Assembly (NCBI GenBank): GCA_021204085.1
Contig: JAJPZY010000135.1
Coordinates: forward strand, 4,851-68,850
DNA length: 64,000 nucleotides
From: Clostridiales bacterium
GTDB taxonomy: Bacteria; Bacillota; Clostridia; Lachnospirales; Lachnospiraceae
Direction of reading: 5' to 3'
In this document: piece by piece, positions 1 to 64,000 of the stretch
Layout of the letters: every line of letters starts with the position of its first letter
How positions within the stretch are numbered: the stretch's first letter is position 1
Position numbers and translations under genes: made by a program
The notes under the pieces: model-generated
What the model was told of the DNA's origin: nothing
What the model saw: only the letters and a program-made list of their open reading frames with translations
Database searches by the model: none

Positions 1-2342
1 TCTCCAAGGCTGTCCACATTGTTCCGGATATTCTCCGGATAGGAGATGACCATGGGGCAGTTGAAGCTGTTCTGCTGGGCTTCACGCTCTTTCCGCTCAT
101 AATAAACACACGGATAAAAAATAGTGTCAACGTCATGGCGGGCCAGCCACTCGATATGCCCATGGGCCAGTTTTGCCGGGTAGCATTCGGACTCACTCGG
201 TATGGAGTCCATGCCCATGCGGAACACTGCCCGGTCTGAGTAAGGGGACAGAATTGTCCGGAAACCCAGCTGCTTAAAAAACACCGCCCAGAAAGGGTAG
301 TCTTCATACAGGTTTAAAACGCGGGGGATGCCGATTGTCCCCCGGTATGCTTCTTCTTTTGTCAGTGTATCATAGGAAAACAGACGCCTGCGCTTGTACT
401 CGAACAAATTCGGCGCGTGGTTTACAGTCTCTTTGTTCTGCAGACCCTTTTCACAGCGGTTGCCGGAGATATAACGCGCACTGTCCGGGAACACATTGAT
501 CGTCAGGCGGCATCTGTTTGAGCAGCCATGGCAGTGCATCGTCTGTGTCTCATAGGAAAACGCTGCGATTTCCGCTTCGGACAGTACGGAAGAAGGCTGT
601 CCCTGGTAACGTTCTTTTGCCAGAAGCGCTGCGCCGAATGCACCCATCAGCCCGGCGATATCCGGGCGGATGGCCTCATGTCCCGCGGTCAGTTCAAAGC
701 AGCGGAGTACCGCATCATTGTAAAATGTGCCTCCCTGAACGACAAATTTTTCGCCGAGGACGGATACATCTTTCAGTTTGATTACCTTAAACAGTGCGTT
801 TTTTATGACGGAGTAGGCCAGACCTGCAGCGATATCCTCTACCTTTGCGCCCTCCTTCTGCGCCTGTTTTACGTTGGAATTCATAAATACCGTGCAGCGG
901 GTGCCGAGGTCGACCGGGTCCGTTGCAGCCACTGCTTTCGCTGCAAATTCCTCCGCAGTGCAGCCCAGGGAATTGGCAAAATTTTCAATAAAAGACCCGC
1001 AGCCGGAGGAGCAGGCCTCATTCAGAATGATGGAGTCCACGCTGCCGTTTTTGATGGTGATGCATTTCATGTCCTGCCCGCCGATGTCAAGGATGCAATC
1101 CACATCCGGCTCAAAATACCGGGCTGCGCAGTAATGGGAGATGGTCTCCACTTCTCCCTCATCCAGGTGGAATGCATGTTTTAACAAATCCTCCCCGTAG
1201 CCGGTGGAACAGGAATACGCAATCTTCGCCTTTGGCCCCATATGGCCAAATAAATCCAGCAGGGCATCCTTCGCGACCATGAGCGGATTGCCCCGGTTGC
1301 TTCCGTAATAAGAATATAACAGCTTCCCATCCTCCGAGATCACTGCCAGTTTCATGGTGGTAGAACCCGCATCAATGCCAAGGTAACAGTTCCCCTCATA
1401 TCCATCAAGCGAACCTTTGGGAACCGTGTATTGGTTTTGGCGAGTCTTAAATTTCTCGTATTCCTCCTCTGAGGAAAACAGCGGCTCCAGATGGTTCATT
1501 TCCGATTTTACTGTACCTTCGGCCTGCAGCATCCCGACAAGATCCGCCAACAGGACCGGCTTGCCCTTTGCGCCCGCGGCAGCGGCGCCCATTGCAGCAA
1601 AAAGGTGGGCAGACTCCGGTAGGACTGCATTTTCCTCCGTCAGTGACAATGTACGGATAAATGCATTCCGAAGCTCCGGAAGGAAATGGAGCGGCCCGCC
1701 CAGGAACACAACTTTTCCCTCGATTTTACGGCCGCAGGCAAGCCCGCTGATTGTCTGGTTTACAACTGCCTGAAAAATACTGGCTGCAAGGTTTTCCCTG
1801 GAAACACCGTCGTTGATCAGCGGCTGGATGTCACTTTTGGCAAAAACGCCGCACCGCGCCGCAATCGGATAGATCTCCGTGTAAGAAGCAGCGTATGTAT
1901 TCAGGCCGGCTGCGTCCGTCTGCAGGAGGGAGGCCATCTGGTCGATAAATGCTCCCGTGCCGCCCGCGCAAATACCGTTCATCCTCTGGTCGACACCATT
2001 TCTCAGGAAAATGATCTTGGCGTCCTCGCCGCCCAGTTCGATGACTACATCAGCATCAGGAACGGTTGCCTGCACGGCCGAGGTTACGGCAATGACTTCC
2101 TGAGTGAATTCCACATTCATATACTTTGCAAGGGCGAGCCCTCCGCTGCCGGTGACCGCGATGGTACAGCGCCGGTCACCGATCTGCGCATATACTTCTT
2201 CCAGCATACTTTTTACTGTATTTTTAATATCTGCAAAGTGACGCTGGTACTTTCCGTAGACGATGGTTCCTTCTTTGTTTACCGCTACCACTTTCGCGGT
2301 GGTAGAGCCGATGTCAATGCCGATAGAATAACTGCTTTCCAT
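1..2342 (-). CDS. 2-hydroxyacyl-CoA dehydratase activase-like protein (tandem BadF/BadG/BcrA/BcrD ATPase domains plus DUF2229-type region); runs off the left edge
   Basis: Manual minus-strand translation from ATG at 2342: [21 protein letters not shown]..., later [11 protein letters not shown] and [17 protein letters not shown]. It is absent from the ORF track because its stop lies outside the window. Confidence 0.88.
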
Positions 2343-2396
2343 TTATATATTGAAATCTCCTTTGTGATTTATATCCGTTTTATCATATGATTCCTT

Positions 2397-3422
2397 TTAA
2401 TTAAAGGCAACGAATTTATGGCACAGCCTGTAGCAGAGGATCGCAAATCGCCGTCCTGCCTTCCCCGGGACATTGATAAATACCGCCAGGCTTCGGTAGT
2501 GCAGGCGGTTCGCAAGAGGACGGTTTCTTTTCTTAAGGTCTATCCACATATCCCGGATCATGCGGTCTGCCTCCGGCGTATCATTCAGGCGGGTAAATGC
2601 GGTAGCCAGAAGTACAAAGAAAACGAGCGCATGATAAAGATATTTTGCCAGGTGGGGTTCTTTTTTCCTCAGGGTTGACAGATCACAGGACTCAAACATC
2701 AGGGTAGTCACCAGAATCTGGTGTTGGCACCTTTTTTTCAGAATCTCTTCCGCCACGGACTGTCCTTCCCGGCCAATAAGATAATGGTAAAGATCCGCAT
2801 CCAGATAAGCCATGCGGCGAACCTTCCGGAGCGGAAGGAAGGCAAAAAGGTTATCTTCATAAAAAGTATGCTCCGGCAGCTCAATTCTACAGTCCCTTAA
2901 GAGCTGTGTCCGGTGCGTGGATGCGTGCATGCAAAGATACTGCCAAGGTTGGAAACGTTTCGTTTCGCTCCATCTCAGAATTTTCTCCTGCGTAAAAACA
3001 TTCCTGTAGCTGATCACATGGTTGAGTGAAGGGTTAATATTGTCATATACATAATTGGTTACCAGCAGATCCACGCCGCCCTCTGCCTCCAGTTGCTCCA
3101 GCAGCGCTAGCGTTTGCGCCAGTGCATCCTCATCCAGCCAGTCATCCGAATCCACAACTTTAAAATACAGTCCCCGTGCTTCCCTGAGCCCGTGGTTAAT
3201 TCCTGCACCGTGGCCGCCGTTCTCCTGGGTCAGGACACGGCAGATGCCCGGATACTGTGCCTCATATTGTGAAGCAATCTCCCCGGTACGGTCGGTGGAA
3301 CCGTCATTGACAATGAGTATCTCCGCCCGCTCCCCGGCGTTGAGCAGGCTGTCAATGCAGCGGCACATATATGCCTCAGAATTGTAGCATGGAACAGTAA
3401 ATGTAATTAATTTCCCGGTCAT
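2397..3422 (-). CDS. Glycosyltransferase family 2 protein
   Basis: N-terminal TVPCYNSEAY...VNDGSTD, GGHGAGIN and a VDSDD DxD motif. Confidence 0.9.
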   Translation of the reverse strand: MTGKLITFTVPCYNSEAYMCRCIDSLLNAGERAEILIVNDGSTDRTGEIASQYEAQYPGICRVLTQENGGHGAGINHGLREARGLYFKVVDSDDWLDEDALAQTLALLEQLEAEGGVDLLVTNYVYDNINPSLNHVISYRNVFTQEKILRWSETKRFQPWQYLCMHASTHRTQLLRDCRIELPEHTFYEDNLFAFLPLRKVRRMAYLDADLYHYLIGREGQSVAEEILKKRCQHQILVTTLMFESCDLSTLRKKEPHLAKYLYHALVFFVLLATAFTRLNDTPEADRMIRDMWIDLKKRNRPLANRLHYRSLAVFINVPGKAGRRFAILCYRLCHKFVAFN

Positions 3423-3744
3423 AATGATTTCTCCTGCGTATCATGACAGTACAGATTTCTTCTATTATCTACCCGATTTTTATCCTTTTCAAATAAAAGT
3501 TTCATAAAAATAATATAAAATAGGAAGGAAAAACTGATAAAACGGAAAGCGTTTGAAAAGTTCTTATATGAAAATATTGAAATATAGGCTTTTATGGACT
3601 TTTGAGTTTTGATATGGTAATATATATCTACTGTATTAAGGCTTTTTTTCCTTTAACGAGGGAGAACCCAAAAAGAGAGGAAGAAAAAAGTAGAAAGGTA
3701 AAAACCAAGGAAAATCAAGGGTTTGAGAAAGGTATTAAGAAAAA

Positions 3745-4845
3745 ATGAAATTAGGCATTGTTGGTCTTCCGAACGTCGGTAAGAGCACACTTTTTAATTC
3801 TTTAACGAAGGCCGGAGCGGAGTCGGCGAATTATCCGTTTTGCACGATTGACCCGAACATCGGTATTGTGGCGGTGCCGGACGAGCGGATTCGTCTGCTG
3901 GGGGAGATGTATCATTCCAAAAAGGTGACCCCGGCGGTGATCGAGTTTGTGGATATCGCAGGTCTGGTGAAGGGCGCCAGCAAGGGCGAGGGCCTCGGCA
4001 ACCAGTTTCTGGCAAATATCCGTGAGGTGGATGCAATCGTTCATGTGGTGCGTTGTTTTGAGGATCCGAACGTTGTTCATGTGGATGGCAGCGTGAATCC
4101 GGCGAGGGATATAGAGACGATTAATTTTGAATTGATTTTCTCCGATCTGGAGATTCTGGAGCGGCGGCTTGCGAAAGTCGGCCGGACGGCCCGGATGGAT
4201 AAAAAAGCGGCTCGCGAGGAGGATCTTATTAAGCGTCTGAAAGAGCATCTGGAGGGTGGAAAGCCCGCGAAGACATTTGAGATTGGCGAAGATGAGGATG
4301 ATATGGCATGGTTTGCCTCTTACAATCTCCTTACGGCAAAGCCGGTAATCTATGCGGCCAATGTGTCTGAGGATGACCTGGCGGATGACGGCGCTTCCAA
4401 TGCTTTCGTGCAGTCCGTTCGCGAGATGGCGGCAGAGGAAGGCAGTGAGGTGTTTGCGCTTTGCGCAAGCATTGAGGCGGAGATGGCGGAGCTGGATGAT
4501 GAGGAGCGCGAGATGTTCCTGGAAGAGCTGGAAATCGCCCGATCCGGTCTGGATAAGCTGATTGAGGCCAGCTACAGCCTGCTGGGATTGATGAGTTTCC
4601 TTACTGCGGGTGAGGATGAGACCCGTGCCTGGACGATTAAAAAGGGTACGAAGGCTCCTCAGGCGGCCGGAAAGATTCACACCGATTTTGAGAGAGGATT
4701 TATCCGTGCGGAAGTGGTCAACTATAAGAACCTTCTGGAATGCGGGTCACTGGCGGCAGCGCGGGAGAAGGGGCTTGTCGGTCTCGAGGGAAAGGATTAT
4801 GTTGTGCAGGATGGGGATGTGATTCTGTTCCGATTTAACGTATAG
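3745..4845 (+). CDS. ychF: Obg-family ATPase YchF
   Basis: [45 protein letters not shown] and a C-terminal TGS domain ending FRFNV. Confidence 0.97.
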
Positions 4846-4949
4846 TGACATCAAAGTATGGAAAAATCAGGGCAGCACATGGCGATCAGTGAATCCTTCA
4901 CATTTCCCGGAGAAACGCATACAATAAGAAAAACGGCAGAAGGTTTTTT

Positions 4950-5204
4950 ATGCGGATATCTGAATTTATGCAGAAGGAAGTTGTCAATATTTCGGATGGC
5001 AAGTGTCTGGGCTGTATCAATGACCTGATTTTTGATGAGTGTCAGGGACGGATAAAGGCATTGGCTATTCGCGGGCCGGCGAAGTTTTTTCATTGTATCG
5101 GATACGATAGCGAGTATGTGGTGGACTGGGAGCAGATTGTCCGAATCGGTCCGGATGTGATACTTGTGGAAGTATGTGCCGACAGGATTTTGCGGAAACT
5201 TTAG
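4950..5204 (+). CDS. YlmC/YmxH-family sporulation protein (PRC-barrel)
   Basis: MRISEFMQKEVVNISDGKCLG...W..IVRIGPDVILVE pattern, 84 aa, directly upstream of nrdR. Confidence 0.85.
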   Translation: MRISEFMQKEVVNISDGKCLGCINDLIFDECQGRIKALAIRGPAKFFHCIGYDSEYVVDWEQIVRIGPDVILVEVCADRILRKL

Positions 5205-5259
5205 CAATGGAATTCTGGTAACTTTTGAGTGAGTTTCAAGTAACAGGAGGCGTGACATC

Positions 5260-5721
5260 ATGAAATGTCCATATTGCAGCAGTGACAATACGCGGGTGAT
5301 CGATTCCAGACCGGCGGATGACAACACGGCGATTCGCCGCAGAAGGCACTGTGATGATTGCGGAAAGCGGTTTACGACGTTTGAAAAAGTAGAGACGATT
5401 CCGCTGATGATCATCAAAAAAGATAATACCAGAGAGCAGTATGACCGTTCGAAAATCGAGGCGGGTGTGCTTCGGGCCTGTTATAAGCGCCCGATCTCAG
5501 CAGATCAGATTAACCATCTGGTGGATGAAGTCGAGACGGAAATCTACAGCCGTGCGGATAAGGAAATCCCCAGCAGTATCATCGGAGAACTGGTCATGGA
5601 CAAGCTGAAGGATCTCGAAGCAGTTGCCTATGTCCGTTTTGCTTCGGTATATCGGGAGTTCAAGGATGTGAACACCTTTGTCAATGAACTCAAAAAGATG
5701 TTGGATAACGAGGATAAGTAG
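5260..5721 (+). CDS. nrdR: Transcriptional repressor NrdR
   Basis: MKCPYC...IRRRRHCDDCGKRFTTFE zinc ribbon, ATP-cone and VAYVRFASVY. Confidence 0.97.
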   Translation: MKCPYCSSDNTRVIDSRPADDNTAIRRRRHCDDCGKRFTTFEKVETIPLMIIKKDNTREQYDRSKIEAGVLRACYKRPISADQINHLVDEVETEIYSRADKEIPSSIIGELVMDKLKDLEAVAYVRFASVYREFKDVNTFVNELKKMLDNEDK

Positions 5722-5724
5722 GAG

Positions 5725-6276
5725 ATGTTTCAGAAATTTTATCCTGATATTTATGTGGATTCCGCATATACGATTGATTATGAAGGACTTTACGCGGATG
5801 GTTACCGCGGTCTGATCTTCGACATTGACAATACTCTGGTAACCCACGGTGCTCCGGCGGACGAGCGGGCAATTGCATTGTTTGCGCATTTGAAAGAGCT
5901 GGGTTTCCGATGCTGTTTTTTATCAAATAATAAAGAACCGCGCGTGAAAATGTTCAATGATGCCGTTCATATGCAGTATATCTTCGATGCGCATAAGCCC
6001 TCGGTTTCCGGATATGAGCAGGCGATGGAGCTCATGGGCACCGACAAAGATACGACCATTTTCATCGGGGATCAGATTTTTACAGATGTATTTGGTGCAA
6101 ATCGAACAGGTATACCATCCATCATGGTAAAGTACATATACTGGAAAGAGGAAATCCAGATTGTGTTAAAGCGCAGGCTTGAGGCCATCATTATGCTGGG
6201 GTATCGGCGATATCGGCGAAAACATCGCACGACAGCCCGCGGAGCGTACTTTCACAGTAAGGATTTCAAAACATAA
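5725..6276 (+). CDS. YqeG-family HAD IIIA phosphatase
   Basis: IFDIDNTL, SNN, AHKP and IGDQIFTDV motifs. Confidence 0.88.
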   Translation: MFQKFYPDIYVDSAYTIDYEGLYADGYRGLIFDIDNTLVTHGAPADERAIALFAHLKELGFRCCFLSNNKEPRVKMFNDAVHMQYIFDAHKPSVSGYEQAMELMGTDKDTTIFIGDQIFTDVFGANRTGIPSIMVKYIYWKEEIQIVLKRRLEAIIMLGYRRYRRKHRTTARGAYFHSKDFKT

Positions 6277-6326
6277 AAAGGATATCGAAACGTAAATGGG
6301 AGCATACATACAAGAAAGGAGAGCGT

Positions 6327-6758
6327 ATGCGAATCGTAATTTCTAATGATCATGCAGCCGTAGATATGAAGTTTGAAATCAAAGATTATCTGGAAAGTCT
6401 CGGACATGAGGTGATTGATGTCGGCGCGCAGGACAAAGCCAGCTGTCATTATCCGGAATACGGCGCGAAGGCCGGGCGGATGGTAGCCAGCGGAGAAGTC
6501 GACTGCGGCGTCCTGATCTGCGGCACCGGAGTGGGAATTTCCATTGCTGCAAATAAGATCAAAGGCGTTCGGGCGGCAGCCTGTTCCGATCCGGTCACTG
6601 CACGGCTGGTGAAAGAGCATAATCATGCGAATATGATTGCCTTTGGTGAGCGGATCGTAGGCATAGAGACGGCAAAAGCGATTATTGATGCCTGGCTGAA
6701 TGCAGAGTGCATGGGCGGAAGACATCAGATTCGGGTAGATATGCTGGATGCAATGTAA
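6327..6758 (+). CDS. rpiB: Ribose-5-phosphate isomerase B
   Basis: NDH, ICGTGVGISIAANKIKGVRA, HNHAN and GGRH motifs. Confidence 0.93.
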   Translation: MRIVISNDHAAVDMKFEIKDYLESLGHEVIDVGAQDKASCHYPEYGAKAGRMVASGEVDCGVLICGTGVGISIAANKIKGVRAAACSDPVTARLVKEHNHANMIAFGERIVGIETAKAIIDAWLNAECMGGRHQIRVDMLDAM

Positions 6759-6765
6759 AAATAAC

Positions 6766-6794
6766 TTGAAATCTATATCAGTTTCATATAGAAT
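6766..6794 (+). promoter_or_regulatory. sigmaA-type promoter of efp
   Basis: TTGAAA-17 bp-TAGAAT. Confidence 0.55.
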
Positions 6795-6940
6795 ATACAG
6801 AAGCAGGGCTGTTTGCAGAACGAGAGATGTAACGGACAGGAATCCGATGAGTGATAGAATTATCGGAATTGAGTCGTCGGCAGGATGACAAAAATGGTTA
6901 TACTGTAGTTGACAGCCGAAGATACAAGGAGGATTATGAG

Positions 6941-7501
6941 ATGGCAGATGCAGGAAGTGTTATTAAAAAAGGAGTTACCATTGAGCTGGAGGGTAAAGTA
7001 TACCGTGTAGAAGATTTCCAGCATGTAAAGCCGGGTAAGGGCGCTGCGTTTATCCGCACAAAGTTAAAAGACGTGATCAACGGCGGTGTGGTGGAGAAGT
7101 CTTTCCGCCCCGCAGAGAATGTAGATACCGCTCATGTGGAGAGAACAGTGAAGCAGTATCTGTATAATGATGATGATTTTTATTATTTCATGGATTCCGA
7201 GACTTATGAGCAGGTGGATCTTCCCCGCGACAGCGTGAGCGATGAGATGAAGTTTGTCAAGGAAAATGAGAATGTCAACATGCTTGCTCACAACGGGAAT
7301 ATTTTCGCAGTAGAGCCGCCGCTGTTTGTTGAGCTTGAGATCACCGAGACAGAGCCCGGATTCAAGGGCAACACCGCTACAGGCACCTATAAGCCCGCTA
7401 CCGTCGAGACCGGCGCGCAGGTGATGGTTCCGTTGTTTGTAAATCTCGGCGATAAGATCAAGATTGATACCAGAACCGGGGAGTATTTATCCAGAGTGTA
7501 A
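6941..7501 (+). CDS. efp: Elongation factor P (start moved to the ATG after the AGGAGG RBS)
   Basis: [23 protein letters not shown] and [13 protein letters not shown]. Confidence 0.96.
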
Positions 7502-7624
7502 GTTGAGAGACCGGAACATATTTGTGCAGGATTTGAGAGGAGATTGATTGCAAATGCATCGTCTCCTCTTTTTCGTGTTGTCAGAGTCGGGTGGAATCAG
7601 AGCGGCATCAGCGTATTGGCGACA

Positions 7625-9124
7625 TTATATCTGGCTTTCCTGTGTGCCGTCCTCCTTATGTGTAGTCCTCCAAATGCACAGCAGCGACACCAGAGCAGCA
7701 AAAATCTGGCTTGTCAGCATTCCCCACAGATAAGCTTTCAGTCCAATGACAGGAATACCTGCCCAGATAAAGAAAATACGGATCAGCGAGGCTGCAAGAT
7801 TGATGATCAGTGTGGCGGTCGCACGGCCCATTCCGTGAAGAATGCTTCCCAGCGTGCTTCCGAGAAAAACAAACGGACAGATCCAGCAGAGTGTTTTTAA
7901 ATAAACCCCGGCAAGTGCATTGTGAAAGAGATGAACACCAATCCATTCGCCGGTGATAAGAAACGCGAAAGTGCAGGTAAATCCGAAAATGATACAGATT
8001 TCCACTGTCTGATGAACGACCCGGTTTATCTGATCTGTCTTTCCCTGCGTGCATGCTTTCGATATAGCGGGAAGCAGCATAACGGAGAGCGAGTTGCTGA
8101 TAACTGCCGGAAACATGATTGTGGAAAAGACCATGCCGGTGAGTATGCCGTAGACGCTTAGGGCATCCGATGCAGTGTAGCCGAAGACCCGCAGGGAGAA
8201 AGGGATCAGCAGTGCTTCAACACTGGAAAAAATGCTGCCGGCCAGACGGTTTGCAGTCAGGGGAAGCGCAACGGTACATAGGTTATGATAGATTTTGTAT
8301 ATGGATTTCAGGTGTGGAAGAAGAGTGCTTCGTCCGCAGGAAATCATGAAAGATCTCGTATGTTTCCTGCCGGATATAGGTTGGCTCGGAAAATTGATGT
8401 GTTGGCCGGATAATAAGATGTTATGATGCAGTCGTGATCGGCTGCTCCCTGATGTCAGCAGGAGCGCAGTCACACTGTACAAAACTGCGCCGGCTTCCCC
8501 AATCAGAATTCCCCAGACTGCGTCCGCAGCGGAGGGAAGTCTTCCCTGCTCCAGAGCAATCTGCATGAGCAGCCAGACGCCGAGAACCCGGATTCCCTGT
8601 TCGAAGAGTTGAGAAAATGCGGGAATCATGGTTTTCTTTTTCCCGTAATAGTAACCGTTGATGCAGGAGTGAATGCTTGCCAGAGGAATCGCCCAGGCCA
8701 TGATGAACAGAAAATCTTTTGCATTCATTCCTTCCATCATAATCTGACAAAACCAGTCTGCCTTCGTTCGGATAAGAGTTATGCTAAATAAGGAAAGCAG
8801 GATGGACATGGACAGACCGGCAAACAGATAGCCTCTTGCCTGACGGTCTGTTTTGCAGGTGGCGCAAAAACGCGAGACTGCCGTCTGGATGCCGGCGGAG
8901 GAGACGGAAAGAAACAGTGCAAAAACAGGGAAAATCAACTGATACATTCCCAGTCCCTCTGCACCAATCGTGCGCGACAGGAATATTTTATAGTAAAACC
9001 CGATAAATCTGCTGATGATTCCTGCAACAGTTAAAATCAGGGTACCAGAGACGAGACTGTTTTTGAAAAATTTATTTTTCTTCAATATGGGTTCCGTTTT
9101 TTGTTTTTCTGTTCCTGCTATCAT
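7625..9124 (-). CDS. SpoVB-like MOP/polysaccharide-biosynthesis flippase (start uncertain: ATG 9124 or TTG 9085)
   Basis: GTLILTVAGIISRFIGFYYKIFLSRTIGAEGLGMYQL N-terminus and many transmembrane segments. Confidence 0.85.
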   Translation of the reverse strand: MIAGTEKQKTEPILKKNKFFKNSLVSGTLILTVAGIISRFIGFYYKIFLSRTIGAEGLGMYQLIFPVFALFLSVSSAGIQTAVSRFCATCKTDRQARGYLFAGLSMSILLSLFSITLIRTKADWFCQIMMEGMNAKDFLFIMAWAIPLASIHSCINGYYYGKKKTMIPAFSQLFEQGIRVLGVWLLMQIALEQGRLPSAADAVWGILIGEAGAVLYSVTALLLTSGSSRSRLHHNILLSGQHINFPSQPISGRKHTRSFMISCGRSTLLPHLKSIYKIYHNLCTVALPLTANRLAGSIFSSVEALLIPFSLRVFGYTASDALSVYGILTGMVFSTIMFPAVISNSLSVMLLPAISKACTQGKTDQINRVVHQTVEICIIFGFTCTFAFLITGEWIGVHLFHNALAGVYLKTLCWICPFVFLGSTLGSILHGMGRATATLIINLAASLIRIFFIWAGIPVIGLKAYLWGMLTSQIFAALVSLLCIWRTTHKEDGTQESQI

Positions 9125-9168
9125 ATGCGCAGTTTTATCGGAAAATGAAAGCTGTAAAGGAAATTTTA

Positions 9169-10443
9169 ATGAATCGGACAATATATCTGGACAATGCGGC
9201 AACTACGCAGCCGTTTCCGGAAGTGCTGGATGCAATGCTTCCGTACTATGGCGCGAACTATGGAAATCCATCCTCTGCCTATGAACTGGGGGAGGAGAGT
9301 AAGCGGGCGGTGGAGGAGGCCAGAGGCATAATAGCGGATACGCTTCATGCTGAGCCGGAGACGATATATTTCACTTCGGGAGGAACGGAGTCTGATAACT
9401 GGGCGCTGCGGTATGCCGCAAGTATTGCGATGGCAGATAAATCAGGGGAGGATGTTTTTAAACAGGAAAAATATTTTATTGAGAAAACGTATGAGTACGG
9501 AACCGGGAAAAAAGAGGGCGTCGATGGAAGATACAGGTATGACACGAAAAGAGAAATGAGTCCGCATATTATCACAAGTTCTGTGGAACATCATGCAATT
9601 CTTCGCGCCTGTGAAGCTTTGGAAAAAGAAGGTCTGAGGGTAGCATATCTGCCTGTAAATAGTGACGGAATCGTCGACCTGTCCCTACTTGAGCAGTGGA
9701 TCGGTTCAAGTACGGTGCTGGTTTCCGTTATGTTTGCAAATAATGAGATCGGAACTCTTCAGCCCGTTCGTCAGGCCGCAGAGATTGCGCACCGGCACGG
9801 TGCATTGTTTCATACGGATGCGGTGCAGGCATACGGTCAGGTTCCCATTGATCCGCAGCAGCTTGGCATAGATTTGCTGTCTGCCAGTGGACATAAGCTG
9901 AACGGGCCGAAAGGAATCGGTTTTCTGTATGCGGGAAAAGGATTGGAAATCAGTTCGATGATCCGCGGAGGTATGCAGGAAAAAGGAAAACGAGCCGGTA
10001 CAGAGAACGTGCCAGGTATTGTCGGTCTGGGATGTGCCGCCCGGATGTCCCATCAGATGATGAAGCAGAAAGTATACAGGGAAACATCTCTCAGAAATTA
10101 TTTTATCCGCAGATTGCTGACGGAAATCAGAGACGTAAAGATAAATGGCAGTATGCAGATGCGCCTGCCGAATAACATCAACTGCTGTATCCGCGGTGTG
10201 GACGGCAGCGCTCTGGTAGCCCTGCTTGATCTGGAAGGAATCTGTATTTCCGCTGCCTCCGCCTGTCAGACGGGCAGCGGCGAATCTTCCCATGTACAGC
10301 TGGCCATCGGCAACACATCCGCAGAAGCGCGGTCTGCCATCCGTATTACACTCGGACCTCAGACCACACGGGACGAGCTCGACATCACGGTCGACACGCT
10401 TAAACAAATTGTTGCGAGACTTCGCGATACAGAGATTGAATAA
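9169..10443 (+). CDS. iscS: Cysteine desulfurase, IscS/NifS family
   Basis: YLDNAATT, FTSGGTESDN, HTDAVQ, SGHK (PLP lysine) and SAASAC (catalytic Cys). Confidence 0.9.
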   Translation: MNRTIYLDNAATTQPFPEVLDAMLPYYGANYGNPSSAYELGEESKRAVEEARGIIADTLHAEPETIYFTSGGTESDNWALRYAASIAMADKSGEDVFKQEKYFIEKTYEYGTGKKEGVDGRYRYDTKREMSPHIITSSVEHHAILRACEALEKEGLRVAYLPVNSDGIVDLSLLEQWIGSSTVLVSVMFANNEIGTLQPVRQAAEIAHRHGALFHTDAVQAYGQVPIDPQQLGIDLLSASGHKLNGPKGIGFLYAGKGLEISSMIRGGMQEKGKRAGTENVPGIVGLGCAARMSHQMMKQKVYRETSLRNYFIRRLLTEIRDVKINGSMQMRLPNNINCCIRGVDGSALVALLDLEGICISAASACQTGSGESSHVQLAIGNTSAEARSAIRITLGPQTTRDELDITVDTLKQIVARLRDTEIE

Positions 10444-10454
10444 ATGTTCGGGTA

Positions 10455-10496
10455 GGATGCAGAAGAGGGAGATATATATCTCCCTCTTCTGCATCC
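10455..10496. terminator. Perfect 42-bp palindrome between convergent iscS and pyrI; probable bidirectional terminator
   Basis: ggatgcagaagagggagatat|atatctccctcttctgcatcc. Confidence 0.7.
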
Positions 10497-10512
10497 GTCC
10501 AACAAATTAAAT

Positions 10513-10941
10513 TTAGTTCTTCTTATACTTCGTTTCGCAGTATTTACACCGGTAGATCTCTTTCTCCGGATCCGTCAGATAGAATATCTGATCCAGCTCC
10601 TGCTCAATCGAAGAAATGCACCGCGGGTTCTTGCAACGGATGATATTCTTGATCTTCAGCGGCAGCTGCAGATCCTTCTTTTCCACAATTTTCTCATCTT
10701 TGATAATATTGACTGTGATATTGTGATCGATAAACCCGACAAAGTCGATATCGATCAGCGCCGGATCACACTCGATTTTCAAAATATCTTTTTTGCCCAT
10801 CTTGTTGCTGCGGGCGTTCATGATCATGGCAACCTGGCAGTCCAGATCTGCCAGTTTTAAGTAATCGTAGATGGCGAGGCTGGTGCCGGCTTTGATATGG
10901 TCCAGAACATAACCCTCTTTAATTGCGCCTACATTTAACAT
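10513..10941 (-). CDS. pyrI: Aspartate carbamoyltransferase regulatory chain
   Basis: GYVLDHI, KKDILKIE and zinc motif CKNPRC...CKYC; adjacent to pyrB. Confidence 0.93.
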   Translation of the reverse strand: MLNVGAIKEGYVLDHIKAGTSLAIYDYLKLADLDCQVAMIMNARSNKMGKKDILKIECDPALIDIDFVGFIDHNITVNIIKDEKIVEKKDLQLPLKIKNIIRCKNPRCISSIEQELDQIFYLTDPEKEIYRCKYCETKYKKN

Positions 10942-10942
10942 C

Positions 10943-11860
10943 TTATACCTCCACTTCCAGCAATGTGAGGATCAGCGCCATACGTACATAAACGCCGTAC
11001 CTTGCCTGCTTAAAATAAACGGCTCTCGGGTCATCGTCCACCTCAACGGAAATCTCATTGACACGGGGAAGGGGATGCAGTACCAGCATATCCTTCGGAG
11101 CCAGTTCCATTTTTTCTTTGTTCAGGATGTAGAAATCCTTCATGCGGATATAATCTTCTTCATTGAAGAAGCGCTCGCGCTGTACGCGGGTCATGTAAAG
11201 AATGTCGAGTTCAGGGAGCGCGTCCTCCAGGCGGACAACCTCTTTAAACGGAATGTTTCCCCGTACCAGGACCTCATCATGGAGGTTGCTGGGAATCCGC
11301 AGTTCTTCCGGGGAAATCAGATCAAACTTGATGCCCGGATACCGAATCAGAGCGTGAATCAGGGAGTGGACGGTACGTCCGAACTTCAGGTCGCCGCACA
11401 GACCGATGGTCAGGTGGTCCAGACGGCCTTTTAAGCTGTAGATAGTCAGTAAATCTGTCAGCGTCTGAGTGGGGTGCTGATGCCCGCCGTCTCCGGCATT
11501 GATAACCGGGATGGTGGCTTTTTCCGATGCTACGAGCGGAGCGCCCTCCTTGGGATGACGCATTGCGCAGATGTCTGCATATTCGGAGATTACGCGAATT
11601 GTGTCGGAAACGCTCTCACCCTTTGAAGCGGAAGAATTTGCTGCGTCTGAAAAACCGAGCACCTGGCCGCCGAGATGAAGCATGGCGGATTCAAAGCTTA
11701 ATCGCGTGCGGGTGCTGGGCTCATAAAAGCAGGTGGCCAGAATTTTCCCGTCACAGGCATGCGCATATTTTTCCGGATGTTTTTCGATGTCGTTGGCCAG
11801 CCGAAGAAGCTCGTCCAGCTCTTCCACCGAAAAATCAAGCGGGCTGATCAGATGTCTCAT
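10943..11860 (-). CDS. pyrB: Aspartate carbamoyltransferase catalytic chain
   Basis: [20 protein letters not shown] and HPLPRVNEI. Confidence 0.97.
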
Positions 11861-12150
11861 AAATACCCTCCTTGAATTGTAATTTCCATGTTTTTGTCTT
11901 ATCCATAATATCGTAACGATGTTAAAAATACAATAGCAATTTTTTTAAATATTTTCCCCGGAACGGGAGCATAATCGTTTCTGATAGTTTATCATATGAA
12001 ACGGGCATTTTCGACCGTGATGTTTGCGTTTGAAATCTTTCTTCTTTTTGTATCTTGTATTCGTTTTTTGGTACAGGTATGATAAGAAATAATAATAGAA
12101 TTAAGGGCAATTTCGATTTTCAGATATATGTATGAAGGAGGAAGTTAGTT

Positions 12151-15100
12151 ATGATCATTCCGAAGTATTATGAGGACATTCACACATTGAATGTGAATTC
12201 CGAGCCGATCCGCGCGTATTACATTCCGACGTCTCCTGCGCAGGAGCAGACCTGGAAGAGCCGCCGGCAGACGGATCGGTTTTTCCTGTTGAACGGAGAC
12301 TGGAAGTTTCTGTATTTTGACAGTATTTATGACTGTCTGGAGGTGTTTTATGAGGAGGGGTACCGCACGGATGAGTTTGATTCAATCCCTGTTCCGTCCA
12401 ACTGGCAGGATCATGCATACGGGCTTCATCAGTATACGAACACTCGTTATCCGTTCCCGTTTGATCCGCCCTATGTGCCTCATGAAAATCCCTGCGGCGC
12501 ATATGTCCGGAATTTTACTTATCACAAAGCGGAGGGGACCGCTACCTATCACCTGAATTTTGAGGGCGTGGATTCCTGCTATTACGTTTGGGTGAACGGA
12601 GAGTTTATCGGATACCATCAGGTATCCCATTCGACCGGTGAATTTGATATTACTGAGCAGCTGCGCGAGGGGGAGAACACGCTCGCCGTCCTTGTGCTGC
12701 AGTGGTGTGACGGAAGCTACCTGGAGGATCAGGATAAGTTCCGCAGCTCCGGTATTTTCCGTGACGTTTATATCCTGGCCAGACCGAAGAACTATGTGAG
12801 TGATTATTTCACGACGACGGTTTTGAAGGATGATTATAAAAATGCGGATGTAAAGATTGCCCTCACATTTGCGGGGGAGGAGATTCCGGTTTCCTATCGT
12901 TTGATGACTCCCTGCGGCTGCACGGTTGCGGAGGGTACTTCGGCCGGCGCTGAGATTTCCTTTTCCGTGTCTGATGTAACTCTGTGGAATGCAGAGGCAC
13001 CGTATCTGTATACGCTGTTTCTCGCGACGGAGGATGAGGTGATCCGGGATCGGATAGGTTTCCGTGAGATTAAGATTGTTGACAGTGTTGTCTATCTGAA
13101 TGGGAAGAAAGTTCGTTTCCGCGGTACGAACCGTCACGACAGCGATCCGTATGTAGGCTCTGCTGTGACGCTTGAAAGTATCCGGTACGATATGTCGCTG
13201 ATGAAACAGCACAATTTTAACGCGATCCGTTCCAGTCATTATCCGAACATGCCGGAGTTTTATGAGCTCTGTGATGAGTATGGTTTTTATGTCATCGATG
13301 AGACTGACCTGGAGGTTCACGGTGTTGTTGACCTTTACAATGTGAATATTTACCGGGAGAAGGGAGAGCACCCGTTCCCGCCGTTTATCTGCGACAATCC
13401 GGAGTGGAAAGAAGCAATCTTAGACCGTGTGCAGAAGTGTGTGCTCCGTGATAAGAACCGTCCCTCTGTCCTTGTATGGTCGATGGGAAATGAGTCCGGT
13501 TACGGCTGTACTTTTGAAAATGCACTGGCATGGACGAAGAGCTATGACAAGACCAGACTGACGCATTATGAGGGTTCACTGCATCGTCCGCGCAACCCGA
13601 TCGGCGGAAAAAATGATTATTCCAATATTGACTTAAGAAGCCGGATGTATGCCTCCATTCCTGAGATGCATGCATATCTGCAGAACAATCCGGATAAACC
13701 ATTTGTTCAGTGTGAGTACATCCACGCGATGGGGAACGGCCCCGGAGACATCGAAGACTATTATGAGCTGGAGGAGATGTATGATTCCTATGTCGGCGGC
13801 TTCGTATGGGAGTGGTGTGATCACGGCATTTACATGGGTAAGACCAACAGCCGCCATAAAAAGTTCTATTACGGCGGCGACTTCGGCGAGTATCCGCATG
13901 ACGGGAATTTCTGCATGGACGGACTGGTATATCCTGACCGCACGCTGTCGGTGGGCATTAAGGAGTATAAAAACGTACATCGTCCGGTGCGCGTAAAGCT
14001 TATCGATGCCGCGGCGGGAACATATATTTTACAGAACAATCTGGATTTTACAAATTTAAAAGATGCTCTTTATCTGACCTGGGCTGTCTGGTGCGACGGA
14101 GATAAGATTTCCGCCGGTGAGATTCGGGATACCGGGCTCCTGGATGTTGCGCCCAGATCAAAGAAGGAAGTGGTGCTTCCGATTGAAGTGCCGCAGATGG
14201 AGGGAAAATCATATGTGATGATCACCTCCCATAAGCTGACGGCGGATTGTTTCCGTGAGGAAGGATTTGAGCTCGGATTTGACCAGCTGTTCTTAAACGA
14301 TGCACCGACAAAGAAGCTGACGAATCTTCTGGCGACTGAGAGTACGGCTCAGAAAGCGGTGACCTACAGCCAGGATGAGCGTTATGTTTATATTGAAGGA
14401 GAGGATTTTTCTTATACTTTCAACCTGCTGACCGGCGTGATCGGCAGAATCGTATATAAGAACCACAGCTTTATGGATGAGCCGATGGAACTGAATATCT
14501 GGCGTGCGCCGACGGATAATGACCGTGTGGTGAAAAAGCTCTGGTATGAGGCGGGATATGACTGCATGCAGACCAGGACGTACAGCAATACTTTCGAGAC
14601 GCTGGCAGACGGCAGCCTGAAGATTACGACGGTTTCCGCGATGGCTCCGGTGTATCGTCAGAAGTTTTTGGATTTTGTTATCGACTGGGTGATTAAGCCG
14701 GACGGCACCATCAACGTTCATCTGGAAGTAGAGCGCGATGCTGTGATGCGTGGTACCTATGCGCCTTATTTCAACATGCCGGAGAAGCGGCTGGATATGC
14801 ACGGAATCGAGGATTGCTTTGAGGTCCACGAAGCATACCTTCCCCGTTTAGGTATCCGTATGCATCTGCCGAAAAATATGTGCAAAGTAGAATATTACGG
14901 ATACGGTCCGTATGAGAGTTATATCGACAAGCGGCGGGCCAGCTGGTTCGGAAAGTTTGACGCGCATGTAGCAGCCATGCATGAGGATTACATCCGCCCG
15001 CAGGAAAACGGCAGCCATTACGGCTGTGAGTACGTCACCGTGGCAGACCGCACCCACAGGCTTTCAGTTTATAACGAGACGCCGTTTTCCTTTAACCTGT

Positions 15101-15300
15101 CTCAGTACACGGCGGAGGAGCTGACAAAGAAAGCGCACAACTTTGAGTTGGAAAAGTCCGGACATACTATTTTCTGCATCGACTATCGTCAGAGCGGAAT
15201 CGGCTCCGGAAGCTGCGGCCCTCAGCTGGCAGATAAATATCGGCTGAACGACACGCATTACAGCTTCGGGTTCCATATCCGCCCGGAGGAGCTTGCGTAG
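12151..15300 (+). CDS. lacZ: GH2 beta-galactosidase (LacZ/EbgA type)
   Basis: GTNRHD, WSMGNESG (acid/base Glu), CEYIHAMGN (nucleophile Glu) and GGFVWEWCD; 1049 aa. Confidence 0.9.
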   Translation: MIIPKYYEDIHTLNVNSEPIRAYYIPTSPAQEQTWKSRRQTDRFFLLNGDWKFLYFDSIYDCLEVFYEEGYRTDEFDSIPVPSNWQDHAYGLHQYTNTRYPFPFDPPYVPHENPCGAYVRNFTYHKAEGTATYHLNFEGVDSCYYVWVNGEFIGYHQVSHSTGEFDITEQLREGENTLAVLVLQWCDGSYLEDQDKFRSSGIFRDVYILARPKNYVSDYFTTTVLKDDYKNADVKIALTFAGEEIPVSYRLMTPCGCTVAEGTSAGAEISFSVSDVTLWNAEAPYLYTLFLATEDEVIRDRIGFREIKIVDSVVYLNGKKVRFRGTNRHDSDPYVGSAVTLESIRYDMSLMKQHNFNAIRSSHYPNMPEFYELCDEYGFYVIDETDLEVHGVVDLYNVNIYREKGEHPFPPFICDNPEWKEAILDRVQKCVLRDKNRPSVLVWSMGNESGYGCTFENALAWTKSYDKTRLTHYEGSLHRPRNPIGGKNDYSNIDLRSRMYASIPEMHAYLQNNPDKPFVQCEYIHAMGNGPGDIEDYYELEEMYDSYVGGFVWEWCDHGIYMGKTNSRHKKFYYGGDFGEYPHDGNFCMDGLVYPDRTLSVGIKEYKNVHRPVRVKLIDAAAGTYILQNNLDFTNLKDALYLTWAVWCDGDKISAGEIRDTGLLDVAPRSKKEVVLPIEVPQMEGKSYVMITSHKLTADCFREEGFELGFDQLFLNDAPTKKLTNLLATESTAQKAVTYSQDERYVYIEGEDFSYTFNLLTGVIGRIVYKNHSFMDEPMELNIWRAPTDNDRVVKKLWYEAGYDCMQTRTYSNTFETLADGSLKITTVSAMAPVYRQKFLDFVIDWVIKPDGTINVHLEVERDAVMRGTYAPYFNMPEKRLDMHGIEDCFEVHEAYLPRLGIRMHLPKNMCKVEYYGYGPYESYIDKRRASWFGKFDAHVAAMHEDYIRPQENGSHYGCEYVTVADRTHRLSVYNETPFSFNLSQYTAEELTKKAHNFELEKSGHTIFCIDYRQSGIGSGSCGPQLADKYRLNDTHYSFGFHIRPEELA

Positions 15301-15305
15301 GAAGC

Positions 15306-15517
15306 TTTTTTGTATCATAGGAAAGACCTTGCTTTTGTAAATTGGTAAAGTGCGTGATTTCCTATGATATAAAAACACTCTGTGAGGATGCGCAGCAGCT
15401 GTGCACGCTTGTTCACTAAGCTCACGATGTTCGCTAAGTGAGCCAATGCGTCGCGGATAGGAAGTTTTTGCTGCGCAACCGCTCGCGCGCGAAGTGTCGC
15501 AGGGCGACACTTTATTT
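15306..15517 (+). repeat. Palindromic intergenic repeat family A, copy 1
   Basis: Core 15371-15512 is 141/142 identical to the reverse complement of the 36.3-36.5 kb copy. Hairpins: tatcataggaaa/tttcctatgata and aagtgtcgc-agg-gcgacactt. Confidence 0.93.
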
Positions 15518-15604
15518 AAAAACATTGAATGACGGATGAGGAAGCTGTCGGTATCATATTTTAAGGCAACCGGGGCAACGCTTCGACGAACTAATCGCTA
15601 ACTG

Positions 15605-15668
15605 CGACTACGGAACTGTCACGATTTTTCTGTGTAGACAGACATGGTATTGGCGTGACAGTTCCTAT
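15605..15668 (+). repeat. Variant REP-like hairpin unit related to family B
   Basis: gactac-GGAACTGTCACG...CGTGACAGTTCC-ta, a 12-bp stem (15612-15623/15654-15665) in the same gactacGGAA...TTCCta frame as family B. Confidence 0.6.
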
Positions 15669-15804
15669 AGACACTCAGAATAGTTTTCGCGTCTAAAGTC
15701 TTAGTATACGACTTTGCTAAGCTCAATGTTCGCCGATGGCTCCATTTCGCTAAGTGCCGCATGTATAACATGAAAGCAGCCAATCAGCGTTCGTCAGTGA
15801 CAGC

Positions 15805-15912
15805 TTTGCATAAGTTCGACTACGGAAATCAGAGATTTCCTACGTTGTATAAGTTCGATCACGCAAATTTGAAATTTGCTATCTCACTTATGTCTCACTT
15901 ATCCGTTTCTTG
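15805..15912 (+). repeat. REP-like repeat family B, copy 1
   Basis: 15815-15905 is identical over 91 bp to the reverse complement of 18550-18640. It holds two tandem units, each TAAGTTCGAYYACG plus a hairpin. Confidence 0.93.
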
Positions 15913-16090
15913 GGCTTTCATGGTAACCGCTGGATTTTGTCTCAGCTAAAAGCGCCCCTATAAAGTTGCCTGAAAATAGGATACCGGCAACTTCCCATCC
16001 TGTGCCGATGGTTATGATAAACAATAAGAATAGTGCTTTGTTAAATCAATGGTTTCTTTTGTTTGAAAAAATACGTTTGGAAAATTTAAG

Positions 16091-16120
16091 TTGACAGGTT
16101 ACGTGAATACACATTATACT
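16091..16120 (+). promoter_or_regulatory. sigmaA-type promoter upstream of the hydF/nif-like/hyp cluster
   Basis: TTGACA-18 bp-TATACT. Confidence 0.7.
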
Positions 16121-16223
16121 TTGAGTAGTTAAGACATTTGCGAGAATCATTCATCTGACCATAAGGTACGGCCTGAAAGGAAAGACAAGTGATTGCAGCG
16201 ACAGGAAAGAGTTATTTATGCTG

Positions 16224-16257
16224 CCCTTGTACCCATTTTCAGGTACAAGGGTTTTTT
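16224..16257 (+). terminator. Intrinsic terminator inside the 5' leader of the hydF cluster (probable attenuator)
   Basis: cccttgtacc-cattttca-ggtacaaggg followed by TTTTTT, about 100 nt after the promoter and 300 nt before hydF. Confidence 0.8.
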
Positions 16258-16562
16258 GTAGTATATATACTTTGAATGTGGGTGGTGTGAGTGAGGAATA
16301 CAAACATGGAGACATTAAAAAGGCAGGGGATAGAATTGTTAATGTTGAGAATAATTTCTGGTTAATCGTCAGATTTTTATAAGCCGAGATTAACTAATGG
16401 ATGAACAACGAAAAAGGCAAAATGTGCCTCCCTGATCCTTGGGGATGACCTGAAAAATAAAGAAAAGTTTCCCAAAACGGGTTGCCGAAGGCAGGAACGA
16501 CCCGAGAAATGAAGAAAATTCGAAGAGAAGTAGTACAGCGCGGATAAAAGGAGGAATGAAAG

Positions 16563-17762
16563 ATGAGCCTGAACAGTACGCCTTCCGCGAACCGGATCCA
16601 CATCGGTTTTTTCGGAAGAAGAAATGCAGGAAAATCAAGTATCGTTAATGCAGTGACCGGGCAGGATCTGGCTGTGGTATCCGAGATCAGAGGGACGACC
16701 ACGGATCCGGTTTACAAGTCGATGGAACTCCTGCCCATGGGACCGGTGGTGATCATTGATACCCCGGGTTTTGACGATGAGGGAAGCCTCGGTGATCTAC
16801 GTGTAAAAAAGACCCGCCAGGTTTTAAATAAGACGGATGTAGCGGTGCTGATTGTTGACGCCTCGGAGGGAAAGCAGCCCTGCGATGAGGAATTGATCGC
16901 TTTGTTTCAGGAGAAGGAGATTCCCTATGTTGTGGCTTATAACAAGTCAGACCTTGTCACAGAGCAGCGAGAACTTTCTGAAAATGAGATCTCCGTTAGC
17001 GCGCTTTATAAGCAGGGAATTTATGAACTGAAGGAAATGATCGGGCGCTCTGTGGTGATGGAGGATGAACGGCTGAAAATTGTCGGAGATCTGATTCAGC
17101 CGGACGATTTTGTGGTACTGGTGGTGCCGATTGACTCGGCGGCTCCGAAAGGGCGGCTGATTCTTCCGCAGCAGCAGACCATCCGGGACGTCTTGGAGGC
17201 GGACGCCACGGCTCTTGTTGTGAAAGAGAACGGTCTGGCTGAGACTCTGAAAAACATGGGACAAAAGCCGGCGATGGTGATCACGGACAGTCAGGCTTTT
17301 GAGCAGGTGGCGACTACGGTGCCGGAGGATATTCTTCTGACCTCTTTCTCTATTCTGATGGCGAGATATAAAGGCTTTCTGGATGCGGCGGTAGAAGGCG
17401 TCCGGGCGCTGGACACACTGGAGGATGGCGATACGGTGCTGATTTCCGAGGGATGCACGCATCACAGGCAGTGCGACGATATCGGTACGGTGAAGCTTCC
17501 ACGTTGGATCAGGCAGTATACGGGCAAAGATATTCGCTTTGCGACGAGCTCCGGTACGGGGTTTCCGGATGATTTGTCCGGATATAAGATGGTGATTCAT
17601 TGCGGCGGGTGCATGCTCAATGAGCGGGAAGTAAAATACCGCATGAAATGTTCTCTGGATCAGGGCGTGCCGTTTACCAATTACGGGGTGACGATCGCGT
17701 ATCTGAAGGGAATATTGAAGCGGAGCGTGCAGGTGTTTCCTTATTTATATGAGAGATTATGA
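16563..17762 (+). CDS. hydF: [FeFe]-hydrogenase H-cluster maturation GTPase HydF
   Basis: [13 protein letters not shown] and NKSD GTPase motifs; GRLILPQ; Fe-S motif EGCTHH...HCGGCM; TNYG. Confidence 0.93.
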
Positions 17763-18505
17763 AGAAAATAGCAGTTTACGGAAAAGGCGGAATCGGAAAA
17801 TCTACGATTGTATCGAATATGGCGGCTGCACTGGCGCAGCAGGGATATCGTGTCATGCAGATCGGCTGTGACCCGAAAGCAGATTCTACAATTGCCCTGC
17901 GTCACGGGACGCCGCTTCCCACAGTGTTGGATACGTTTCGTCAGAAAAAAGATACTTTTACGTCGGAGGATATTGTAAGAATCGGATTTGCAGGCGTTGT
18001 CTGTATCGAAGCAGGCGGACCGGTACCCGGTGTTGGCTGCGCGGGACGGGGAATTATCACGGCGCTGGAGAAGGTTGAAGCGAAGGGAATTTATGATATT
18101 TATCAGCCGGATATCGTTTTCTACGATGTTCTGGGTGATGTGGTCTGCGGCGGATTTTCCATGCCGATGCGCAGCGGTTATGCGGACGAAGTCTATATCG
18201 TTTCCTCCGGTGAGAATATGTCCATTTATGCTGCGGCAAATATTGCGGCGGCGATCCGGAATTTTAAGGGGCGCGGCTATGCGAAGCTCGGCGGCGTGAT
18301 CTTAAACCGACGGAATGTAAAGCGGGAGAAGGAAAAGGTCGAGGAGCTTTGCCGGGATTTTGAGACCGGGATTGTCGGTGACATTGCGTTCTCGGAGCTG
18401 GTACAGGAGGCAGAGGAGCGGAAAGTAACTTTGCTGGAAGCATATCCGGAGAGTGACATCTCACTACAATTTCAACGTCTGGCCAGAACAATTGCGGATG
18501 CGTGA
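17759..18505 (+). CDS. Nitrogenase iron protein (NifH/BchL/CfbC family)-like ATPase 1
   Basis: [19 protein letters not shown], and cluster Cys in GCAGRG and DVVCGGF. At 248 aa it is shorter than canonical NifH. ATGA overlap with hydF. Confidence 0.92.
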
Positions 18506-18541
18506 AGGGAGCAAGCCTATATTTTTACTTATTTTGAGAAT

Positions 18542-18650
18542 CCAAGCAGCGGATAAGTGAGACATAAGTGAGATAGCAAATTTCAAATTTGCGTGATCGA
18601 ACTTATACAACGTAGGAAATCTCTGATTTCCGTAGTCGAATTTATGTAAA
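18542..18650 (-). repeat. REP-like repeat family B, copy 2 (inverted relative to copy 1)
   Basis: 91-bp identity to the reverse complement of 15815-15905. Confidence 0.93.
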
Positions 18651-18850
18651 ACTTCCACAGGTGAACGTCGAGCTTAGCAGAGTTGTTTCGTGTTTATATC
18701 GTTTGATATGAGAATGAAAACCCGAATCTGCGGTTTGGAAAAATCGGTGAACATGTATGGATATGAAATGTCTGAATGAAAGGATATGTCAGACTGACAT
18801 GTGAAGTAAATAAAGTAAAATATGGAAGTGTATAATAAGGCAGATATTGA

Positions 18851-20188
18851 ATGTTGCAGCGTTTAGAACATGATCAAAAGATAAATAATTTGAATACTGA
18901 AAATGTCTGTGTCCCGATTTCCGACGCGCACTTTCCTGCGCCGTTTCACGCGGGGCTGGAATACAGTTCTCCGGCGCGCGGCACCTGGAATATCGTCCAC
19001 ACGGGGATAATGATTCCGGAGTCGCACCAGATCTTTGTCTGTGCGCTGGGCTGCCTGCGGGGCGTGGTTCTGACAGCGGCGGAGATGAACGCGCTGGGCC
19101 GTTATTCTTCGATTCAGATTCGGGAGGAGAATGTTCTGGACGGCGGGATGGAAGATCTGATGATTGAGGGCGTCACGGACATCATTCAAAAGCTGGATGT
19201 CCGGCCGAAAGCGATTTTGCTTTTTATCAGCTGTCAGCATTTTTTCCTGGCGTATGATCAGAAAATTGTCTTTTCCGTCCTCCGCGAGCGCTTTCCGGAT
19301 ATTTATTTTACTGACTGTTACATGATTCCGACGCTTCGCAAGAGCGGCCTGACACCGGATCAGAAGATGCGGATTCAGATGTACAGCATGTTGGAACAAC
19401 GCCCGAAAAACAGAAAAAAGGTGAATCTGATCGGCAGCAATCTGGAGACGGCACATACTTCAGAACTGCGGCGGATGGTGGAAAACGCCGGGTATGAATT
19501 CTGGGATTTATACCGATGTCAGGACTTTAAGGACTACTTATCTATGGCAGAGGCGTCCTTAAACCTTGTCTATGAGCCGATCGCGTTGATGGCGGCGGAG
19601 GATTTGAAAAAGCGGCTGGGGCAGGAGTATCTTTATCTCACTTTCACCTATGATTTTGAAGAATTAGAGGAAAATTATCGGAAGCTGGCGGATGCGCTCG
19701 GGATTGAGAAGCCTGATTTTTCAACAGAGAAACACCGGGCGGAATTTGCGATTGCTCATGCAAAAGAGCTGATTGGGGACATGCCCATCGCGGTTGATTA
19801 TACGTTTACTTTCCGTATCTTAAGTTTTGCAAGGATGCTTTTAGAACAGGGCTTTCATATAACTGAGATTTACGCGGATTCGTTTTTGCCGGAGGATGAA
19901 GAAAATTTCAGGTGGATACAGGAGCAGTATCCTGATGTTCTGATCTCGGCTACGAATCAGCCGGTGATGCGGTTCGTGCATGGGGAGCATAGAATCCTCG
20001 CGATCGGCCAGAAAGCGGCATATTTTTCAGGAACGGATCATTTTGTAAATGTGGCGGAGAGCGGCGGCTTTTACGGATACGACGGGATTGTTCAGATTAT
20101 GAATCTGATGGAGGATGCGTTTTTCCGTAAAAAAGACAGAAAAACCATCATCCAGCGGAAAGGGTACGGGTGCGAGAGCTGCTTATGA
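18851..20188 (+). CDS. Nitrogenase component-1-like oxidoreductase, alpha-type subunit of pair 1
   Basis: Follows the nifH-like gene; VCALGC and FISC Cys sites; C-terminal GFYGYDG similar to NifD/NifE; terminal CESC. Confidence 0.8.
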   Translation: MLQRLEHDQKINNLNTENVCVPISDAHFPAPFHAGLEYSSPARGTWNIVHTGIMIPESHQIFVCALGCLRGVVLTAAEMNALGRYSSIQIREENVLDGGMEDLMIEGVTDIIQKLDVRPKAILLFISCQHFFLAYDQKIVFSVLRERFPDIYFTDCYMIPTLRKSGLTPDQKMRIQMYSMLEQRPKNRKKVNLIGSNLETAHTSELRRMVENAGYEFWDLYRCQDFKDYLSMAEASLNLVYEPIALMAAEDLKKRLGQEYLYLTFTYDFEELEENYRKLADALGIEKPDFSTEKHRAEFAIAHAKELIGDMPIAVDYTFTFRILSFARMLLEQGFHITEIYADSFLPEDEENFRWIQEQYPDVLISATNQPVMRFVHGEHRILAIGQKAAYFSGTDHFVNVAESGGFYGYDGIVQIMNLMEDAFFRKKDRKTIIQRKGYGCESCL

Positions 20189-21633
20189 GACAGGTGACGG
20201 GACTGACTTCTACATATTCATCGGATGAATTCGGCATCTGTTCCGCACTTTATGAGCTGGGCGGAATGGTCGTCATGCATGACGCTTCCGGATGTAATTC
20301 GACCTACACGACGCATGACGAACCGCGGTGGTATGACATGGACAGCATGATTTTCATTTCCGCAATCTCAGAGATGGAAGCCATCATGGGCGACGATGAC
20401 AAGTTTATCGAAGATCTGGTGGAGACGGCCGAAGAGCTGCAGCCGAAGTTTATCGCTCTTGTAGGGGCGCCGATTCCCTATATGATCGGTACGGATTTGG
20501 AGGCGATCGCGGCGATTGTCAGCGAGCGGGTGCAGATTCCCTGCTTTGCGTTTGCGGCGAATGGGATGCACGATTATACGCGCGGCGTGTCCATGGCGCT
20601 GGAGCGGATTGTAAGGGAATACGCTACTGAAGCTGTTTATTCAGGAAGACAGAAAGGTTCATTGGAGACAGAGAACCATGCCGGAAAGCTTGACAGAACG
20701 GAAACAAACATATATCCGGGAAAGAGTGAAACGGGAACGCCGGTATTCCGGGATGAACAGCAGCGGGTGCAGAGTTCTCCTGCATCGAACCGAGAGGATG
20801 TCCGGAAACAGTGTATGGCAGCTCCGATAACCGTCAACATCCTTGGCGCGACGCCCCTGGATTTTTCTTTAAACGGCAGTGTCGATTCCATACAAAAGTG
20901 GATTTCCAACCAGAAAATGCGAATGGGCTCCTGCCTTTCCATAGGATGTACGCTGGATAATATTCGGGAAATGGGAAATGCCGATGTCAATCTTGTGATC
21001 TCAGCCGGAGGTCTTGCAGCTGCAGAAATTTTGCGGGAGCGCTTCGGAACGCCTTATGTAGTGGGAGTTCCGTTTGGCGAGAAATTTTCGGAATATCTGG
21101 CGGAGATTGTACGGGAAGCGGCGAGTTCACAGAAAAACCGTATTTCCTATATGTTAAAAATATCGTGTAAAAACAGAGCAATGTCGCAATCCGATAAAAA
21201 AGCAGAAATATATTCTTGTGATGTCGGTGGAAATAAAACGCAGTTAAAACCTGCAGATGCAATCGGGAACAGCAATGTGTCTTCGAATTCTGATGTGGCA
21301 GGGGAGAGCGGGAAACGCATGCGTTGCGTTATCATCGGCGAGAGTGTATTTTCCGCATCTTTGGCCGCCGCGATTGAGATGGAGCGCAGGGTAAATGTGA
21401 AAGTACTTTGCCCACTGGAAAATGGAGCTGATTTGCTTCGTCCGGGTGATCTTGCCACGCCGGAGGAAGATGATCTGATTCGGGAGATAAAATCAGCAGA
21501 CGCGGTCATTGCGGATCCTCTGTATCAATCACTGGCTCGAGCGAAGCAGTTTTATCCGCTGCCTCATGAGGCATTTTCCGGGAGAATCTATGACAGTGTG
21601 AATCCGAATCTCATTGCGGTTCCGCTAAAGTGA
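20185..21633 (+). CDS. Nitrogenase component-1-like oxidoreductase, beta-type subunit of pair 1
   Basis: SDEFG, HDASGC, DEPRW, VNILGATPLD and IADPLY; ATGA overlap with the upstream gene; paralog of 23859-25016. Confidence 0.8.
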   Translation: MRQVTGLTSTYSSDEFGICSALYELGGMVVMHDASGCNSTYTTHDEPRWYDMDSMIFISAISEMEAIMGDDDKFIEDLVETAEELQPKFIALVGAPIPYMIGTDLEAIAAIVSERVQIPCFAFAANGMHDYTRGVSMALERIVREYATEAVYSGRQKGSLETENHAGKLDRTETNIYPGKSETGTPVFRDEQQRVQSSPASNREDVRKQCMAAPITVNILGATPLDFSLNGSVDSIQKWISNQKMRMGSCLSIGCTLDNIREMGNADVNLVISAGGLAAAEILRERFGTPYVVGVPFGEKFSEYLAEIVREAASSQKNRISYMLKISCKNRAMSQSDKKAEIYSCDVGGNKTQLKPADAIGNSNVSSNSDVAGESGKRMRCVIIGESVFSASLAAAIEMERRVNVKVLCPLENGADLLRPGDLATPEEDDLIREIKSADAVIADPLYQSLARAKQFYPLPHEAFSGRIYDSVNPNLIAVPLK

Positions 21634-21788
21634 GGGGCGTCATATTTAGTGATTTGAGATAAAGCCTTGCTGGGATGGGAAATAACCCACCAAAACAGAA
21701 GAATTGTGAAAATAGTGGGCAGCCGGGACAAAAAGCACCCCACCTAACCAGCAGAATTGTAATGTAGAGGGAAAGGAAATATAAATTT

Positions 21789-22547
21789 ATGTTAAAGCTT
21801 GCAATATATGGAAAAGGCGGGATCGGAAAGTCTACGACTACCGCGAATCTGGCAGCGGCCTTTGCCCTGCTTGGGAAAAAGGTCATTCAGATCGGCTGTG
21901 ATCCGAAAGCGGATTCGACCATCAATCTGCTGGGCGGGCATCCGATGCTGCCGGTGATGAATTATATCCGTGATCACGATGAGGAGCCGGAGCAGCTGGC
22001 GGAGATCGCGAAAGAGGGTTACGGCGGAGTCCTTTGCATTGAGACCGGAGGTCCGACACCGGGGTTGGGCTGTGCCGGCCGCGGCATTATTACGACATTC
22101 AGCCTGCTTGAAGATCTGGAACTTTTTGAGACCTATCAGCCGGATGTGGTTCTCTATGATGTGCTGGGAGATGTGGTCTGCGGAGGATTTGCCGCTCCGA
22201 TTCGCGAGGGTTACGCGGAGCATATACTGATCGTGACGTCCGGGGAAAAAATGGCGCTCTATGCAGCCAATAATATTCAGACGGCAGTTAAAAATTTTGA
22301 GGACAGAGGGTATGCCTCGGTAAAAGGGATTATTCTGAACCGGAGAAATGTGGAAAACGAATATGAAAAGGTATCCGCTTTTGCCGTAGAACATGGGTTG
22401 GACATCATTGCGGATATTCCCAGGAGCGCAGATATCATTCGCTATGAGGACATGGGAATGACGGTAATTGAGGGCGACCCGGATCTTCCAATCAGCCGGA
22501 TTTATCTGGAACTGGCGAAAAAACTGCTTTCGGAAGACCTTATATAA
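21789..22547 (+). CDS. Nitrogenase iron protein (NifH family)-like ATPase 2
   Basis: [25 protein letters not shown] and DVVCGGF; 252 aa. Confidence 0.92.
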
Positions 22548-22566
22548 ATATAAAAGGAATAAAAAC

Positions 22567-23850
22567 ATGCAGCAGAATGCGTACTATATTACAGCGGCAG
22601 AGTTGGCCGCAAAAGGAAAAGAAAATATTCCGGATGAACTGCAGTCTTCAAAACACCTGATCTACAGTTCGCCGGCTACACTGGCATTTCATTCGCCCGG
22701 AGCGCAGGGATTCGGTGTGAAACGAGCGGGTCTGGCTATCCCCGGTTCCGTGATGCTTCTGGTCTCCCCGGCCTGCTGCGGGAGAAATACGATGATGCTG
22801 GATCAGATTGGCGGATACGGGGATCGTTTTTTCTATCTGCTTCAGGATGACACGGATATCGTGACCGGACGCCATCTGAACCGGATTTCAAAGGCGGTGA
22901 AAGAAGTTGCGGATTCTCTGGATGAGAAACCCACAGCGGTGATGATCTGTATCACCTGCGTGGATGCGCTGCTGGGCACGGATATGGAGCGGGTCTGCCG
23001 GAAAGCGTCGGAGTACGCGGGCGTTCCGGTTTTGCCCTGTTATATGTATGCGCTGACCCGGGAGGGGCGTGTGCCGCCGATGACATCTGTGAGAAAGACG
23101 GTATATGCGCTTCTTGAAAAACGGGAGAGGAAAAAAACAGCGGTAAATCTTCTGGGCGAATTTGCTCCCTATGACGACGGCTGTGAGATTTATGAGATTT
23201 TAAATAATCTGGGGTTAAAGACGATTCGTGAAATTTCCCGGTGCCGGGACTTTGAAGAATACCTTTCCATGTCGGAGGCGAATTTTAATATTATTCTGAA
23301 CCCGGAGAGCCGCCTGGCTGCAGAGGATTTCCACAAGCGGTTGGGAATCCCCTCGCTTGAAATGACGCGGGTGTACCAGATTGACAAGATTCAAAAACAG
23401 TATGAACTTCTTGGAACCGCCCTCGGTGTAAAAATCGATGACTCCGCATACTATGAGGAAGCTATGCGGACGGTGGAAGAGTTTTCACAGGCTCATCCGC
23501 AGACTGTATTTGCCGTGGGAGAGTGGATGAACGGAGACCCCTTTGAACTGTCTCTGGCATTGCTACGATACGGACATCAGGTTGCGGAGATATACGGCAC
23601 AGTGACGAACCTGAACTTTATCTACATAAAAAAAATTGCTGCGCTCAGCCCGGAAACCAGAATATATACGAATCTCTCGCCGACTATGATGAACTACAAC
23701 TGCGGGGAAGGCGCGCCTGATATTACCATCGGGCAGGATGCCGCCTACTATCATCCCGATTGCCCGAACGTGCCCTGGAATGCGGAGAATAAACCGTTTG
23801 GATACGCGGGTCTACGGAATTTGGTTCATAGTATTTGTAGTATAATATAG
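22567..23850 (+). CDS. Nitrogenase component-1-like oxidoreductase, alpha-type subunit of pair 2
   Basis: SPACCGR, CITCVDALLGTD, VNLLG and PFGYAG; start moved to the ATG after the AAGGA RBS. Confidence 0.8.
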   Translation: MQQNAYYITAAELAAKGKENIPDELQSSKHLIYSSPATLAFHSPGAQGFGVKRAGLAIPGSVMLLVSPACCGRNTMMLDQIGGYGDRFFYLLQDDTDIVTGRHLNRISKAVKEVADSLDEKPTAVMICITCVDALLGTDMERVCRKASEYAGVPVLPCYMYALTREGRVPPMTSVRKTVYALLEKRERKKTAVNLLGEFAPYDDGCEIYEILNNLGLKTIREISRCRDFEEYLSMSEANFNIILNPESRLAAEDFHKRLGIPSLEMTRVYQIDKIQKQYELLGTALGVKIDDSAYYEEAMRTVEEFSQAHPQTVFAVGEWMNGDPFELSLALLRYGHQVAEIYGTVTNLNFIYIKKIAALSPETRIYTNLSPTMMNYNCGEGAPDITIGQDAAYYHPDCPNVPWNAENKPFGYAGLRNLVHSICSII

Positions 23851-23858
23851 GAGAAATT

Positions 23859-25016
23859 ATGAAAGGCCTTTTAAAATATCTGTCCCCCTTTGCCCCGGAT
23901 CAGTCGGGCGCAGTTTCCGTTTTATATGATCTGGGCGGCATGATCGTCATCTGCGACGCCGGCGGCTGCACCGGTAATTTCTGCGGATTTGACGAGCCGC
24001 GGTGGTTTGAAAAAAAGAGCGCGATTTTTTCCGCGGGCCTGCGGGATATGGACGCCATTCTGGGAAGGGATGACCGTCTGGTAGAAAAGCTGAAGGACGC
24101 GGCTGATCATCTGGATGCGAAATTTATTGCGCTTATCGGCACGCCGGTTCCGGCTGTAATTGCGACGGATTTTAAAGCATTGAAGCGAATGACAGAGAAG
24201 AAAACCGGATTGCCGGTGATTGTCAGCGAGTGCACCGGAACCCGCCTCTATGACAAAGGTGCGGAGGATGCGTACCTGTCACTTTTTCAGACTTTTGCAA
24301 AGCGGGATGTCAGAAAAAATGAACAGACTGTCGGTGTCATTGGAGTGAATCCGCTGGACACCAGTTATTCGGATGCAGCGCAGATTTTGGAGAGCGTGTT
24401 TCTGGACGAAGGATATGAGAATATCCTCTGTTACGGCGCAGAACATAAGCTTGAAAGCAGTGAAACGAATTTCAGCATGAAGAAGTCGGGAAATTGTATG
24501 CAGTTCAGCGATTCTTCGCCTGACGGGAAGAAACCTGCGGATAGCCTTGCAGTGATCGAACAGGCAGGAACCGCCGCAAAAAACATTGTTCTTGCACCAT
24601 CCGGAATCCGGGCGGCAAAATATCTGCAGGAAACTTTCGGCACTCCCTATGAAACGGCATATCCGCTGTTATCTGTAAAATTAAAAGAACGGCTGCACGG
24701 GCTCGCGGGAAAACGTGTGCTTGTCGTCCATCAACAGGTTGCGGCGAATGAGATTCGAAAAGAAATTGCAGGCGATGATGACCTGAATTTTTCAAAGATT
24801 GTCTGCGGCACATGGTTTATGCAGGTTCCGGAGCAGACCGCACAGCAGGATGTGCATTTTGAAAGGGAAGAAACATTTATTTCATACGTGGAACAAGGAA
24901 ATTTTGATGCGATTGTCGCGGACGGAAGGTTTCGCAGGGCGCTGCGCGGTTACAGGGGTGAGTTTGTGGAGTGCCCGCATTTTGCGGTTTCCGGGACGAT
25001 GGATTGTGAGTTATAG
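23859..25016 (+). CDS. Nitrogenase component-1-like oxidoreductase, beta-type subunit of pair 2
   Basis: PDQSG, CDAGGCTGNFC, DEPRW, GTPVPAVIATD and PHFAVSG. Confidence 0.8.
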   Translation: MKGLLKYLSPFAPDQSGAVSVLYDLGGMIVICDAGGCTGNFCGFDEPRWFEKKSAIFSAGLRDMDAILGRDDRLVEKLKDAADHLDAKFIALIGTPVPAVIATDFKALKRMTEKKTGLPVIVSECTGTRLYDKGAEDAYLSLFQTFAKRDVRKNEQTVGVIGVNPLDTSYSDAAQILESVFLDEGYENILCYGAEHKLESSETNFSMKKSGNCMQFSDSSPDGKKPADSLAVIEQAGTAAKNIVLAPSGIRAAKYLQETFGTPYETAYPLLSVKLKERLHGLAGKRVLVVHQQVAANEIRKEIAGDDDLNFSKIVCGTWFMQVPEQTAQQDVHFEREETFISYVEQGNFDAIVADGRFRRALRGYRGEFVECPHFAVSGTMDCEL

Positions 25017-25019
25017 AAG

Positions 25020-25178
25020 TTTTTTTTATATCATAGGAAAGACCTTGTTGTTGTAAAGTATTAAAGTATGCGATTTCCTATGATATAAAAACACTCCGTG
25101 AGGATGCGCAGCTCGCGGATAGGAGGTTTTGCTGCGCAACCGCTCGCGCGCGAAGTGTCGCAGAGCGACACTTTATTT
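25020..25178 (+). repeat. Palindromic repeat family A, copy 2 (lacks a 54-bp internal module)
   Basis: Same left hairpin, aaaaacactc..gaggatgcgcagc core and aagtgtcgc hairpin as copy 1; lacks the equivalent of 15397-15450. Confidence 0.9.
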
Positions 25179-25212
25179 TATGAGTAAGCCGAGATTGTAT
25201 AGGGACAGCAGT

Positions 25213-27690
25213 ATGAATACAGGAGAGAATCAGAAAAATAATTGCATAACGAAGCATATTCGTGTCTATGGTATCGTTCAGGGCGTTGGTTTTCGCCCGT
25301 TTGTGAGCCGGATTGCGGATCGGATCGGTGTGAGAGGGAGCGTAGCGAACAAAGGCTCCTATGTGGAAATATTTTCTGCCGGCACAGGAGAGCAGCAGGA
25401 GGAATTTTTACAGGCGTTGGAGCGGGAAGCTCCGGAGCGCTCTGCCATTTTAAAGGTGGATGTTTCTGATATTGAGAATCTTGCTTTTGATACCTTTGAT
25501 ATCATAGAGAGTGAGCGGGAAGAGGGAGATATCTTTGTCTCGCCGGATATCGCTACCTGTCCGAAATGCAGGCAGGAACTTTATGATCCGACGAACCGCC
25601 GGTATATGCACCCTTTTATTAATTGTACGGCCTGCGGGCCGCGGCTGACGATCTTGGACGCCATGCCCTATGACCGTGAACGGACCAGTATGAAGGACTT
25701 CCCCATGTGTCTGGAGTGTGAGTTTGAGTACACGCACGCGGAGACCAGGCGCTACGACGCCCAGCCTGTCTGTTGTAATGATTGCGGGCCGCAGGTGTAC
25801 CTGCTGGAACGAACTTCTCAGGCAGAGGAAAAAAATGTATGTTGCGGGAGGGAAGCCATCAGCAAGGCGCGAAAAGCAATCGCGGACGGAAAGATCGTAG
25901 CCATTAAAGGCATCGGCGGCTTTCATCTTTGCTGCGACGCCGCCAATGAATCAGCAGTGCGCCGCCTGCGGGAATTAAAGCATCGCCCCGCAAAGCCGTT
26001 TGCGGTGATGATGAAGGATTTGGAGACCGTATATGCGCAGTGTGAAGTGTCAGAAGTACAGAAGGAGATCCTGGACGGTCACGCGAAGCCGATCATTCTT
26101 TTAAAAAAGAAAGTTGGAAACCATCTGGCGGACGCGGTGGCGCCGGATAATCCGAATGTCGGAGTGATGCTGCCGTACGCCCCGGTACAAATGCTGTTGT
26201 TTGACTACAATGATGGTTTCGAGATGCCCACAGATACCTTTGTTATGACCAGCGGCAATGTGTCAGGCGCGCCGATTTGCCGGACAGATGAGGATGCGCT
26301 GCGGGAAATCAGCGGCTTCTGTGATCTGATTTTATCCCACGACCGAAAAATTCGCCTGCGTGCCGATGATTCGGTGATGAATTTTTATAAAGACGAGCCG
26401 TATATGATCCGGCGCTCCAGAGGATACGCGCCGCTCCCGGTCATGATGGATTTCCCGTGGCGCGGGCAGGTGCTGGCCGTCGGCGGCGAATTGAAGAATA
26501 CATTCTGCATCGCCAAAAATCAGCTGTTTTATTCCTCTCCCTATGTGGGGGATATGGCGGATGTCCGTACCGTTCAGGCGCTGACGGAATCGATTACGCG
26601 GATGGAGGAACTGCTGGAGGCAAAGCCGCAGCTGGCAGTCTGTGACCTGCATCCGAAATATAATACAACGGTTGTTGCCGAGAATACAGGACTCCCGTTG
26701 TTGAAAATCCAGCATCACTACGCGCACATTCTTTCCTGTATGGCGGAAAACAATCTGCCGCCTGATACAAAAGTGATCGGAGTTTCCTTTGACGGTACCG
26801 GCTATGGCACCGACGGAACGATCTGGGGCGGGGAATTTCTTGTGGCGGATTACTTCGGTTTTGAGCGGGCCGGCAGCATTCGGCCGTTTCTCCAGATCGG
26901 CGGCGATTCTTCCGCACGTGAGGGTTGGAGGATTGCGGTTTCTATGGTAAATTCGTTGTATCCGGACCGCGCAGCTGAGGTTGCGGAAGCGCTCGGTTTG
27001 TGCGATGAAAAGACACGGAAGCTCTATCAGCAGATGGCAGCGCGGCGAATCAATGCCGTGGAGTCGACCAGCGCAGGCCGCCTGTTCGATGCAGTCAGTG
27101 CAATCCTCGGCATCCGATTGGAATCCTCTTTTGAGGGAGAAGCGTCAACTACGCTGCAGTTCAGGGCGGAGGAGTATCTTGAGAGGAGAGGAAAGGTAAA
27201 AGAGGACATATGTGTTGCAGACGAATGTGACACGGAGAATTGTACCGGGAAGGAAGAAGTAGTTTTAAAAGAAGAAAAAGAATCTGGAAATGTCAGAAAC
27301 ACCTGCGGACTTCAACTAACAGGAGTAGCAGAAAGCACTTCGGACCGCCGGCTTCTTCTTCCAACTGATGAACTGGTGCGGTTTATCATTAATGAGAGAC
27401 TGGCCGGGCAGGATGCCTGCAAACTGGCGTATATTTTCCATCAGACTCTCGCGGAACAGATTATCGCCGGATGCAGAGTGATTTCGGAGGAGACCGGTAT
27501 TACATTCTGCGCCTTAAGCGGCGGCGTGTTTCAGAACCAGCTTTTGCTGGAACTTTGTGAAAAGGGCTTGACTGAAGCCGGATTTACCGTTTATCGTCAC
27601 CGCATGATACCGCCGAATGACGGCGGGCTGGCACTCGGCCAGGCGGCGGCCGGCATGGCATACCTGAATAATACGCTACAAGAAATATAA
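25213..27690 (+). CDS. hypF: Carbamoyltransferase HypF
   Basis: Acylphosphatase domain GIVQGVGFRPF, two CxxC-x18-CxxC zinc fingers, HHYAH, DGTGYGTDG and PPNDGG. The longer N-terminus in the ORF track comes from repeat A. Confidence 0.96.
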   Translation: MNTGENQKNNCITKHIRVYGIVQGVGFRPFVSRIADRIGVRGSVANKGSYVEIFSAGTGEQQEEFLQALEREAPERSAILKVDVSDIENLAFDTFDIIESEREEGDIFVSPDIATCPKCRQELYDPTNRRYMHPFINCTACGPRLTILDAMPYDRERTSMKDFPMCLECEFEYTHAETRRYDAQPVCCNDCGPQVYLLERTSQAEEKNVCCGREAISKARKAIADGKIVAIKGIGGFHLCCDAANESAVRRLRELKHRPAKPFAVMMKDLETVYAQCEVSEVQKEILDGHAKPIILLKKKVGNHLADAVAPDNPNVGVMLPYAPVQMLLFDYNDGFEMPTDTFVMTSGNVSGAPICRTDEDALREISGFCDLILSHDRKIRLRADDSVMNFYKDEPYMIRRSRGYAPLPVMMDFPWRGQVLAVGGELKNTFCIAKNQLFYSSPYVGDMADVRTVQALTESITRMEELLEAKPQLAVCDLHPKYNTTVVAENTGLPLLKIQHHYAHILSCMAENNLPPDTKVIGVSFDGTGYGTDGTIWGGEFLVADYFGFERAGSIRPFLQIGGDSSAREGWRIAVSMVNSLYPDRAAEVAEALGLCDEKTRKLYQQMAARRINAVESTSAGRLFDAVSAILGIRLESSFEGEASTTLQFRAEEYLERRGKVKEDICVADECDTENCTGKEEVVLKEEKESGNVRNTCGLQLTGVAESTSDRRLLLPTDELVRFIINERLAGQDACKLAYIFHQTLAEQIIAGCRVISEETGITFCALSGGVFQNQLLLELCEKGLTEAGFTVYRHRMIPPNDGGLALGQAAAGMAYLNNTLQEI

Positions 27691-27709
27691 AGCAGAGGAG
27701 GATATATAC

Positions 27710-27916
27710 ATGTGTGTAGGATTATCAGCAAAAGTAGTAGGAATTAAAGACGGCATGGCTTTGGTGGACGCGATGGGTGCGAAGCGTGAGGTTTCCGCAG
27801 AACTTTTGGATGAGCTGGAGCCGGGAGATTATGTCATGGTACATGCGGGTGTCGCGATCGCGAAGATCAATGGCGATGATGATGCCGAGGCAGATGACGT
27901 CATCGGTTTGCTGTAA
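27710..27916 (+). CDS. hypC: HypC/HupF chaperone
   Basis: Cys2 in MCVGLSAKV and GDYVMVHAGVA; 68 aa. Confidence 0.93.
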   Translation: MCVGLSAKVVGIKDGMALVDAMGAKREVSAELLDELEPGDYVMVHAGVAIAKINGDDDAEADDVIGLL

Positions 27917-27931
27917 AGAAGGAGAATTAAA

Positions 27932-28978
27932 ATGGACGACGCAATCAAAAAAGCGCGTGGGATTATTGAAAATTATGACGGGCCGAAGCTTCGGATCATG
28001 GAAGTCTGCGGCACGCATACACATGAAATTTTCCGTCTTGGAATACGGAATATCCTGCCGGATAATATTGAACTGATTTCCGGGCCGGGATGTCCGGTCT
28101 GCGTGACGCCGGTCGGTTATATCGACGAGGCGGTGATGCTGGCTTTGGAAAAAGGCTGCACAGTCTGTACATTCGGAGATCTGATCCGTGTGCCGGGAAC
28201 GAAGATGAGTCTGGCGGGAGCCCGCGCGGAAGGCGCGGATGTTAAGATCGTATATGCGCCGCAGGATGCGGTAACTGTTGCAAAAGAAAATCCGGACAAA
28301 CAGGTGGTGTTTCTGGCAGTAGGTTTTGAGACGACTACGCCGTCCGCCTGTCTTGCCGTAAAAAAAGCAAGGGAGCAGGGACTTGATAATTTTTCAATCC
28401 TGACAGCGAACAAGACCATGCCGAATGCGTATCAGGCGCTGAAAGGAAGTGCGGATGCATTCCTTTATCCGGGGCATGTCAATGCCATTACGGGCGAGGC
28501 AGACTGCCGGAAGCTGAAGGATGAGGGGGTTTCCGGAGTGATTGCCGGATTTACGGCAAAAGAGCTTTTGACGGCGCTGGCAGTTATTATAGAGAAATCA
28601 AAAACAGGAGAGCCGTTTTTTGTAAACTGTTATCCCAGAGTGGTCCGTCCTGAGGGAAATTCTGCCGGGAGGGCAATCATTGAGGAAGTGATGGAGCCCT
28701 GTGATTCTGAATGGCGGGGCTTAGGTGTGATTCCTGATTCGGGGCTTAAACTGCGGGAAGATTATCGTGAATTTGATGCGCGGTTAAAGTATAATCTTCC
28801 GGAAATCCACGGGAAGCCGAACCCGGCCTGCCGCTGCGGGGAGGTGCTTCAGGGGAAATGCCGCCCGGTGGATTGCAGTCTTTTCGGAAAAGTGTGTACG
28901 CCGCAGCATCCGGTGGGCGCATGTATGGTTTCCAATGAGGGAAGCTGCTCCGCATATTTTTCTTACGGAATCGGATGA
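27932..28978 (+). CDS. hypD: Hydrogenase maturation Fe-S scaffold HypD
   Basis: MEVCGTHT, GPGCPVC, GFETT, PGHV and the C-terminal Cys cluster ending GACMVSNEGSC. Confidence 0.96.
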   Translation: MDDAIKKARGIIENYDGPKLRIMEVCGTHTHEIFRLGIRNILPDNIELISGPGCPVCVTPVGYIDEAVMLALEKGCTVCTFGDLIRVPGTKMSLAGARAEGADVKIVYAPQDAVTVAKENPDKQVVFLAVGFETTTPSACLAVKKAREQGLDNFSILTANKTMPNAYQALKGSADAFLYPGHVNAITGEADCRKLKDEGVSGVIAGFTAKELLTALAVIIEKSKTGEPFFVNCYPRVVRPEGNSAGRAIIEEVMEPCDSEWRGLGVIPDSGLKLREDYREFDARLKYNLPEIHGKPNPACRCGEVLQGKCRPVDCSLFGKVCTPQHPVGACMVSNEGSCSAYFSYGIG

Positions 28979-29123
28979 TTGGATTATATTGAAGATACAA
29001 TTAAATGGATGAGTCAGGCCTGTTTTTTCGAAAATATGACTGCAGGTTTATATTTACGGATGGAGGACTTTCTATTGATAGATTTGGTAATCGGCAAATA
29101 GATGAATCGGGAAGGAAGAAAAA

Positions 29124-30134
29124 ATGAGTGATAGTAAAAAAGTAACCCTCGCCCACGGCGCGGGAGGAAAGCAGACGGCGGAATTGATCCGGGAGGTGTT
29201 CGCGGCGCATTTTTCAAATCCGCAATTTACGGCGGATGACGCGGCGGTGCTGGATGTGGGAAGTGGAAAAATTGCCATGTCTACAGACGGATTTATCGTG
29301 TCTCCCTATAAATTTAACGGAGGAAATATCGGAAAACTTTCCATTTGCGGGACAGTAAATGATTTGTCCTGCATGGGGGCGCGGCCGCTGTATCTGACCT
29401 GCTCCTTTATCATAGAGGAAGGATTTCCGCTTGATGAGCTGGAGCAGATCGCGGCATCCATGGAAAAAACAGCAATGGAGGCCGGTGTAAAGATCGTAGC
29501 CGGAGATACAAAAGTAGCCGGAGCCGGACAGGTGGATCATATTTTTATTACAACGACCGGAATCGGCGCATTGACGGAAGGTGTTTCAACCTCCGGAGCT
29601 TATGCGAGACCGGGGGATGCAATCCTTGTGACAGGCGATATCGGCCGGCACGGCTGCACCATTTTGCTTGCAAGAGAAGATCTGGGAATTGAAGCGGATA
29701 TTAAAAGCGATTGTGCCCCGCTCTGGGGAACCGTAGAGTTGATGATTGATGAAACAAAGGATATTCATGTGATTCGCGACGCAACGAGGGGCGGTGTGGG
29801 GACGGTTCTCTACGAAATTGCGGCGGAGAGCAATGTCGGCGTTCGGCTCGATGGCGCGGCAATCCCGGTTGATCCGGCAGTTCGCGGTGTCTGCGGAATG
29901 CTGGGACTTGATCCGCTCTATCTCGCGAATGAAGGAACCCTGGTCGTGATCGCACCCAGACCGGAGGCAGAGCGGTTGCTCACGGTTTTAAAGGATGGAA
30001 AATATTCGGCAAATGCTGCGATCATCGGTGAGATTACCGACAAGCTGCCGGGAAAAGTGGTTATGACTACGGAGATCGGGGCTGAAACTATGCTGCCGCA
30101 GCCGGGCGGGGAACTGTTGCCGAGGATATGTTAA
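29124..30134 (+). CDS. hypE: Carbamoyl dehydratase HypE
   Basis: LAHGAGGK, GTVNDL, DATRGG and the C-terminal PRIC. Confidence 0.96.
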   Translation: MSDSKKVTLAHGAGGKQTAELIREVFAAHFSNPQFTADDAAVLDVGSGKIAMSTDGFIVSPYKFNGGNIGKLSICGTVNDLSCMGARPLYLTCSFIIEEGFPLDELEQIAASMEKTAMEAGVKIVAGDTKVAGAGQVDHIFITTTGIGALTEGVSTSGAYARPGDAILVTGDIGRHGCTILLAREDLGIEADIKSDCAPLWGTVELMIDETKDIHVIRDATRGGVGTVLYEIAAESNVGVRLDGAAIPVDPAVRGVCGMLGLDPLYLANEGTLVVIAPRPEAERLLTVLKDGKYSANAAIIGEITDKLPGKVVMTTEIGAETMLPQPGGELLPRIC

Positions 30135-30258
30135 TTCAGATACAGATGAATCCTGTGGAGGACTGTGAATCGTAACATTCTGAATTTCTGTAAAATTCCC
30201 TATTTTCTTTTCCGTAAAACCTGTATATAATAATGCTCAGACAGGAGGTAGAAATCAT

Positions 30259-30618
30259 ATGAAAGGACAGATACAAAACGCGTTGGGTACAGTCAGCATA
30301 GATTCGCAGGTAGTTGCTTCCTGTGCCGGTTCCGCAGCGGTGGAGTGTTTCGGCATCGTGGGCATGGCAGCAGTAAATATGAAAGACGGACTTGTGAAGC
30401 TGCTGAAAAAAGATTATCTGCATCATGGGATTACGGTGCAGATTGAGGAGGATGACAAGATCACACTGGATTTTCATGTAATTGTCTCCTACGGCGTGAG
30501 CATTGCTGCCGTTTCAGATAACCTGATGAATACGGTGAAGTATAAAGTGGAAGAGTTTACCGGGCTCACAGTCGATAAAATCAACATCTTTGTGGAAGGT
30601 GTCAGAGTAATTGACTAA
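30259..30618 (+). CDS. Asp23/Gls24-family protein (YloU-like)
   Basis: AVECFGIVGMA and VDKINIFVEGVRV; upstream of the DAK2 gene. Confidence 0.88.
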   Translation: MKGQIQNALGTVSIDSQVVASCAGSAAVECFGIVGMAAVNMKDGLVKLLKKDYLHHGITVQIEEDDKITLDFHVIVSYGVSIAAVSDNLMNTVKYKVEEFTGLTVDKINIFVEGVRVID

Positions 30619-30631
30619 GGAGGACAGACCG

Positions 30632-32368
30632 TTGGACAGACAGACGATTGACGCGCAGCTATTTGCAAAAATGTTTCTGGCGGGCGCAAAGAATCTGGAA
30701 GTAAAAAAAGAATGGATTAATGAGCTGAATGTGTTTCCGGTTCCGGATGGAGATACCGGAACGAATATGTGCATGACGATTATGTCTGCGGCGAAGGAGA
30801 TCAGCGCCGCGGAGACGCCGACGCTTCATGATATGGCAAAAGTCATTTCTTCCGGTTCGCTGCGCGGGGCGCGGGGAAACTCCGGCGTGATTTTATCCCA
30901 GCTTTTCCGCGGATTTACAAATGTGATTCGTGGGCACGAAGAGCTGGATAAGATGGTGCTTTGCGAGGCTTTTCAGAAAGCGTGCGAGACTGCGTATAAG
31001 GCAGTTATGAAGCCGAAGGAGGGCACGATACTAACGGTTGCACGCGGTGCGGCAGACAAGGCGCTGGAGCTGGTTTGCGAGGACGAATGTCCGATGGAGG
31101 ATTATCTTACGGCCATTCTTGCAGAGGCAGAGCGGGTATTGGCATTGACGCCGGATATGCTGCCGGTATTGAAGCAGGCCGGTGTGGTTGACGCCGGCGG
31201 ACAGGGACTGGTAGAAGTACTGCGGGGTGCGTTGGACGTTTACCTGGGAAAAGCGGCAGATTACAGTGTGGAGCCGGTGAAGGCATCTCCCGGAATTGTA
31301 AAGATTTCCGCCGAGACGGAGGAAGCCATCCGGTTTGGATATTGCACAGAGTTTATTATTGTTCTGAACCGGCCGATGACGGAGGAGGATGAGGACGGAT
31401 ACCGTGCCTTTTTAAATTCTCTCGGCGATTCGATTGTCCTGGTGGCAGACGATGAAATTGTGAAGACTCATGTCCATACTAATGATCCCGGACTGGTTCT
31501 GCAGAAGGCGCTGACTTTCGGTTCCTTAAGCCGAATCAAGATTGATAATATGCGTGAGGAGCATCAGGAAAAGCTGATCAAGGATGCCGAGAGGCTTGCA
31601 AAGGAGCAGGCGGAGGAAAGAAAGGCAAACGCTGACGGAAGTGAGCCGGAGCTCTCCATCCAGGAGAGGACAGGCGTCGGCGGATTTGCGGATTCCGGCG
31701 CACCGACCAAGGACATCGGCTTTATCGCTGTTTCCATCGGCGACGGGATTAATGAAGTATTTCGCGGGTTGGGCGTGGACTGCATTATTGAAGGCGGCCA
31801 GACGATGAATCCCAGTACAGAGGATATTTTAAATGCCATTGATAGCCTGAATTACGATACGATTTTTATTTTCCCGAATAATAAAAACATTATTCTCGCG
31901 GCCAATCAGGCGGCATCTATGGCGGATGATAAAGAGATTATCGTGATACCGACACGGACCGTACCGCAGGGGATCACCGCAATGATCAACTTTGTGCCAG
32001 AGGCCGGTGCGAAGAACAATGCGCAGACGATGCTGGAAGTGATTGATACGGTAAAGACGGGTCAGGTCACATATGCTATCCGTGATACTTTCCTGGACGG
32101 CAAGGATATCAAAGAAGGCGATTATATGGGAATCGGCGATTCAGCGATCCTTTCCTCCGGCAGGGAAATGCTTCCTGTAGTCCGGGAGATGGCAGCGCAG
32201 ATGATAGATGAAGAATCATCTTTTATCTGTATTTATTACGGAGAGGATATTGCCGAAGAAGACGCACAGGCTCTCGGAGAGGAACTCGGGAGTGCATATC
32301 CGGAGTGCGAAATTGAAGTGCAAAACGGAGGCCAGCCAATCTACTATTATCTGATTTCAGTAGAGTGA
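30632..32368 (+). CDS. fakA: DAK2-domain fatty acid kinase subunit (FakA/YloV-like); TTG start
   Basis: LNVFPVPDGDTGTNM, GARGNSGVILSQ, GGQTMNPS and GGQPIY. Confidence 0.88.
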   Translation: MDRQTIDAQLFAKMFLAGAKNLEVKKEWINELNVFPVPDGDTGTNMCMTIMSAAKEISAAETPTLHDMAKVISSGSLRGARGNSGVILSQLFRGFTNVIRGHEELDKMVLCEAFQKACETAYKAVMKPKEGTILTVARGAADKALELVCEDECPMEDYLTAILAEAERVLALTPDMLPVLKQAGVVDAGGQGLVEVLRGALDVYLGKAADYSVEPVKASPGIVKISAETEEAIRFGYCTEFIIVLNRPMTEEDEDGYRAFLNSLGDSIVLVADDEIVKTHVHTNDPGLVLQKALTFGSLSRIKIDNMREEHQEKLIKDAERLAKEQAEERKANADGSEPELSIQERTGVGGFADSGAPTKDIGFIAVSIGDGINEVFRGLGVDCIIEGGQTMNPSTEDILNAIDSLNYDTIFIFPNNKNIILAANQAASMADDKEIIVIPTRTVPQGITAMINFVPEAGAKNNAQTMLEVIDTVKTGQVTYAIRDTFLDGKDIKEGDYMGIGDSAILSSGREMLPVVREMAAQMIDEESSFICIYYGEDIAEEDAQALGEELGSAYPECEIEVQNGGQPIYYYLISVE

Positions 32369-32378
32369 GGAGCAGATT

Positions 32379-34511
32379 ATGACCCTGGATTCCCCAATCA
32401 GCACCCTGAAAGGGATCGGACCGAAAACAGAAGAATTATTTCATGCGACAGGAGTATACACCGTTGGTGATATACTTCTGTATTTTCCGCGGGATTATGA
32501 GCGTTTCCCGGAGATTACCGGCCTTGATGAACTGATTCCCGATCGGAAATCCGCGGTATATATCCGGGTCTCAAAAGCTCCGGCTCTTAACATGCATTCC
32601 AGACTGAAGACCGCTGTCCTGGATGTGGCAGAGAATGGGCACTTCTTAAAAATCATGTGGTTTCGCACCCCTTATATCCGTTCTCTGATACGAGCCGGCG
32701 GATCTTATGTTTTTTACGGCCGTGTAACATCCAGGAATGATCAGCTTCTCATGGAACAGCCGGAGATTTTTTCTCTGGATGATTATCAGGCGGCAAGGAA
32801 GACACTACGCCCGATTTACAGTCTCACAAAAGGTCTTTCAAATAAGCAGGTCGCAAAAACCGTGCAGCTGGCGCTTGCGGATATTCCGCTGGAGCTCGAA
32901 TATCTGCCGGAGGATGTCCGTGTTCGCAATCGGCTTTCAGAATATAACTATGCCCTGCGCAATATGCATATGCCAGCGGATGAACAGAGCTGTATTACGG
33001 CCAGAAACCGCTTCGTTTTTGATGAGTTTTTCTTTTTCTTTCTCTGTATGCAGCTGACAAAGGACAGTTCGGCGGCACTGAAAAATGAATTTACTTTTAT
33101 TCAACCCGGGATGGAGGATGTTAAGCGAAAGGCTGCGAACCGGCCGTCCTGTGAAAGAAAGCCCGATAAGAATTCGGAGACGAATTATGTCAGTTCGCTG
33201 ATTGACAGCCTTCCTTACCGTCTTACCGGTGCCCAGCTCCGCACGGTCGCGCAGATTCAGACGGACATGCGTTCCGGGAAAATCATGCAGCGGCTGATTC
33301 AGGGTGATGTCGGCTCCGGCAAAACAATCATCGCTTTTCTGGCTATGCTGGATTGTGCGAACAGCGGGTATCAGTCGGCAATCATGGCTCCGACGGACGT
33401 CCTCGCCCGGCAGCATTATCAGAAGCTGACGCAGCTGTGCGAGAGTTTTGATTTACATTATCCGCTTGTGCTTCTGACCGGCTCACTGACTGCAAAGCAG
33501 CGGCGGGAAGCCTATGCGGTTCTGGATCAGGAGCCGACGGCTCTCATTGTCGGCACACATGCGCTGATTCAGGAAAAAGTCACGTATAACGGTCTGGCTC
33601 TGGTCATCACAGACGAGCAGCACCGTTTCGGCGTAAAGCAGCGGGAGACATTTTCCTTTAAGGGAGCGCATCCCCATATTATGGTAATGAGCGCCACGCC
33701 GATTCCTCGGACGCTGGCGATCATACTCTACGGTGATCTGGATATTTCAGTTATCGATGAAGTACCGGCGAAAAGAAAGCCCATCAAAAACTGTGTGGTA
33801 GACACGACATTTCGCGGCAAAGCTTATCGCTTCATGGAAAAGGAGATTCGCGAAGGACATCAGGTTTATATTATCTGTCCTCTGGTGGAAGCTTCGGAAA
33901 ATTCTGAAGGTGAGAACGTGCTGGATTATACGGAGCAGCTGAAAAAAAGATTCCCGCCTGAAATCCGGATTTCCTGCCTGCATGGCAGAATGAAGGCGGA
34001 AGAGAAAAACCGGATCATGGAAGCATTTCTGGAAAATCAGATTCAGATTCTGGTTTCCACTACCGTGATCGAGGTCGGCGTAGATGTGCCGAACGCCACT
34101 GTGATGATGATTGAAAACGCCGAACGATTCGGCCTGGCACAGCTTCATCAGCTCCGGGGGCGTGTCGGACGGGGCGATGCCCAGTCCTATTGCATCTTCA
34201 TGCAGGGAGAAAATACGGAACGGGAAAATAAGCGTCTGTCCGTCTTAAATAAATCCAACGACGGATTTTACATTGCCGGAGAAGACTTAAAACTCCGGGG
34301 TCCGGGAGACTTCTTTGGTATCCGCCAGAGCGGCGACTTCCGATTTCAGCTGGCAGACATCTATCAGGACGCCGACCTCATGGGGCAGGCCTCTTACGAA
34401 GTGTCACTGATTCTCAAAGATGATCCCGGGCTCACCGACCCGTCTCACCGGGCGCTCCGCAACCGCCTGCGGCAATACGCTGGAGAGGAGTTTTCTTTAC
34501 TTAATTTATAA
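32379..34511 (+). CDS. recG: ATP-dependent DNA helicase RecG
   Basis: QGDVGSGKT, DEQHRFG, MSATPIPRT and QLHQLRGRVGRG. Confidence 0.97.
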   Translation: MTLDSPISTLKGIGPKTEELFHATGVYTVGDILLYFPRDYERFPEITGLDELIPDRKSAVYIRVSKAPALNMHSRLKTAVLDVAENGHFLKIMWFRTPYIRSLIRAGGSYVFYGRVTSRNDQLLMEQPEIFSLDDYQAARKTLRPIYSLTKGLSNKQVAKTVQLALADIPLELEYLPEDVRVRNRLSEYNYALRNMHMPADEQSCITARNRFVFDEFFFFFLCMQLTKDSSAALKNEFTFIQPGMEDVKRKAANRPSCERKPDKNSETNYVSSLIDSLPYRLTGAQLRTVAQIQTDMRSGKIMQRLIQGDVGSGKTIIAFLAMLDCANSGYQSAIMAPTDVLARQHYQKLTQLCESFDLHYPLVLLTGSLTAKQRREAYAVLDQEPTALIVGTHALIQEKVTYNGLALVITDEQHRFGVKQRETFSFKGAHPHIMVMSATPIPRTLAIILYGDLDISVIDEVPAKRKPIKNCVVDTTFRGKAYRFMEKEIREGHQVYIICPLVEASENSEGENVLDYTEQLKKRFPPEIRISCLHGRMKAEEKNRIMEAFLENQIQILVSTTVIEVGVDVPNATVMMIENAERFGLAQLHQLRGRVGRGDAQSYCIFMQGENTERENKRLSVLNKSNDGFYIAGEDLKLRGPGDFFGIRQSGDFRFQLADIYQDADLMGQASYEVSLILKDDPGLTDPSHRALRNRLRQYAGEEFSLLNL

Positions 34512-36251
34512 CTCACTCACAAGTTCAATCCCCGTGATATCCGGCGTACTCACCATCGAGTAATTGGTATAGTACACCACGAACCCCGGCTTACTCCGGT
34601 TCGGTTTTTTCACATTCTTCTTCTGCAGATAATCAATTTCCACTTTTTGGGCGCCCCGTCCCTTTGAATAAAAGGCGGCGAGGCGGGCCGCTTCCTCAAA
34701 CGTCTGATCCGGCAGATCGCCGGTTTTTGTCTTAACCAGCACATGGGAACCCGGCATCTGCTTCGCATGAAACCACCAGTCATTCCCCTCAGAAAACCGG
34801 AATGTCAGTTCATCATTCTGAAAATTATTCTTTCCGACATAAATATCAAATCCGTCACTGCTGCGATAATGCCAGGGGCGGCTTTTTACCTGCTGCTTTT
34901 TCCCTTTGGCGGACTTTCGGCGGATATAACCGCTCTGAACAAGCTCCTCGCGAATCTGTGCCAGATCTGCTTCTGACTGGGCAATGTCAAGGGCGGTCGC
35001 GATGGAATCCAGATGCTCGATTTCCATACGGGTCTCTTCAATCAGTTCGGTCAGCGCCTCACAGGTGCGCTTGAGCTTTCCGTAGCGGTCAAAATATTTT
35101 TTCGCGTTTTCTCCCGGAGTAAGGGTGGGATCTAAAGGAATCTGTATCATTTCATTGGTATAGTAATTCAGCGCTTCAAAGCTCCCGGCACCTTCCGGTA
35201 CCTGATAACCGTAGGTGTGGATGAGTTCGCCATATACCTTATACTTATCCCGTTTCTCCGTGTCTTTCAGCTGTTTGGCCTGCAGGTCATATTTTTTTCG
35301 GTTTCGTTCCAGGTGCGTGCTGACTACATGGCGGAGATCAACGGATTTCTGCCGGATACGGGTATATGCGTTTTTTTCCGCGTAAAAATCCTCAAGCACC
35401 TGAGAGATAGAGCCGCGGGTCTCAGTCTCGCAGTCCGCAAATGAGTACAGCAAAACGGAGGCAAACTCTGCGGGCGCTCCTTTTTTCCGCAGAATGTTCG
35501 GACAAAACTGCCCTTCCCGCATCTGAGACATGAGAGCCGAAAAATGGTTTGCCAGGCAAAGCCATTCCTGTTCCGAAACGGAAGCACAGGGGGCGGCGCC
35601 GTCAATTTTCGCCCGGTAGCAGAGTTCGTTGGCGATGAGCGGGCTGATACCGGTATATGAAGTGTAGATTGCTTTGGCGGCGGTAGTGGGTTTTCCGGTT
35701 ACAGTCTTAAGAAAACCGTCTTCGGATTCGGTCAGCGGGTTCATCTTTCCCTGCTGAGCGGGGATAAAATATTCCCGCCCCGGCAGAACTTCCCGGACAG
35801 AACTGATCTGGGCGGAAATATGCTTGATGCTGTCAAGAATTTTCCCGGTATCGTCGGTGAAGATGATATTGCTGTGTTTTCCCATAAGTTCGACGATCAG
35901 CTTTTTCGTGCGCAAATCTCCCAGATCGTCTAAATGTTCTATTGAAAATATAAGAACGCGCTCCATGGATGGCTGTGTTACAGAGAGAATCCGTCCGTTC
36001 GCGATGTGTTTCCGCAGAAGCATGCAGAAATTCGGCGCGGTCATGGGACTGGGTTTATTCTGCTCTGTCAGATAGACCAGCGGGAGAGATGCGTTTGCCG
36101 AGAGCAGCAGGCGTTTTGTCCCATTGTTTCCTTTTACAGTCAGCAGCAGTTCGTCTGTTTCAGGCTGCGCGATTTTGCTGATGCGCGCGCCGGTGAGTTC
36201 TTTATTTAAATCGTAAGCCAGGTTAGCTACGACAATTCCGTCAAGAGCCAT
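34506..36251 (-). CDS. rqcH: NFACT-family ribosome quality-control protein (RqcH/FbpA/PavA-like)
   Basis: MALDG start after the GGAG RBS, ELMGKHSNII, VGKNNFQND, WWFHAK and GFVVY. The upstream extension in the ORF track comes from repeat A. Confidence 0.88.
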   Translation of the reverse strand: MALDGIVVANLAYDLNKELTGARISKIAQPETDELLLTVKGNNGTKRLLLSANASLPLVYLTEQNKPSPMTAPNFCMLLRKHIANGRILSVTQPSMERVLIFSIEHLDDLGDLRTKKLIVELMGKHSNIIFTDDTGKILDSIKHISAQISSVREVLPGREYFIPAQQGKMNPLTESEDGFLKTVTGKPTTAAKAIYTSYTGISPLIANELCYRAKIDGAAPCASVSEQEWLCLANHFSALMSQMREGQFCPNILRKKGAPAEFASVLLYSFADCETETRGSISQVLEDFYAEKNAYTRIRQKSVDLRHVVSTHLERNRKKYDLQAKQLKDTEKRDKYKVYGELIHTYGYQVPEGAGSFEALNYYTNEMIQIPLDPTLTPGENAKKYFDRYGKLKRTCEALTELIEETRMEIEHLDSIATALDIAQSEADLAQIREELVQSGYIRRKSAKGKKQQVKSRPWHYRSSDGFDIYVGKNNFQNDELTFRFSEGNDWWFHAKQMPGSHVLVKTKTGDLPDQTFEEAARLAAFYSKGRGAQKVEIDYLQKKNVKKPNRSKPGFVVYYTNYSMVSTPDITGIELVSEL

Positions 36252-36330
36252 AGGTCTCCTCCGTTTTAATGATATATCGTTTTTCCCGGTATGTATGCAG
36301 GAAATGATGAGCTGGTAAAGATATGAATAT

Positions 36331-36515
36331 AAATTAAGTGTCGCCCTGCGACACTTCGCGCGCGAGCGGTTGCGCAGCAAAAACTTCCTATCCGCGACGC
36401 ATTGGCTCACTTAGCGAACATCGTGAGCTTAGTGAACAAGCGTGCACAGCTGCTGCGCATCCTCACGGAGTGTTTTTTATTTCATAGGACGAACTTTCCT
36501 ATGAAATAAAAAAGC
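36331..36515 (-). repeat. Palindromic repeat family A, copy 3
   Basis: Reverse complement of the copy 1 core; its left hairpin has a short loop and compensatory changes. Confidence 0.93.
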
Positions 36516-36619
36516 AGCAGTGATACCTGTTTTTCGCTTATGGTTAAGATAGCACAGGTATTTGATGATGTAAAGAATGTTTTCTTTGTAAAATTTTCTT
36601 TTGACTGAACGGAAAAGAT

Positions 36620-36648
36620 TTGACTTCAAAGACAAAAAATCATATAAT
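36620..36648 (+). promoter_or_regulatory. sigmaA-type promoter of the yloC-remA-gmk-rpoZ-rimO operon
   Basis: TTGACT-17 bp-TATAAT. Confidence 0.75.
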
Positions 36649-36689
36649 AGATTGACTTTTACAGTAAATTAATCGTCTGGGGGAATACA

Positions 36690-37568
36690 ATGATCAAGAG
36701 CATGACGGGATTTGGACGCTGCGAAAGTTCTGACGCATATCGCAGGATCACGGCGGAGATCAAATCCGTAAATCACAGATATTTTGACGTCAGCATCAAG
36801 ATTCCGAAGAAGCTGAATTATTTTGATTCCGCGATTCGTTCTCTTTTGAAAGAGTACGTAGAGCGCGGCAAGGTGGATGTTTTTATTACATATGAAGATT
36901 TGTCCGAGCATGATGTGGCGGTCAGATATAATCGAAAGCTGGCCGGTGAGTATCTGACGCATCTGAAGTCCATGGCACAGGAGTTTGGTCTGGATGACGA
37001 TATCCGCGTCAGTACGTTATCTCGTTATCCGGATGTTTTTACCATGGAAGAGCAGCCGATGGATGAGGAAGAGCTCTGGTCGCTTTTAGAGCATGCGCTT
37101 CGCGGAGCACTGGAGCAGTTTGTCTCGGTGCGGACCAGGGAGGGTGAACGGCTGAAAAGTGATCTGGTGGAGAAGCTTCAGCACATGCTCCTTAATGTGG
37201 AAAAGATAGAGGCGCGTGCACCGGAGATTCTGTCGGAATACCGGGCAAAGATTGAGGGAAAGGTGAAGGATCTGCTTGGTGATGTTCAGATTGATGAATC
37301 CCGCCTTGCGTCCGAACTGGTGATCTTTGCGGATAAGATCTGCACCGATGAGGAGACGGTTCGGTTAAAAGCCCATATTCATTCCATGCTGGATACCTTA
37401 GAGAGCGATGGCGGCATTGGCCGTAAGCTGGATTTCATCGCACAGGAGATGAATCGGGAGTCGAATACGATTCTTTCCAAGGCCAACGATCTTACGACCT
37501 CGAACCTGGCCATTGATCTGAAGACTGAGATTGAGAAAATTCGCGAGCAGATTCAAAACATTGAATGA
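36690..37568 (+). CDS. YicC/YloC-family endoribonuclease
   Basis: MIKSMTGFGR, KSVNHRY, GRKLDFIAQEMNRESNTI and EKIREQIQNIE. Confidence 0.93.
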   Translation: MIKSMTGFGRCESSDAYRRITAEIKSVNHRYFDVSIKIPKKLNYFDSAIRSLLKEYVERGKVDVFITYEDLSEHDVAVRYNRKLAGEYLTHLKSMAQEFGLDDDIRVSTLSRYPDVFTMEEQPMDEEELWSLLEHALRGALEQFVSVRTREGERLKSDLVEKLQHMLLNVEKIEARAPEILSEYRAKIEGKVKDLLGDVQIDESRLASELVIFADKICTDEETVRLKAHIHSMLDTLESDGGIGRKLDFIAQEMNRESNTILSKANDLTTSNLAIDLKTEIEKIREQIQNIE

Positions 37569-37586
37569 TATAAGGGGATAAGGGTT

Positions 37587-37850
37587 ATGTCATCTTTTAT
37601 TAACATTGGTTTTGGTAATGTGATCAATACAGATAAAATTGTCTCTATTATTAATCCGGATTCCGCTCCGGCCAAGCGGCTGATTCAGCGTGCGAAGGAG
37701 CAGGAAATCCTGATTGACGCTACCCAGGGGCGGAGGACGAAGAGTGTGATCGCGACGGATACACAGTATGTCATTCTTTCCGCACTGCAGCCGGAGACGC
37801 TGGCGGGACGGTGTGCGAGCAAAGAGACAGGAAGAGAGGCAGAGATATGA
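37587..37850 (+). CDS. DUF370 / RemA (YlzA)-family protein
   Basis: [26 protein letters not shown] and LSALQPETL; conserved position before gmk. Confidence 0.9.
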
Positions 37851-38488
37851 GTGATACCGGCTTTCTGATTGTACTTTCCGGTTTTGCAGGCTCAGGGAAG
37901 GGAACAATCATGAAGGAATTGCTGACCCGTTACCCTGAAGAATATGCTCTGTCCGTTTCCGCAACGACCCGGAATCCCCGTCCGGGCGAAATGGAAGGAA
38001 GAGAGTACTTTTTTAAAACAAAAGAGGAATTTGAACAGATGATAGCGGATGACGCCTTGCTGGAGCATGCTTCCTATGTCGGCAACTATTACGGGACGCC
38101 GAGGGCATATGTAGAGGAGCAGCTGAAAAGCAGCCGTTCCGTGATCCTGGAGATTGAGATTCAGGGTGCTCTTCTGATCAAAGAAAAGTTCCCGGATACG
38201 CTGCTTCTGTTTGTTACACCGCCGTCCGCAGCCATTCTTCGCGATAGGCTGATCGGCCGGGGGACAGAGACACCGGATGTCGTGCATTCCCGCATGGTCC
38301 GTGCCATTGAGGAGGCGGACGGATGTGAAGCTTATGATTATCTGATCATCAATGATGATCTGGACACCTGTGTGGAAGAGGTACATCATATCATCCGCAG
38401 TGAAAGAAGCCGCATGCGGCACAGATTAAGTGAAATTGAAACTATCAGAAATGATTTAAAAAAGTATGTGAAGGGAGAACCGATATGA
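37847..38488 (+). CDS. gmk: Guanylate kinase
   Basis: [27 protein letters not shown] and LEIEIQGA. Confidence 0.95.
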
Positions 38489-38739
38489 TACATCCATCTT
38501 ATGTGGAACTGATGAAAGTTGTAAACAAAGATTCTGACAACATCGGCGAGATGCCGGTAGTAAACAGCCGTTACTCCATTGTGATCGCATCGGCAAAGCG
38601 TGCCCGTCAGATTATTGCGGGAGCAGAGCCCCTCGTAGACGACGCCGAAGGCAAAAAACCGCTTTCAATTGCTGTTGAGGAGCTCTACAATCAGAAGGTG
38701 AAGATACTTGGGGAGGACGACATCGAGGGAGAGGTGTAG
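38485..38739 (+). CDS. rpoZ: RNA polymerase omega subunit
   Basis: SRYSIVIASAKRARQI and KPLSIAVEEL; follows gmk. Confidence 0.93.
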   Translation: MIHPSYVELMKVVNKDSDNIGEMPVVNSRYSIVIASAKRARQIIAGAEPLVDDAEGKKPLSIAVEELYNQKVKILGEDDIEGEV

Positions 38740-38747
38740 CGTTTTAA

Positions 38748-40076
38748 GTGAGCATAAAAGTTTTATTTGTCTCTCTCGGGTGTGATAAGAACCGGGTAGA
38801 TTCCGAGTATATGGTAGGGAAGCTGGCTGAGCATCAGTTTGTGATAACAGATGATGAGGCGGAAGCGGATGTGATCGTGATCAATACCTGCTGCTTTATT
38901 CAGGACGCCAAAGAAGAGAGTATTCAGACTATTCTTGAGATGGCAGCCCTGCGAACCGCGGGTTCCTGCATGGCTCTTATCGTCTGCGGGTGTCTGGCGG
39001 AGCGTTACCGCGAGGAAATCTTTGCGGAGATTCCTGAGGTTGATGCAGTGCTGGGGACGAACTCGACGGAACATATTCTGTTGGCTGTCGAGAAAGTGCT
39101 GACCGGAAAAAAATATGAGGCCTTTGAACCTCTGACCAGATCAGAGAAGCATCTGTCTCCCCGAAGCATATCGACGGGAGGCCATTTTGCGCATCTGAAG
39201 ATTGCGGAGGGCTGTGACAAGCACTGCACGTATTGTATTATACCCGCGATTCGCGGACCGTACCGCAGCGTTCCGATGGAAGATCTGATCGCCGAAGCAA
39301 AGTCTCTTGCCGAACAGGGCGTAAAAGAACTGATCCTGGTCGCGCAGGAGACGACACTCTACGGGGTGGATCTGTATGGAAAAAAATCCCTGCATTTGCT
39401 GCTGCATGAGCTGAATCAGATACCGGGGATATACTGGATTCGCCTGATGTACTGTTATCCGGAAGAGATTTACGATGAACTCATAGAAGCAATCCGTGAC
39501 AATGAGAAGGTCTGTCATTATATTGATATGCCGATTCAGCACATCAATACTTCTATTTTAAAGAGAATGGGGAGACGGACGAACCGCGAGACTCTGGAAG
39601 AGCGAATTTCTGCGATTCGCACAGCAATCCCGGATATCGCGCTTCGAACGACACTGATCTGCGGCTTCCCCGGAGAGACTTTAGAGCAGCATGAGGAGCT
39701 GATGGAGTTTATCAATGAGACGGAGTTTGACCGTCTCGGTGCGTTTGCTTATTCCGCGGAGGAGAATACGCCGGCTGCCGAATATCCGGATCAGATTGAT
39801 GAGGAACAGAAGGAAGAGTGGCAGGCGGAAGTGATGGAGCTTCAGGAAGAAGTGATCCTTGATAAGAACGAAGATATGATCGGCTATGAACTGGATATCA
39901 TCATCGAGGGCAAAATAGCGGATGAGGATGTCTATGTCGGCAGGAGTTATCGGGATGCACCGGATATTGACGGTTATGTGTTCGTTCATACGGATGAAGA
40001 ACTGCTTACCGGTGACTTTGCGAGAGTGAAGATTACCGGTGCTTATGAATATGATCTGATCGGGGAGCTCATCTGA
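38748..40076 (+). CDS. rimO: Ribosomal protein S12 methylthiotransferase RimO
   Basis: SLGCDKNRVD, NTCCFI, radical SAM CDKHCTYC and DAPDIDG. Confidence 0.93.
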   Translation: MSIKVLFVSLGCDKNRVDSEYMVGKLAEHQFVITDDEAEADVIVINTCCFIQDAKEESIQTILEMAALRTAGSCMALIVCGCLAERYREEIFAEIPEVDAVLGTNSTEHILLAVEKVLTGKKYEAFEPLTRSEKHLSPRSISTGGHFAHLKIAEGCDKHCTYCIIPAIRGPYRSVPMEDLIAEAKSLAEQGVKELILVAQETTLYGVDLYGKKSLHLLLHELNQIPGIYWIRLMYCYPEEIYDELIEAIRDNEKVCHYIDMPIQHINTSILKRMGRRTNRETLEERISAIRTAIPDIALRTTLICGFPGETLEQHEELMEFINETEFDRLGAFAYSAEENTPAAEYPDQIDEEQKEEWQAEVMELQEEVILDKNEDMIGYELDIIIEGKIADEDVYVGRSYRDAPDIDGYVFVHTDEELLTGDFARVKITGAYEYDLIGELI

Positions 40077-40089
40077 TGATGAGGATTGC

Positions 40090-40140
40090 GGGATAAGTGA
40101 GACAGGAAATCTCTGATCTCCGTGATCGAACTTATGTACA
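40090..40140 (-). repeat. REP-like repeat family B, truncated single-unit copy 3
   Basis: ggataagtgagaca fused to ggaaatctctgatctccgtgatcgaacttatgta. Confidence 0.75.
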
Positions 40141-40224
40141 GCTGCGGTTTTTTGTGGAGCAATCCGTAGGTATCATCATTTGTAAAGAGTTTAGAGAACA
40201 CTTAAGAAAGGACTGAAGAAAGCG

Positions 40225-40791
40225 ATGAATTTACCGAATAAGCTGACAATGTTTCGAGTAATATTGATTCCGTTTTTTGTTTTTTTCCTGTTGACGGATA
40301 TCGGACTCGGGAAAATCGCTCCAATACTGGCATTGATTATTTTTATTGTTGCGAGTCTTACGGATATGCTGGACGGAAAGATCGCCCGTAAGTACAATCT
40401 GGTTACTAATTTCGGAAAATTTATGGATCCGCTGGCGGACAAACTGCTGGTCTGTTCGGCGCTGATCTGTCTGATCGAGCTGGATAAGGCAGCGTCCTGG
40501 ATAGTGATCATTATCATCGCCCGGGAGTTTATCATCAGCGGATTCCGGCTGATCGCGACGGAGCATCAGATTGTTATCGCGGCCAGTATGTGGGGAAAGT
40601 TTAAGACCACTTTTCAGATGGCGGCGATCATTCTGCTGATCCTCAACTGTGCATGGTCGCTGACCATCGGCGGCGTGGATGTGATCTATGTGCTGGGGCA
40701 GATCGTCCTCTATGTAGCGCTGGCGCTGACGATCATCTCATTGGTAGATTATCTTATGAAAAATAAGGGAGTTCTCAGCGAGCAGGATTGA
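40225..40791 (+). CDS. pgsA: CDP-diacylglycerol--glycerol-3-phosphate 3-phosphatidyltransferase
   Basis: MNLPNKLT and TDMLDGKIARK...FGKFMDPLADK. Confidence 0.95.
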   Translation: MNLPNKLTMFRVILIPFFVFFLLTDIGLGKIAPILALIIFIVASLTDMLDGKIARKYNLVTNFGKFMDPLADKLLVCSALICLIELDKAASWIVIIIIAREFIISGFRLIATEHQIVIAASMWGKFKTTFQMAAIILLILNCAWSLTIGGVDVIYVLGQIVLYVALALTIISLVDYLMKNKGVLSEQD

Positions 40792-40848
40792 TTGAGCGAA
40801 TAATTACAAAACCTTTCGAGGCGGACAGAATTGACAGATAGACAAGGA

Positions 40849-40985
40849 GAATAATTGCAAAACTCCCCAAACCGAACATTGAGGATATACACGGAAACAT
40901 TTCAATAAAGGACACTTTCCCGTGTCCTGTTTGAAATCGTTGACGGGGATATCCTCAGCCATAATAAACAGTTTTGCAATTATTC
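40849..40985. mobile_element. MITE-like element with 16-bp perfect terminal inverted repeats and nested hairpins
   Basis: gaataattgcaaaact (40849-40864) / agttttgcaattattc (40970-40985); internal tgaggatat/atatcctca and aggacac/gtgtcct. Confidence 0.55.
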
Positions 40986-41006
40986 GGAGTAAAGGGTTGA
41001 AACGTT

Positions 41007-41615
41007 ATGAGAATAATCGCAGGCACAGCCCGCAGCATCCCTTTAAAGACGGTGAAAGGTCGTGATACACGGCCGACTACCGACCGGATCAAGGAGACGC
41101 TGTTTAATATGATACAGCCGGATATTCCGGGTGCAGTATTTCTGGATCTTTTTGCCGGCTGCGGCGGTATCGGACTTGAGGCTGTCAGCCGGGGAGCAGA
41201 TTATGCGGTTTTTGTGGATAACAGCCGTCAGGCTGTTTCCTGCATTGAGGAGAATATCGCTTCCGCAAAGTTTCAGTCCAGATGTGAAGTGAAACGGATG
41301 GATTTCCTTTCGGCCATAAAGAGTCTGGAAGGCAGATTTACCTTTGATCTTATTTTTATTGACCCTCCTTACGGGAAGGGACTTGCGGCTCAGGCGCTTG
41401 ATGCGCTTGCCGCATCTTCGATTTGCGCTGAAGATGTTATGATTATTGTGGAGGAATCGCTTGATTTTTTACCGGAGGAGCTGACCGGCAGAGGTTTCGA
41501 GATTACAAGGATCAAGACATATAAGACAAATCAGCACATTTTTTTAAAAAAGGGGGTTCTGACTGTATCGTCAGAAAAAAACCATGAGAAAAGCAATTTA
41601 CCCGGGCAGCTTTGA
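41007..41615 (+). CDS. rsmD: 16S rRNA m2G966 methyltransferase RsmD
   Basis: [25 protein letters not shown] and FIDPPY. Confidence 0.93.
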
Positions 41616-42069
41616 CCCGCCTACATTCGGTCATCTGGATATCATTGAGCGTTCGGCCCGGATGGTAGATGAACTCAATGTTGCGGTTTTGAAAAACAAT
41701 GCAAAAAATCCGTTGTTTTCTGCCGAGGAACGTGTTAGTATGATTAAAGAATTGACCAGCCATCTGCTGAATGTGACGGTAAGCGCATTTGACGGTCTGA
41801 CTGCCGATTACGCAGCCGGTACAGGCGCGAATATCGTAGTGAGAGGCCTTCGGGCGGTTACGGATTTTGAATATGAGCTTCAGATTGCACAGACAAATCA
41901 TGCAATAAACGATAACATTGATACGATTTTTCTTACGACGAATCTGAAGTATTCATACTTAAGTTCAACGATTGTGAAGGAAGTGGCCTCTTACGGCGGT
42001 GACATTTCCAAATTTGTACCGGAACAGATTATAGAGAAAATATATGACAAGTACCATATTATAAGATGA
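41584..42069 (+). CDS. coaD: Pantetheine-phosphate adenylyltransferase
   Basis: [26 protein letters not shown] and LSST. Confidence 0.97.
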
Positions 42070-42701
42070 CAGAAGGAGAAGATTTCATGAACAGTCGTTT
42101 AGAGCAGATTTTAGCAGAGATTGAGGAATATATTGACAGCTGCAAAGCACAGCCCTTATCGAAGGGCAAGATAATTGTCGACAAGGAAGAAATCACAGAG
42201 CTTTTGACGGAGCTCCGTTTAAAGACGCCGGATGAGATTAAGCGTTATCAGAAGATTATTGCAAACAGGGACGCAATTCTGGCAGATGCGCAGGCACGGG
42301 CGGATGAAATCCTGGCACAGGCGCAGATTCAGACAAATGAACTGGTGAGTGAGCATCAGATTATGCAGCAGGCCTATGCGCAGGCGAATGAAGTTGTTTC
42401 CATCGCGACAAATCAGGCGCAGGAGATTCTTGATAAAGCGACGGAGGATGCCAATGCGATCCGTACTGCGTCTATTGAGTATACGGATAATCTTCTTGGA
42501 AATCTTGAAAACATTGTGGTACATACCCTCGATACTTCGAAGGCAAAGTATGACAGCCTTTTATCCTCTCTTCAGGAGTGTTACGATATTGTGAAGGCAA
42601 ACCGCGGAGAACTCACCGGTGCAGAGGATACAGAGAGTGAGGAGGAAGCATCTGACGATTCGGCTGAGGAAAGTAAGTCTGATGATATTAACCTTATCTG
42701 A
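42066..42701 (+). CDS. Conserved coiled-coil protein downstream of coaD (function unknown)
   Basis: Ala/Gln/Glu-rich heptads ([17 protein letters not shown]) and an acidic tail; RBS present. Confidence 0.7.
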
Positions 42702-42727
42702 TATTTTTGGAATACTCCTGCACAGGT

Positions 42728-43750
42728 CTATGGCATCCGAAGCATAATTATGGCATAGGTTAGGATTATTCCTGAGATACTGCAAAGCACTTTGAAGAGC
42801 AGATAGCGGTGCAGGCTGAACCCTGTTCCTTTCATCATGGAGTATGTCTGCAGCAGACCGCTGATTCCACCGAAGTTTACGATGCCGGCACTCAGCAATG
42901 TCTGTATGATAACGCTGCAGCTGGATCGCCCGGTTTGCCGGATGCCGTTTGTTACTTCAATGGCTCCGATGCAGAGAATTTTTACAATTGTGCTCTGAAA
43001 AGGGATATGCAGGATTACATCGGCCAGCAGAGCAGACAGGATGATATATCCGGCCAGTCGAATCATCGTAGAAAAACCGTTCATAATACCGGCGTCCAGG
43101 ATCTTTATGTTGAGAGGAGATTCGGATGCCGGTTTTCTGGTTGTGTTTTCAGGAGTTTCTGTTTTTCTTGATTTGCCGGAGCGGCTGCCCACTTTCACTC
43201 CACAGGAGAAAAAGTTTCTCTTCACATTTGTAATACGGCTTTTTTTATTCTGATATAGGAAGAAAACAGCGATTCTTCCAATTAACAGCGGCGGCAGATA
43301 ACACGCGGCAAATACTGCTGCGGGCGGAAGTATTTCACGAAAAATATTGCGGTAGAGATAATTATATAAAAAAGCCGGACCGAAATTGTTGCTGATACAA
43401 CTGATGGTTTCCGCTTCTTTTGATGATATTTTTCCGGCTCGATACAGTTCTGCACAGATCATGCTGCCCAGGGGAAATCCAAAGAGAAATCCGGCGATCA
43501 GCGGATAGATCAGCGGACTTCTTACAGGATATATTCGCTGAAACACAGGGGAGATCAGTTCGAAAAAACGGTCGTATACCCCGGACTGCACAATGATATT
43601 GGAAAAAATACAAAACGGCAGAAGCGTAGGCAGGATGGAGTTGTACCAGAGTGCCAGCCCGTCAAAAACAGCATTTGCCGTGCGCAGCGGAAACAGCAGG
43701 CAATACAGGATGAAAACTGCAAACAGCAGTGACAGGATTTTATTTTTCAT
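42728..43750 (-). CDS. YlbJ-like sporulation integral membrane protein (nucleoside-recognition/Gate domain)
   Basis: GLALWYNSILPTLLPF, GFLFGFPLG, EVTNG and NFGGISG. Confidence 0.8.
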   Translation of the reverse strand: MKNKILSLLFAVFILYCLLFPLRTANAVFDGLALWYNSILPTLLPFCIFSNIIVQSGVYDRFFELISPVFQRIYPVRSPLIYPLIAGFLFGFPLGSMICAELYRAGKISSKEAETISCISNNFGPAFLYNYLYRNIFREILPPAAVFAACYLPPLLIGRIAVFFLYQNKKSRITNVKRNFFSCGVKVGSRSGKSRKTETPENTTRKPASESPLNIKILDAGIMNGFSTMIRLAGYIILSALLADVILHIPFQSTIVKILCIGAIEVTNGIRQTGRSSCSVIIQTLLSAGIVNFGGISGLLQTYSMMKGTGFSLHRYLLFKVLCSISGIILTYAIIMLRMP

Positions 43751-43846
43751 ATCTTAAGGGTATTCGTGATCAGAGGAGAAAATACGTAGAATTTTTGAGC
43801 AGGATTCCGAATAATTATAACATGTTCCGAAAGAAAGAGGTACGTC

Positions 43847-44581
43847 ATGCAGCTTCGCGTAGATAAAGTTCTTTCCCAATTGCAGATTGCCGCCCGGTCG
43901 GAGTCAAAAAAGATGATTCGTGACGGCCGAGTCCGGATTGGCGCGCGTCAGGTGAAGAATGCTTCGGAGAAGTTTGATCCGGAGAAAGAACAGCTTTATA
44001 TCGACGAACAGCCGGTGCGGTACACACAGTATCAATATTTTATGTTGTATAAGCCGATGGGGTGCGTGACGGCTACAGCGGATGCCAGGGATAAAACGGT
44101 CATGGACTATCTCCCCGAGGAGCGCCGCCGCGGCCTGGCGCCTGTGGGGCGTCTGGATAAGGATACGGAGGGGCTTTTGCTCATCACAGACGACGGTGCA
44201 TTGAATCATAATCTGCTGGCGCCGGGGAAGCATGTAGAAAAGACTTATTATGCGAAGATCCTCGGAGAGGTCACTCCGGATATGGCGGAGCAGTTTTCAC
44301 GGGGAATTGATATCGGAGAGAAACAATGTACCATGCCCGCAAGGCTAGTGATTCTTTCCTCAGGTGAGATTTCTGAGATTGAGGTCACGATTACAGAGGG
44401 AAAATACCACCAGATCAAGCGGATGTTTCAGGCGGTCGGGACTGAAGTCCTGTATTTAAAACGCCTTTCTATGGGGAGTCTGGTTTTGGATGAGACGCTG
44501 CAGCCGGGAGAATATCGTGAGTTGACGCCGGAGGAAGCGGAACGGCTGTGGAAACCGGTATGTTACAATTGTGGTGTGTGA
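43847..44581 (+). CDS. rRNA pseudouridine synthase, RsuA family
   Basis: S4 domain, YKPMG, GRLDKDTEGLL and EGKYHQIKRM. Confidence 0.92.
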   Translation: MQLRVDKVLSQLQIAARSESKKMIRDGRVRIGARQVKNASEKFDPEKEQLYIDEQPVRYTQYQYFMLYKPMGCVTATADARDKTVMDYLPEERRRGLAPVGRLDKDTEGLLLITDDGALNHNLLAPGKHVEKTYYAKILGEVTPDMAEQFSRGIDIGEKQCTMPARLVILSSGEISEIEVTITEGKYHQIKRMFQAVGTEVLYLKRLSMGSLVLDETLQPGEYRELTPEEAERLWKPVCYNCGV

Positions 44582-44594
44582 TATGGAAATACAG

Positions 44595-45320
44595 ATGAAA
44601 AACAACAGGATGGAGCGGTTGCTGCAGGATGTAGATGCGGTACTGTTTGATCTGGACGGTACGCTTGCTGATTCTATGTGGGTCTGGTCAGAGATTGACC
44701 GTGATTTTTTCAGGGATCATGAGATTGATTTCCCGGATTATCTGAACAGGGAGATTGAGGGGCTGGGCTTTACAGAGACGGCGCAGTTTTTTGTTGACAA
44801 TTTTCCGCTGGAGGAATCGGTGGAAGAGATCAAGCAGCTCTGGAATGACATGGCGATTGAGAAGTACCGTACGAAGGTGCCGCTGAAACCGGGTGCCGGA
44901 GAGTTCCTTACAGCATTAAAGGAAAGAGGAATCAAGACGGGAATTGCTACCAGTAATTCCATGCTTCTCGTGGATACATTTCTGAATGCGGCAGGGATTG
45001 GCGGTCAGATTGATGCTGTTACAACGGCATGTGAGGTCAGTAGGGGGAAGCCTTCACCGGATGTATATCTGGTTACGGCAAAGAAGCTGAATGTATTGCC
45101 GGAGCGCTGCCTGGTGTTTGAGGATATCCCGATGGGGATCCGTGCGGGAAAGAATGCCGGCATGAGAGTCTGTGCGGTTGAGGATGAATATTCGGCACAT
45201 CAGAGGGAAGAAAAGCGGGCGCTGGCGGATGAATACATAGAGGATTTCAGGGAGATATATGAGAGAATTTACGATATCAGGCCGGGAGGCCGGGCAGCGG
45301 ATGGACAAGTATCTGTTTAA
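44595..45320 (+). CDS. HAD-family phosphatase (beta-PGM/CbbY-like); start uncertain
   Basis: FDLDGTL, ATS, GKPSPD and VFED. Confidence 0.85.
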   Translation: MKNNRMERLLQDVDAVLFDLDGTLADSMWVWSEIDRDFFRDHEIDFPDYLNREIEGLGFTETAQFFVDNFPLEESVEEIKQLWNDMAIEKYRTKVPLKPGAGEFLTALKERGIKTGIATSNSMLLVDTFLNAAGIGGQIDAVTTACEVSRGKPSPDVYLVTAKKLNVLPERCLVFEDIPMGIRAGKNAGMRVCAVEDEYSAHQREEKRALADEYIEDFREIYERIYDIRPGGRAADGQVSV

Positions 45321-46311
45321 GGTGCTGGATCGTGCGCCGGGCGGATTCATTTATAAGATGCTCCGGAAAAAGAATATTGTTCTGAACGGGAAGAAGGCTT
45401 CCGGGAAGGAGATTCTTAAAGTGCAGGATTCGGTGAAGTTTTTTCTGTCGGACGAGACGTTTGCAAAATTTGCGTCTGCGATTCCGGGAGACCGCGGCAG
45501 CGAGGGAGAATTTAAAACTTCGGGCAATAGCATTTTTCCGTCTGCTTTAAAGATTGTTTATGAGGACGAGGATATCCTGGTGATTAATAAGCCTGCCGGG
45601 CTGCTTTCGCAGAAGGCGGCTGCAGGAGATGATTCGGCGAACGACCGTATGATTGCGTATCTTTTGGCGAGCGGGCAGCTGAGCGAGGCGGAGCTGCGCA
45701 CATTTCATCCTTCCATCTGCAATCGCCTGGATCGTAATACTTCCGGCCTTTTAATCGCGGGAAAGACGATGCGCGGCCTGCAGGAGATGGCAAAGCAGCT
45801 GAAAGATCGCTCGGCGAAGAAGTTTTATCATACGCTTGTCTGGGGAAAGGTCACAAAACCGCAAAAGCTGTGCGGATATCTGGTGAAGGATCACAGAACG
45901 AATCAGGTGAAAGTATCTCTGAAAAATCCCGGAGAAAGTACGGATGCGGAGCCTGGAGATTCGGAGAGAATGCAGATTGAGACGGAATATGTGCCGCTGG
46001 CTTATTATGGCGGAGCAACCCTTCTGGAGGTACACCTGATTACCGGACGATCTCATCAGATTCGTGCGCATCTGGCCTCTGCCGGGTATCCGCTGCTGGG
46101 AGATGCGAAATACGGAAATGCTGACTTAAACCGGAGATTGTTTCATGCAACCGGGATCCGGTCACAGCTTCTTCATGCCTGCAGGATTGAACTGTCGGAC
46201 GGGAGAGTCATTGAGGCGGAGGATCCGGAGGAATTCAGAAGGGCGGAGAACTGGCTGCGACGACAAGTGAGAGAGAATAATCCTCAAGTCGGAAACCATC
46301 TGGATTTCTGA
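45259..46311 (+). CDS. RluA-family pseudouridine synthase (RluC/RluD-like)
   Basis: NKPAGL, NRLDRNTSG, TGRSHQIR and GDAKYG. Confidence 0.9.
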   Translation: MREFTISGREAGQRMDKYLFKVLDRAPGGFIYKMLRKKNIVLNGKKASGKEILKVQDSVKFFLSDETFAKFASAIPGDRGSEGEFKTSGNSIFPSALKIVYEDEDILVINKPAGLLSQKAAAGDDSANDRMIAYLLASGQLSEAELRTFHPSICNRLDRNTSGLLIAGKTMRGLQEMAKQLKDRSAKKFYHTLVWGKVTKPQKLCGYLVKDHRTNQVKVSLKNPGESTDAEPGDSERMQIETEYVPLAYYGGATLLEVHLITGRSHQIRAHLASAGYPLLGDAKYGNADLNRRLFHATGIRSQLLHACRIELSDGRVIEAEDPEEFRRAENWLRRQVRENNPQVGNHLDF

Positions 46312-46395
46312 TTGAAAGTCATTAAGTAAAAAACAAGCTGTTGAGAGAGAAATCAGTCATTGCATACATAAGAACAGTTATGGAGAATTTGATTT

Positions 46396-47064
46396 ATGTA
46401 TATTTACATTATGAGACATGGGGAGACTTATTGGAATAAGGAAGGAAGAATTCAGGGCTCTTCAGATATTGAACTGACGGATTTCGGTGTGGATCTGGCG
46501 GAGCTTTCCGCGGATGGTTTTCAGCGGGATGGCATTCGGTTTGACCGTATCTATACCAGTCCGTTGATCCGGGCAGTCAGGACTGCGGAAATTGTTGCGC
46601 ACAAAACATTGAACGGGGACATTCATGACAAACAGTTCTTTCGGATTGACGGCCGGCTGCGGGAGATGTGCTTCGGAAAGTATGAGGGTCTGAAGCTGAA
46701 GGAACTGAAAGGTTATGATGAGAATATTGTCAATTGTTTTTCACATCCTGCGCTGTACATAGCCGATGAGACCGGCGAAACATATGATGAGATTTATGCC
46801 CGGATTGACGATTTTATGCAGCGGGAACTGCTGCCGCTGCAGAAGGAGTCCGGAATTGAAAATGTATTGGTTCTCTGTTATGGCACCGTGATCCGGACAT
46901 TTTTAAGCCGTATTAATGAGATCGGCCTGGAGGATTTCTGGAATATCCGTCAGCCTAACTGCAGCATCAATAAAATTGCGCTGGAGGATAACCGGTTTTC
47001 ATCTGTGAGGGAGAATATTCTTTATTATGAGTCGGAAGAACTGATGCATCGGGGGATTTTATAG
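46396..47064 (+). CDS. Histidine phosphatase superfamily protein (second catalytic His replaced by Tyr)
   Basis: RHGET, SPLIRAVRTA and LREMCFG; CYG where the family has SHG/CHG. Confidence 0.85.
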   Translation: MYIYIMRHGETYWNKEGRIQGSSDIELTDFGVDLAELSADGFQRDGIRFDRIYTSPLIRAVRTAEIVAHKTLNGDIHDKQFFRIDGRLREMCFGKYEGLKLKELKGYDENIVNCFSHPALYIADETGETYDEIYARIDDFMQRELLPLQKESGIENVLVLCYGTVIRTFLSRINEIGLEDFWNIRQPNCSINKIALEDNRFSSVRENILYYESEELMHRGIL

Positions 47065-47066
47065 AT

Positions 47067-47600
47067 ATGGCGACATGGAATTCGCGGGGGCTGCGCGGCT
47101 CTACACTGGAAGAATTTATCAACCGGACGAACGAAAAATATCTGGAAAACGGCCTGGCGCTGATTCAGAAGATTCCGACGCCGATCACGCCGATTCAGAT
47201 CGATAAGGAGAGCCGCCATATTACATTGGCTTATTTTGACCAGAAAAGTACCGTTGATTATATTGGCGCGGTGCAGGGCATACCGGTCTGTTTCGACGCG
47301 AAAGAATGCCGGACAGATACATTTCCCCTGCAGAACGTTCATGAACATCAGGTAAAATTTATGAAAGAATTTGAGCGGCAGGGCGGTATTGCATTTCTTA
47401 TCGTTTTCTTTTCCCACCGGGATGAATTTTATTATCTGCGGTTTGAAGAACTGCAGAAATTCTGGGACAGAAGTACGGACGGCGGGAGAAAAAGCATCCG
47501 GCACGAGGAACTGGATCCGCGGTTCTTTTTCGAAATGCACGGCGGACTCATGGTTCCCTATCTTGAACCGATGCAGAAAGATCTGGAGATGAGAGAGTGA
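47067..47600 (+). CDS. recU: Holliday junction resolvase RecU
   Basis: RGSTLE, QKIPTP, STVDYIG, FDAKE and HQVKF. Confidence 0.9.
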   Translation: MATWNSRGLRGSTLEEFINRTNEKYLENGLALIQKIPTPITPIQIDKESRHITLAYFDQKSTVDYIGAVQGIPVCFDAKECRTDTFPLQNVHEHQVKFMKEFERQGGIAFLIVFFSHRDEFYYLRFEELQKFWDRSTDGGRKSIRHEELDPRFFFEMHGGLMVPYLEPMQKDLEMRE

Positions 47601-47621
47601 ATCGTGATATATAAAAATATA

Positions 47622-47650
47622 TTGACATCTTTCCGTATTTGAAATATAAT
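47622..47650 (+). promoter_or_regulatory. Consensus sigmaA promoter of the his operon
   Basis: TTGACA-17 bp-TATAAT. Confidence 0.85.
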
Positions 47651-47678
47651 AGCGGTGTTTCACCTGCTACCATAGTAG

Positions 47679-47698
47679 CACATTAGCACAGTAAAGTG
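47679..47698. promoter_or_regulatory. Probable HisR (YerC-type) operator
   Basis: CACATTAG-CACA-GTAAAGTG, an imperfect 20-bp palindrome just downstream of the his promoter. It resembles the Firmicute HisR box as I recall it (about CACTTTAG-N4-CTAAAGTG). Confidence 0.6.
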
Positions 47699-47756
47699 CT
47701 TCGGATGAAATGGAAGAACCGTAATATTGTTTATGAATGCTATTCAGGGAGGTTTT

Positions 47757-48944
47757 ATGGCAGAACAGTTATTGCATACGCCGGAAGGTGTTCGCGACAT
47801 TTATAGTGATGAATGTGAGAGAAAGTTTGTCCTGGAAAATAAAATTCATAAGGTTTTAAAGTCATACGGATATCATCCGATTCAGACGCCGACTTTTGAA
47901 TTTTTTGATATATTCGGGAAGGAGATCGGAACAACGCCGTCGAAAGACCTGTATAAGTTTTTTGATCGGGAGGGAAATACCCTGGTCCTCCGGCCGGATA
48001 TTACGCCGTCCATCGCACGCTGCGCGTCAAAATATTATATGGAGGATGAGATCCCGATTCGTTTTTGTTACACCGGCAATACTTTCATTAATAACAGCAG
48101 TTATCAGGGGCGGTTAAAGGAAACGACGCAGTCCGGCGCCGAATTTATCGGCGATGGTTCTGTAGAGGCGGACGCGGAGATGGTTGCTTTGACGGTACAG
48201 CTGCTCTTGAGCGCAGGTCTGAAGGAGTTTCAGGTCAGTGTGGGACATGTGGATTTTTTAAAAGGACTTTTTGAGGCTTCCAATCTGGGCGAAGAGACCG
48301 AGGATATGATTCGCGAACTGCTCTTAAACCGCAATTTTTATGGTGTGGAGGACATCATTTCCCATGCGGGATTGAATGAAAATCTCACATGGCTCTTTGG
48401 CTTGCTCAAGGACGTGATGCTGACAAAGGTAAAGCTGCAGGAGGCAAAAGAAAAAGCCCGGGATTATCCGAAGATCTACGGAGCGTTGGATCGCCTGGAG
48501 CAGCTGGAGGACCTTCTGCGGATTTATAAGGTCGAGCAGTATGTTTTTTATGAGATGGCTATGGTTTCAGGTCTGCATTACTATACGGGAATTATTTTTT
48601 CGGGTTATACCTTTGGCAGCGGGGAAGCGATTGTAAAAGGCGGACGTTATGATAATCTTCTGAAGTCTTTTGGAAAATCTGCTCCGGCCATCGGTTTTGC
48701 CGTGGTGATTGAACAGCTGATGAGCGCATTGCGTCGGCAGAAGATCCGCATCCCTTTTGAAAACCGGACAAAATGGTTTGTCTATGCGGAAAACCGTCAT
48801 ACTGATGCTATCCGTGACGCTATGGTGCTGCGGCGGCAGGGGGAGAATATCGAGATGATGCCGCTGAACGGGGATAATACGGAGGAATCCTATCAAAAAT
48901 ACGCTGAGAAGTTTCATGTGCAGGACGTGATATATTATAGATGA
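47757..48944 (+). CDS. hisZ: ATP phosphoribosyltransferase regulatory subunit
   Basis: TPEGVRD, LRPDITPSIAR, YYTGIIF and GGRYD; precedes short hisG. Confidence 0.93.
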   Translation: MAEQLLHTPEGVRDIYSDECERKFVLENKIHKVLKSYGYHPIQTPTFEFFDIFGKEIGTTPSKDLYKFFDREGNTLVLRPDITPSIARCASKYYMEDEIPIRFCYTGNTFINNSSYQGRLKETTQSGAEFIGDGSVEADAEMVALTVQLLLSAGLKEFQVSVGHVDFLKGLFEASNLGEETEDMIRELLLNRNFYGVEDIISHAGLNENLTWLFGLLKDVMLTKVKLQEAKEKARDYPKIYGALDRLEQLEDLLRIYKVEQYVFYEMAMVSGLHYYTGIIFSGYTFGSGEAIVKGGRYDNLLKSFGKSAPAIGFAVVIEQLMSALRRQKIRIPFENRTKWFVYAENRHTDAIRDAMVLRRQGENIEMMPLNGDNTEESYQKYAEKFHVQDVIYYR

Positions 48945-48965
48945 TGAAAAAGAAAGGAAAGAACC

Positions 48966-49610
48966 ATGCGATATATAACATTTGCTTTAGGAAAAGGTCG
49001 TCTTGCAAAAACCGCGTTGAAGATGTTTGAGGAGATCGGTATTACATGCGAGGAGATGAAAGATAAGGATACCCGCAAACTTGTCTTTGTCAATGAGGAG
49101 CTGAAGTTTCGTTTTTTCCTCGCAAAAGGGCCGGATGTGCCTACTTATGTTGAGTATGGTGCCGCCGATATCGGTATCGTCGGACGTGATACCATTCTGG
49201 AAGAGGGGCGGAACATTTATGAGGTGCTCGACCTGGGGTTTGGCGCATGCAGAATGTGTGTCTGCGGTCCCGAATCGGCGAAAGAACTGCTGCAGCATCA
49301 TGAGCAGATCCGGGTTGCGACGAAATATCCGAAAATCGCAAAGGATTATTTTTATAATAAAAAACATCAGACCGTAGAGATCATTAAGCTTAACGGATCA
49401 GTGGAACTGGGACCCATCGTCGGTCTTTCGGACGTCATCGTAGATATTGTTGAGACGGGATCGACTTTGAAGGAAAACGGACTCATGGTACTTGAGGAAG
49501 TTTGCCCGCTTACCGCTCGGATGGTTGTAAACCCGGTCAGTATGAAACTGGAACAGAAGCGGATTCAGGAGATAATCGCGAGGCTCCGGGATGTGATCGC
49601 GGAAGGGTGA
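48966..49610 (+). CDS. hisG: ATP phosphoribosyltransferase, short form
   Basis: ALGKGRL, DVPTYV, ATKYP and DIVETGSTL. Confidence 0.96.
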   Translation: MRYITFALGKGRLAKTALKMFEEIGITCEEMKDKDTRKLVFVNEELKFRFFLAKGPDVPTYVEYGAADIGIVGRDTILEEGRNIYEVLDLGFGACRMCVCGPESAKELLQHHEQIRVATKYPKIAKDYFYNKKHQTVEIIKLNGSVELGPIVGLSDVIVDIVETGSTLKENGLMVLEEVCPLTARMVVNPVSMKLEQKRIQEIIARLRDVIAEG

Positions 49611-49700
49611 GAAACATGTTGGACGGCAGCCGATGCATCCTGAGCGAAGGTTCTGATATTGTATTTTATTTTTGCTAAAAAGATAGAAAGAAGGAATTAT

Positions 49701-50993
49701 ATGAGAATATTAAATCTGACACGCGACACGATCAGCGGCATTCTGGCTGATCTTCTGAAAAGAAGTCCGAATAATTATACGGAATATGAGGAGAGTGTGA
49801 ACGCTATCATCGCGGATGTGCGCGAGCGGCGGGATGAAGCGGTTTTTGATTATACGAAGCGGTTTGACGGCGCGGATATTGACGCGGCGACAGTAGAAGT
49901 GGCGGACGCAGATATTGAGGAGGCGTATACGCTTGTGGAACCGGAGCTGCTCGATGTGATCCGCAAGGCGAAGGAAAATATCCGTATTTACCATGAAAAA
50001 CAGCGGCAGTACAGCTGGTTTGACAGCGAGATTCCGGGAACAATGCTTGGACAGAAGGTGACGCCCATCGCGAAGGCTGGTGTGTATGTGCCGGGCGGCA
50101 AAGCGGCTTATCCGTCGTCTGTCCTGATGAATATCATTCCCGCGAAGGTGGCCGGTGTGGAGGAGATTATTATGGCAACGCCCTGCAACCGAGAGGGAAA
50201 GGTAACGCCGGCGACGCTTGTTGCTGCGAATGAAGCCGGAGTAGACCGCATTTTCAAGGTGGGCGGTGCGCAGGCAATCGCGGCTATGGCTTTCGGGACA
50301 GAGAGTATCCCGAAGGTTGACAAGATCGTCGGGCCCGGTAATATATATGTGGCACTGGCGAAAAAGGCCGTGTTTGGTTATGTAAGTATTGATTCGATTG
50401 CCGGACCGAGTGAGATTCTGGTGTTGGCGGACGAAACAGCGAATCCCCGTTACGTTGCGGCGGATCTGCTGTCTCAGGCGGAGCACGATGAACTGGCATC
50501 AGCAATTCTGATTACTACCAGTGAAACGCTCGCAAAGCAGGTCTCAGCGGAGATAGACGCCTTTTTGCAGAAACTTTCCAGAAAGGCAATTATCGAAAAA
50601 TCACTGGAAAATTACGGATATATTCTGGTTGTCCCGGATTTGGATATGGCGATCGATGCTGTCAATGAGATTGCATCCGAGCATCTGGAGATTGTAACAG
50701 CGAACGCGTTTGAAGTAATGACGAAGGTGAAAAACGCAGGCGCCATTTTTATCGGAGAGTACAGCAGTGAACCGTTGGGGGACTATTTCGCAGGACCAAA
50801 CCACGTACTTCCGACGAATGGTACAGCCAAATTTTTCTCTCCGCTGTCTGTAGATGATTTTATTAAAAAATCCAGCATTATCTCCTATTCGAGAGAGGCG
50901 CTTGAAGGTGTATATCAGGATATTGCGCAGTTTGCCCGGTGCGAACAGCTGACTGCTCATGCAAATTCTGTGCTGGTGCGCTTCGAGAAGTAA
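49701..50993 (+). CDS. hisD: Histidinol dehydrogenase
   Basis: YVPGGKAAYPSS, AGPSE, SQAEHD and GPNHVLPT. Confidence 0.97.
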   Translation: MRILNLTRDTISGILADLLKRSPNNYTEYEESVNAIIADVRERRDEAVFDYTKRFDGADIDAATVEVADADIEEAYTLVEPELLDVIRKAKENIRIYHEKQRQYSWFDSEIPGTMLGQKVTPIAKAGVYVPGGKAAYPSSVLMNIIPAKVAGVEEIIMATPCNREGKVTPATLVAANEAGVDRIFKVGGAQAIAAMAFGTESIPKVDKIVGPGNIYVALAKKAVFGYVSIDSIAGPSEILVLADETANPRYVAADLLSQAEHDELASAILITTSETLAKQVSAEIDAFLQKLSRKAIIEKSLENYGYILVVPDLDMAIDAVNEIASEHLEIVTANAFEVMTKVKNAGAIFIGEYSSEPLGDYFAGPNHVLPTNGTAKFFSPLSVDDFIKKSSIISYSREALEGVYQDIAQFARCEQLTAHANSVLVRFEK

Positions 50994-51126
50994 AGGTATA
51001 TGAGTGGGACGGATGCCAGTGCCAGCCGGTGCATCCTGAGCAAACATTATTGATTATAAAAGCTATGATGTATTAAGCTATATATGATATTATAAAAATT
51101 ATTTTGGTGTGAAGGAGGCTGGTAAC

Positions 51127-51720
51127 ATGAAAAAAGAAAGAATTGTTGCCATAAACAGGACGACCGCCGAGACGGATATCGCGCTGACCCTGAATCTGGA
51201 TGGAAGCGGCGAGCGGAAGATTTCGACGGGCGTGGGGTTTTTTAATCATATGCTGGCAGGATTTGCCCGTCATGGTTTTTTTGACCTGGATGTGAAGGTG
51301 AAGGGCGACCTGGAGGTGGATTGTCATCATACGATTGAAGATACCGGCATTGTTCTCGGCACGGCAATTCGGGAGGCGGTCGGAGATAAAAAAGGAATTC
51401 GACGCTATGGGAGCATGATTCTTCCGATGGATGAGTCGCTGGTGCTTTGTGCGGTAGATCTGTGCGGACGCCCGTATTTTGTTATGGATGCAGAATTTCC
51501 TACGGAGCGGGTGGGAGATATGGACACGGAGATGGTTCGCGAGTTTTTTTACGCGATTTCCTATACCGCAGGGATGAATCTTCACCTGAAGGTTTTGTCC
51601 GGTTTTAACAGTCATCACATGATTGAGGCGATGTTCAAGGCCTTCGGGAAGGCTTTGGACGAGGCAACGTCTTATGACCCGCGTATCGCGGATGTATTAT
51701 CGACGAAAGGCAGTTTGTAA
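51127..51720 (+). CDS. hisB: Imidazoleglycerol-phosphate dehydratase
   Basis: [24 protein letters not shown] and STKGSL. Confidence 0.96.
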
Positions 51721-51721
51721 G

Positions 51722-53011
51722 ATGAACTACAGACAAAAGGATATTATCGTAACAGTATTTTTGAAATACGGTATGCTGGTGAAAGGGTTTTCGGATTATA
51801 CGCCTGCCGGCAGTACGGAGGAAACGATTCGTTCTTTTAATAACAGCGGCATCGACAAGATTTTTCTTTTTGATCTGTCGGATGGTGAGCGGGAGCATGA
51901 GCAGAATCTTGTTACTTTGAAAAAAATTACACAGTTTTCCGAACTTCCGGTCTGTGCGGGCGGTAATATCAATAATATTAACGACATTAAGAAGGTCCTT
52001 TATGCCGGATGTAATAAGGTTATTCTGAATTCATTGAAGAAACAGACGGAAGACCTGGCTGCAGAGGGGGCACGGCGTTTCGGAAAAGACCGCATGGCGT
52101 TGTCTGTTTTCAGTGCGGATGTTTTTTATAAAAAACGGGCAGCGATGCAGGAGTATATCAGTGAGGTTGTTGTCCTGGATCCGAAGCTGGCGGGTACGAT
52201 GCGCGATGTTACAGATATGCCGTATTCTGTATTGATCGATGATGTTTCGAATGAAAAAATCGCTGATATTCTAAAGCGGGATGAGAATATTAAAGGGATT
52301 TCCTGCAGTTTGTTTTCGGCAAATCCCTCCGGGGTGCCTGAACTGAAAACATATCTGAAAGAGCAGGGAATCGGAATAGATCATCTGACATCTACAAGGA
52401 AGTGGTCGTCTTTTAAGTTAAATGCAGACGGCCTGATTCCCGTGGTTGTTCAGGATTACCAGAATAATGAAGTGCTGATGCTCGCCTATATGAATGAGGA
52501 GGCATATGAGAAAACGCTTGAGACGGGGCGGATGACTTACTATAGCCGCAGCCGTCAGGAACTCTGGGTCAAGGGGCTGACGTCAGGCCATTTCCAGTAT
52601 GTCAAGTCGCTGGAGATCGACTGCGACAGCGATACGATTCTTGCGAAAGTATCACAGATTGGCGCCGCCTGCCACACTGGAAACCGGAGCTGCTTTTATA
52701 CAAACCTGGCAGAGGATGAGTATCAGCCGCGTAATATGCATGGTGCGTTGACAAAAACTTATGAAAACATCCGGGAAAGAAAACTGTATCCGAAGGAAGG
52801 CTCTTACACGTCATACCTTTTTGAAAACGGAATTGATACCATATTAAAGAAAATCGGAAAAGAGGCTACGGAGCTGATTATCGCTTCAAAGAATCCCGGA
52901 AAAGAGGGCAGCCGCTACCAGATGGCGGATTTGCTTTATTACGCAATGGTTTTGATGGTAGAAAAAGAAATCTCCATCGAAGATGTCCTGGAAGAAATGA
53001 TGATGCGCTAG
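51722..53011 (+). CDS. hisIE: Fusion of a degenerate HisA/HisF-like barrel, HisI cyclohydrolase and a HisE-like domain
   Basis: N-terminal [15 protein letters not shown]; [22 protein letters not shown] and [10 protein letters not shown]; EGSYTSYLF. Confidence 0.88.
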
Positions 53012-53222
53012 ACTGTACTAATGAAGACGTCCTGACATATTATGAACGTTTCGGCATATGGTTTATAAAGCATAGTCGGAGCGGCAGGATATAGATAAGC
53101 AGCGGTATTATGACCGAAAACAATATGCACAGCAGGCGAGAAGCTGTTTTGAAGAACATTCAGAAAAGAGGAAGCGCCCGGATTATGATTATGGACAGGA
53201 GCGCGAAGAAGCCGATCACCCG

Positions 53223-53423
53223 ATGAAAAGTTATTTTAAATGCAGGCTAGTACTTGCGGCGGTCCTCTTTGCGGGTTTTTGTCTGATTCGCTTCACCGGT
53301 TGGACATACGGGGATATCAGCGCGGAGGCGATTCAGAGCGAGATACAGAACGGCATCTCCCTGCCGGAATCTTTTCCGCAGTTGTCGGATCTGACTACAA
53401 TTTTGGAGAAACCGGAAGAGTAG
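53223..53423 (+). CDS. Small hypothetical protein with an N-terminal hydrophobic segment
   Basis: 66 aa; basic N-terminus, then a hydrophobic helix and an acidic tail; weak RBS. Confidence 0.4.
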   Translation: MKSYFKCRLVLAAVLFAGFCLIRFTGWTYGDISAEAIQSEIQNGISLPESFPQLSDLTTILEKPEE

Positions 53424-53529
53424 CGGCTCAGAGAGTGCGGTTTGATTCGGAGAAGAAATGCAGATGTGACGGAACGGTATCCCTAAAGGAGATATTTCGG
53501 ATTACCGGATTTTATATTGGAGGAAGAAT

Positions 53530-54225
53530 ATGCAGATGATATTGTTTGATCTGGATGGAACATTGCTTCCGATGGATCAGGACAAGTTCACAACAGGATA
53601 TTTTAAATTTCTGGCCCGAAAAATGGAGCCGCACGGTTATGAGCCGAAAAAGCTGATCGATTCCATCTGGGGCGGCACTGCAGCAATGGTCAGAAATGAC
53701 GGAAGCTGTACAAATGAAAAGGCTTTCTGGCAGTATTTTGCTTCTGTTTACGGAGAGGATTCCGTAAATGATATGGGAATTTTTGAGGAGTTTTACCGAG
53801 TAGAGTTTCAGCAGGCAAAAATGTTCTGCGGATATAATCCGAAAGCAGTAAAAACGGTAGGTCTTCTGAAAGAAAACGGTTACCGTGTGGTACTCGCCAC
53901 GAATCCGCTTTTCCCTGCTATCGCGACGGAAAGCCGTATTCGCTGGGCCGGACTTGCTCCGGAAGATTTCGAGTGGTACACTACCTACGAAAACATCAGT
54001 TATTGCAAGCCCAACCCGGAGTATTACCGCGAAATCCTGCGGCATTTCAATCTCAGACCTGAAGACTGTCTCATGGTCGGCAACGATGTGGATGAAGATA
54101 TGGTCGCCCGCGAAATCGGGATGGAGGTCTTCCTTTTGACGGATTGTCTGCTGAATCGGCATGAGAAGGATATATCCGGTTATCCGCAGGGCAATTTCGA
54201 TGACCTGGTAAATTATATATTATGA
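53530..54225 (+). CDS. HAD-family hydrolase
   Basis: FDLDGTLL, ATNP, CKPNP and MVGND; GGAGG RBS. Confidence 0.88.
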   Translation: MQMILFDLDGTLLPMDQDKFTTGYFKFLARKMEPHGYEPKKLIDSIWGGTAAMVRNDGSCTNEKAFWQYFASVYGEDSVNDMGIFEEFYRVEFQQAKMFCGYNPKAVKTVGLLKENGYRVVLATNPLFPAIATESRIRWAGLAPEDFEWYTTYENISYCKPNPEYYREILRHFNLRPEDCLMVGNDVDEDMVAREIGMEVFLLTDCLLNRHEKDISGYPQGNFDDLVNYIL

Positions 54226-54461
54226 TACAAGGGACAAAAGTATCATACCCTTGAATATCGTGGAAAGGAAGCGGTTATATGGAATATATCTTTCCTATTA
54301 CCACTTTTCTGAAAACAGAAGCCTGAACGTTCAATTTTGTGCACATCGTACATTGAAGTAAAAAGTCTGTTTTGATATACTAATTCAGTATTTTCAGACA
54401 TTTTTATGCCTTTCAAAGTATTTTGCGGGTTATTTTTACCTGCGGCAGGGGGTATTCAGTT

Positions 54462-55172
54462 TTGATCGATATACACAGTCATCTTTTATATGGCGTAGAT
54501 GATGGTCCGCGTACATTTGAGGAGTCCTGCCAGATGCTGAAGGAGGCAAAGCGGCAGGGCGTTCGTGCGATTATCTTGACGCCTCACTATCGGCACGGAA
54601 TGTTTCCGTATGATACAGAGACCGTGCGCCGGAATTTTCTGCAGATCCGGAAGTATGCCGGAGAGATTGGCATCCGTGTGTTTCTGGGATGTGAGTATCA
54701 TATGAACAGCCGATGCGTTTCTAATATGAACAGCCGGCGCTGTTATCCGCTGGCAGGTTCCGCTTACGTACTTTGCGAGTATTCCGGCCAAACGGAGTTT
54801 TCATACATACGTGATACGGCACAGGAACTGCTGGCAGCCGGGTATATTCCGGTGATTGCTCATGCAGAGCGATATGGATGTCTGCTGGACGATTATGAAC
54901 TGGTAAGTGAACTTAAGGATTCCGGGGCATTGATTCAGGTGAACGCGGATGCGGTCCTCGGGCTGGACGGGAGAGCAGCAAGGAAGTTTTGTAAAACTCT
55001 TTTAAAAAACGGTCTGGCTGATATTGTTGCCAGTGACAGTCATGATATGAAGCGCCGTCCGTGTCATATGGAGAAGTGCCGTGAATATGTTCAGAAGAAA
55101 TACGGAGAGGATACAGCCCGGCGGCTGTTTGTGACTGCGCCGAAAAAGATTTTAGAGAAATCTGGAGAATAA
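54462..55172 (+). CDS. PHP-family tyrosine-protein phosphatase (CpsB/CapC/YwqE-like); TTG start
   Basis: DIHSHLL, TPHY, IAHAERY and ASDSH. Confidence 0.88.
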   Translation: MIDIHSHLLYGVDDGPRTFEESCQMLKEAKRQGVRAIILTPHYRHGMFPYDTETVRRNFLQIRKYAGEIGIRVFLGCEYHMNSRCVSNMNSRRCYPLAGSAYVLCEYSGQTEFSYIRDTAQELLAAGYIPVIAHAERYGCLLDDYELVSELKDSGALIQVNADAVLGLDGRAARKFCKTLLKNGLADIVASDSHDMKRRPCHMEKCREYVQKKYGEDTARRLFVTAPKKILEKSGE

Positions 55173-55208
55173 ACGAGTTATAATTTTTGTAAGGGAGATT
55201 AACCGAAG

Positions 55209-56477
55209 ATGACCAAGCCTACTTTTGTCACGAAGGAACAGATTGAAGAGATTGTAAAGACATACCCGACACCGTTTCATCTGTATGATGAGCGGGGCAT
55301 TCGTGAGAATGCGCGTGCAGTTCAGGAAGCCTTTTCGTGGAATCCGGGATTCCGTGAATATTTTGCAGTAAAGGTGACACCGAATCCGTTTTTACTTAAG
55401 ATTTTAAAAGAGTACGGATGCGGTACGGACTGCTCTTCCATGACGGAGCTCATGATGTCGGATGCGGTTGGTTTTTCGGGCGAGGAGATCATGTTTTCGT
55501 CAAATGATACGCCGCCGGAGGAGTTTATTTATGCCAATGAGATTGGTGCGACGATCAATCTGGATGATTTTACCCATATCGCATATCTGGAGAATCTGAT
55601 CGGAGAATTTCCGAAAACAATGAGCCTCCGTTATAATCCGGGCGGAGTTTATACATTGAGCAACGGTATTATGGACAACCCGGGCGATGCAAAGTACGGT
55701 TTTACGAAAGAGCAGATTATCGAAGGATATCGTATTCTGAAGGAGAAGGGTGTCGAGCGCTTCGGCCTTCACGCATTTCTGGTGAGCAACACGGTGACGA
55801 ATGATTACTATCCGACGCTTGCGAAAACACTTTTTGAACTTTGCGTGGAGATTCGGGAGAAGACAGGCGTGCAAATGGACTTTATTAATCTTTCCGGCGG
55901 CGTGGGGATCGCTTATCGCCCGGAGGAGACTCCGAATGACATCCGGGCCATCGGCGCAGGTGTGGAAAAGGTGTACAATGAGGTTCTGGTTCCTGCGGGA
56001 ATGGGCGATGTGGATATTTACACAGAGATGGGACGGTTTATGATGGGACCTTACGGCTGTGTGGTAACACAGGCTATTCATGAGAAACATACCTATAAGG
56101 AATATATCGGAGTGGACGCCTGTGCGGCAAATCTGATGCGTCCGGCAATCTACGGCGCTTACCATCATATTACTGTTGCGGGGAAGGAAGAAGCGCCCTG
56201 TGACCATAAGTATGACGTTGTTGGTTCTCTCTGCGAGAACTGTGACAAATTTGCCATTGACCGGATGCTGCCAAAGATTGATATGGGTGATTACCTGATT
56301 ATCCATGACTCCGGTGCGCACGGTTTCTCCATGGGGTATAATTATAACGGGCGGCTTCGTTCCGCGGAGCTTCTTTTGAAGGAGGACGGCAGCGTACAGC
56401 TGATCCGACGGGCGGAGACACCAAAAGATTACTTTGCGACCTTTGACTGCTTCGATATTATCCGGGAGCTGGTGTAA
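55209..56477 (+). CDS. lysA: Diaminopimelate decarboxylase
   Basis: YFAVK (PLP Lys), INLSGG, EMGR, GSLCE and MGYNYN. Confidence 0.9.
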   Translation: MTKPTFVTKEQIEEIVKTYPTPFHLYDERGIRENARAVQEAFSWNPGFREYFAVKVTPNPFLLKILKEYGCGTDCSSMTELMMSDAVGFSGEEIMFSSNDTPPEEFIYANEIGATINLDDFTHIAYLENLIGEFPKTMSLRYNPGGVYTLSNGIMDNPGDAKYGFTKEQIIEGYRILKEKGVERFGLHAFLVSNTVTNDYYPTLAKTLFELCVEIREKTGVQMDFINLSGGVGIAYRPEETPNDIRAIGAGVEKVYNEVLVPAGMGDVDIYTEMGRFMMGPYGCVVTQAIHEKHTYKEYIGVDACAANLMRPAIYGAYHHITVAGKEEAPCDHKYDVVGSLCENCDKFAIDRMLPKIDMGDYLIIHDSGAHGFSMGYNYNGRLRSAELLLKEDGSVQLIRRAETPKDYFATFDCFDIIRELV

Positions 56478-56492
56478 TATTGGAAATATTGT

Positions 56493-56638
56493 TGTAACTA
56501 TTCAGAACCAGGCTCGAAAATGCTGCACATTTCCTCGCTGTCGCGTTCTCGCCAGATAAATTTGTACTTAAAACAGCTTACGGATGCAAGCATCCGACAC
56601 TGTTTTTCGACAAATTTGCCTGGTTCTGAATAATTACA
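56493..56638. mobile_element. MITE-like element with 21-bp terminal inverted repeats and a 6-7-bp flanking direct repeat
   Basis: tgtaactattcagaaccaggc / gcctggttctgaataattaca (20/21 match); TATTGT at 56487-56492 and 56639-56644; nested internal hairpins. Confidence 0.7.
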
Positions 56639-56660
56639 TATTGTATAAAAACGTGAGCCA

Positions 56661-56706
56661 AGGAAGGCTGATTGCAAATTTTGTGTCAATCAGTCTTTCC
56701 TTTTTT
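56661..56706 (+). terminator. Intrinsic terminator of lysA
   Basis: aggaaggctgattg...caatcagtctttcct followed by a T run. Confidence 0.7.
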
Positions 56707-56792
56707 GTAAATTACTGATATGATACTACGGTGAAGCGTTCGTAACATGTGGCGCATGGTTTCGGGAGATTAAATATTTATAAGGAGACAGT

Positions 56793-58322
56793 ATGGCAGA
56801 GCTTGTACTGGAAATGAGGGGGATCACAAAGACATTTGGTTCGGTGGTCGCCAACAAAGATGTGAATCTGAAGTTGTACGCCGGCGAGATTCACGCATTA
56901 TTGGGAGAAAATGGTGCCGGTAAGAGTACGTTGATGAATGTGCTTACCGGCATTTACAAACCGGATGGGGGAGAGATTTATTATAAGGGGAAAAAAGCAG
57001 TGATTCGCTCGCCGCGCCAGTCGGTTGCCATGGGCATCGGTATGGTGCACCAGCATTTTCGCCTGATTCCCACGCTGACGGTGGCGGAGAATGTGGCGCT
57101 TTATTCAGAAGAGCGGAATTTTTTCTTACATACGGCGAAGATGGAAGAGGAGATTGCGGAGTGTTCCCGTCAGTTTCAGATGGAAGTTGACCCGCATGCA
57201 AAGGTCTGGCAGCTTTCCGTTGGAGAACAGCAGAGGGTGGAGATTGTTAAGCTTCTTTACAGGGGCGCGGAGGTCCTGATTCTGGATGAGCCATCCGCGG
57301 TGCTGACTCCTCAGGAAGCCGATAAAATGTTTGTCACGCTGCGGCGGATGGCGGAGCAGGGCAAGACGGTTATCGTGATTTCGCATAAAATGAACGAGGT
57401 AATGAAAAATGCGGACCGCATAACGGTGTTAAAAGGCGGAATGGTGGAGGACACCATGGAGGCAAAGGACGCCACTTTGGAGCGTCTGACCCATGCCGTG
57501 GTCGGCGACCGGGAATATGTCGAGCATGTGCACAGACAGCGGGAGCTTAGCAGCAGAAGCGTGCTCAGGCTGAATGATGTAACGGTGAAGAACGATAAAG
57601 GGCTTCCCGCGGTACAGGATGTAACGCTGGACATTCGGGAAGGTGAGATTTTCGGTATCGCGGGTGTTGCAGGCAACGGACAGAGAGAGCTGGCGGAACT
57701 GATCGCCGGACTGCGGCCGACAACAGGCGGAACTGTCTGTCTGGGGGACCGGGATGTCACAAAGGCATCCATACGGGAACGAATTCGGGCGGGCATTTCC
57801 TTCATCCCGGAGGACCGTCTTCACACCGGTCTGGTTCCGGGTATGAACTTAAAGGAAAATATTATACTGAAGGAATTTGACACGGAGAAATACAGCAAAA
57901 GGGGAATTATCCGTTCGAAAGCCGTGGAAAGCGCTGCAGATCGCTTTACTGACATATATGATATAAAACATGGCGGAAAGGAGCTGCCGGTCGGACTCAT
58001 GAGCGGCGGCAACCAGCAGAAGCTTCTGGTCGGACGTGAGGTAGACGGACGGCCGAAGCTGATCGTGGCCTCTTATCCGGTCCGCGGTCTTGATATCGGC
58101 GCAGCAGAGGCTATCCGCCAGATTCTCATGGAGGAGAGCCGGCAGGGGACAGCGGTTCTTCTGATTTCCGAGGAGCTGGATGAGATTTTCCGTATGTGCG
58201 ACCGTGTCGGCGTACTTTGCGGCGGCATTTTGATGGGAATTCGCTCCGTAGATGAAACGAATTACAATGAGATCGGGTTGATGATGTCCGGCGAAAGAGT
58301 GGAGGTGGTTTCTCATGCGTAA
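56793..58322 (+). CDS. ABC transporter ATP-binding protein (two-domain, CUT2/nucleoside type)
   Basis: GENGAGKST, LSVGEQQRVEI, ILDEP and SGGNQQK. Confidence 0.93.
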   Translation: MAELVLEMRGITKTFGSVVANKDVNLKLYAGEIHALLGENGAGKSTLMNVLTGIYKPDGGEIYYKGKKAVIRSPRQSVAMGIGMVHQHFRLIPTLTVAENVALYSEERNFFLHTAKMEEEIAECSRQFQMEVDPHAKVWQLSVGEQQRVEIVKLLYRGAEVLILDEPSAVLTPQEADKMFVTLRRMAEQGKTVIVISHKMNEVMKNADRITVLKGGMVEDTMEAKDATLERLTHAVVGDREYVEHVHRQRELSSRSVLRLNDVTVKNDKGLPAVQDVTLDIREGEIFGIAGVAGNGQRELAELIAGLRPTTGGTVCLGDRDVTKASIRERIRAGISFIPEDRLHTGLVPGMNLKENIILKEFDTEKYSKRGIIRSKAVESAADRFTDIYDIKHGGKELPVGLMSGGNQQKLLVGREVDGRPKLIVASYPVRGLDIGAAEAIRQILMEESRQGTAVLLISEELDEIFRMCDRVGVLCGGILMGIRSVDETNYNEIGLMMSGERVEVVSHA

Positions 58323-59439
58323 TTTGCGTGTACAGAAAAGAACCGATCTGACGCCGGTAAAGAGGCTGATCAATGTTGTGATTTTTGTGCTGCTTGCACT
58401 GGTGTTCTGTGCGTTTTTTGTGGCCTATAACGGAAACAATCCCCTTGAGGTCTATGCAAAAATGTTGAAGACGATTGTCTCCGTGAAAGGTCTGCAGAAA
58501 AGTATTGTCGCAGGGTTGCCGTTGATTTTTACAGGCCTGGCAGTGGCTTTCGGATATCGGATGAATCTGAACAATATTGGAGCGGACGGACAGTATGCAT
58601 TTGGCGCGATTTTCTGTATCTGGTTTGCGCTTTACGGACCGGATATGCCGGCAGTGCCGAAGATTATTCTCATGTTTGTTTTCGCGTGCGCGGGCGGAGC
58701 CTTTGTCGCGCTGCTGGCTGCGATTCCCAAAGCACTCTGGGATGTGAATGAGACGATTATGACAATGATGTTAAATTACGTGGCGCTGTATGTTTTAAAT
58801 TATCTGACCTACGGTCCATGGAAAGAATCCGGTCAGATGGTTGCGCAGACTGCGGAGATTTCCGAGCGGTATTATCTGCCGGATATCGGAAATACGGGGA
58901 TTAATTCGATTCTGCTGATTGCCATAGCGATTGCAGTTGTCCTGTATTTTTTCCATTCGAAAACGACAAAGGGTTTTGAGATGGAGGTAGTCCGCAAAAG
59001 CCCGGGAGCGGCAAGATATGCCGGTATTCATGTAAAGAAAAATATTATCCTGGTGCTTGCTGTAAGCGGTGCGATCGCCGGCCTGGCCGGCTTTGCCCAG
59101 GTGGGCGGCATCATCCACCGGGTGCAGGCGGATATGCCGAATGGTGCCGGTTACACCGGCATCGTTATCGCTTACCTGGCGGGATTAAATCCGTTGGTTG
59201 TGGTGATTGTCGGCATCCTTTTCGGTGCATTGCAGATCAGTGCTGTTGCCGTGCAGGTTTCCGGAGTTCCCTCTCAGATCGCGACGATGATTCAGGGCAG
59301 TATTATGCTGTTTGTGATCGCGGGAGACTTTTTTACCAGATATAAAATCGTTCGGACGAAACCGGATCAGGCCAATGGCTCGGACATCTCCCGGGGAAAT
59401 GAATCGGACATCACACAGAAGGGAGGCGCAGAGGTATGA
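58315..59439 (+). CDS. ABC transporter permease 1 (BMP/nucleoside type)
   Basis: NIGADGQ, NETIMTMMLNY, SGAIAGLAG and GYTGI. Confidence 0.9.
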   Translation: MRNLRVQKRTDLTPVKRLINVVIFVLLALVFCAFFVAYNGNNPLEVYAKMLKTIVSVKGLQKSIVAGLPLIFTGLAVAFGYRMNLNNIGADGQYAFGAIFCIWFALYGPDMPAVPKIILMFVFACAGGAFVALLAAIPKALWDVNETIMTMMLNYVALYVLNYLTYGPWKESGQMVAQTAEISERYYLPDIGNTGINSILLIAIAIAVVLYFFHSKTTKGFEMEVVRKSPGAARYAGIHVKKNIILVLAVSGAIAGLAGFAQVGGIIHRVQADMPNGAGYTGIVIAYLAGLNPLVVVIVGILFGALQISAVAVQVSGVPSQIATMIQGSIMLFVIAGDFFTRYKIVRTKPDQANGSDISRGNESDITQKGGAEV

Positions 59440-60368
59440 CGACAGCATTGCTGGTATCTATTATTTCGACGGCGATTGTATATGCGGTTTCCGTTCTTTA
59501 TGCCGCGGTCGGTGAGATTTTCTCCCAGCGGGCCGGTGTGATGAATCTGGGTCTCGAGGGAATTATGCTGATGGGTGCGGTTTCCGGTTATCTGGTGGCG
59601 GTACACCGACAGAACCTGGCGTTGTCCATGCTTGCCGTTATTGCGGTAGGTGCGATTCTCGGGCTGGTTTTTGCGTTTGTGACAGTAACGCTTCAGGCAG
59701 ATCAGACGGTTGCAGGCATGGCCATGCTTACCTTCGGCACGGGTTTAAGCGGTTTTATCGGAAAGGAAGTCAGCGGCGTCAACGCGAATTTAAAGTTTGA
59801 GTCTTTTGATCTTCCGCTTTTATCAAAAATCCCGGTGATCGGCCAGAGTTTTTTCCACCAGGATATTCTGGTGTATGCCATGTATATCATTTTGCCCCTG
59901 TCCATGATTTACATTTATAAGACGAGGCCGGGGATGATTCTCCGCTCTCTTGGCGAGAACCCCGCAACATTGGACAGCGTAGGGTACAATGTGTTCGCAC
60001 TGCGATATGCATATGTTGTATTCGGCTGTATTATGACGTCGGTTAGCGGCGCATGTGTTTCGCTCTCTTACACAAACTTCTGGAGTGACGGAATGACAAG
60101 CGGAAAGGGATGGATTGCCGTGGCGCTGGTGGTGTTCGCCTCATGGAACCCTCTTGTGGCAGTGTTCGGCGCATTGCTGTTCGGCGCAGTCAGTATTATC
60201 GGGGTGGATATTCAGATGTATTTTACCGCGATTCCGTCCCAGTTTTTCTCGGCGCTTCCTTATGTAGCGACGATTATTGCGCTGATTTTCACTACGGGAA
60301 ATTTCCGGAAAAAGAGGTCGGCGGCGCCTGCCGCGCTTTGTATTCCCTATGACCGGGAGGAGCGATAG
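59436..60368 (+). CDS. ABC transporter permease 2 (BMP/nucleoside type)
   Basis: RAGVMNLGLEG, GENP, GKGWIAVALV and LPY. Confidence 0.9.
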   Translation: MTTALLVSIISTAIVYAVSVLYAAVGEIFSQRAGVMNLGLEGIMLMGAVSGYLVAVHRQNLALSMLAVIAVGAILGLVFAFVTVTLQADQTVAGMAMLTFGTGLSGFIGKEVSGVNANLKFESFDLPLLSKIPVIGQSFFHQDILVYAMYIILPLSMIYIYKTRPGMILRSLGENPATLDSVGYNVFALRYAYVVFGCIMTSVSGACVSLSYTNFWSDGMTSGKGWIAVALVVFASWNPLVAVFGALLFGAVSIIGVDIQMYFTAIPSQFFSALPYVATIIALIFTTGNFRKKRSAAPAALCIPYDREER

Positions 60369-60580
60369 TGACGGGAACGGGTGTAACCCGGGAAGATGTG
60401 TTATATCAATGATGAAAGTAACAGAAGATACATATTTTGAATTGCTTTGCAGGAAACGCAGCTATGCATCAGTTTGATCTTTTGTTCCTTGTATCATATA
60501 AATAAGCTCACGAAATCTTTGCGCCGGATTCAGCAGGCACAGCGAATTGTGAGCCAACGAAAAAACAGGAGGAAACGACA

Positions 60581-61807
60581 ATGAAAAAGAAAGTACTCAG
60601 TGTGTTGCTCATCGGAGCAATGGCGGCAACCCTGATGGCGGGCTGCGGCAGCACGGCAAGTGACAGCAGTGATGCAGATGGTTCTGCAGCGGCGGAGACG
60701 AGCGAAACTGCGGACGACGCGGCAGACGCGGCGGAGGATTCTGATACGGTCAACCTGATCTCGCAGGATCTTCTGGGAAGCGACCCGGAGGATGGTGCAG
60801 ATCTTTCCGGTATGATGATCGGTGAGATCGAATCTTACGTAATCAATGACGGCGGCTGGTGCCAGGCGACGCATGAAGGTATTGTTGCGGCGATGGAAGA
60901 GCTGGGAATTCCGGAGGATAACCTGATCGTTCTGGAGGAGATTGATGATACGGATCAGGCAACGGTGCAGGCAGCAGCGGAGCAGCTGATTGAAGAGGGA
61001 TGTACACTGATCATCGGTGCTTCTACCGGTTATGCTTCTTTCCTGCCGGAGATTGCGGCTGAGAATCCGGATGTTACCTTTGCACAGTGGGGCAATAAAG
61101 TAGACGGGCTGATCGGTTATGAAATCCGAAGCTATGAGGGCATGTTCCTGGCGGGTTACGCCTGCGAGCTGCTGAGCCAGGATGAGAATACACAGCTTGG
61201 TTATTCTGCTTCTTATGATGAGTTTTCCGTCCGTACAGCGATCAATGCGTATGCGCTCGGCGCAAAGTATGCGAACGAGGAAGCAACTGTAAAAGTTGCC
61301 TGCGCGAATTCCTGGTATGATATCGACGTGGAGACTCAGTGTGCACAGTCACTGATTGACGCCGGCATTAAATATATGGGCATGGAGGCTTCCTCCCCGG
61401 CAATTCCTGAGACCTGCGAGGAAAACGGCGTATATGTGGTTGGTTATCACAATGATATGTCTTATCTGGCTGAGGATGCGGTTCTGGTTTCCTTTACCTG
61501 GAATTTCGCTCCGATCTTTAAACAGATTATGATTTCCGTAAATGACGGTACGGCAACCGCAAATGACTTCTATTACTGGGGCGGCGAGTGCTCGAAGCTG
61601 ACAGATTTTGCTTCCTTTGTACCGGAGGATGTTGTCACGGCAGTGGAAGAGCTGAGCGCACAGATTGAGAGCGGAGAGGTTCAGGTATACGGCGGCGAAC
61701 TCAAAGACAGAGACGGAAATGTTCTGGTGGAAGAGGGCGAAGTGATGTCTGATGACGATATCATCCTCCAGGAGTTCTTTGTAGAGAACGTAGACTGCGC
61801 ATGGTAA
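60581..61807 (+). CDS. BMP-family ABC substrate-binding lipoprotein
   Basis: Lipobox LMAGC (Cys22), acidic linker, NDGGW and INAYALGAK..N. Confidence 0.88.
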   Translation: MKKKVLSVLLIGAMAATLMAGCGSTASDSSDADGSAAAETSETADDAADAAEDSDTVNLISQDLLGSDPEDGADLSGMMIGEIESYVINDGGWCQATHEGIVAAMEELGIPEDNLIVLEEIDDTDQATVQAAAEQLIEEGCTLIIGASTGYASFLPEIAAENPDVTFAQWGNKVDGLIGYEIRSYEGMFLAGYACELLSQDENTQLGYSASYDEFSVRTAINAYALGAKYANEEATVKVACANSWYDIDVETQCAQSLIDAGIKYMGMEASSPAIPETCEENGVYVVGYHNDMSYLAEDAVLVSFTWNFAPIFKQIMISVNDGTATANDFYYWGGECSKLTDFASFVPEDVVTAVEELSAQIESGEVQVYGGELKDRDGNVLVEEGEVMSDDDIILQEFFVENVDCAW

Positions 61808-61904
61808 ATGTGTGTAATTACAGGGGTCGGACTTTAAATCATTCAAATGGTTATAAAGCACTGGCTTCGAGTAGTTACAAAAAAGAGTAAGAAGGAGCAG
61901 TGAC

Positions 61905-63281
61905 ATGGACGCAAAAAGATATCTGGATCTTGTCGAGAGGAGCAACACCGGAGAGAAAGTCGGCAAAAATGATTGGGATATGGATTATATCATTGATAAC
62001 GTCATGGAACTGGTGGACGATTACGATTTTTCCTGGGATAAGCAGGTGCTGATCCCTGAGGATGACAAGCTGCTGGATGATATGATGGAGGCGGCAAAGA
62101 AGCTTCTTTTAAATACCGGCATTTATAATATGTCTACCGGGCGGATTATTGCCTTTTCCGAAGACGAAATCGATGAAGGAATCCGGAATATGAAAACGGA
62201 GCTGGTCATGGGCGAGGGTAAGGATGCGTATACGCTGGCTGCCCGCGGTATCGAGGATCGCAGGCCGCCGGCTGTCTGGGCCGGTAATCCCGGCTGTCCG
62301 ACACCGGAGCGGCTGTATCTGCCGATTATTCAGAGTGTAGCGAAGGAACCTGTGGTCGACCTGCTTACCTGCGGCTCTCTTGTAGATGTGGACGGTTATC
62401 GTGTAAAAAGCGGTGATGTAACTGAGCTTCTGGCTGTTCGCAGAGAGATGAAGTATCTGCATCAGGCACTTGAGGAAGTCGGACGCCCCGGCATGGGGCT
62501 TCTGGCTGCGGAGAGTGCGGTCACAGAGATGGGCGATCTGGCTGCGGTCGGGCAGCAATGGCTTCGGCCCTGCGATTCACATCTGGTGGCGCTGTTTAAT
62601 GAACTGATCATAGATAACGGGAACCTGGTTCGAGCGGCCAGTTCACTGGACTATGGAATGAAAAACGCTTCTCTGGCCTGCACGATGGTCGGCGGTCTGG
62701 GCGGAGACGCGCCCGGAAGCTGTATAATTATGATTGCTTCCATTTTCGCCGCGAATCTGATTGCGCTGGCAGATTATCACCTCTGCCATCCCATTCATAT
62801 CAAAGATGTGGCGACTACGGCGCGGGGATGCCTCTGGCTTCAGTCTGTTCTTTGCCAGACTTTTGCGAAAAACGCGCCGGCAATCATAGTCTGTGATCTC
62901 TGGCCGTCCAGCGGCAGCCTTACCAAAGAGCTGCTCTATGAGGTGGCGGCTAATACGATTGTTGTGACTGTTTCCGGCGGACATCTGGAAGGACTGGGAT
63001 CTGCAAACGGAAATGCTCCGAATGGTACCGGGCTGGAGGTTCGTCTCATGGGAGAGGTTGGAAAGGCAGTCGCCCGACAGGGGATGACAAGGTCTGAAGC
63101 GAATGCCATTGTCTTACAGCTGGTCGAAAAGTATGAGCATATCTTTCAGATGGAAGACGGCAACAAAGGAGAGCCGTTCGATGTGTCTTATAATATGGAG
63201 ACCATTGAGCCTGTTCCGGAGTGGCAGCAGATGTACGATGAAGTCAAAGAAGAACTGACACAGATGGGTATTCGATTTTGA
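61905..63281 (+). CDS. Monomethylamine:corrinoid methyltransferase (MtmB)-family protein without pyrrolysine
   Basis: 458 aa; TGEKV..DWD, DRRPP, GRPGMG, LFNELIID, TGLEVRLMGEV and GEPFDVSYNMETIEP; CTG (Leu200) where MtmB has the amber/Pyl codon. Confidence 0.85.
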   Translation: MDAKRYLDLVERSNTGEKVGKNDWDMDYIIDNVMELVDDYDFSWDKQVLIPEDDKLLDDMMEAAKKLLLNTGIYNMSTGRIIAFSEDEIDEGIRNMKTELVMGEGKDAYTLAARGIEDRRPPAVWAGNPGCPTPERLYLPIIQSVAKEPVVDLLTCGSLVDVDGYRVKSGDVTELLAVRREMKYLHQALEEVGRPGMGLLAAESAVTEMGDLAAVGQQWLRPCDSHLVALFNELIIDNGNLVRAASSLDYGMKNASLACTMVGGLGGDAPGSCIIMIASIFAANLIALADYHLCHPIHIKDVATTARGCLWLQSVLCQTFAKNAPAIIVCDLWPSSGSLTKELLYEVAANTIVVTVSGGHLEGLGSANGNAPNGTGLEVRLMGEVGKAVARQGMTRSEANAIVLQLVEKYEHIFQMEDGNKGEPFDVSYNMETIEPVPEWQQMYDEVKEELTQMGIRF

Positions 63282-63292
63282 AGAAATGAAAT

Positions 63293-63339
63293 GCGGTTGG
63301 TGCTTAACGGTTAAACATCGATAAGTGCCGGCCGCTTTT
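63293..63339 (+). terminator. Intrinsic terminator closing the ABC-mtmB-like operon
   Basis: 14-bp stem gcggttggtgctta/taagtgccggccgc with four G-U pairs (pairs only on the + strand RNA), followed by TTTT. Confidence 0.65.
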
Positions 63340-63376
63340 GCTATAATCGTGAAAATTGTGAAAAAATAAACATATA

Positions 63377-63405
63377 TTGACTGATGATTCCTCGGTTGTT
63401 ACAAT
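63377..63405 (+). promoter_or_regulatory. sigmaA-type promoter of the last gene
   Basis: TTGACT-17 bp-TACAAT. Confidence 0.65.
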
Positions 63406-63428
63406 AACTGTATATCAATTTCGGAAGA

Positions 63429-63477
63429 GGCAAAGGCGCCATGAGAGACGAGAGTTTTTCATGGTGCCTTTCTTTTT
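63429..63477 (+). promoter_or_regulatory. Leader terminator overlapped by an ANTAR-like hairpin
   Basis: GGC-AAAGGC-GCC (3-bp stem, hexaloop with A1 and G4) overlaps the 5' arm of terminator aaaggcgccatga/tcatggtgccttt-cttttt. Confidence 0.6.
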
Positions 63478-63571
63478 AGCCTCTTGTAATGTAAAAATGA
63501 GATTTTGCATTTTTGATAGTAAATGCACCGGCAGAAATAAGGAAGTTCTATCAGGAAAGGAGACACAGAAC

Positions 63572-64000
63572 ATGAGCGCATTTGAACCGATTTTATGCGG
63601 ACACCCGGGAGTAGACGAGGTCCTGGACAGCATTCGTCTGGGCGACAACGTGGTCTGGCAGGTGACGACTCTGGAGGAGTTTAAATGTTTTGCTGACCCG
63701 TTTGTAAAACAGGCAATTGCGGATGGAAGAAATCTGATCTACATGCGGTTCGGTAATCATGAGCCGCTCCTTTCACCTCAGCCGGGCTTAAAGATTTATG
63801 AGTTTGATCCGAATGAGGGATTCGAGACGTTTACCGTGAATATTCGCAGCCGAATTACGGAGGAAGGATTTGACGCGTTTTATGTCTTTGACAGCCTGTC
63901 TTCGTTACAGTCTGTCTGGTATACCGACCTGATGATGGGAAACTTTTTCCGTCTGACCTGTCCGTACCTTTTTATTCTCGACACGGTGGCTTATTTTCCG
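63572..64000 (+). CDS. Clostridial PEP/pyruvate-binding-domain (PPDK-like) protein, N-terminal part; runs off the right edge
   Basis: AAGGAG RBS; MSAFEPILCGHPGVDEVLDSIRLGDNVVWQV...SVWYTDLMMGNFFRLTCPYLF, open to the window end. Confidence 0.7.
   Translation, partial: MSAFEPILCGHPGVDEVLDSIRLGDNVVWQVTTLEEFKCFADPFVKQAIADGRNLIYMRFGNHEPLLSPQPGLKIYEFDPNEGFETFTVNIRSRITEEGFDAFYVFDSLSSLQSVWYTDLMMGNFFRLTCPYLFILDTVAYFP

Follow-up and report, generated by a model that had tools for sequence, protein, structure and literature searches.

Five genes on the + strand of the window, the whole 64,000-nucleotide stretch of DNA that was analysed, encode at positions 56793-63281 the ATPase and two permeases of an ABC transporter, a lipoprotein of the BMP family and an MtmB-family protein of full length. 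We suggest, with a probability of roughly 0.5, that this unit imports an N-methylated adenine, that the MtmB-family enzyme transfers the methyl group to a corrinoid protein whose gene lies elsewhere in the genome, and that the adenine is then salvaged. N6-methyladenine is the leading candidate substrate, and the sequence does not distinguish between methylation at N6, N1, N3 and N7. The initial annotation had proposed the import and anaerobic demethylation of an N-methylated purine-type compound; the comparative evidence favours the core of this proposal, but not the methylxanthines given among its examples, as the neighbouring genes point to the adenine ring.

Gene calls and Pfam matches bear out the five same-strand genes previously read from the letters alone, the first three of which overlap, and folding showed that the terminators placed before (56661) and after (63293) the unit are both genuine hairpins with U-runs. 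The features of the region are:

56660..56708, + strand: hairpin (56660-56702) followed by UUUUUU (dG -18.7 kcal/mol, z -3.0)
56793..58322, + strand: ABC transporter ATPase with two fused ATP-binding domains (PF00005, ABC_tran, twice, E 5e-50)
58315..59439, + strand: permease 1 (BPD_transp_2, PF02653, E 7e-35), with an 8-base overlap with the ATPase gene
59436..60368, + strand: permease 2 (BPD_transp_2, PF02653, E 4e-28), with a 4-base overlap with permease 1
60474..60502, + strand: promoter-like TTGATC-17-TATAAA in the 212-base gap, read by eye and absent from the scanner list
60581..61807, + strand: BMP-family (Bmp/PnrA-like) substrate-binding lipoprotein (PF02608, E 7e-34; lipobox LMAGC; acidic linker)
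61813..61879, + strand: hairpin without a U-run between the binding-protein gene and mtmB (dG -24.4 kcal/mol, z -3.9)
61905..63281, + strand: MtmB-family protein, pyrrolysine-free, 458 aa (PF05369, E 5e-94, profile positions 5-450 of 450)
63293..63339, + strand: terminator-like hairpin (63293-63335) followed by UUUU, downstream of mtmB (dG -26 kcal/mol, z -4.8)

The binding-protein gene is preceded by 212 intergenic bases and mtmB by 97, and a closed, co-transcribed unit is a plausible reading of this layout. Public sequencing runs containing the sequence yielded only short contigs of unspecified library type. The domain survey of the window yielded no gene for a corrinoid protein, an activase or a pterin-type methyltransferase, in agreement with the initial annotation. 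The best NCBIfam model for the ATPase, NF047930, scored 473 bits, below its cut-off of 670, and no equivalog name can therefore be assigned to this protein.

The MtmB-family protein is 31.7% identical to MtmB from M. barkeri (1L2Q) over 457 residues (E 3e-63, query residues 8-458), which it resembles (PDB 1L2Q/1NTH; PF05369) in its full-length family match and in keeping the RPGMG motif ahead of the pyrrolysine site. However, its reading frame is open throughout, with no in-frame stop or UAG (the pyrrolysine codon), and a Leu occupies the column of pyrrolysine (residue 202 in M. barkeri MtmB), this column holding L, I or Y across the query clade. The query gene comes from a gut or rumen bacterium of the Lachnospiraceae and has no adjacent MtmC gene, and the neighbours in its clade are purine-base-type importers and adenine-salvage genes, not methanogenesis genes. 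The members of the query clade are 66-95% identical and come from many genera, and in the tree the query was joined to four more distant loci (L043, L037, L044 and L047) in one clade (support 0.998). Relatives of the query protein are called 'monomethylamine:corrinoid methyltransferase' by NCBI, and the full-length Pfam match, together with the likewise pyrrolysine-free MtqB (PMC13044021), would agree with an enzyme acting on monomethylamine, or on tetramethylammonium or choline as MtqB does. We nevertheless regard this as very improbable, given the missing pyrrolysine codon, the lack of any matching NCBIfam model, the low identity to MtmB and the separate, well-supported clade; furthermore, the genes linked at the 34 loci surveyed below are of purine type only and include neither transporters nor enzymes for amines, choline or betaine.

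MtqB/MtqC from Methanococcoides methylutens Q3c is a tetramethylammonium/choline:corrinoid methyltransferase, and MtqB, the only characterised pyrrolysine-free homolog of MtmB, shows that such a protein can be an active corrinoid-dependent MT1 with substrates other than methylamine (PMC13044021). Its clade is marked by conserved Met/Cys and aromatic residues that surround the ligand (PMC13044021). The query protein and MtqB are thus both pyrrolysine-free members of the MtmB family, but MtqB, compared here by description only, lies near the pyrrolysine-type MtmBs (PMC13044021), whereas the query clade is set apart from the M. barkeri branch. Moreover, the MtqB gene adjoins that of its corrinoid protein in a methanogen and serves quaternary amines, whereas the query gene is found in a purine uptake and salvage context, with the corrinoid protein in trans. 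Since the sole characterised pyrrolysine-free MtmB uses tetramethylammonium and choline, a methylated adenine would represent a new substrate class.

The neighbourhood of the gene was surveyed at 34 related Firmicutes loci of the query clade, neighbours being counted within 10 kb for the corrinoid protein. BMP-ABC importer genes were present at 23 loci and were replaced by a 520-aa permease at eight; the two never occurred together, and one or the other was found at 31 of the 34 loci. The gene order recurs at 23 loci from many genera and is therefore far beyond chance, so the synteny of non-Pyl mtmB genes with BMP transporters, singled out for checking in the initial annotation, is indeed conserved. 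An adenine deaminase (TIGR01178, 603 bits against a cut-off of 472) was present at 10 loci in at least five different arrangements, and an adenine phosphoribosyltransferase at four, its gene lying 11-12 bases ahead of the ATPase gene at two of these. A corrinoid protein was located within 10 kb at just one locus and none was adjacent at the other 33. The 520-aa permease is labelled 'xanthine/uracil permease, AGZA family' by NCBI/UniRef, a label derived from database names only; it had no match in Pfam, NCBIfam or the PDB, and it scored a probability of 2.5% when compared by hhalign with the PF00860 permease that the query genome itself encodes.

Among proteins of known structure, 3s99 (E 5e-32) and AtzT (6pi5; E 5e-29) matched the binding protein best, and the nucleoside binders BmpA and BmpD matched far less well (E 9e-9 and 1e-5, respectively). 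Adenine is modelled in the site of 3s99, a BMP protein from Brucella melitensis, and AtzT from Pseudomonas sp. ADP (6PI5) binds guanine at 0.11 uM and adenine at 2.5 uM but not GTP. As these closest solved relatives bind free bases, the ligand is more probably a base than a nucleoside, so that, where the initial annotation had allowed an importer of either purine nucleosides or bases, the solved relatives favour the base. The query protein shares with AtzT and 3S99 the aromatic sandwich (Tyr/Trp45 and Trp194) and Ser97, and its ligand is likely to be flat and aromatic. However, Glu165, Asn169, Asn218 and Asn220 of AtzT correspond to Ser, Ala, Glu and Ser in the query, residues that do not vary among the orthologs, the whole set of pocket residues (W/S/S/A/W/E/S) being invariant in 25 of them. 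The acidic residue is thus shifted across the pocket relative to AtzT, which makes a purine with other substituents the probable ligand. Of 301 Lachnospiraceae genus representatives, six have an ortholog of the binding protein (at least 54% identity), and four of these six carry the MtmB gene (Fisher p 1.5e-6); judged by this co-occurrence, the importer is specific to the MtmB context. One importer-bearing exception combines the orthologous importer with canonical and divergent adenine-deaminase paralogs, and, since one genome has the orthologous importer alone, the importer could simply bring in adenine.

More distant MtmB relatives (31-57% identity) adjoin corrinoid proteins, RamA, second methyltransferases, nucleobase transporters and adenine-ring deaminases. 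L043 (57%) contains RamA, a corrinoid protein, MtmB and an ECF importer whose S-component is of another kind, and L037 (55%) a corrinoid protein, MtmB and a pterin-binding methyltransferase. In L044 (39%), a 529-aa permease that is 53% identical to the 520-aa permease is accompanied by an adenine deaminase, a corrinoid protein, a URO-D protein and MtmB, and L047 (38%) has a PucR-like regulator, an NCS1 nucleobase permease, a corrinoid protein and MtmB, with RamA and URO-D alongside. The MtmB of L049 is translationally coupled to an enzyme of the 5'-deoxyadenosine-deaminase type (535 bits against a cut-off of 522), and L041 (31%) encodes three MtmB paralogs, two corrinoid proteins, a URO-D protein, two enzymes of the 5'-deoxyadenosine-deaminase type, xanthine-dehydrogenase subunits and a BMP-ABC importer. 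Operons combining an MtmB homolog with a corrinoid protein, an activase and MT2 were found at L043, L037, L044, L046, L047 and L050. We put forward, more tentatively than the reading of the unit itself, that a sizeable branch of the orphan pyrrolysine-free MtmB family may consist of O2-independent, cobalamin-dependent N-demethylases of methylated adenines, of which the window operon would be an uptake-coupled, salvage-oriented form.

The substrate might instead be another methylated heterocycle (7-methylguanine, a methylxanthine, a methylated pterin or a vitamin-like compound), with the nearby adenine genes serving general salvage. The polar residues in the binding protein's pocket, which differ from those of adenine- and guanine-binding structures, would suit such a ligand, as would the best NCBIfam models for the transporter ('putative B6' models, all below their cut-offs); the xanthine-dehydrogenase subunits of L041 would fit oxidised purines, and the S-component of L043 is also consistent with this alternative. 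We consider it rather unlikely, however, since adenine or the 6-aminopurine ring is the target of every enzyme linked in the clade and its sisters, and neither a guanine deaminase nor an enzyme specific for xanthine or for B6 was linked at the 34 loci of the query clade.

The putative partners, which the initial annotation had expected to be encoded elsewhere, were found together on contig C146. This contig carries the genome's only stand-alone corrinoid protein (PF02607 and PF02310), RamA (Fer2 and RACo), a DUF2284 protein, an AraC regulator and two URO-D proteins. The URO-D of C146 and the one that flanks the L047 MtmB operon share 49% identity. Thus, the proposed genome check for MtmC/MtqC, RamA and MtqA homologs yielded a corrinoid protein and RamA, but the whole genome contained no dedicated pterin-type methyl-THF transferase beyond MetH; the second methyltransferase is therefore likely to be of the URO-D type. 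The three-component MtgB/MtgC/MtqA and 'mlp' systems (PMC10418091; PMC12478193) follow the same MT1/corrinoid/MT2/RamA logic as that proposed here, but the putative MT1 gene of the query differs in being detached from its partners and joined to an uptake operon. The C146 set (corrinoid protein, RamA, DUF2284 and two URO-D proteins) is like a type 1 mlp cluster; such clusters are widespread, and C146 may serve another pathway (PMC10418091). Mlp-like clusters were present in about 60% of the family genomes without MtmB. Sharing of a corrinoid protein between systems is documented for MtgC (PMC12478193).

RamA was found in 29 of 31 MtmB-bearing Firmicutes genomes, versus 173 of 293 genomes without the MtmB gene (p 4e-5). 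Two MAGs with the gene had neither a stand-alone corrinoid protein nor RamA, and these absences may both stem from a single missing contig, as the two genes are neighbours. The MtmB homolog of the clade might not be a corrinoid methyltransferase at all, but have another role in adenine or purine chemistry, or none, or its adjacency to the importer might be meaningless; the two MAGs, the 33 of 34 loci without an adjacent corrinoid protein and the general frequency of RamA in the family (60% of genomes) would all be compatible with this. Such an explanation appears unlikely to us, because the protein is strongly conserved across genera (75-95% identity), its nearest outgroups (55-57% identity) lie in complete operons with a corrinoid protein, RamA and a second methyltransferase, and its linkage to one of two importers at 31 of the 34 loci, in more than one gene arrangement, would scarcely be expected of a protein that has no function.

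In the route that we propose for N6-methyladenine, the base would originate from degraded DNA and RNA, be captured outside the cell by the BMP lipoprotein and be brought in by the ABC transporter. The pyrrolysine-free MtmB homolog would then act as the substrate-specific methyltransferase (MT1, methyl-purine:corrinoid), moving the methyl group from nitrogen to the corrinoid protein in its Co(I) state and releasing adenine. From the gene content we infer that C146 supplies the corrinoid protein, the ATP-dependent reductive activase RamA and a likely MT2 of the URO-D family. The whole genome has an adenine phosphoribosyltransferase and no adenine-deaminase homolog, and the adenine would for this reason probably be salvaged to AMP by the phosphoribosyltransferase.

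The order of these steps could also be reversed, a deaminase freeing methylamine from imported N6-methyladenine or N6-methyladenosine and the MtmB homolog demethylating monomethylamine, its ancestral substrate. Bh0637 and Bsu06560, from the adenine-deaminase family, do convert N6-methyladenine to hypoxanthine and methylamine (PMC8643624), deaminases of the amidohydrolase type accompany MtmB homologs in several clades, and MtqB has trace activity on monomethylamine (PMC13044021). However, in addition to the lack of an adenine-deaminase homolog in the query genome, no such enzyme is encoded nearby at 24 of the 34 loci, and the linked deaminases score as canonical adenine deaminase, of which the E. 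coli enzyme, AdeC, is inactive on N6-methyladenine (PMC13296781). In true MtmB, methylamine is activated by pyrrolysine, in whose place the clade has Leu, Ile or Tyr throughout, and three very divergent paralogs, as at L041, would be pointless for one substrate. We thus give little credence to the reversed order and retain demethylation of the imported base as the preferred reading.

Methylated adenines are plentiful in RNA and in the DNA of bacteria. To our knowledge, they are recycled only by hydrolytic (deaminase) or oxygen-dependent routes, and we know of no enzyme for the anaerobic N-demethylation of purines and of no report of a methylated nucleobase as the substrate of a three-component corrinoid methyltransferase system. 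The deaminases of N6-methyladenine or N6-methyladenosine (Bh0637, Bsu06560 and E. coli Add) and the AlkB-type demethylases have the same presumed aim, the return of methylated adenine to the purine pool. However, the former release methylamine, giving hypoxanthine or inosine, and the latter need O2, whereas the proposed route would retain adenine and capture the methyl group on cobalamin without oxygen. If this is correct, anaerobes would possess a route that recycles epigenetically modified bases while harvesting the methyl group, and in gut and rumen bacteria one-carbon metabolism would be connected with the turnover of nucleic acids. It would also provide a testable function for most of the pyrrolysine-free MtmB family, add nucleobases to the amines, ethers and thiols on which corrinoid methyltransferases act, and mend a common annotation error, as metagenome surveys may assign genes named 'monomethylamine methyltransferase' to methylamine- or TMA-related functions. 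The query-clade gene is carried by cultured species (Lactonifactor longoviformis, Robinsoniella peoriensis and Bilifractor porci), so the idea is open to direct testing. Across such a branch of the family, the substrates would include N6-methyladenine and related bases and nucleosides from DNA and RNA, and the hosts would be gut, rumen and sediment anaerobes.

The hairpin at 56660..56708 could either terminate transcription of the lysA-like gene that lies upstream or act as an attenuator in the operon leader; a promoter-like TCGACA-16-AATAAT was detected upstream of it (56607-56634) by the promoter scan. No Rfam family matched this hairpin, and the riboswitch search found neither the purine nor the cobalamin class. 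The promoter-like site at 60474-60502 is a possible internal promoter before the binding-protein gene. None of 200 shuffled sequences folded as well as the hairpin at 61813-61879, which is possibly an mRNA processing or stability element.

The initial annotation described a closed five-gene unit, and all five genes were found in the order and at the coordinates claimed, on the + strand; both of its proposed terminators are true hairpins with U-runs.

56793-58322, +, two-domain ABC ATPase
58315-59439, +, BPD_transp_2 permease 1 (8-base overlap with the ATPase gene)
59436-60368, +, BPD_transp_2 permease 2 (4-base overlap with permease 1)
60581-61807, +, BMP/PnrA-family lipoprotein, with a lipobox (LMAGC) and an acidic linker
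61905-63281, +, MtmB-family protein of 458 aa (PF05369, E 5e-94)
56660-56702, hairpin followed by a U-run (z -3.0)
212-base gap 5' of the binding-protein gene, promoter-like TTGATC-17-TATAAA
61813-61879, stable hairpin without a U-run, between the binding-protein and mtmB genes (dG -24.4, z -3.9)
63293-63335, hairpin followed by a U-run (z -4.8)

The hairpin at 61813-61879 may act in mRNA processing or stabilization, setting unequal levels of the binding protein and the MtmB homolog. Public runs of unspecified library type yielded short contigs from related strains (90-99% identical) and were uninformative on co-transcription. Rfam gave no matches in window positions 56000-64000 at E values up to 1, nor, in a search for riboswitches and leaders, at gathering scores in seven related loci, and no obvious common motif was apparent in the regions upstream from the ATPase gene at the 17 loci compared. 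Beyond the unit, at 63377-63471 and about 100 bases 5' of the next ORF (start 63573), a promoter-like TTGACT-17-TACAAT precedes a U-run-bearing hairpin of very high stability (dG -37.2 kcal/mol, z -7.0). This element, which matched no Rfam family, might act as a leader attenuator or represent a small RNA.

The last protein of the unit is, by sequence, a member of the MtmB family. It aligned end to end with Methanosarcina barkeri MtmB (1L2Q; E 3e-63, 31.7% identity), so its fold is already clear; the pyrrolysine position is occupied by Leu and the reading frame is open. A database search returned 945 matches, the best 120 of which were all at least 75% identical to the query, and these close relatives form a tight clade, mostly from Lachnospiraceae, although within that family the pyrrolysine-free copy is rare, being present in 7 of the 301 genus representatives. 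A 142-member MtmB-family tree placed this query clade with Chloroflexota sequences (55-57% identity; support 1.0), within a larger clade (support 0.998) having Leu, Ile or Tyr in the pyrrolysine column. The pyrrolysine and mtmC features that define MtmB proper are both missing here, and we rejected a canonical methylamine methyltransferase because both pyrrolysine and amine-related neighbours are absent. Among pyrrolysine-free MtmB homologs, a function has been demonstrated for MtqB alone (tetramethylammonium/choline), the remainder being functionally unassigned (PMC13044021). It is very improbable that the database name is right and that the protein is a monomethylamine or MtqB-like enzyme, given that it lacks pyrrolysine, falls in a clade of its own and has no amine-related neighbours. 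A true pyrrolysine-type mtmB, with one in-frame TAG, was found in another Lachnospiraceae genome (G089:C7:34174-35526; 721 bits), where a RACo-type activase is encoded some 1.5 kb further downstream, and Lachnospiraceae therefore hold both kinds of MtmB.

We compared 34 loci of the query clade: the window, one locus each from Lactonifactor and a Roseburia, and 31 of the 34 that a scan of species genomes returned. Carriers available in culture include Lactonifactor longoviformis, Robinsoniella peoriensis and Bilifractor porci. The synteny of pyrrolysine-free mtmB with the BMP transporter, which the initial annotation had proposed to check, proved to be conserved, with the ATPase-permease-permease-BMP genes adjoining the enzyme gene in 23 of the 34 loci. 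In eight others, the gene immediately following that for the enzyme encodes instead a polytopic membrane protein of 520 aa; the two importers are mutually exclusive, and one or the other is present in 31/34 loci. The label of this permease, "AGZA/xanthine-uracil permease", was not confirmed by Pfam (E up to 10), NCBIfam or PDB profile searches, or by hhalign against the NCS2 permease of the source genome. Adenine deaminase (TIGR01178, 603 bits versus a cut-off of 472.5) is encoded in 10/34 loci in at least five different arrangements, and an adenine phosphoribosyltransferase (APRT) gene lies 5' of the ABC genes in four, ending 11-12 bases before the ATPase gene in two of them. Among the 301 Lachnospiraceae genomes, binding-protein orthologs (at least 54% identity) occurred in six, four of which also encode the enzyme (Fisher p 1.5e-6); the other three enzyme carriers have the 520-aa permease. 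The two enzyme-free importer genomes comprise one with the importer alone and one with a linked adenine deaminase and a divergent paralog. In the latter (locus L053, G275:C10, 8003-16256), the genes for the BMP-ABC importer, a canonical adenine deaminase (622 bits) and the paralog run in one string; the paralog scored 369 bits, under the cut-off of 472.5, and may be a hydrolytic stand-in for the MtmB step, such as an N6-methyladenine deaminase.

Since the linkage has survived a change of importer type and holds in five or more different arrangements of the genes, we rejected accidental adjacency of importer and enzyme. It is also improbable that the MtmB homolog is not a corrinoid methyltransferase or that its surroundings are meaningless: no corrinoid protein is adjacent in 33/34 query-clade loci, as such a reading would expect, but the nearest outgroups encode complete operons and the linkage outlasts both rearrangement and importer exchange.

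At L043 (57% identity), a GntR regulator, the corrinoid reductive activase RamA, a corrinoid protein, the MtmB homolog and an ECF importer are encoded together, and L037 (55%) comprises a corrinoid protein, the MtmB homolog and a pterin-binding methyltransferase. L044 (39%) encodes a permease of 529 aa (sharing 53% identity with the 520-aa one of the query clade), adenine deaminase, a corrinoid protein, a URO-D-family methyltransferase, the MtmB homolog and a PocR/AraC regulator. L047 (38%), from Ca. Aphodomorpha, which is very common in gut samples, has a PucR-like regulator, an NCS1 cytosine/purine permease, a corrinoid protein, the MtmB homolog and DUF1638, with RamA and URO-D alongside. 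Outside the 0.998 clade, translational coupling joins the MtmB homolog of L049 to an amidohydrolase of the 5'-deoxyadenosine-deaminase type (535 bits versus a cut-off of 522). The Anaerolineales locus L041 (31%; 168-21350), also outside the clade, combines three divergent paralogs of MtmB with two corrinoid proteins, URO-D, a BMP-ABC importer, two DadD/TRZ-type (5'-deoxyadenosine-deaminase-type) amidohydrolases and xanthine-dehydrogenase subunits in two sets; as a whole, it resembles a complete route for degrading a multiply methylated purine anaerobically. Corrinoid methyl-transfer genes and adenine- or purine-ring enzymes or importers therefore recur jointly around the MtmB family.

The partner proteins had been expected to be encoded away from the operon, and a search of the source assembly (2.93 Mb, 94.7% complete) located a corrinoid protein, RamA and two URO-D proteins on another contig, C146. 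Three B12-binding domains were detected in this genome: MetH, a probable radical-SAM protein and a single stand-alone corrinoid protein (212 aa). The gene for the last of these clusters with RamA (Fer2 + RACo), DUF2284, two URO-D-family methyltransferases and an AraC regulator (C146:22462-30596, outside the window), in the only corrinoid methyltransferase cluster of the genome. This layout matches the type 1 "mlp" clusters described by Kountz and Balskus (PMC10418091), the function of which is unassigned; putative cobalamin-biosynthesis genes, so named by appearance only, follow it. One of the URO-D proteins (353 aa) is 49% identical to that adjoining the Aphodomorpha operon, and MetH contains the sole pterin-binding module of the genome. 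RamA was present in 29/31 Firmicutes genomes carrying the enzyme versus 173/293 Lachnospiraceae non-carriers (p 4e-5, a value inflated by the kinship of the carriers); two enzyme-carrying MAGs lacked both RamA and a stand-alone corrinoid protein. No adenine deaminase was found in the source genome, which encodes APRT.

The best solved relatives of the binding protein were Brucella BMP (3S99; E 5e-32), deposited with adenine in its site, and AtzT (E 5e-29), which binds guanine (0.11 uM) and adenine (2.5 uM) but not GTP (PMC6834077); the nucleoside binders BmpA and BmpD scored far more poorly. Of the AtzT ligand contacts, the aromatic sandwich is conserved (Tyr45 replaced with Trp, Trp194 unchanged), as is Ser97, and Glu165, Asn169, Asn218 and Asn220 correspond to Ser, Ala, Glu and Ser. 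This pocket set is invariant in all 25 orthologs, from many genera. The predicted ligand is flat and purine-like, probably substituted otherwise than plain adenine or guanine. A pocket that differs from those of known purine binders, together with the xanthine dehydrogenase of distant clusters, could indicate another methylated heterocycle; this seems doubtful, however, as all the linked enzymes within the query clade are adenine-specific.

We give a probability of about 0.5 to import and corrinoid-dependent demethylation of an adenine-type base with an N-methyl group; gene content and linkage are observed, and the rest of the scheme is inferred. The lipoprotein and ABC transporter would take up the base, and the MtmB homolog would transfer its N-methyl group to a Co(I) corrinoid protein, kept reduced by RamA, freeing adenine. 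The methyl group would be handed onward by a URO-D-type methyltransferase, and adenine would be salvaged by APRT in the source genome or deaminated to hypoxanthine in relatives bearing adenine deaminase. The methylated-purine demethylation of the initial annotation is supported in outline and refined to a putative system for an adenine-type base, with candidate partners located and a second methyltransferase of URO-D type. N6-methyladenine is the leading candidate substrate, because it is formally a purinyl-substituted monomethylamine, the linked enzymes work on the 6-aminopurine ring, and both RNA and bacterial DNA contain it in abundance; N6,N6-dimethyladenine and adenines methylated on a ring nitrogen are further candidates. 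The order of events could conceivably be reversed, with a deaminase of the Bh0637/Bsu06560 type, which releases methylamine from N6-methyladenine (PMC8643624), acting before demethylation of the methylamine by the MtmB homolog. This is quite unlikely, given that the source genome and most loci lack an adenine-deaminase homolog, the MtmB homolog lacks pyrrolysine, and the scores of the linked deaminases are those of canonical adenine deaminase; N6-methyladenine is not a substrate of Escherichia coli AdeC (PMC13296781).

In our literature search, MtmB homologs were nowhere connected with BMP transporters, adenine or purines, and no enzyme that N-demethylates purines anaerobically was found; a 2026 preprint on anaerobic caffeine demethylation does not name the enzyme. 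The proposed logic is like that of three-component corrinoid methyltransferase systems, but the gene for the substrate-specific methyltransferase is here split from its partners and joined to an uptake operon.

At Lactonifactor longoviformis locus L001 (9086-17072), the mtmB-permease pair lies amid ferritin, DtxR-type repressor, FeoA/FeoB and Fur genes, surroundings that are probably coincidental. In three loci (L018, L020 and L021), a NUDIX hydrolase gene (224 aa) sits between the BMP and mtmB genes, which hints at a connection to modified nucleotides.

Follow-up and report, generated by a model that had tools for sequence, protein, structure and literature searches.

MtmB is held to require pyrrolysine (Pyl) in order to activate methylamine, and quaternary amines, which are already activated N-methyl donors, serve as substrates for the non-Pyl members (MtgB, MtcB, MtpB, MtyB) of the separate MttB superfamily, among them glycine betaine, carnitine and proline betaine. 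Non-Pyl homologs of MtmB itself have long been known, and their general interpretation is already published: Holland et al. 2022 (PMC9768040) put forward the suggestion that such an enzyme takes its methyl group from some compound that is not methylamine. These homologs fall into hundreds of sequence clusters with only one known function, that of MtqB of Methanococcoides methylutens, a methanogen protein that was demonstrated to be a tetramethylammonium/choline:corrinoid methyltransferase (Kashyap et al. 2026, PMC13044021). The mtqB gene adjoins that of its corrinoid protein MtqC, and MtqB branches near the Pyl-containing MtmBs (PMC13044021). CdmB (chloromethane) was considered as a further precedent within the MtmB family and rejected because it is a member of the UroD superfamily.

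Here we describe an intact relative of methanogen MtmB encoded by a gut or rumen Lachnospiraceae bacterium, in a stretch of DNA of 64,000 nucleotides that was analysed as a whole (the window). Its gene closes an operon of five co-oriented cistrons, after those for an ABC ATPase, two permeases and a Bmp-family lipoprotein. The features of the locus are the following.

56607..56634, + strand: promoter-like site TCGACA-16-AATAAT, about 160 nt 5' of the first operon gene (consensus scan 10/12, a pattern match only)
56793..58322, + strand: ABC transporter ATPase of 509 aa in which two ATP-binding domains are fused (Pfam ABC_tran, twice)
58315..59439, + strand: ABC permease 1, 374 aa, with an 8-nt overlap with the ATPase gene (Pfam BPD_transp_2; synteny conserved)
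59436..60368, + strand: ABC permease 2, 310 aa, with a 4-nt overlap with permease 1 (Pfam BPD_transp_2)
60581..61807, + strand: Bmp/PnrA-family substrate-binding lipoprotein, 408 aa, lipobox LMAGC (Pfam Bmp; signal and lipobox in the translation)
61905..63281, + strand: pyrrolysine-free MtmB-family TIM-barrel protein, 458 aa (ORF, Pfam, structure model)
62502..62504, + strand: CTG codon of Leu200, opposite Pyl202 of M. barkeri MtmB (phmmer alignment, DNA reading)
63432..63481, + strand: intrinsic-terminator-like hairpin at the operon end, 150 nt 3' of the stop of the MtmB homolog, with an 18-pair stem and a T-rich tail

The original prediction, made from the letters of the window, had seen a stop-free frame of 458 codons at 61905-63281 that resembles MtmB along its full length, and had set profile and structure comparison as tests beforehand. 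The ORF call and translation bear out the frame, which has no internal stops and an AAGGAG ribosome-binding site 8 nt 5' of its ATG, and both comparisons place the protein in the MtmB family. Pfam PF05369 (MtmB) matches with 316 bits (cut-off 25) from end to end, protein residues 8-456 corresponding to profile positions 5-450 of 450, and in a phmmer search against the PDB M. barkeri MtmB (1L2Q) is found with E = 2.7e-63. An AlphaFold2 model of the protein (pLDDT 91.7) is superposed by Foldseek on 1NTH/1L2Q with a TM score of 0.95 and an rmsd of 1.7 Å over 455 columns, indicating the MtmB TIM-barrel fold. Of the 33 positions conserved to 85% or more in 129 other MtmB-family representatives, the homolog keeps 30, which argues that it is not a decayed copy. 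In the tree, for which the original prediction had also called, the clade of the window's protein forms its own branch with 100% local support, far from the Pyl MtmBs and remote from both M. barkeri MtmB and the non-Pyl proteins closest to it.

The alignment to 1L2Q sets GRPGMGLLAAES against GRPGMGV-X-GPETS, with Pyl (X202) opposite the second Leu, and the DNA across the site reads GGA CGC CCC GGC ATG GGG CTT CTG. Leu200 thus stands at the Pyl site exactly as had been predicted. Where M. barkeri MtmB has the UAG-encoded Pyl202, Glu229, Glu259 and Gln333, the window's protein has Leu200, Leu227, Leu257 and Asp331. Glu229 and Glu259 presumably have a role in MtmB, for which we found no support in the open literature. 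The Leu at the Pyl position is invariant within the clade, whose pocket motif is GRPGMG[LM]LAA[EQ]S, and a set of polar pocket residues (N128, C156, C259, C294, H295, D331, H360 and E362) is specific to the clade.

The window had been noted to hold no pyl genes, and none were found in it; the absence extends to the genome, where it was judged by tRNA-Pyl and PylD. None of the 43 tRNAs recognized by aragorn in the whole genome (94.7% complete) has a CUA anticodon, and PylD (TIGR03911) has no match in the genome, the M. acetivorans control scoring above the cut-off. The database annotation of the 458-aa protein, monomethylamine:corrinoid methyltransferase, is almost certainly wrong for a Pyl-less protein in a genome without pyl genes. 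By analogy with the non-Pyl MttB members, a different methyl donor is a reasonable expectation. This part of the original prediction stands together with the family placement and the replacement of Pyl by Leu, but it is no longer new, and the operon had been missed.

The overlapping or closely spaced co-oriented genes, together with the promoter-like site and the strong terminator, argue for a single operon. The genes further 3', which encode an unknown protein, a PPDK_N-domain protein, a 2-oxoacid:ferredoxin oxidoreductase and pyruvate carboxylase, were rejected as operon partners because the terminator lies between and they are not conserved beside MtmB homologs. No Rfam riboswitch reaches the gathering threshold anywhere in the window, and the operon leader (56400-56850) gives only a chance-level sRNA match. 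Contigs of sequencing runs that cover the operon, which are not identifiable as RNA, represent related strains with 90-99% identity and give no transcript boundaries.

The association of importer and MtmB homolog recurs in related genomes. In 21 of 34 loci the Bmp binding-protein gene is a neighbour of the homolog, and in 17 of those 21 the full set of ATPase, two permeases and binding protein is on the contig. Permease 2 is 65-84% identical in syntenic loci, and the ATPase gene is kept upstream of the MtmB homolog in most importer-carrying loci. In one locus (L026) the importer lies 3' of the homolog, and an importer is present as well in a cluster of paralogs from Anaerolineales (L034, 31% identical).

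The best solved relatives of the Bmp lipoprotein are 3S99 (E 5e-32), a Brucella protein with adenine in its site, and AtzT of Pseudomonas sp. ADP (6PI5, E 5e-29), a binder of guanine (Kd 110 nM) and 2-hydroxyatrazine (PMC6834077). The operon's binding protein keeps their ring-stacking residues (W93, W245 and S148) and thus shares the aromatic sandwich and the equivalent of Ser97, whereas their polar contacts are altered, from E165 to S216, from N218 to E269 and from N220 to S271. It further differs from both in its N-terminal linker, which is long and acidic, and in being anchored as a lipoprotein of the Gram-positive type. With these contacts changed relative to 3S99 and AtzT, the ligand is probably not plain adenine or guanine; it could be something else flat and aromatic.

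A second connection to purines comes from the gene neighbourhoods. An adenine deaminase is adjacent or close to the clade's orthologs in 10 of the 34 loci, in at least five gene orders; it passes the equivalog model TIGR01178 (594 bits, cut-off 472.5) and contains Pfam Adenine_deam_C. It is the sole catabolic enzyme that recurs beside the clade, and it recurs beside the sister clade too, where the gene order in one locus (L045, 39% identity) is membrane protein, adenine deaminase, corrinoid protein, URO-D and MtmB homolog. No adenine deaminase of this type was found in the window's genome or in the remaining 24 loci. A 517-aa membrane protein takes the place of the ABC importer in seven loci and in L045. 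It has no match in Pfam or NCBIfam, its profile has none in the PDB, and its AF2 model has a pLDDT of 40. Kinship with purine permeases is not supported, as a comparison by hhalign with the AzgA-type purine permease of the genome reached a probability of only 1.8%; the protein was also looked for in the window's genome and is absent from it.

There is no B12-binding protein in the window or the rest of its contig (C77), and this operon, like every other locus of the Lachnospiraceae type, lacks a corrinoid protein, an MT2 and an activase. Corrinoid dependence of the window's enzyme is therefore suggested by analogy with its orthologs. Those from Chloroflexi (55-57% identity, same pocket motif) have a protein with B12-binding and B12-binding_2 domains encoded directly 5' (L030, L036), and a full Pfam RACo lies beside the ortholog in L036. 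In the sister clade the URO-D gene of L045 lies beside the homolog, between it and the corrinoid protein. The window's genome contains one stand-alone corrinoid protein (contig C146, 212 aa, Pfam B12-binding and B12-binding_2), with five URO-D-family genes, a RACo homolog and cobalamin-synthesis genes beside it. Of the 201 genera sampled from the family, five carry the MtmB homolog, and all five have a stand-alone corrinoid protein, compared with roughly a quarter of all sampled genomes. At least 11 sampled genomes without an MtmB homolog have the C146 corrinoid protein too, which suggests that it primarily serves another system; we infer that it may in addition pair with the MtmB homolog.

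These observations lead us to propose, with a probability of roughly 45%, that the window's protein is a methyladenine-type:corrinoid methyltransferase (MT1) that acts on an imported methylated purine base, most likely methylated adenine, and uses a corrinoid protein encoded elsewhere. The purine substrate is suggested by the adenine- and guanine-binding relatives of the binding protein, the kept stacking residues, the recurrent adenine deaminase and the gene order of L045, and the corrinoid link by the neighbours in L030, L036 and L045, the corrinoid protein of all five carriers and the C146 cluster. The lipoprotein, by its kinship to purine binders, would catch the extracellular base for uptake by the ABC permeases and ATPase encoded with it. 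The MtmB-fold barrel might then hold the base in the Pyl pocket and present its N-methyl group to the Co(I) of a corrinoid protein. Pyl could be dispensable in this reaction since, from established chemistry, a ring-N-methylated or protonated purine should be an already activated N-methyl donor. The genes for the later steps are present on C146, whose corrinoid protein would take the methyl group, while URO-D-family methyltransferases would pass it on and a RACo-type activase would keep the cobalt reduced. The demethylated adenine would enter salvage or, in relatives with the neighbouring gene, be converted to hypoxanthine by adenine deaminase. Counting against this reading are the occurrence of adenine deaminase in only 10 of 34 loci and its absence from the window's genome, nearest transporter models that are labelled 'putative B6' (though matched below cut-off), the lack of corrinoid protein, MT2 and activase in the Lachnospiraceae-type loci, and polar contacts unlike those of the adenine and guanine binders.

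A related but rather unlikely reading retains corrinoid-dependent methyl transfer and replaces methyladenine by another imported compound, a flat heterocycle or nucleoside methylated on N, O or S. This could be 7-methylguanine, a methylxanthine (theobromine, caffeine), N6-methyladenosine or a vitamin precursor that resembles pyridoxine or hydroxymethylpyrimidine. Bmp-family proteins bind nucleosides and other ligands as well, and the altered polar contacts would suit such a substrate. The 'putative B6' models point in the same direction, the best NCBIfam match of the ATPase being 'putative B6 ABC transporter ATP-binding protein' at 473 bits, below the cut-off of 670, but for the binding protein the B6 model scores far under its cut-off (60 vs 400 bits). 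Downstream of the Chloroflexi ortholog in L036 there is no Bmp system but an ECF transporter whose S-component belongs to PF09819. The Anaerolineales cluster L034 holds three MtmB paralogs together with xanthine-dehydrogenase subunits and guanine-deaminase-like amidohydrolases, although these paralogs are only 28-31% identical and belong to other branches of the tree. The many loci without adenine deaminase are compatible with another heterocycle, whereas the lack of any other recurring catabolic neighbour, in the clade and its sister alike, favours adenine.

We consider it improbable that the protein is no methyltransferase at all, the MtmB barrel having been co-opted to act without a corrinoid on the imported purine-like compound, as an enzyme such as a hydrolase or isomerase or as a protein that binds and sequesters it. 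The Lachnospiraceae-type gene does travel with importers only, the conserved family Lys (M. barkeri K237) is Ile235 in the window's lineage, and several Cys and His residues specific to the clade might together coordinate a metal. Nevertheless, orthologs with the same pocket motif directly follow a corrinoid protein gene, with RACo at hand in one case, the sister clade's homolog follows corrinoid protein and URO-D, every sampled carrier has a stand-alone corrinoid protein, and nearly all family-conserved positions are kept. We know of no MtmB-family member with corrinoid-independent activity.

It is very improbable that the enzyme is a quaternary-amine (choline/tetramethylammonium) methyltransferase like MtqB, the non-Pyl MtmB-family protein with proven activity (PMC13044021). 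Choline is plentiful in gut and rumen, but the linked importer is of the Bmp/purine type and not of the betaine/choline type, no MtqC-like corrinoid protein is adjacent, and choline gives no rationale for the adenine deaminase linkage; moreover, MtqB is described as close to the Pyl MtmBs, from which the window's clade is remote. Continued use of monomethylamine without Pyl, for instance as methylamine freed from N6-methyladenine by a neighbouring deaminase-family enzyme, as some amidohydrolases do, is scarcely credible in spite of the database annotation, given that Pyl and both pocket Glu residues are replaced by Leu here, that a dedicated importer for flat aromatics makes little sense for methylamine, and that the neighbouring enzyme passes the model for adenine deaminase. 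MtqB does retain a small residual monomethylamine activity (PMC13044021).

Methylated adenine has not yet been reported as a substrate for the MtmB family, and we found no precedent for corrinoid-dependent purine demethylation in the literature searched. With some hesitation, the clade may be regarded as possibly the first in which a nucleobase is demethylated in a corrinoid-dependent manner, with methyladenine imported, its methyl group moved to a B12 protein and the adenine salvaged or deaminated. If the methylated-purine reading is correct, purine bases would be a new chemical class for corrinoid-dependent methyl transfer, and heteroaromatic bases would join the simple and quaternary amines as substrates of the Pyl and non-Pyl methyltransferase families. 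Methylated bases are abundant in gut contents, and the known demethylases need oxygen. The proposed system would offer gut and rumen bacteria an oxygen-free route for N6-, 1- or 3-methyladenine from DNA and RNA turnover, explain the recycling of methylated bases by strict anaerobes, and make it possible to test what takes the place of pyrrolysine there. Robinsoniella peoriensis, Lactonifactor longoviformis and Bilifractor porci are culturable carriers, which makes the hypothesis directly testable.

Among the known systems, M. barkeri MtmB (1L2Q/1NTH) shares with the window's protein its family and fold (31-32% identity, TM 0.95), the length of 458 aa and the GRPGMG that precedes the Pyl site. 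The window's gene differs, apart from the pocket replacements, in that it is bacterial, has no adjacent MtmC and no pyl genes, and ends an ABC importer operon. MtqB is likewise a non-Pyl member of the family and sets the precedent for corrinoid methylation from an already activated N-methyl donor; compared by description, the window's clade is distinguished by purine-type importers, the adenine deaminase linkage and the absence of an adjacent corrinoid protein. The non-Pyl MttB members of gut Firmicutes follow the same logic, in which the loss of Pyl goes with a new methyl donor, and share the three-component architecture (MT1, corrinoid protein, MT2, activase), but they constitute a distant TIM-barrel family (Foldseek TM about 0.5, 10% identity) whose substrates enter by other types of transporter.

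The gene at 61905–63281 (+) runs for 458 codons without interruption behind the ribosome-binding site AAGGAG, and its product, P0001, matches the Pfam MtmB profile (PF05369) over its full length with 316 bits. No NCBIfam model matched it, and the sole real matches in a search of PDB sequences were M. barkeri MtmB entries (E 2.7e-63). In the PDB sequence alignment GRPGMG-L-L-AAES faces GRPGMG-V-Pyl-GPETS, which puts Leu200, read from the DNA as CTG (62502–62504), at the site of pyrrolysine (Pyl). The AlphaFold2 model, computed from an alignment of 19 sequences (pLDDT 91.7, pTM 0.93), superimposes on the MtmB structures 1NTH/1L2Q with TM 0.95 and an rmsd of 1.7 Å; the next structural matches, MttB and MtgB, reach a TM of only ~0.5. 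Thirty of the 33 positions conserved at 85% or more in other family members are kept. M. barkeri Glu229, Glu259 and Gln333, which we take to be the contacts to the pyrroline ring or the bound amine, are replaced by Leu227, Leu257 and Asp331, and the Pyl column across full-length family members contains L, G, I, V, S, C, A or T. The window's genome (2.93 Mb) has one MtmB-family gene, and neither a tRNA with a CUA anticodon nor PylD was found in it at a completeness of 94.7%. The original prediction of an uninterrupted frame that is MtmB-like end to end, with Leu200 at the Pyl site and no pyl genes, is thus borne out by the reading frame and profile match, the 1L2Q-family alignment and the genome search, and the structure comparison likewise upholds the family placement. 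Residues C156, C259, C294, H295 and H360 are invariant within the clade of P0001 and rare in the remaining family; they lie near or at predicted barrel-strand ends, where they might form a metal site.

Hundreds of relatives with 75–95% identity occur in Lachnospiraceae and Eubacterium MAGs and isolates, the latter including Robinsoniella peoriensis, Lactonifactor longoviformis, Bilifractor porci and Lachnospiraceae ZAX-1; where named, they are labelled 'monomethylamine:corrinoid methyltransferase' in the databases. The clade was found in 5 of 201 sampled genera of the same family and is therefore patchily distributed, though its sequence is strongly conserved. The whole MtmB family comprises 824 clusters at E ≤ 1e-3 in a library of 1.84 billion representatives, and the clade, including Chloroflexi members (55–57% identity), forms a single 50% cluster. 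A family tree had been proposed as a check, and in a FastTree phylogeny of 140 full-length representatives and M. barkeri MtmB the clade occupies its own branch (100% local support), far from that of the Pyl MtmBs. Members share the motif GRPGMG[LM]LAA[EQ]S, and the nearest sisters of the clade are 35–39% identical. A genome of another genus in the same family (G071:C7:33563–35529) encodes a 32%-identical homolog with exactly one in-frame TAG and a corrinoid-protein gene directly before it, an arrangement suggesting that this Lachnospiraceae-family genome has a true MtmC-MtmB pair of the pyrrolysine type.

The MtmB-homolog gene stands at the 3' end of an importer operon, a context that the original prediction had missed.

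Features of the importer operon
56607–56634: promoter-like site
56793–58322 (+): ABC ATPase with two ATP-binding domains, upstream of the MtmB homolog
58315–59439 (+): BPD_transp_2 permease 1, start/stop overlap with permease 2
59436–60368 (+): BPD_transp_2 permease 2, start/stop overlap with permease 1
60581–61807 (+): Bmp/PnrA-family binding protein with lipobox, followed after a 97-nt gap by the MtmB homolog
63432–63481: 18-bp hairpin with T tail, 150 nt past the stop codon of the MtmB homolog

Beyond the hairpin lie genes for a protein without known family, a PPDK_N-domain protein, 2-oxoacid:ferredoxin oxidoreductase subunits and pyruvate carboxylase, whose adjacency to MtmB homologs is not conserved. 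The first two, a ~175-aa product (window 63560–64000, beginning MSAFEPILCGH, no family match) and a 672-aa PPDK_N (PEP-utilising, ATP-grasp) protein without the remainder of PEP synthase (G000:C77:68986–71004, on the contig bearing the window), form an uncharacterised pair. Elsewhere in the window, a single 462-aa ORF at 51623–53011 (+) combines a partial His_biosynth domain (HisA/HisF-type) with PRA-CH and PRA-PH, possibly a HisF/HisIE fusion or a mis-set start.

To describe the neighbourhoods of the homologs, ORFs were called in 34 genome loci, their 440 products were clustered without prior labels, and recurrent clusters were named afterwards. A Bmp binding-protein gene adjoins the MtmB homolog in 21 of 34 loci, with the full ATPase-permease-permease-binding-protein set in 17 of these 21, the rest being cut by contig ends or having the binding-protein gene alone. 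At L026 the importer is downstream, a Bmp-type importer is also present at L034, a cluster of 28–31%-identical paralogs, and at L011, L013 and L014 a NUDIX hydrolase gene (213–252 aa, CoA-pyrophosphatase-like motif) stands between the binding-protein and MtmB genes. Adenine deaminase (TIGR01178 equivalog, 594 bits against a cut-off of 472.5, plus an Adenine_deam_C domain) is adjacent or close to the MtmB homolog in 10 of 34 loci, which show five or more different gene orders.

Gene orders with adenine deaminase (Ade; SBP, Bmp-type binding protein)
Ade(−)/MtmB/membrane protein: four Robinsoniella-type loci
MtmB/membrane protein/Ade: L025, L028, L033
Ade-ABC-SBP-MtmB: L027
ABC-SBP-Ade-MtmB: L032
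MtmB-ABC-SBP-Ade: L026

That the two genes have stayed linked through repeated rearrangements speaks for a functional connection between adenine deaminase and the MtmB homolog. In seven loci with no Bmp-type importer, a 517-aa multi-pass membrane protein (cluster c5) is encoded 3' of the MtmB homolog; the same place is taken by an SNF-family symporter at L003 and L004, and by an ECF system with a PF09819 S-component at L036. This interchange of importers beside a constant enzyme indicates that the substrate is an imported compound. The conserved c5-type proteins (517–529 aa; L017:11444–12997, six further loci, and L045:2494–4083) had no Pfam, NCBIfam or PDB match and resemble the NCS2/AzgA signature region weakly and non-significantly; as they stand in place of the ABC importer beside MtmB homologs and adenine deaminase, they may be a new family of transporters that carry the same substrate. 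The L034 cluster (L034:168–21353; Anaerolineales MAG, CAZOUN010000001.1) contains three MtmB paralogs that fall on separate branches of the MtmB tree, two corrinoid proteins, a URO-D methyltransferase, the Bmp-type ABC importer, two guanine-deaminase/TRZ-ATZ-like amidohydrolases and two sets of xanthine-dehydrogenase-type subunits (FAD, 2Fe-2S, MoCo), a gene content that suggests a pathway acting on a purine or triazine with several methyl groups.

The closest solved relatives of the window's binding protein are 3S99 (E 5e-32), with adenine modelled in its site, and AtzT (6PI5, E 5e-29), which binds guanine and adenine with Kd of 110 nM and 2.5 µM, and thymine, cytosine and uracil weakly (Kd ≥ 620 µM) (Dennis et al. 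2019, PMC6834077). Relative to AtzT, the stacking pair (Tyr45 to Trp93, Trp194 to Trp245) and Ser97 (Ser148) are kept, whereas three polar contacts are changed (Glu165 to Ser216, Asn218 to Glu269, Asn220 to Ser271), a pattern that, judged from sequence, is consistent with a flat ligand resembling a purine, though neither adenine nor guanine itself. The nearest NCBIfam models of the transporter are 'putative B6' components, all well under cut-off (60 bits against 400 for the binding protein).

No corrinoid protein is encoded in the window or on the remainder of its contig. In the Chloroflexi orthologs at L030 and L036, a gene for a protein with B12-binding and B12-binding_2 domains immediately precedes the MtmB homolog, and L036 also has a complete RACo activase. 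A sister-clade homolog, P0125 (39% identity), lies in a compact cluster in the order membrane protein (58% identical to c5), adenine deaminase, corrinoid protein, URO-D methyltransferase, MtmB homolog, PocR/AraC regulator; DUF1638 directly follows P0128. The window's genome has three proteins with B12-binding domains: MetH, a 566-aa protein and, on another contig (C146), a single stand-alone corrinoid protein of 212 aa. Around the latter (C146:8000–31000) are five URO-D-family methyltransferase genes, cobalamin-synthesis genes, LysR/AraC-type regulators and a 556-aa RACo-type activase homologous to that of L036 (tblastn E 1e-41). This cluster is probably an O-demethylase-type system, and the MtmB homolog likely draws its corrinoid protein from it. 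A stand-alone corrinoid protein is present in all five clade carriers among the 201 sampled genera, and in approximately a quarter of all genomes among the matches listed. Since at least 11 genomes that lack an MtmB homolog also carry an ortholog of the C146 protein, that protein is not specific to this enzyme.

For the corrinoid dependence, partner and substrate of P0001 we infer a scheme in which a methylated purine base would be brought in by the importer and held by the MtmB-fold barrel, in a pocket with hydrophobic residues in place of Pyl, Glu229 and Glu259 and with clade-specific Asn, Asp, Glu, His and Cys along its border. The corrinoid protein supplied from elsewhere in the genome would attack the N-methyl group with its Co(I), a URO-D-type MT2 would hand the methyl group on, and RACo would repair oxidised cobalt. 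Pyrrolysine is generally accepted to activate methylamine as a methylammonium adduct. It is dispensable for quaternary amines, as in the MttB superfamily and MtqB (PMC13044021). A ring-N-methylated adeninium (1- or 3-methyladenine) or N1-protonated N6-methyladenine would be pre-activated alike. The combined proposal is tentative, with a probability of roughly 0.45. That some imported heteroaromatic compound serves as methyl donor in a corrinoid-dependent reaction is likely.

A non-Pyl MtmB-superfamily protein, for which a function beyond methylamine was suggested, is strongly induced in a dichloromethane fermenter (Holland et al. 2022, PMC9768040), and MtqB, a non-Pyl MtmB homolog, acts on tetramethylammonium and choline (Kashyap et al. 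2026, PMC13044021). The general idea of a non-Pyl MtmB with a different methyl donor, in which the original prediction was right in kind, had therefore already been published. The literature searched contained nothing relevant joining MtmB or corrinoid methyltransferases to methyladenine, adenine deaminase or caffeine, and within it the purine link of this clade is unpublished. What is new relative to these systems is the linkage of a non-Pyl MtmB clade to purine-type importers and adenine deaminase, the probable corrinoid partner being encoded elsewhere in the genome.
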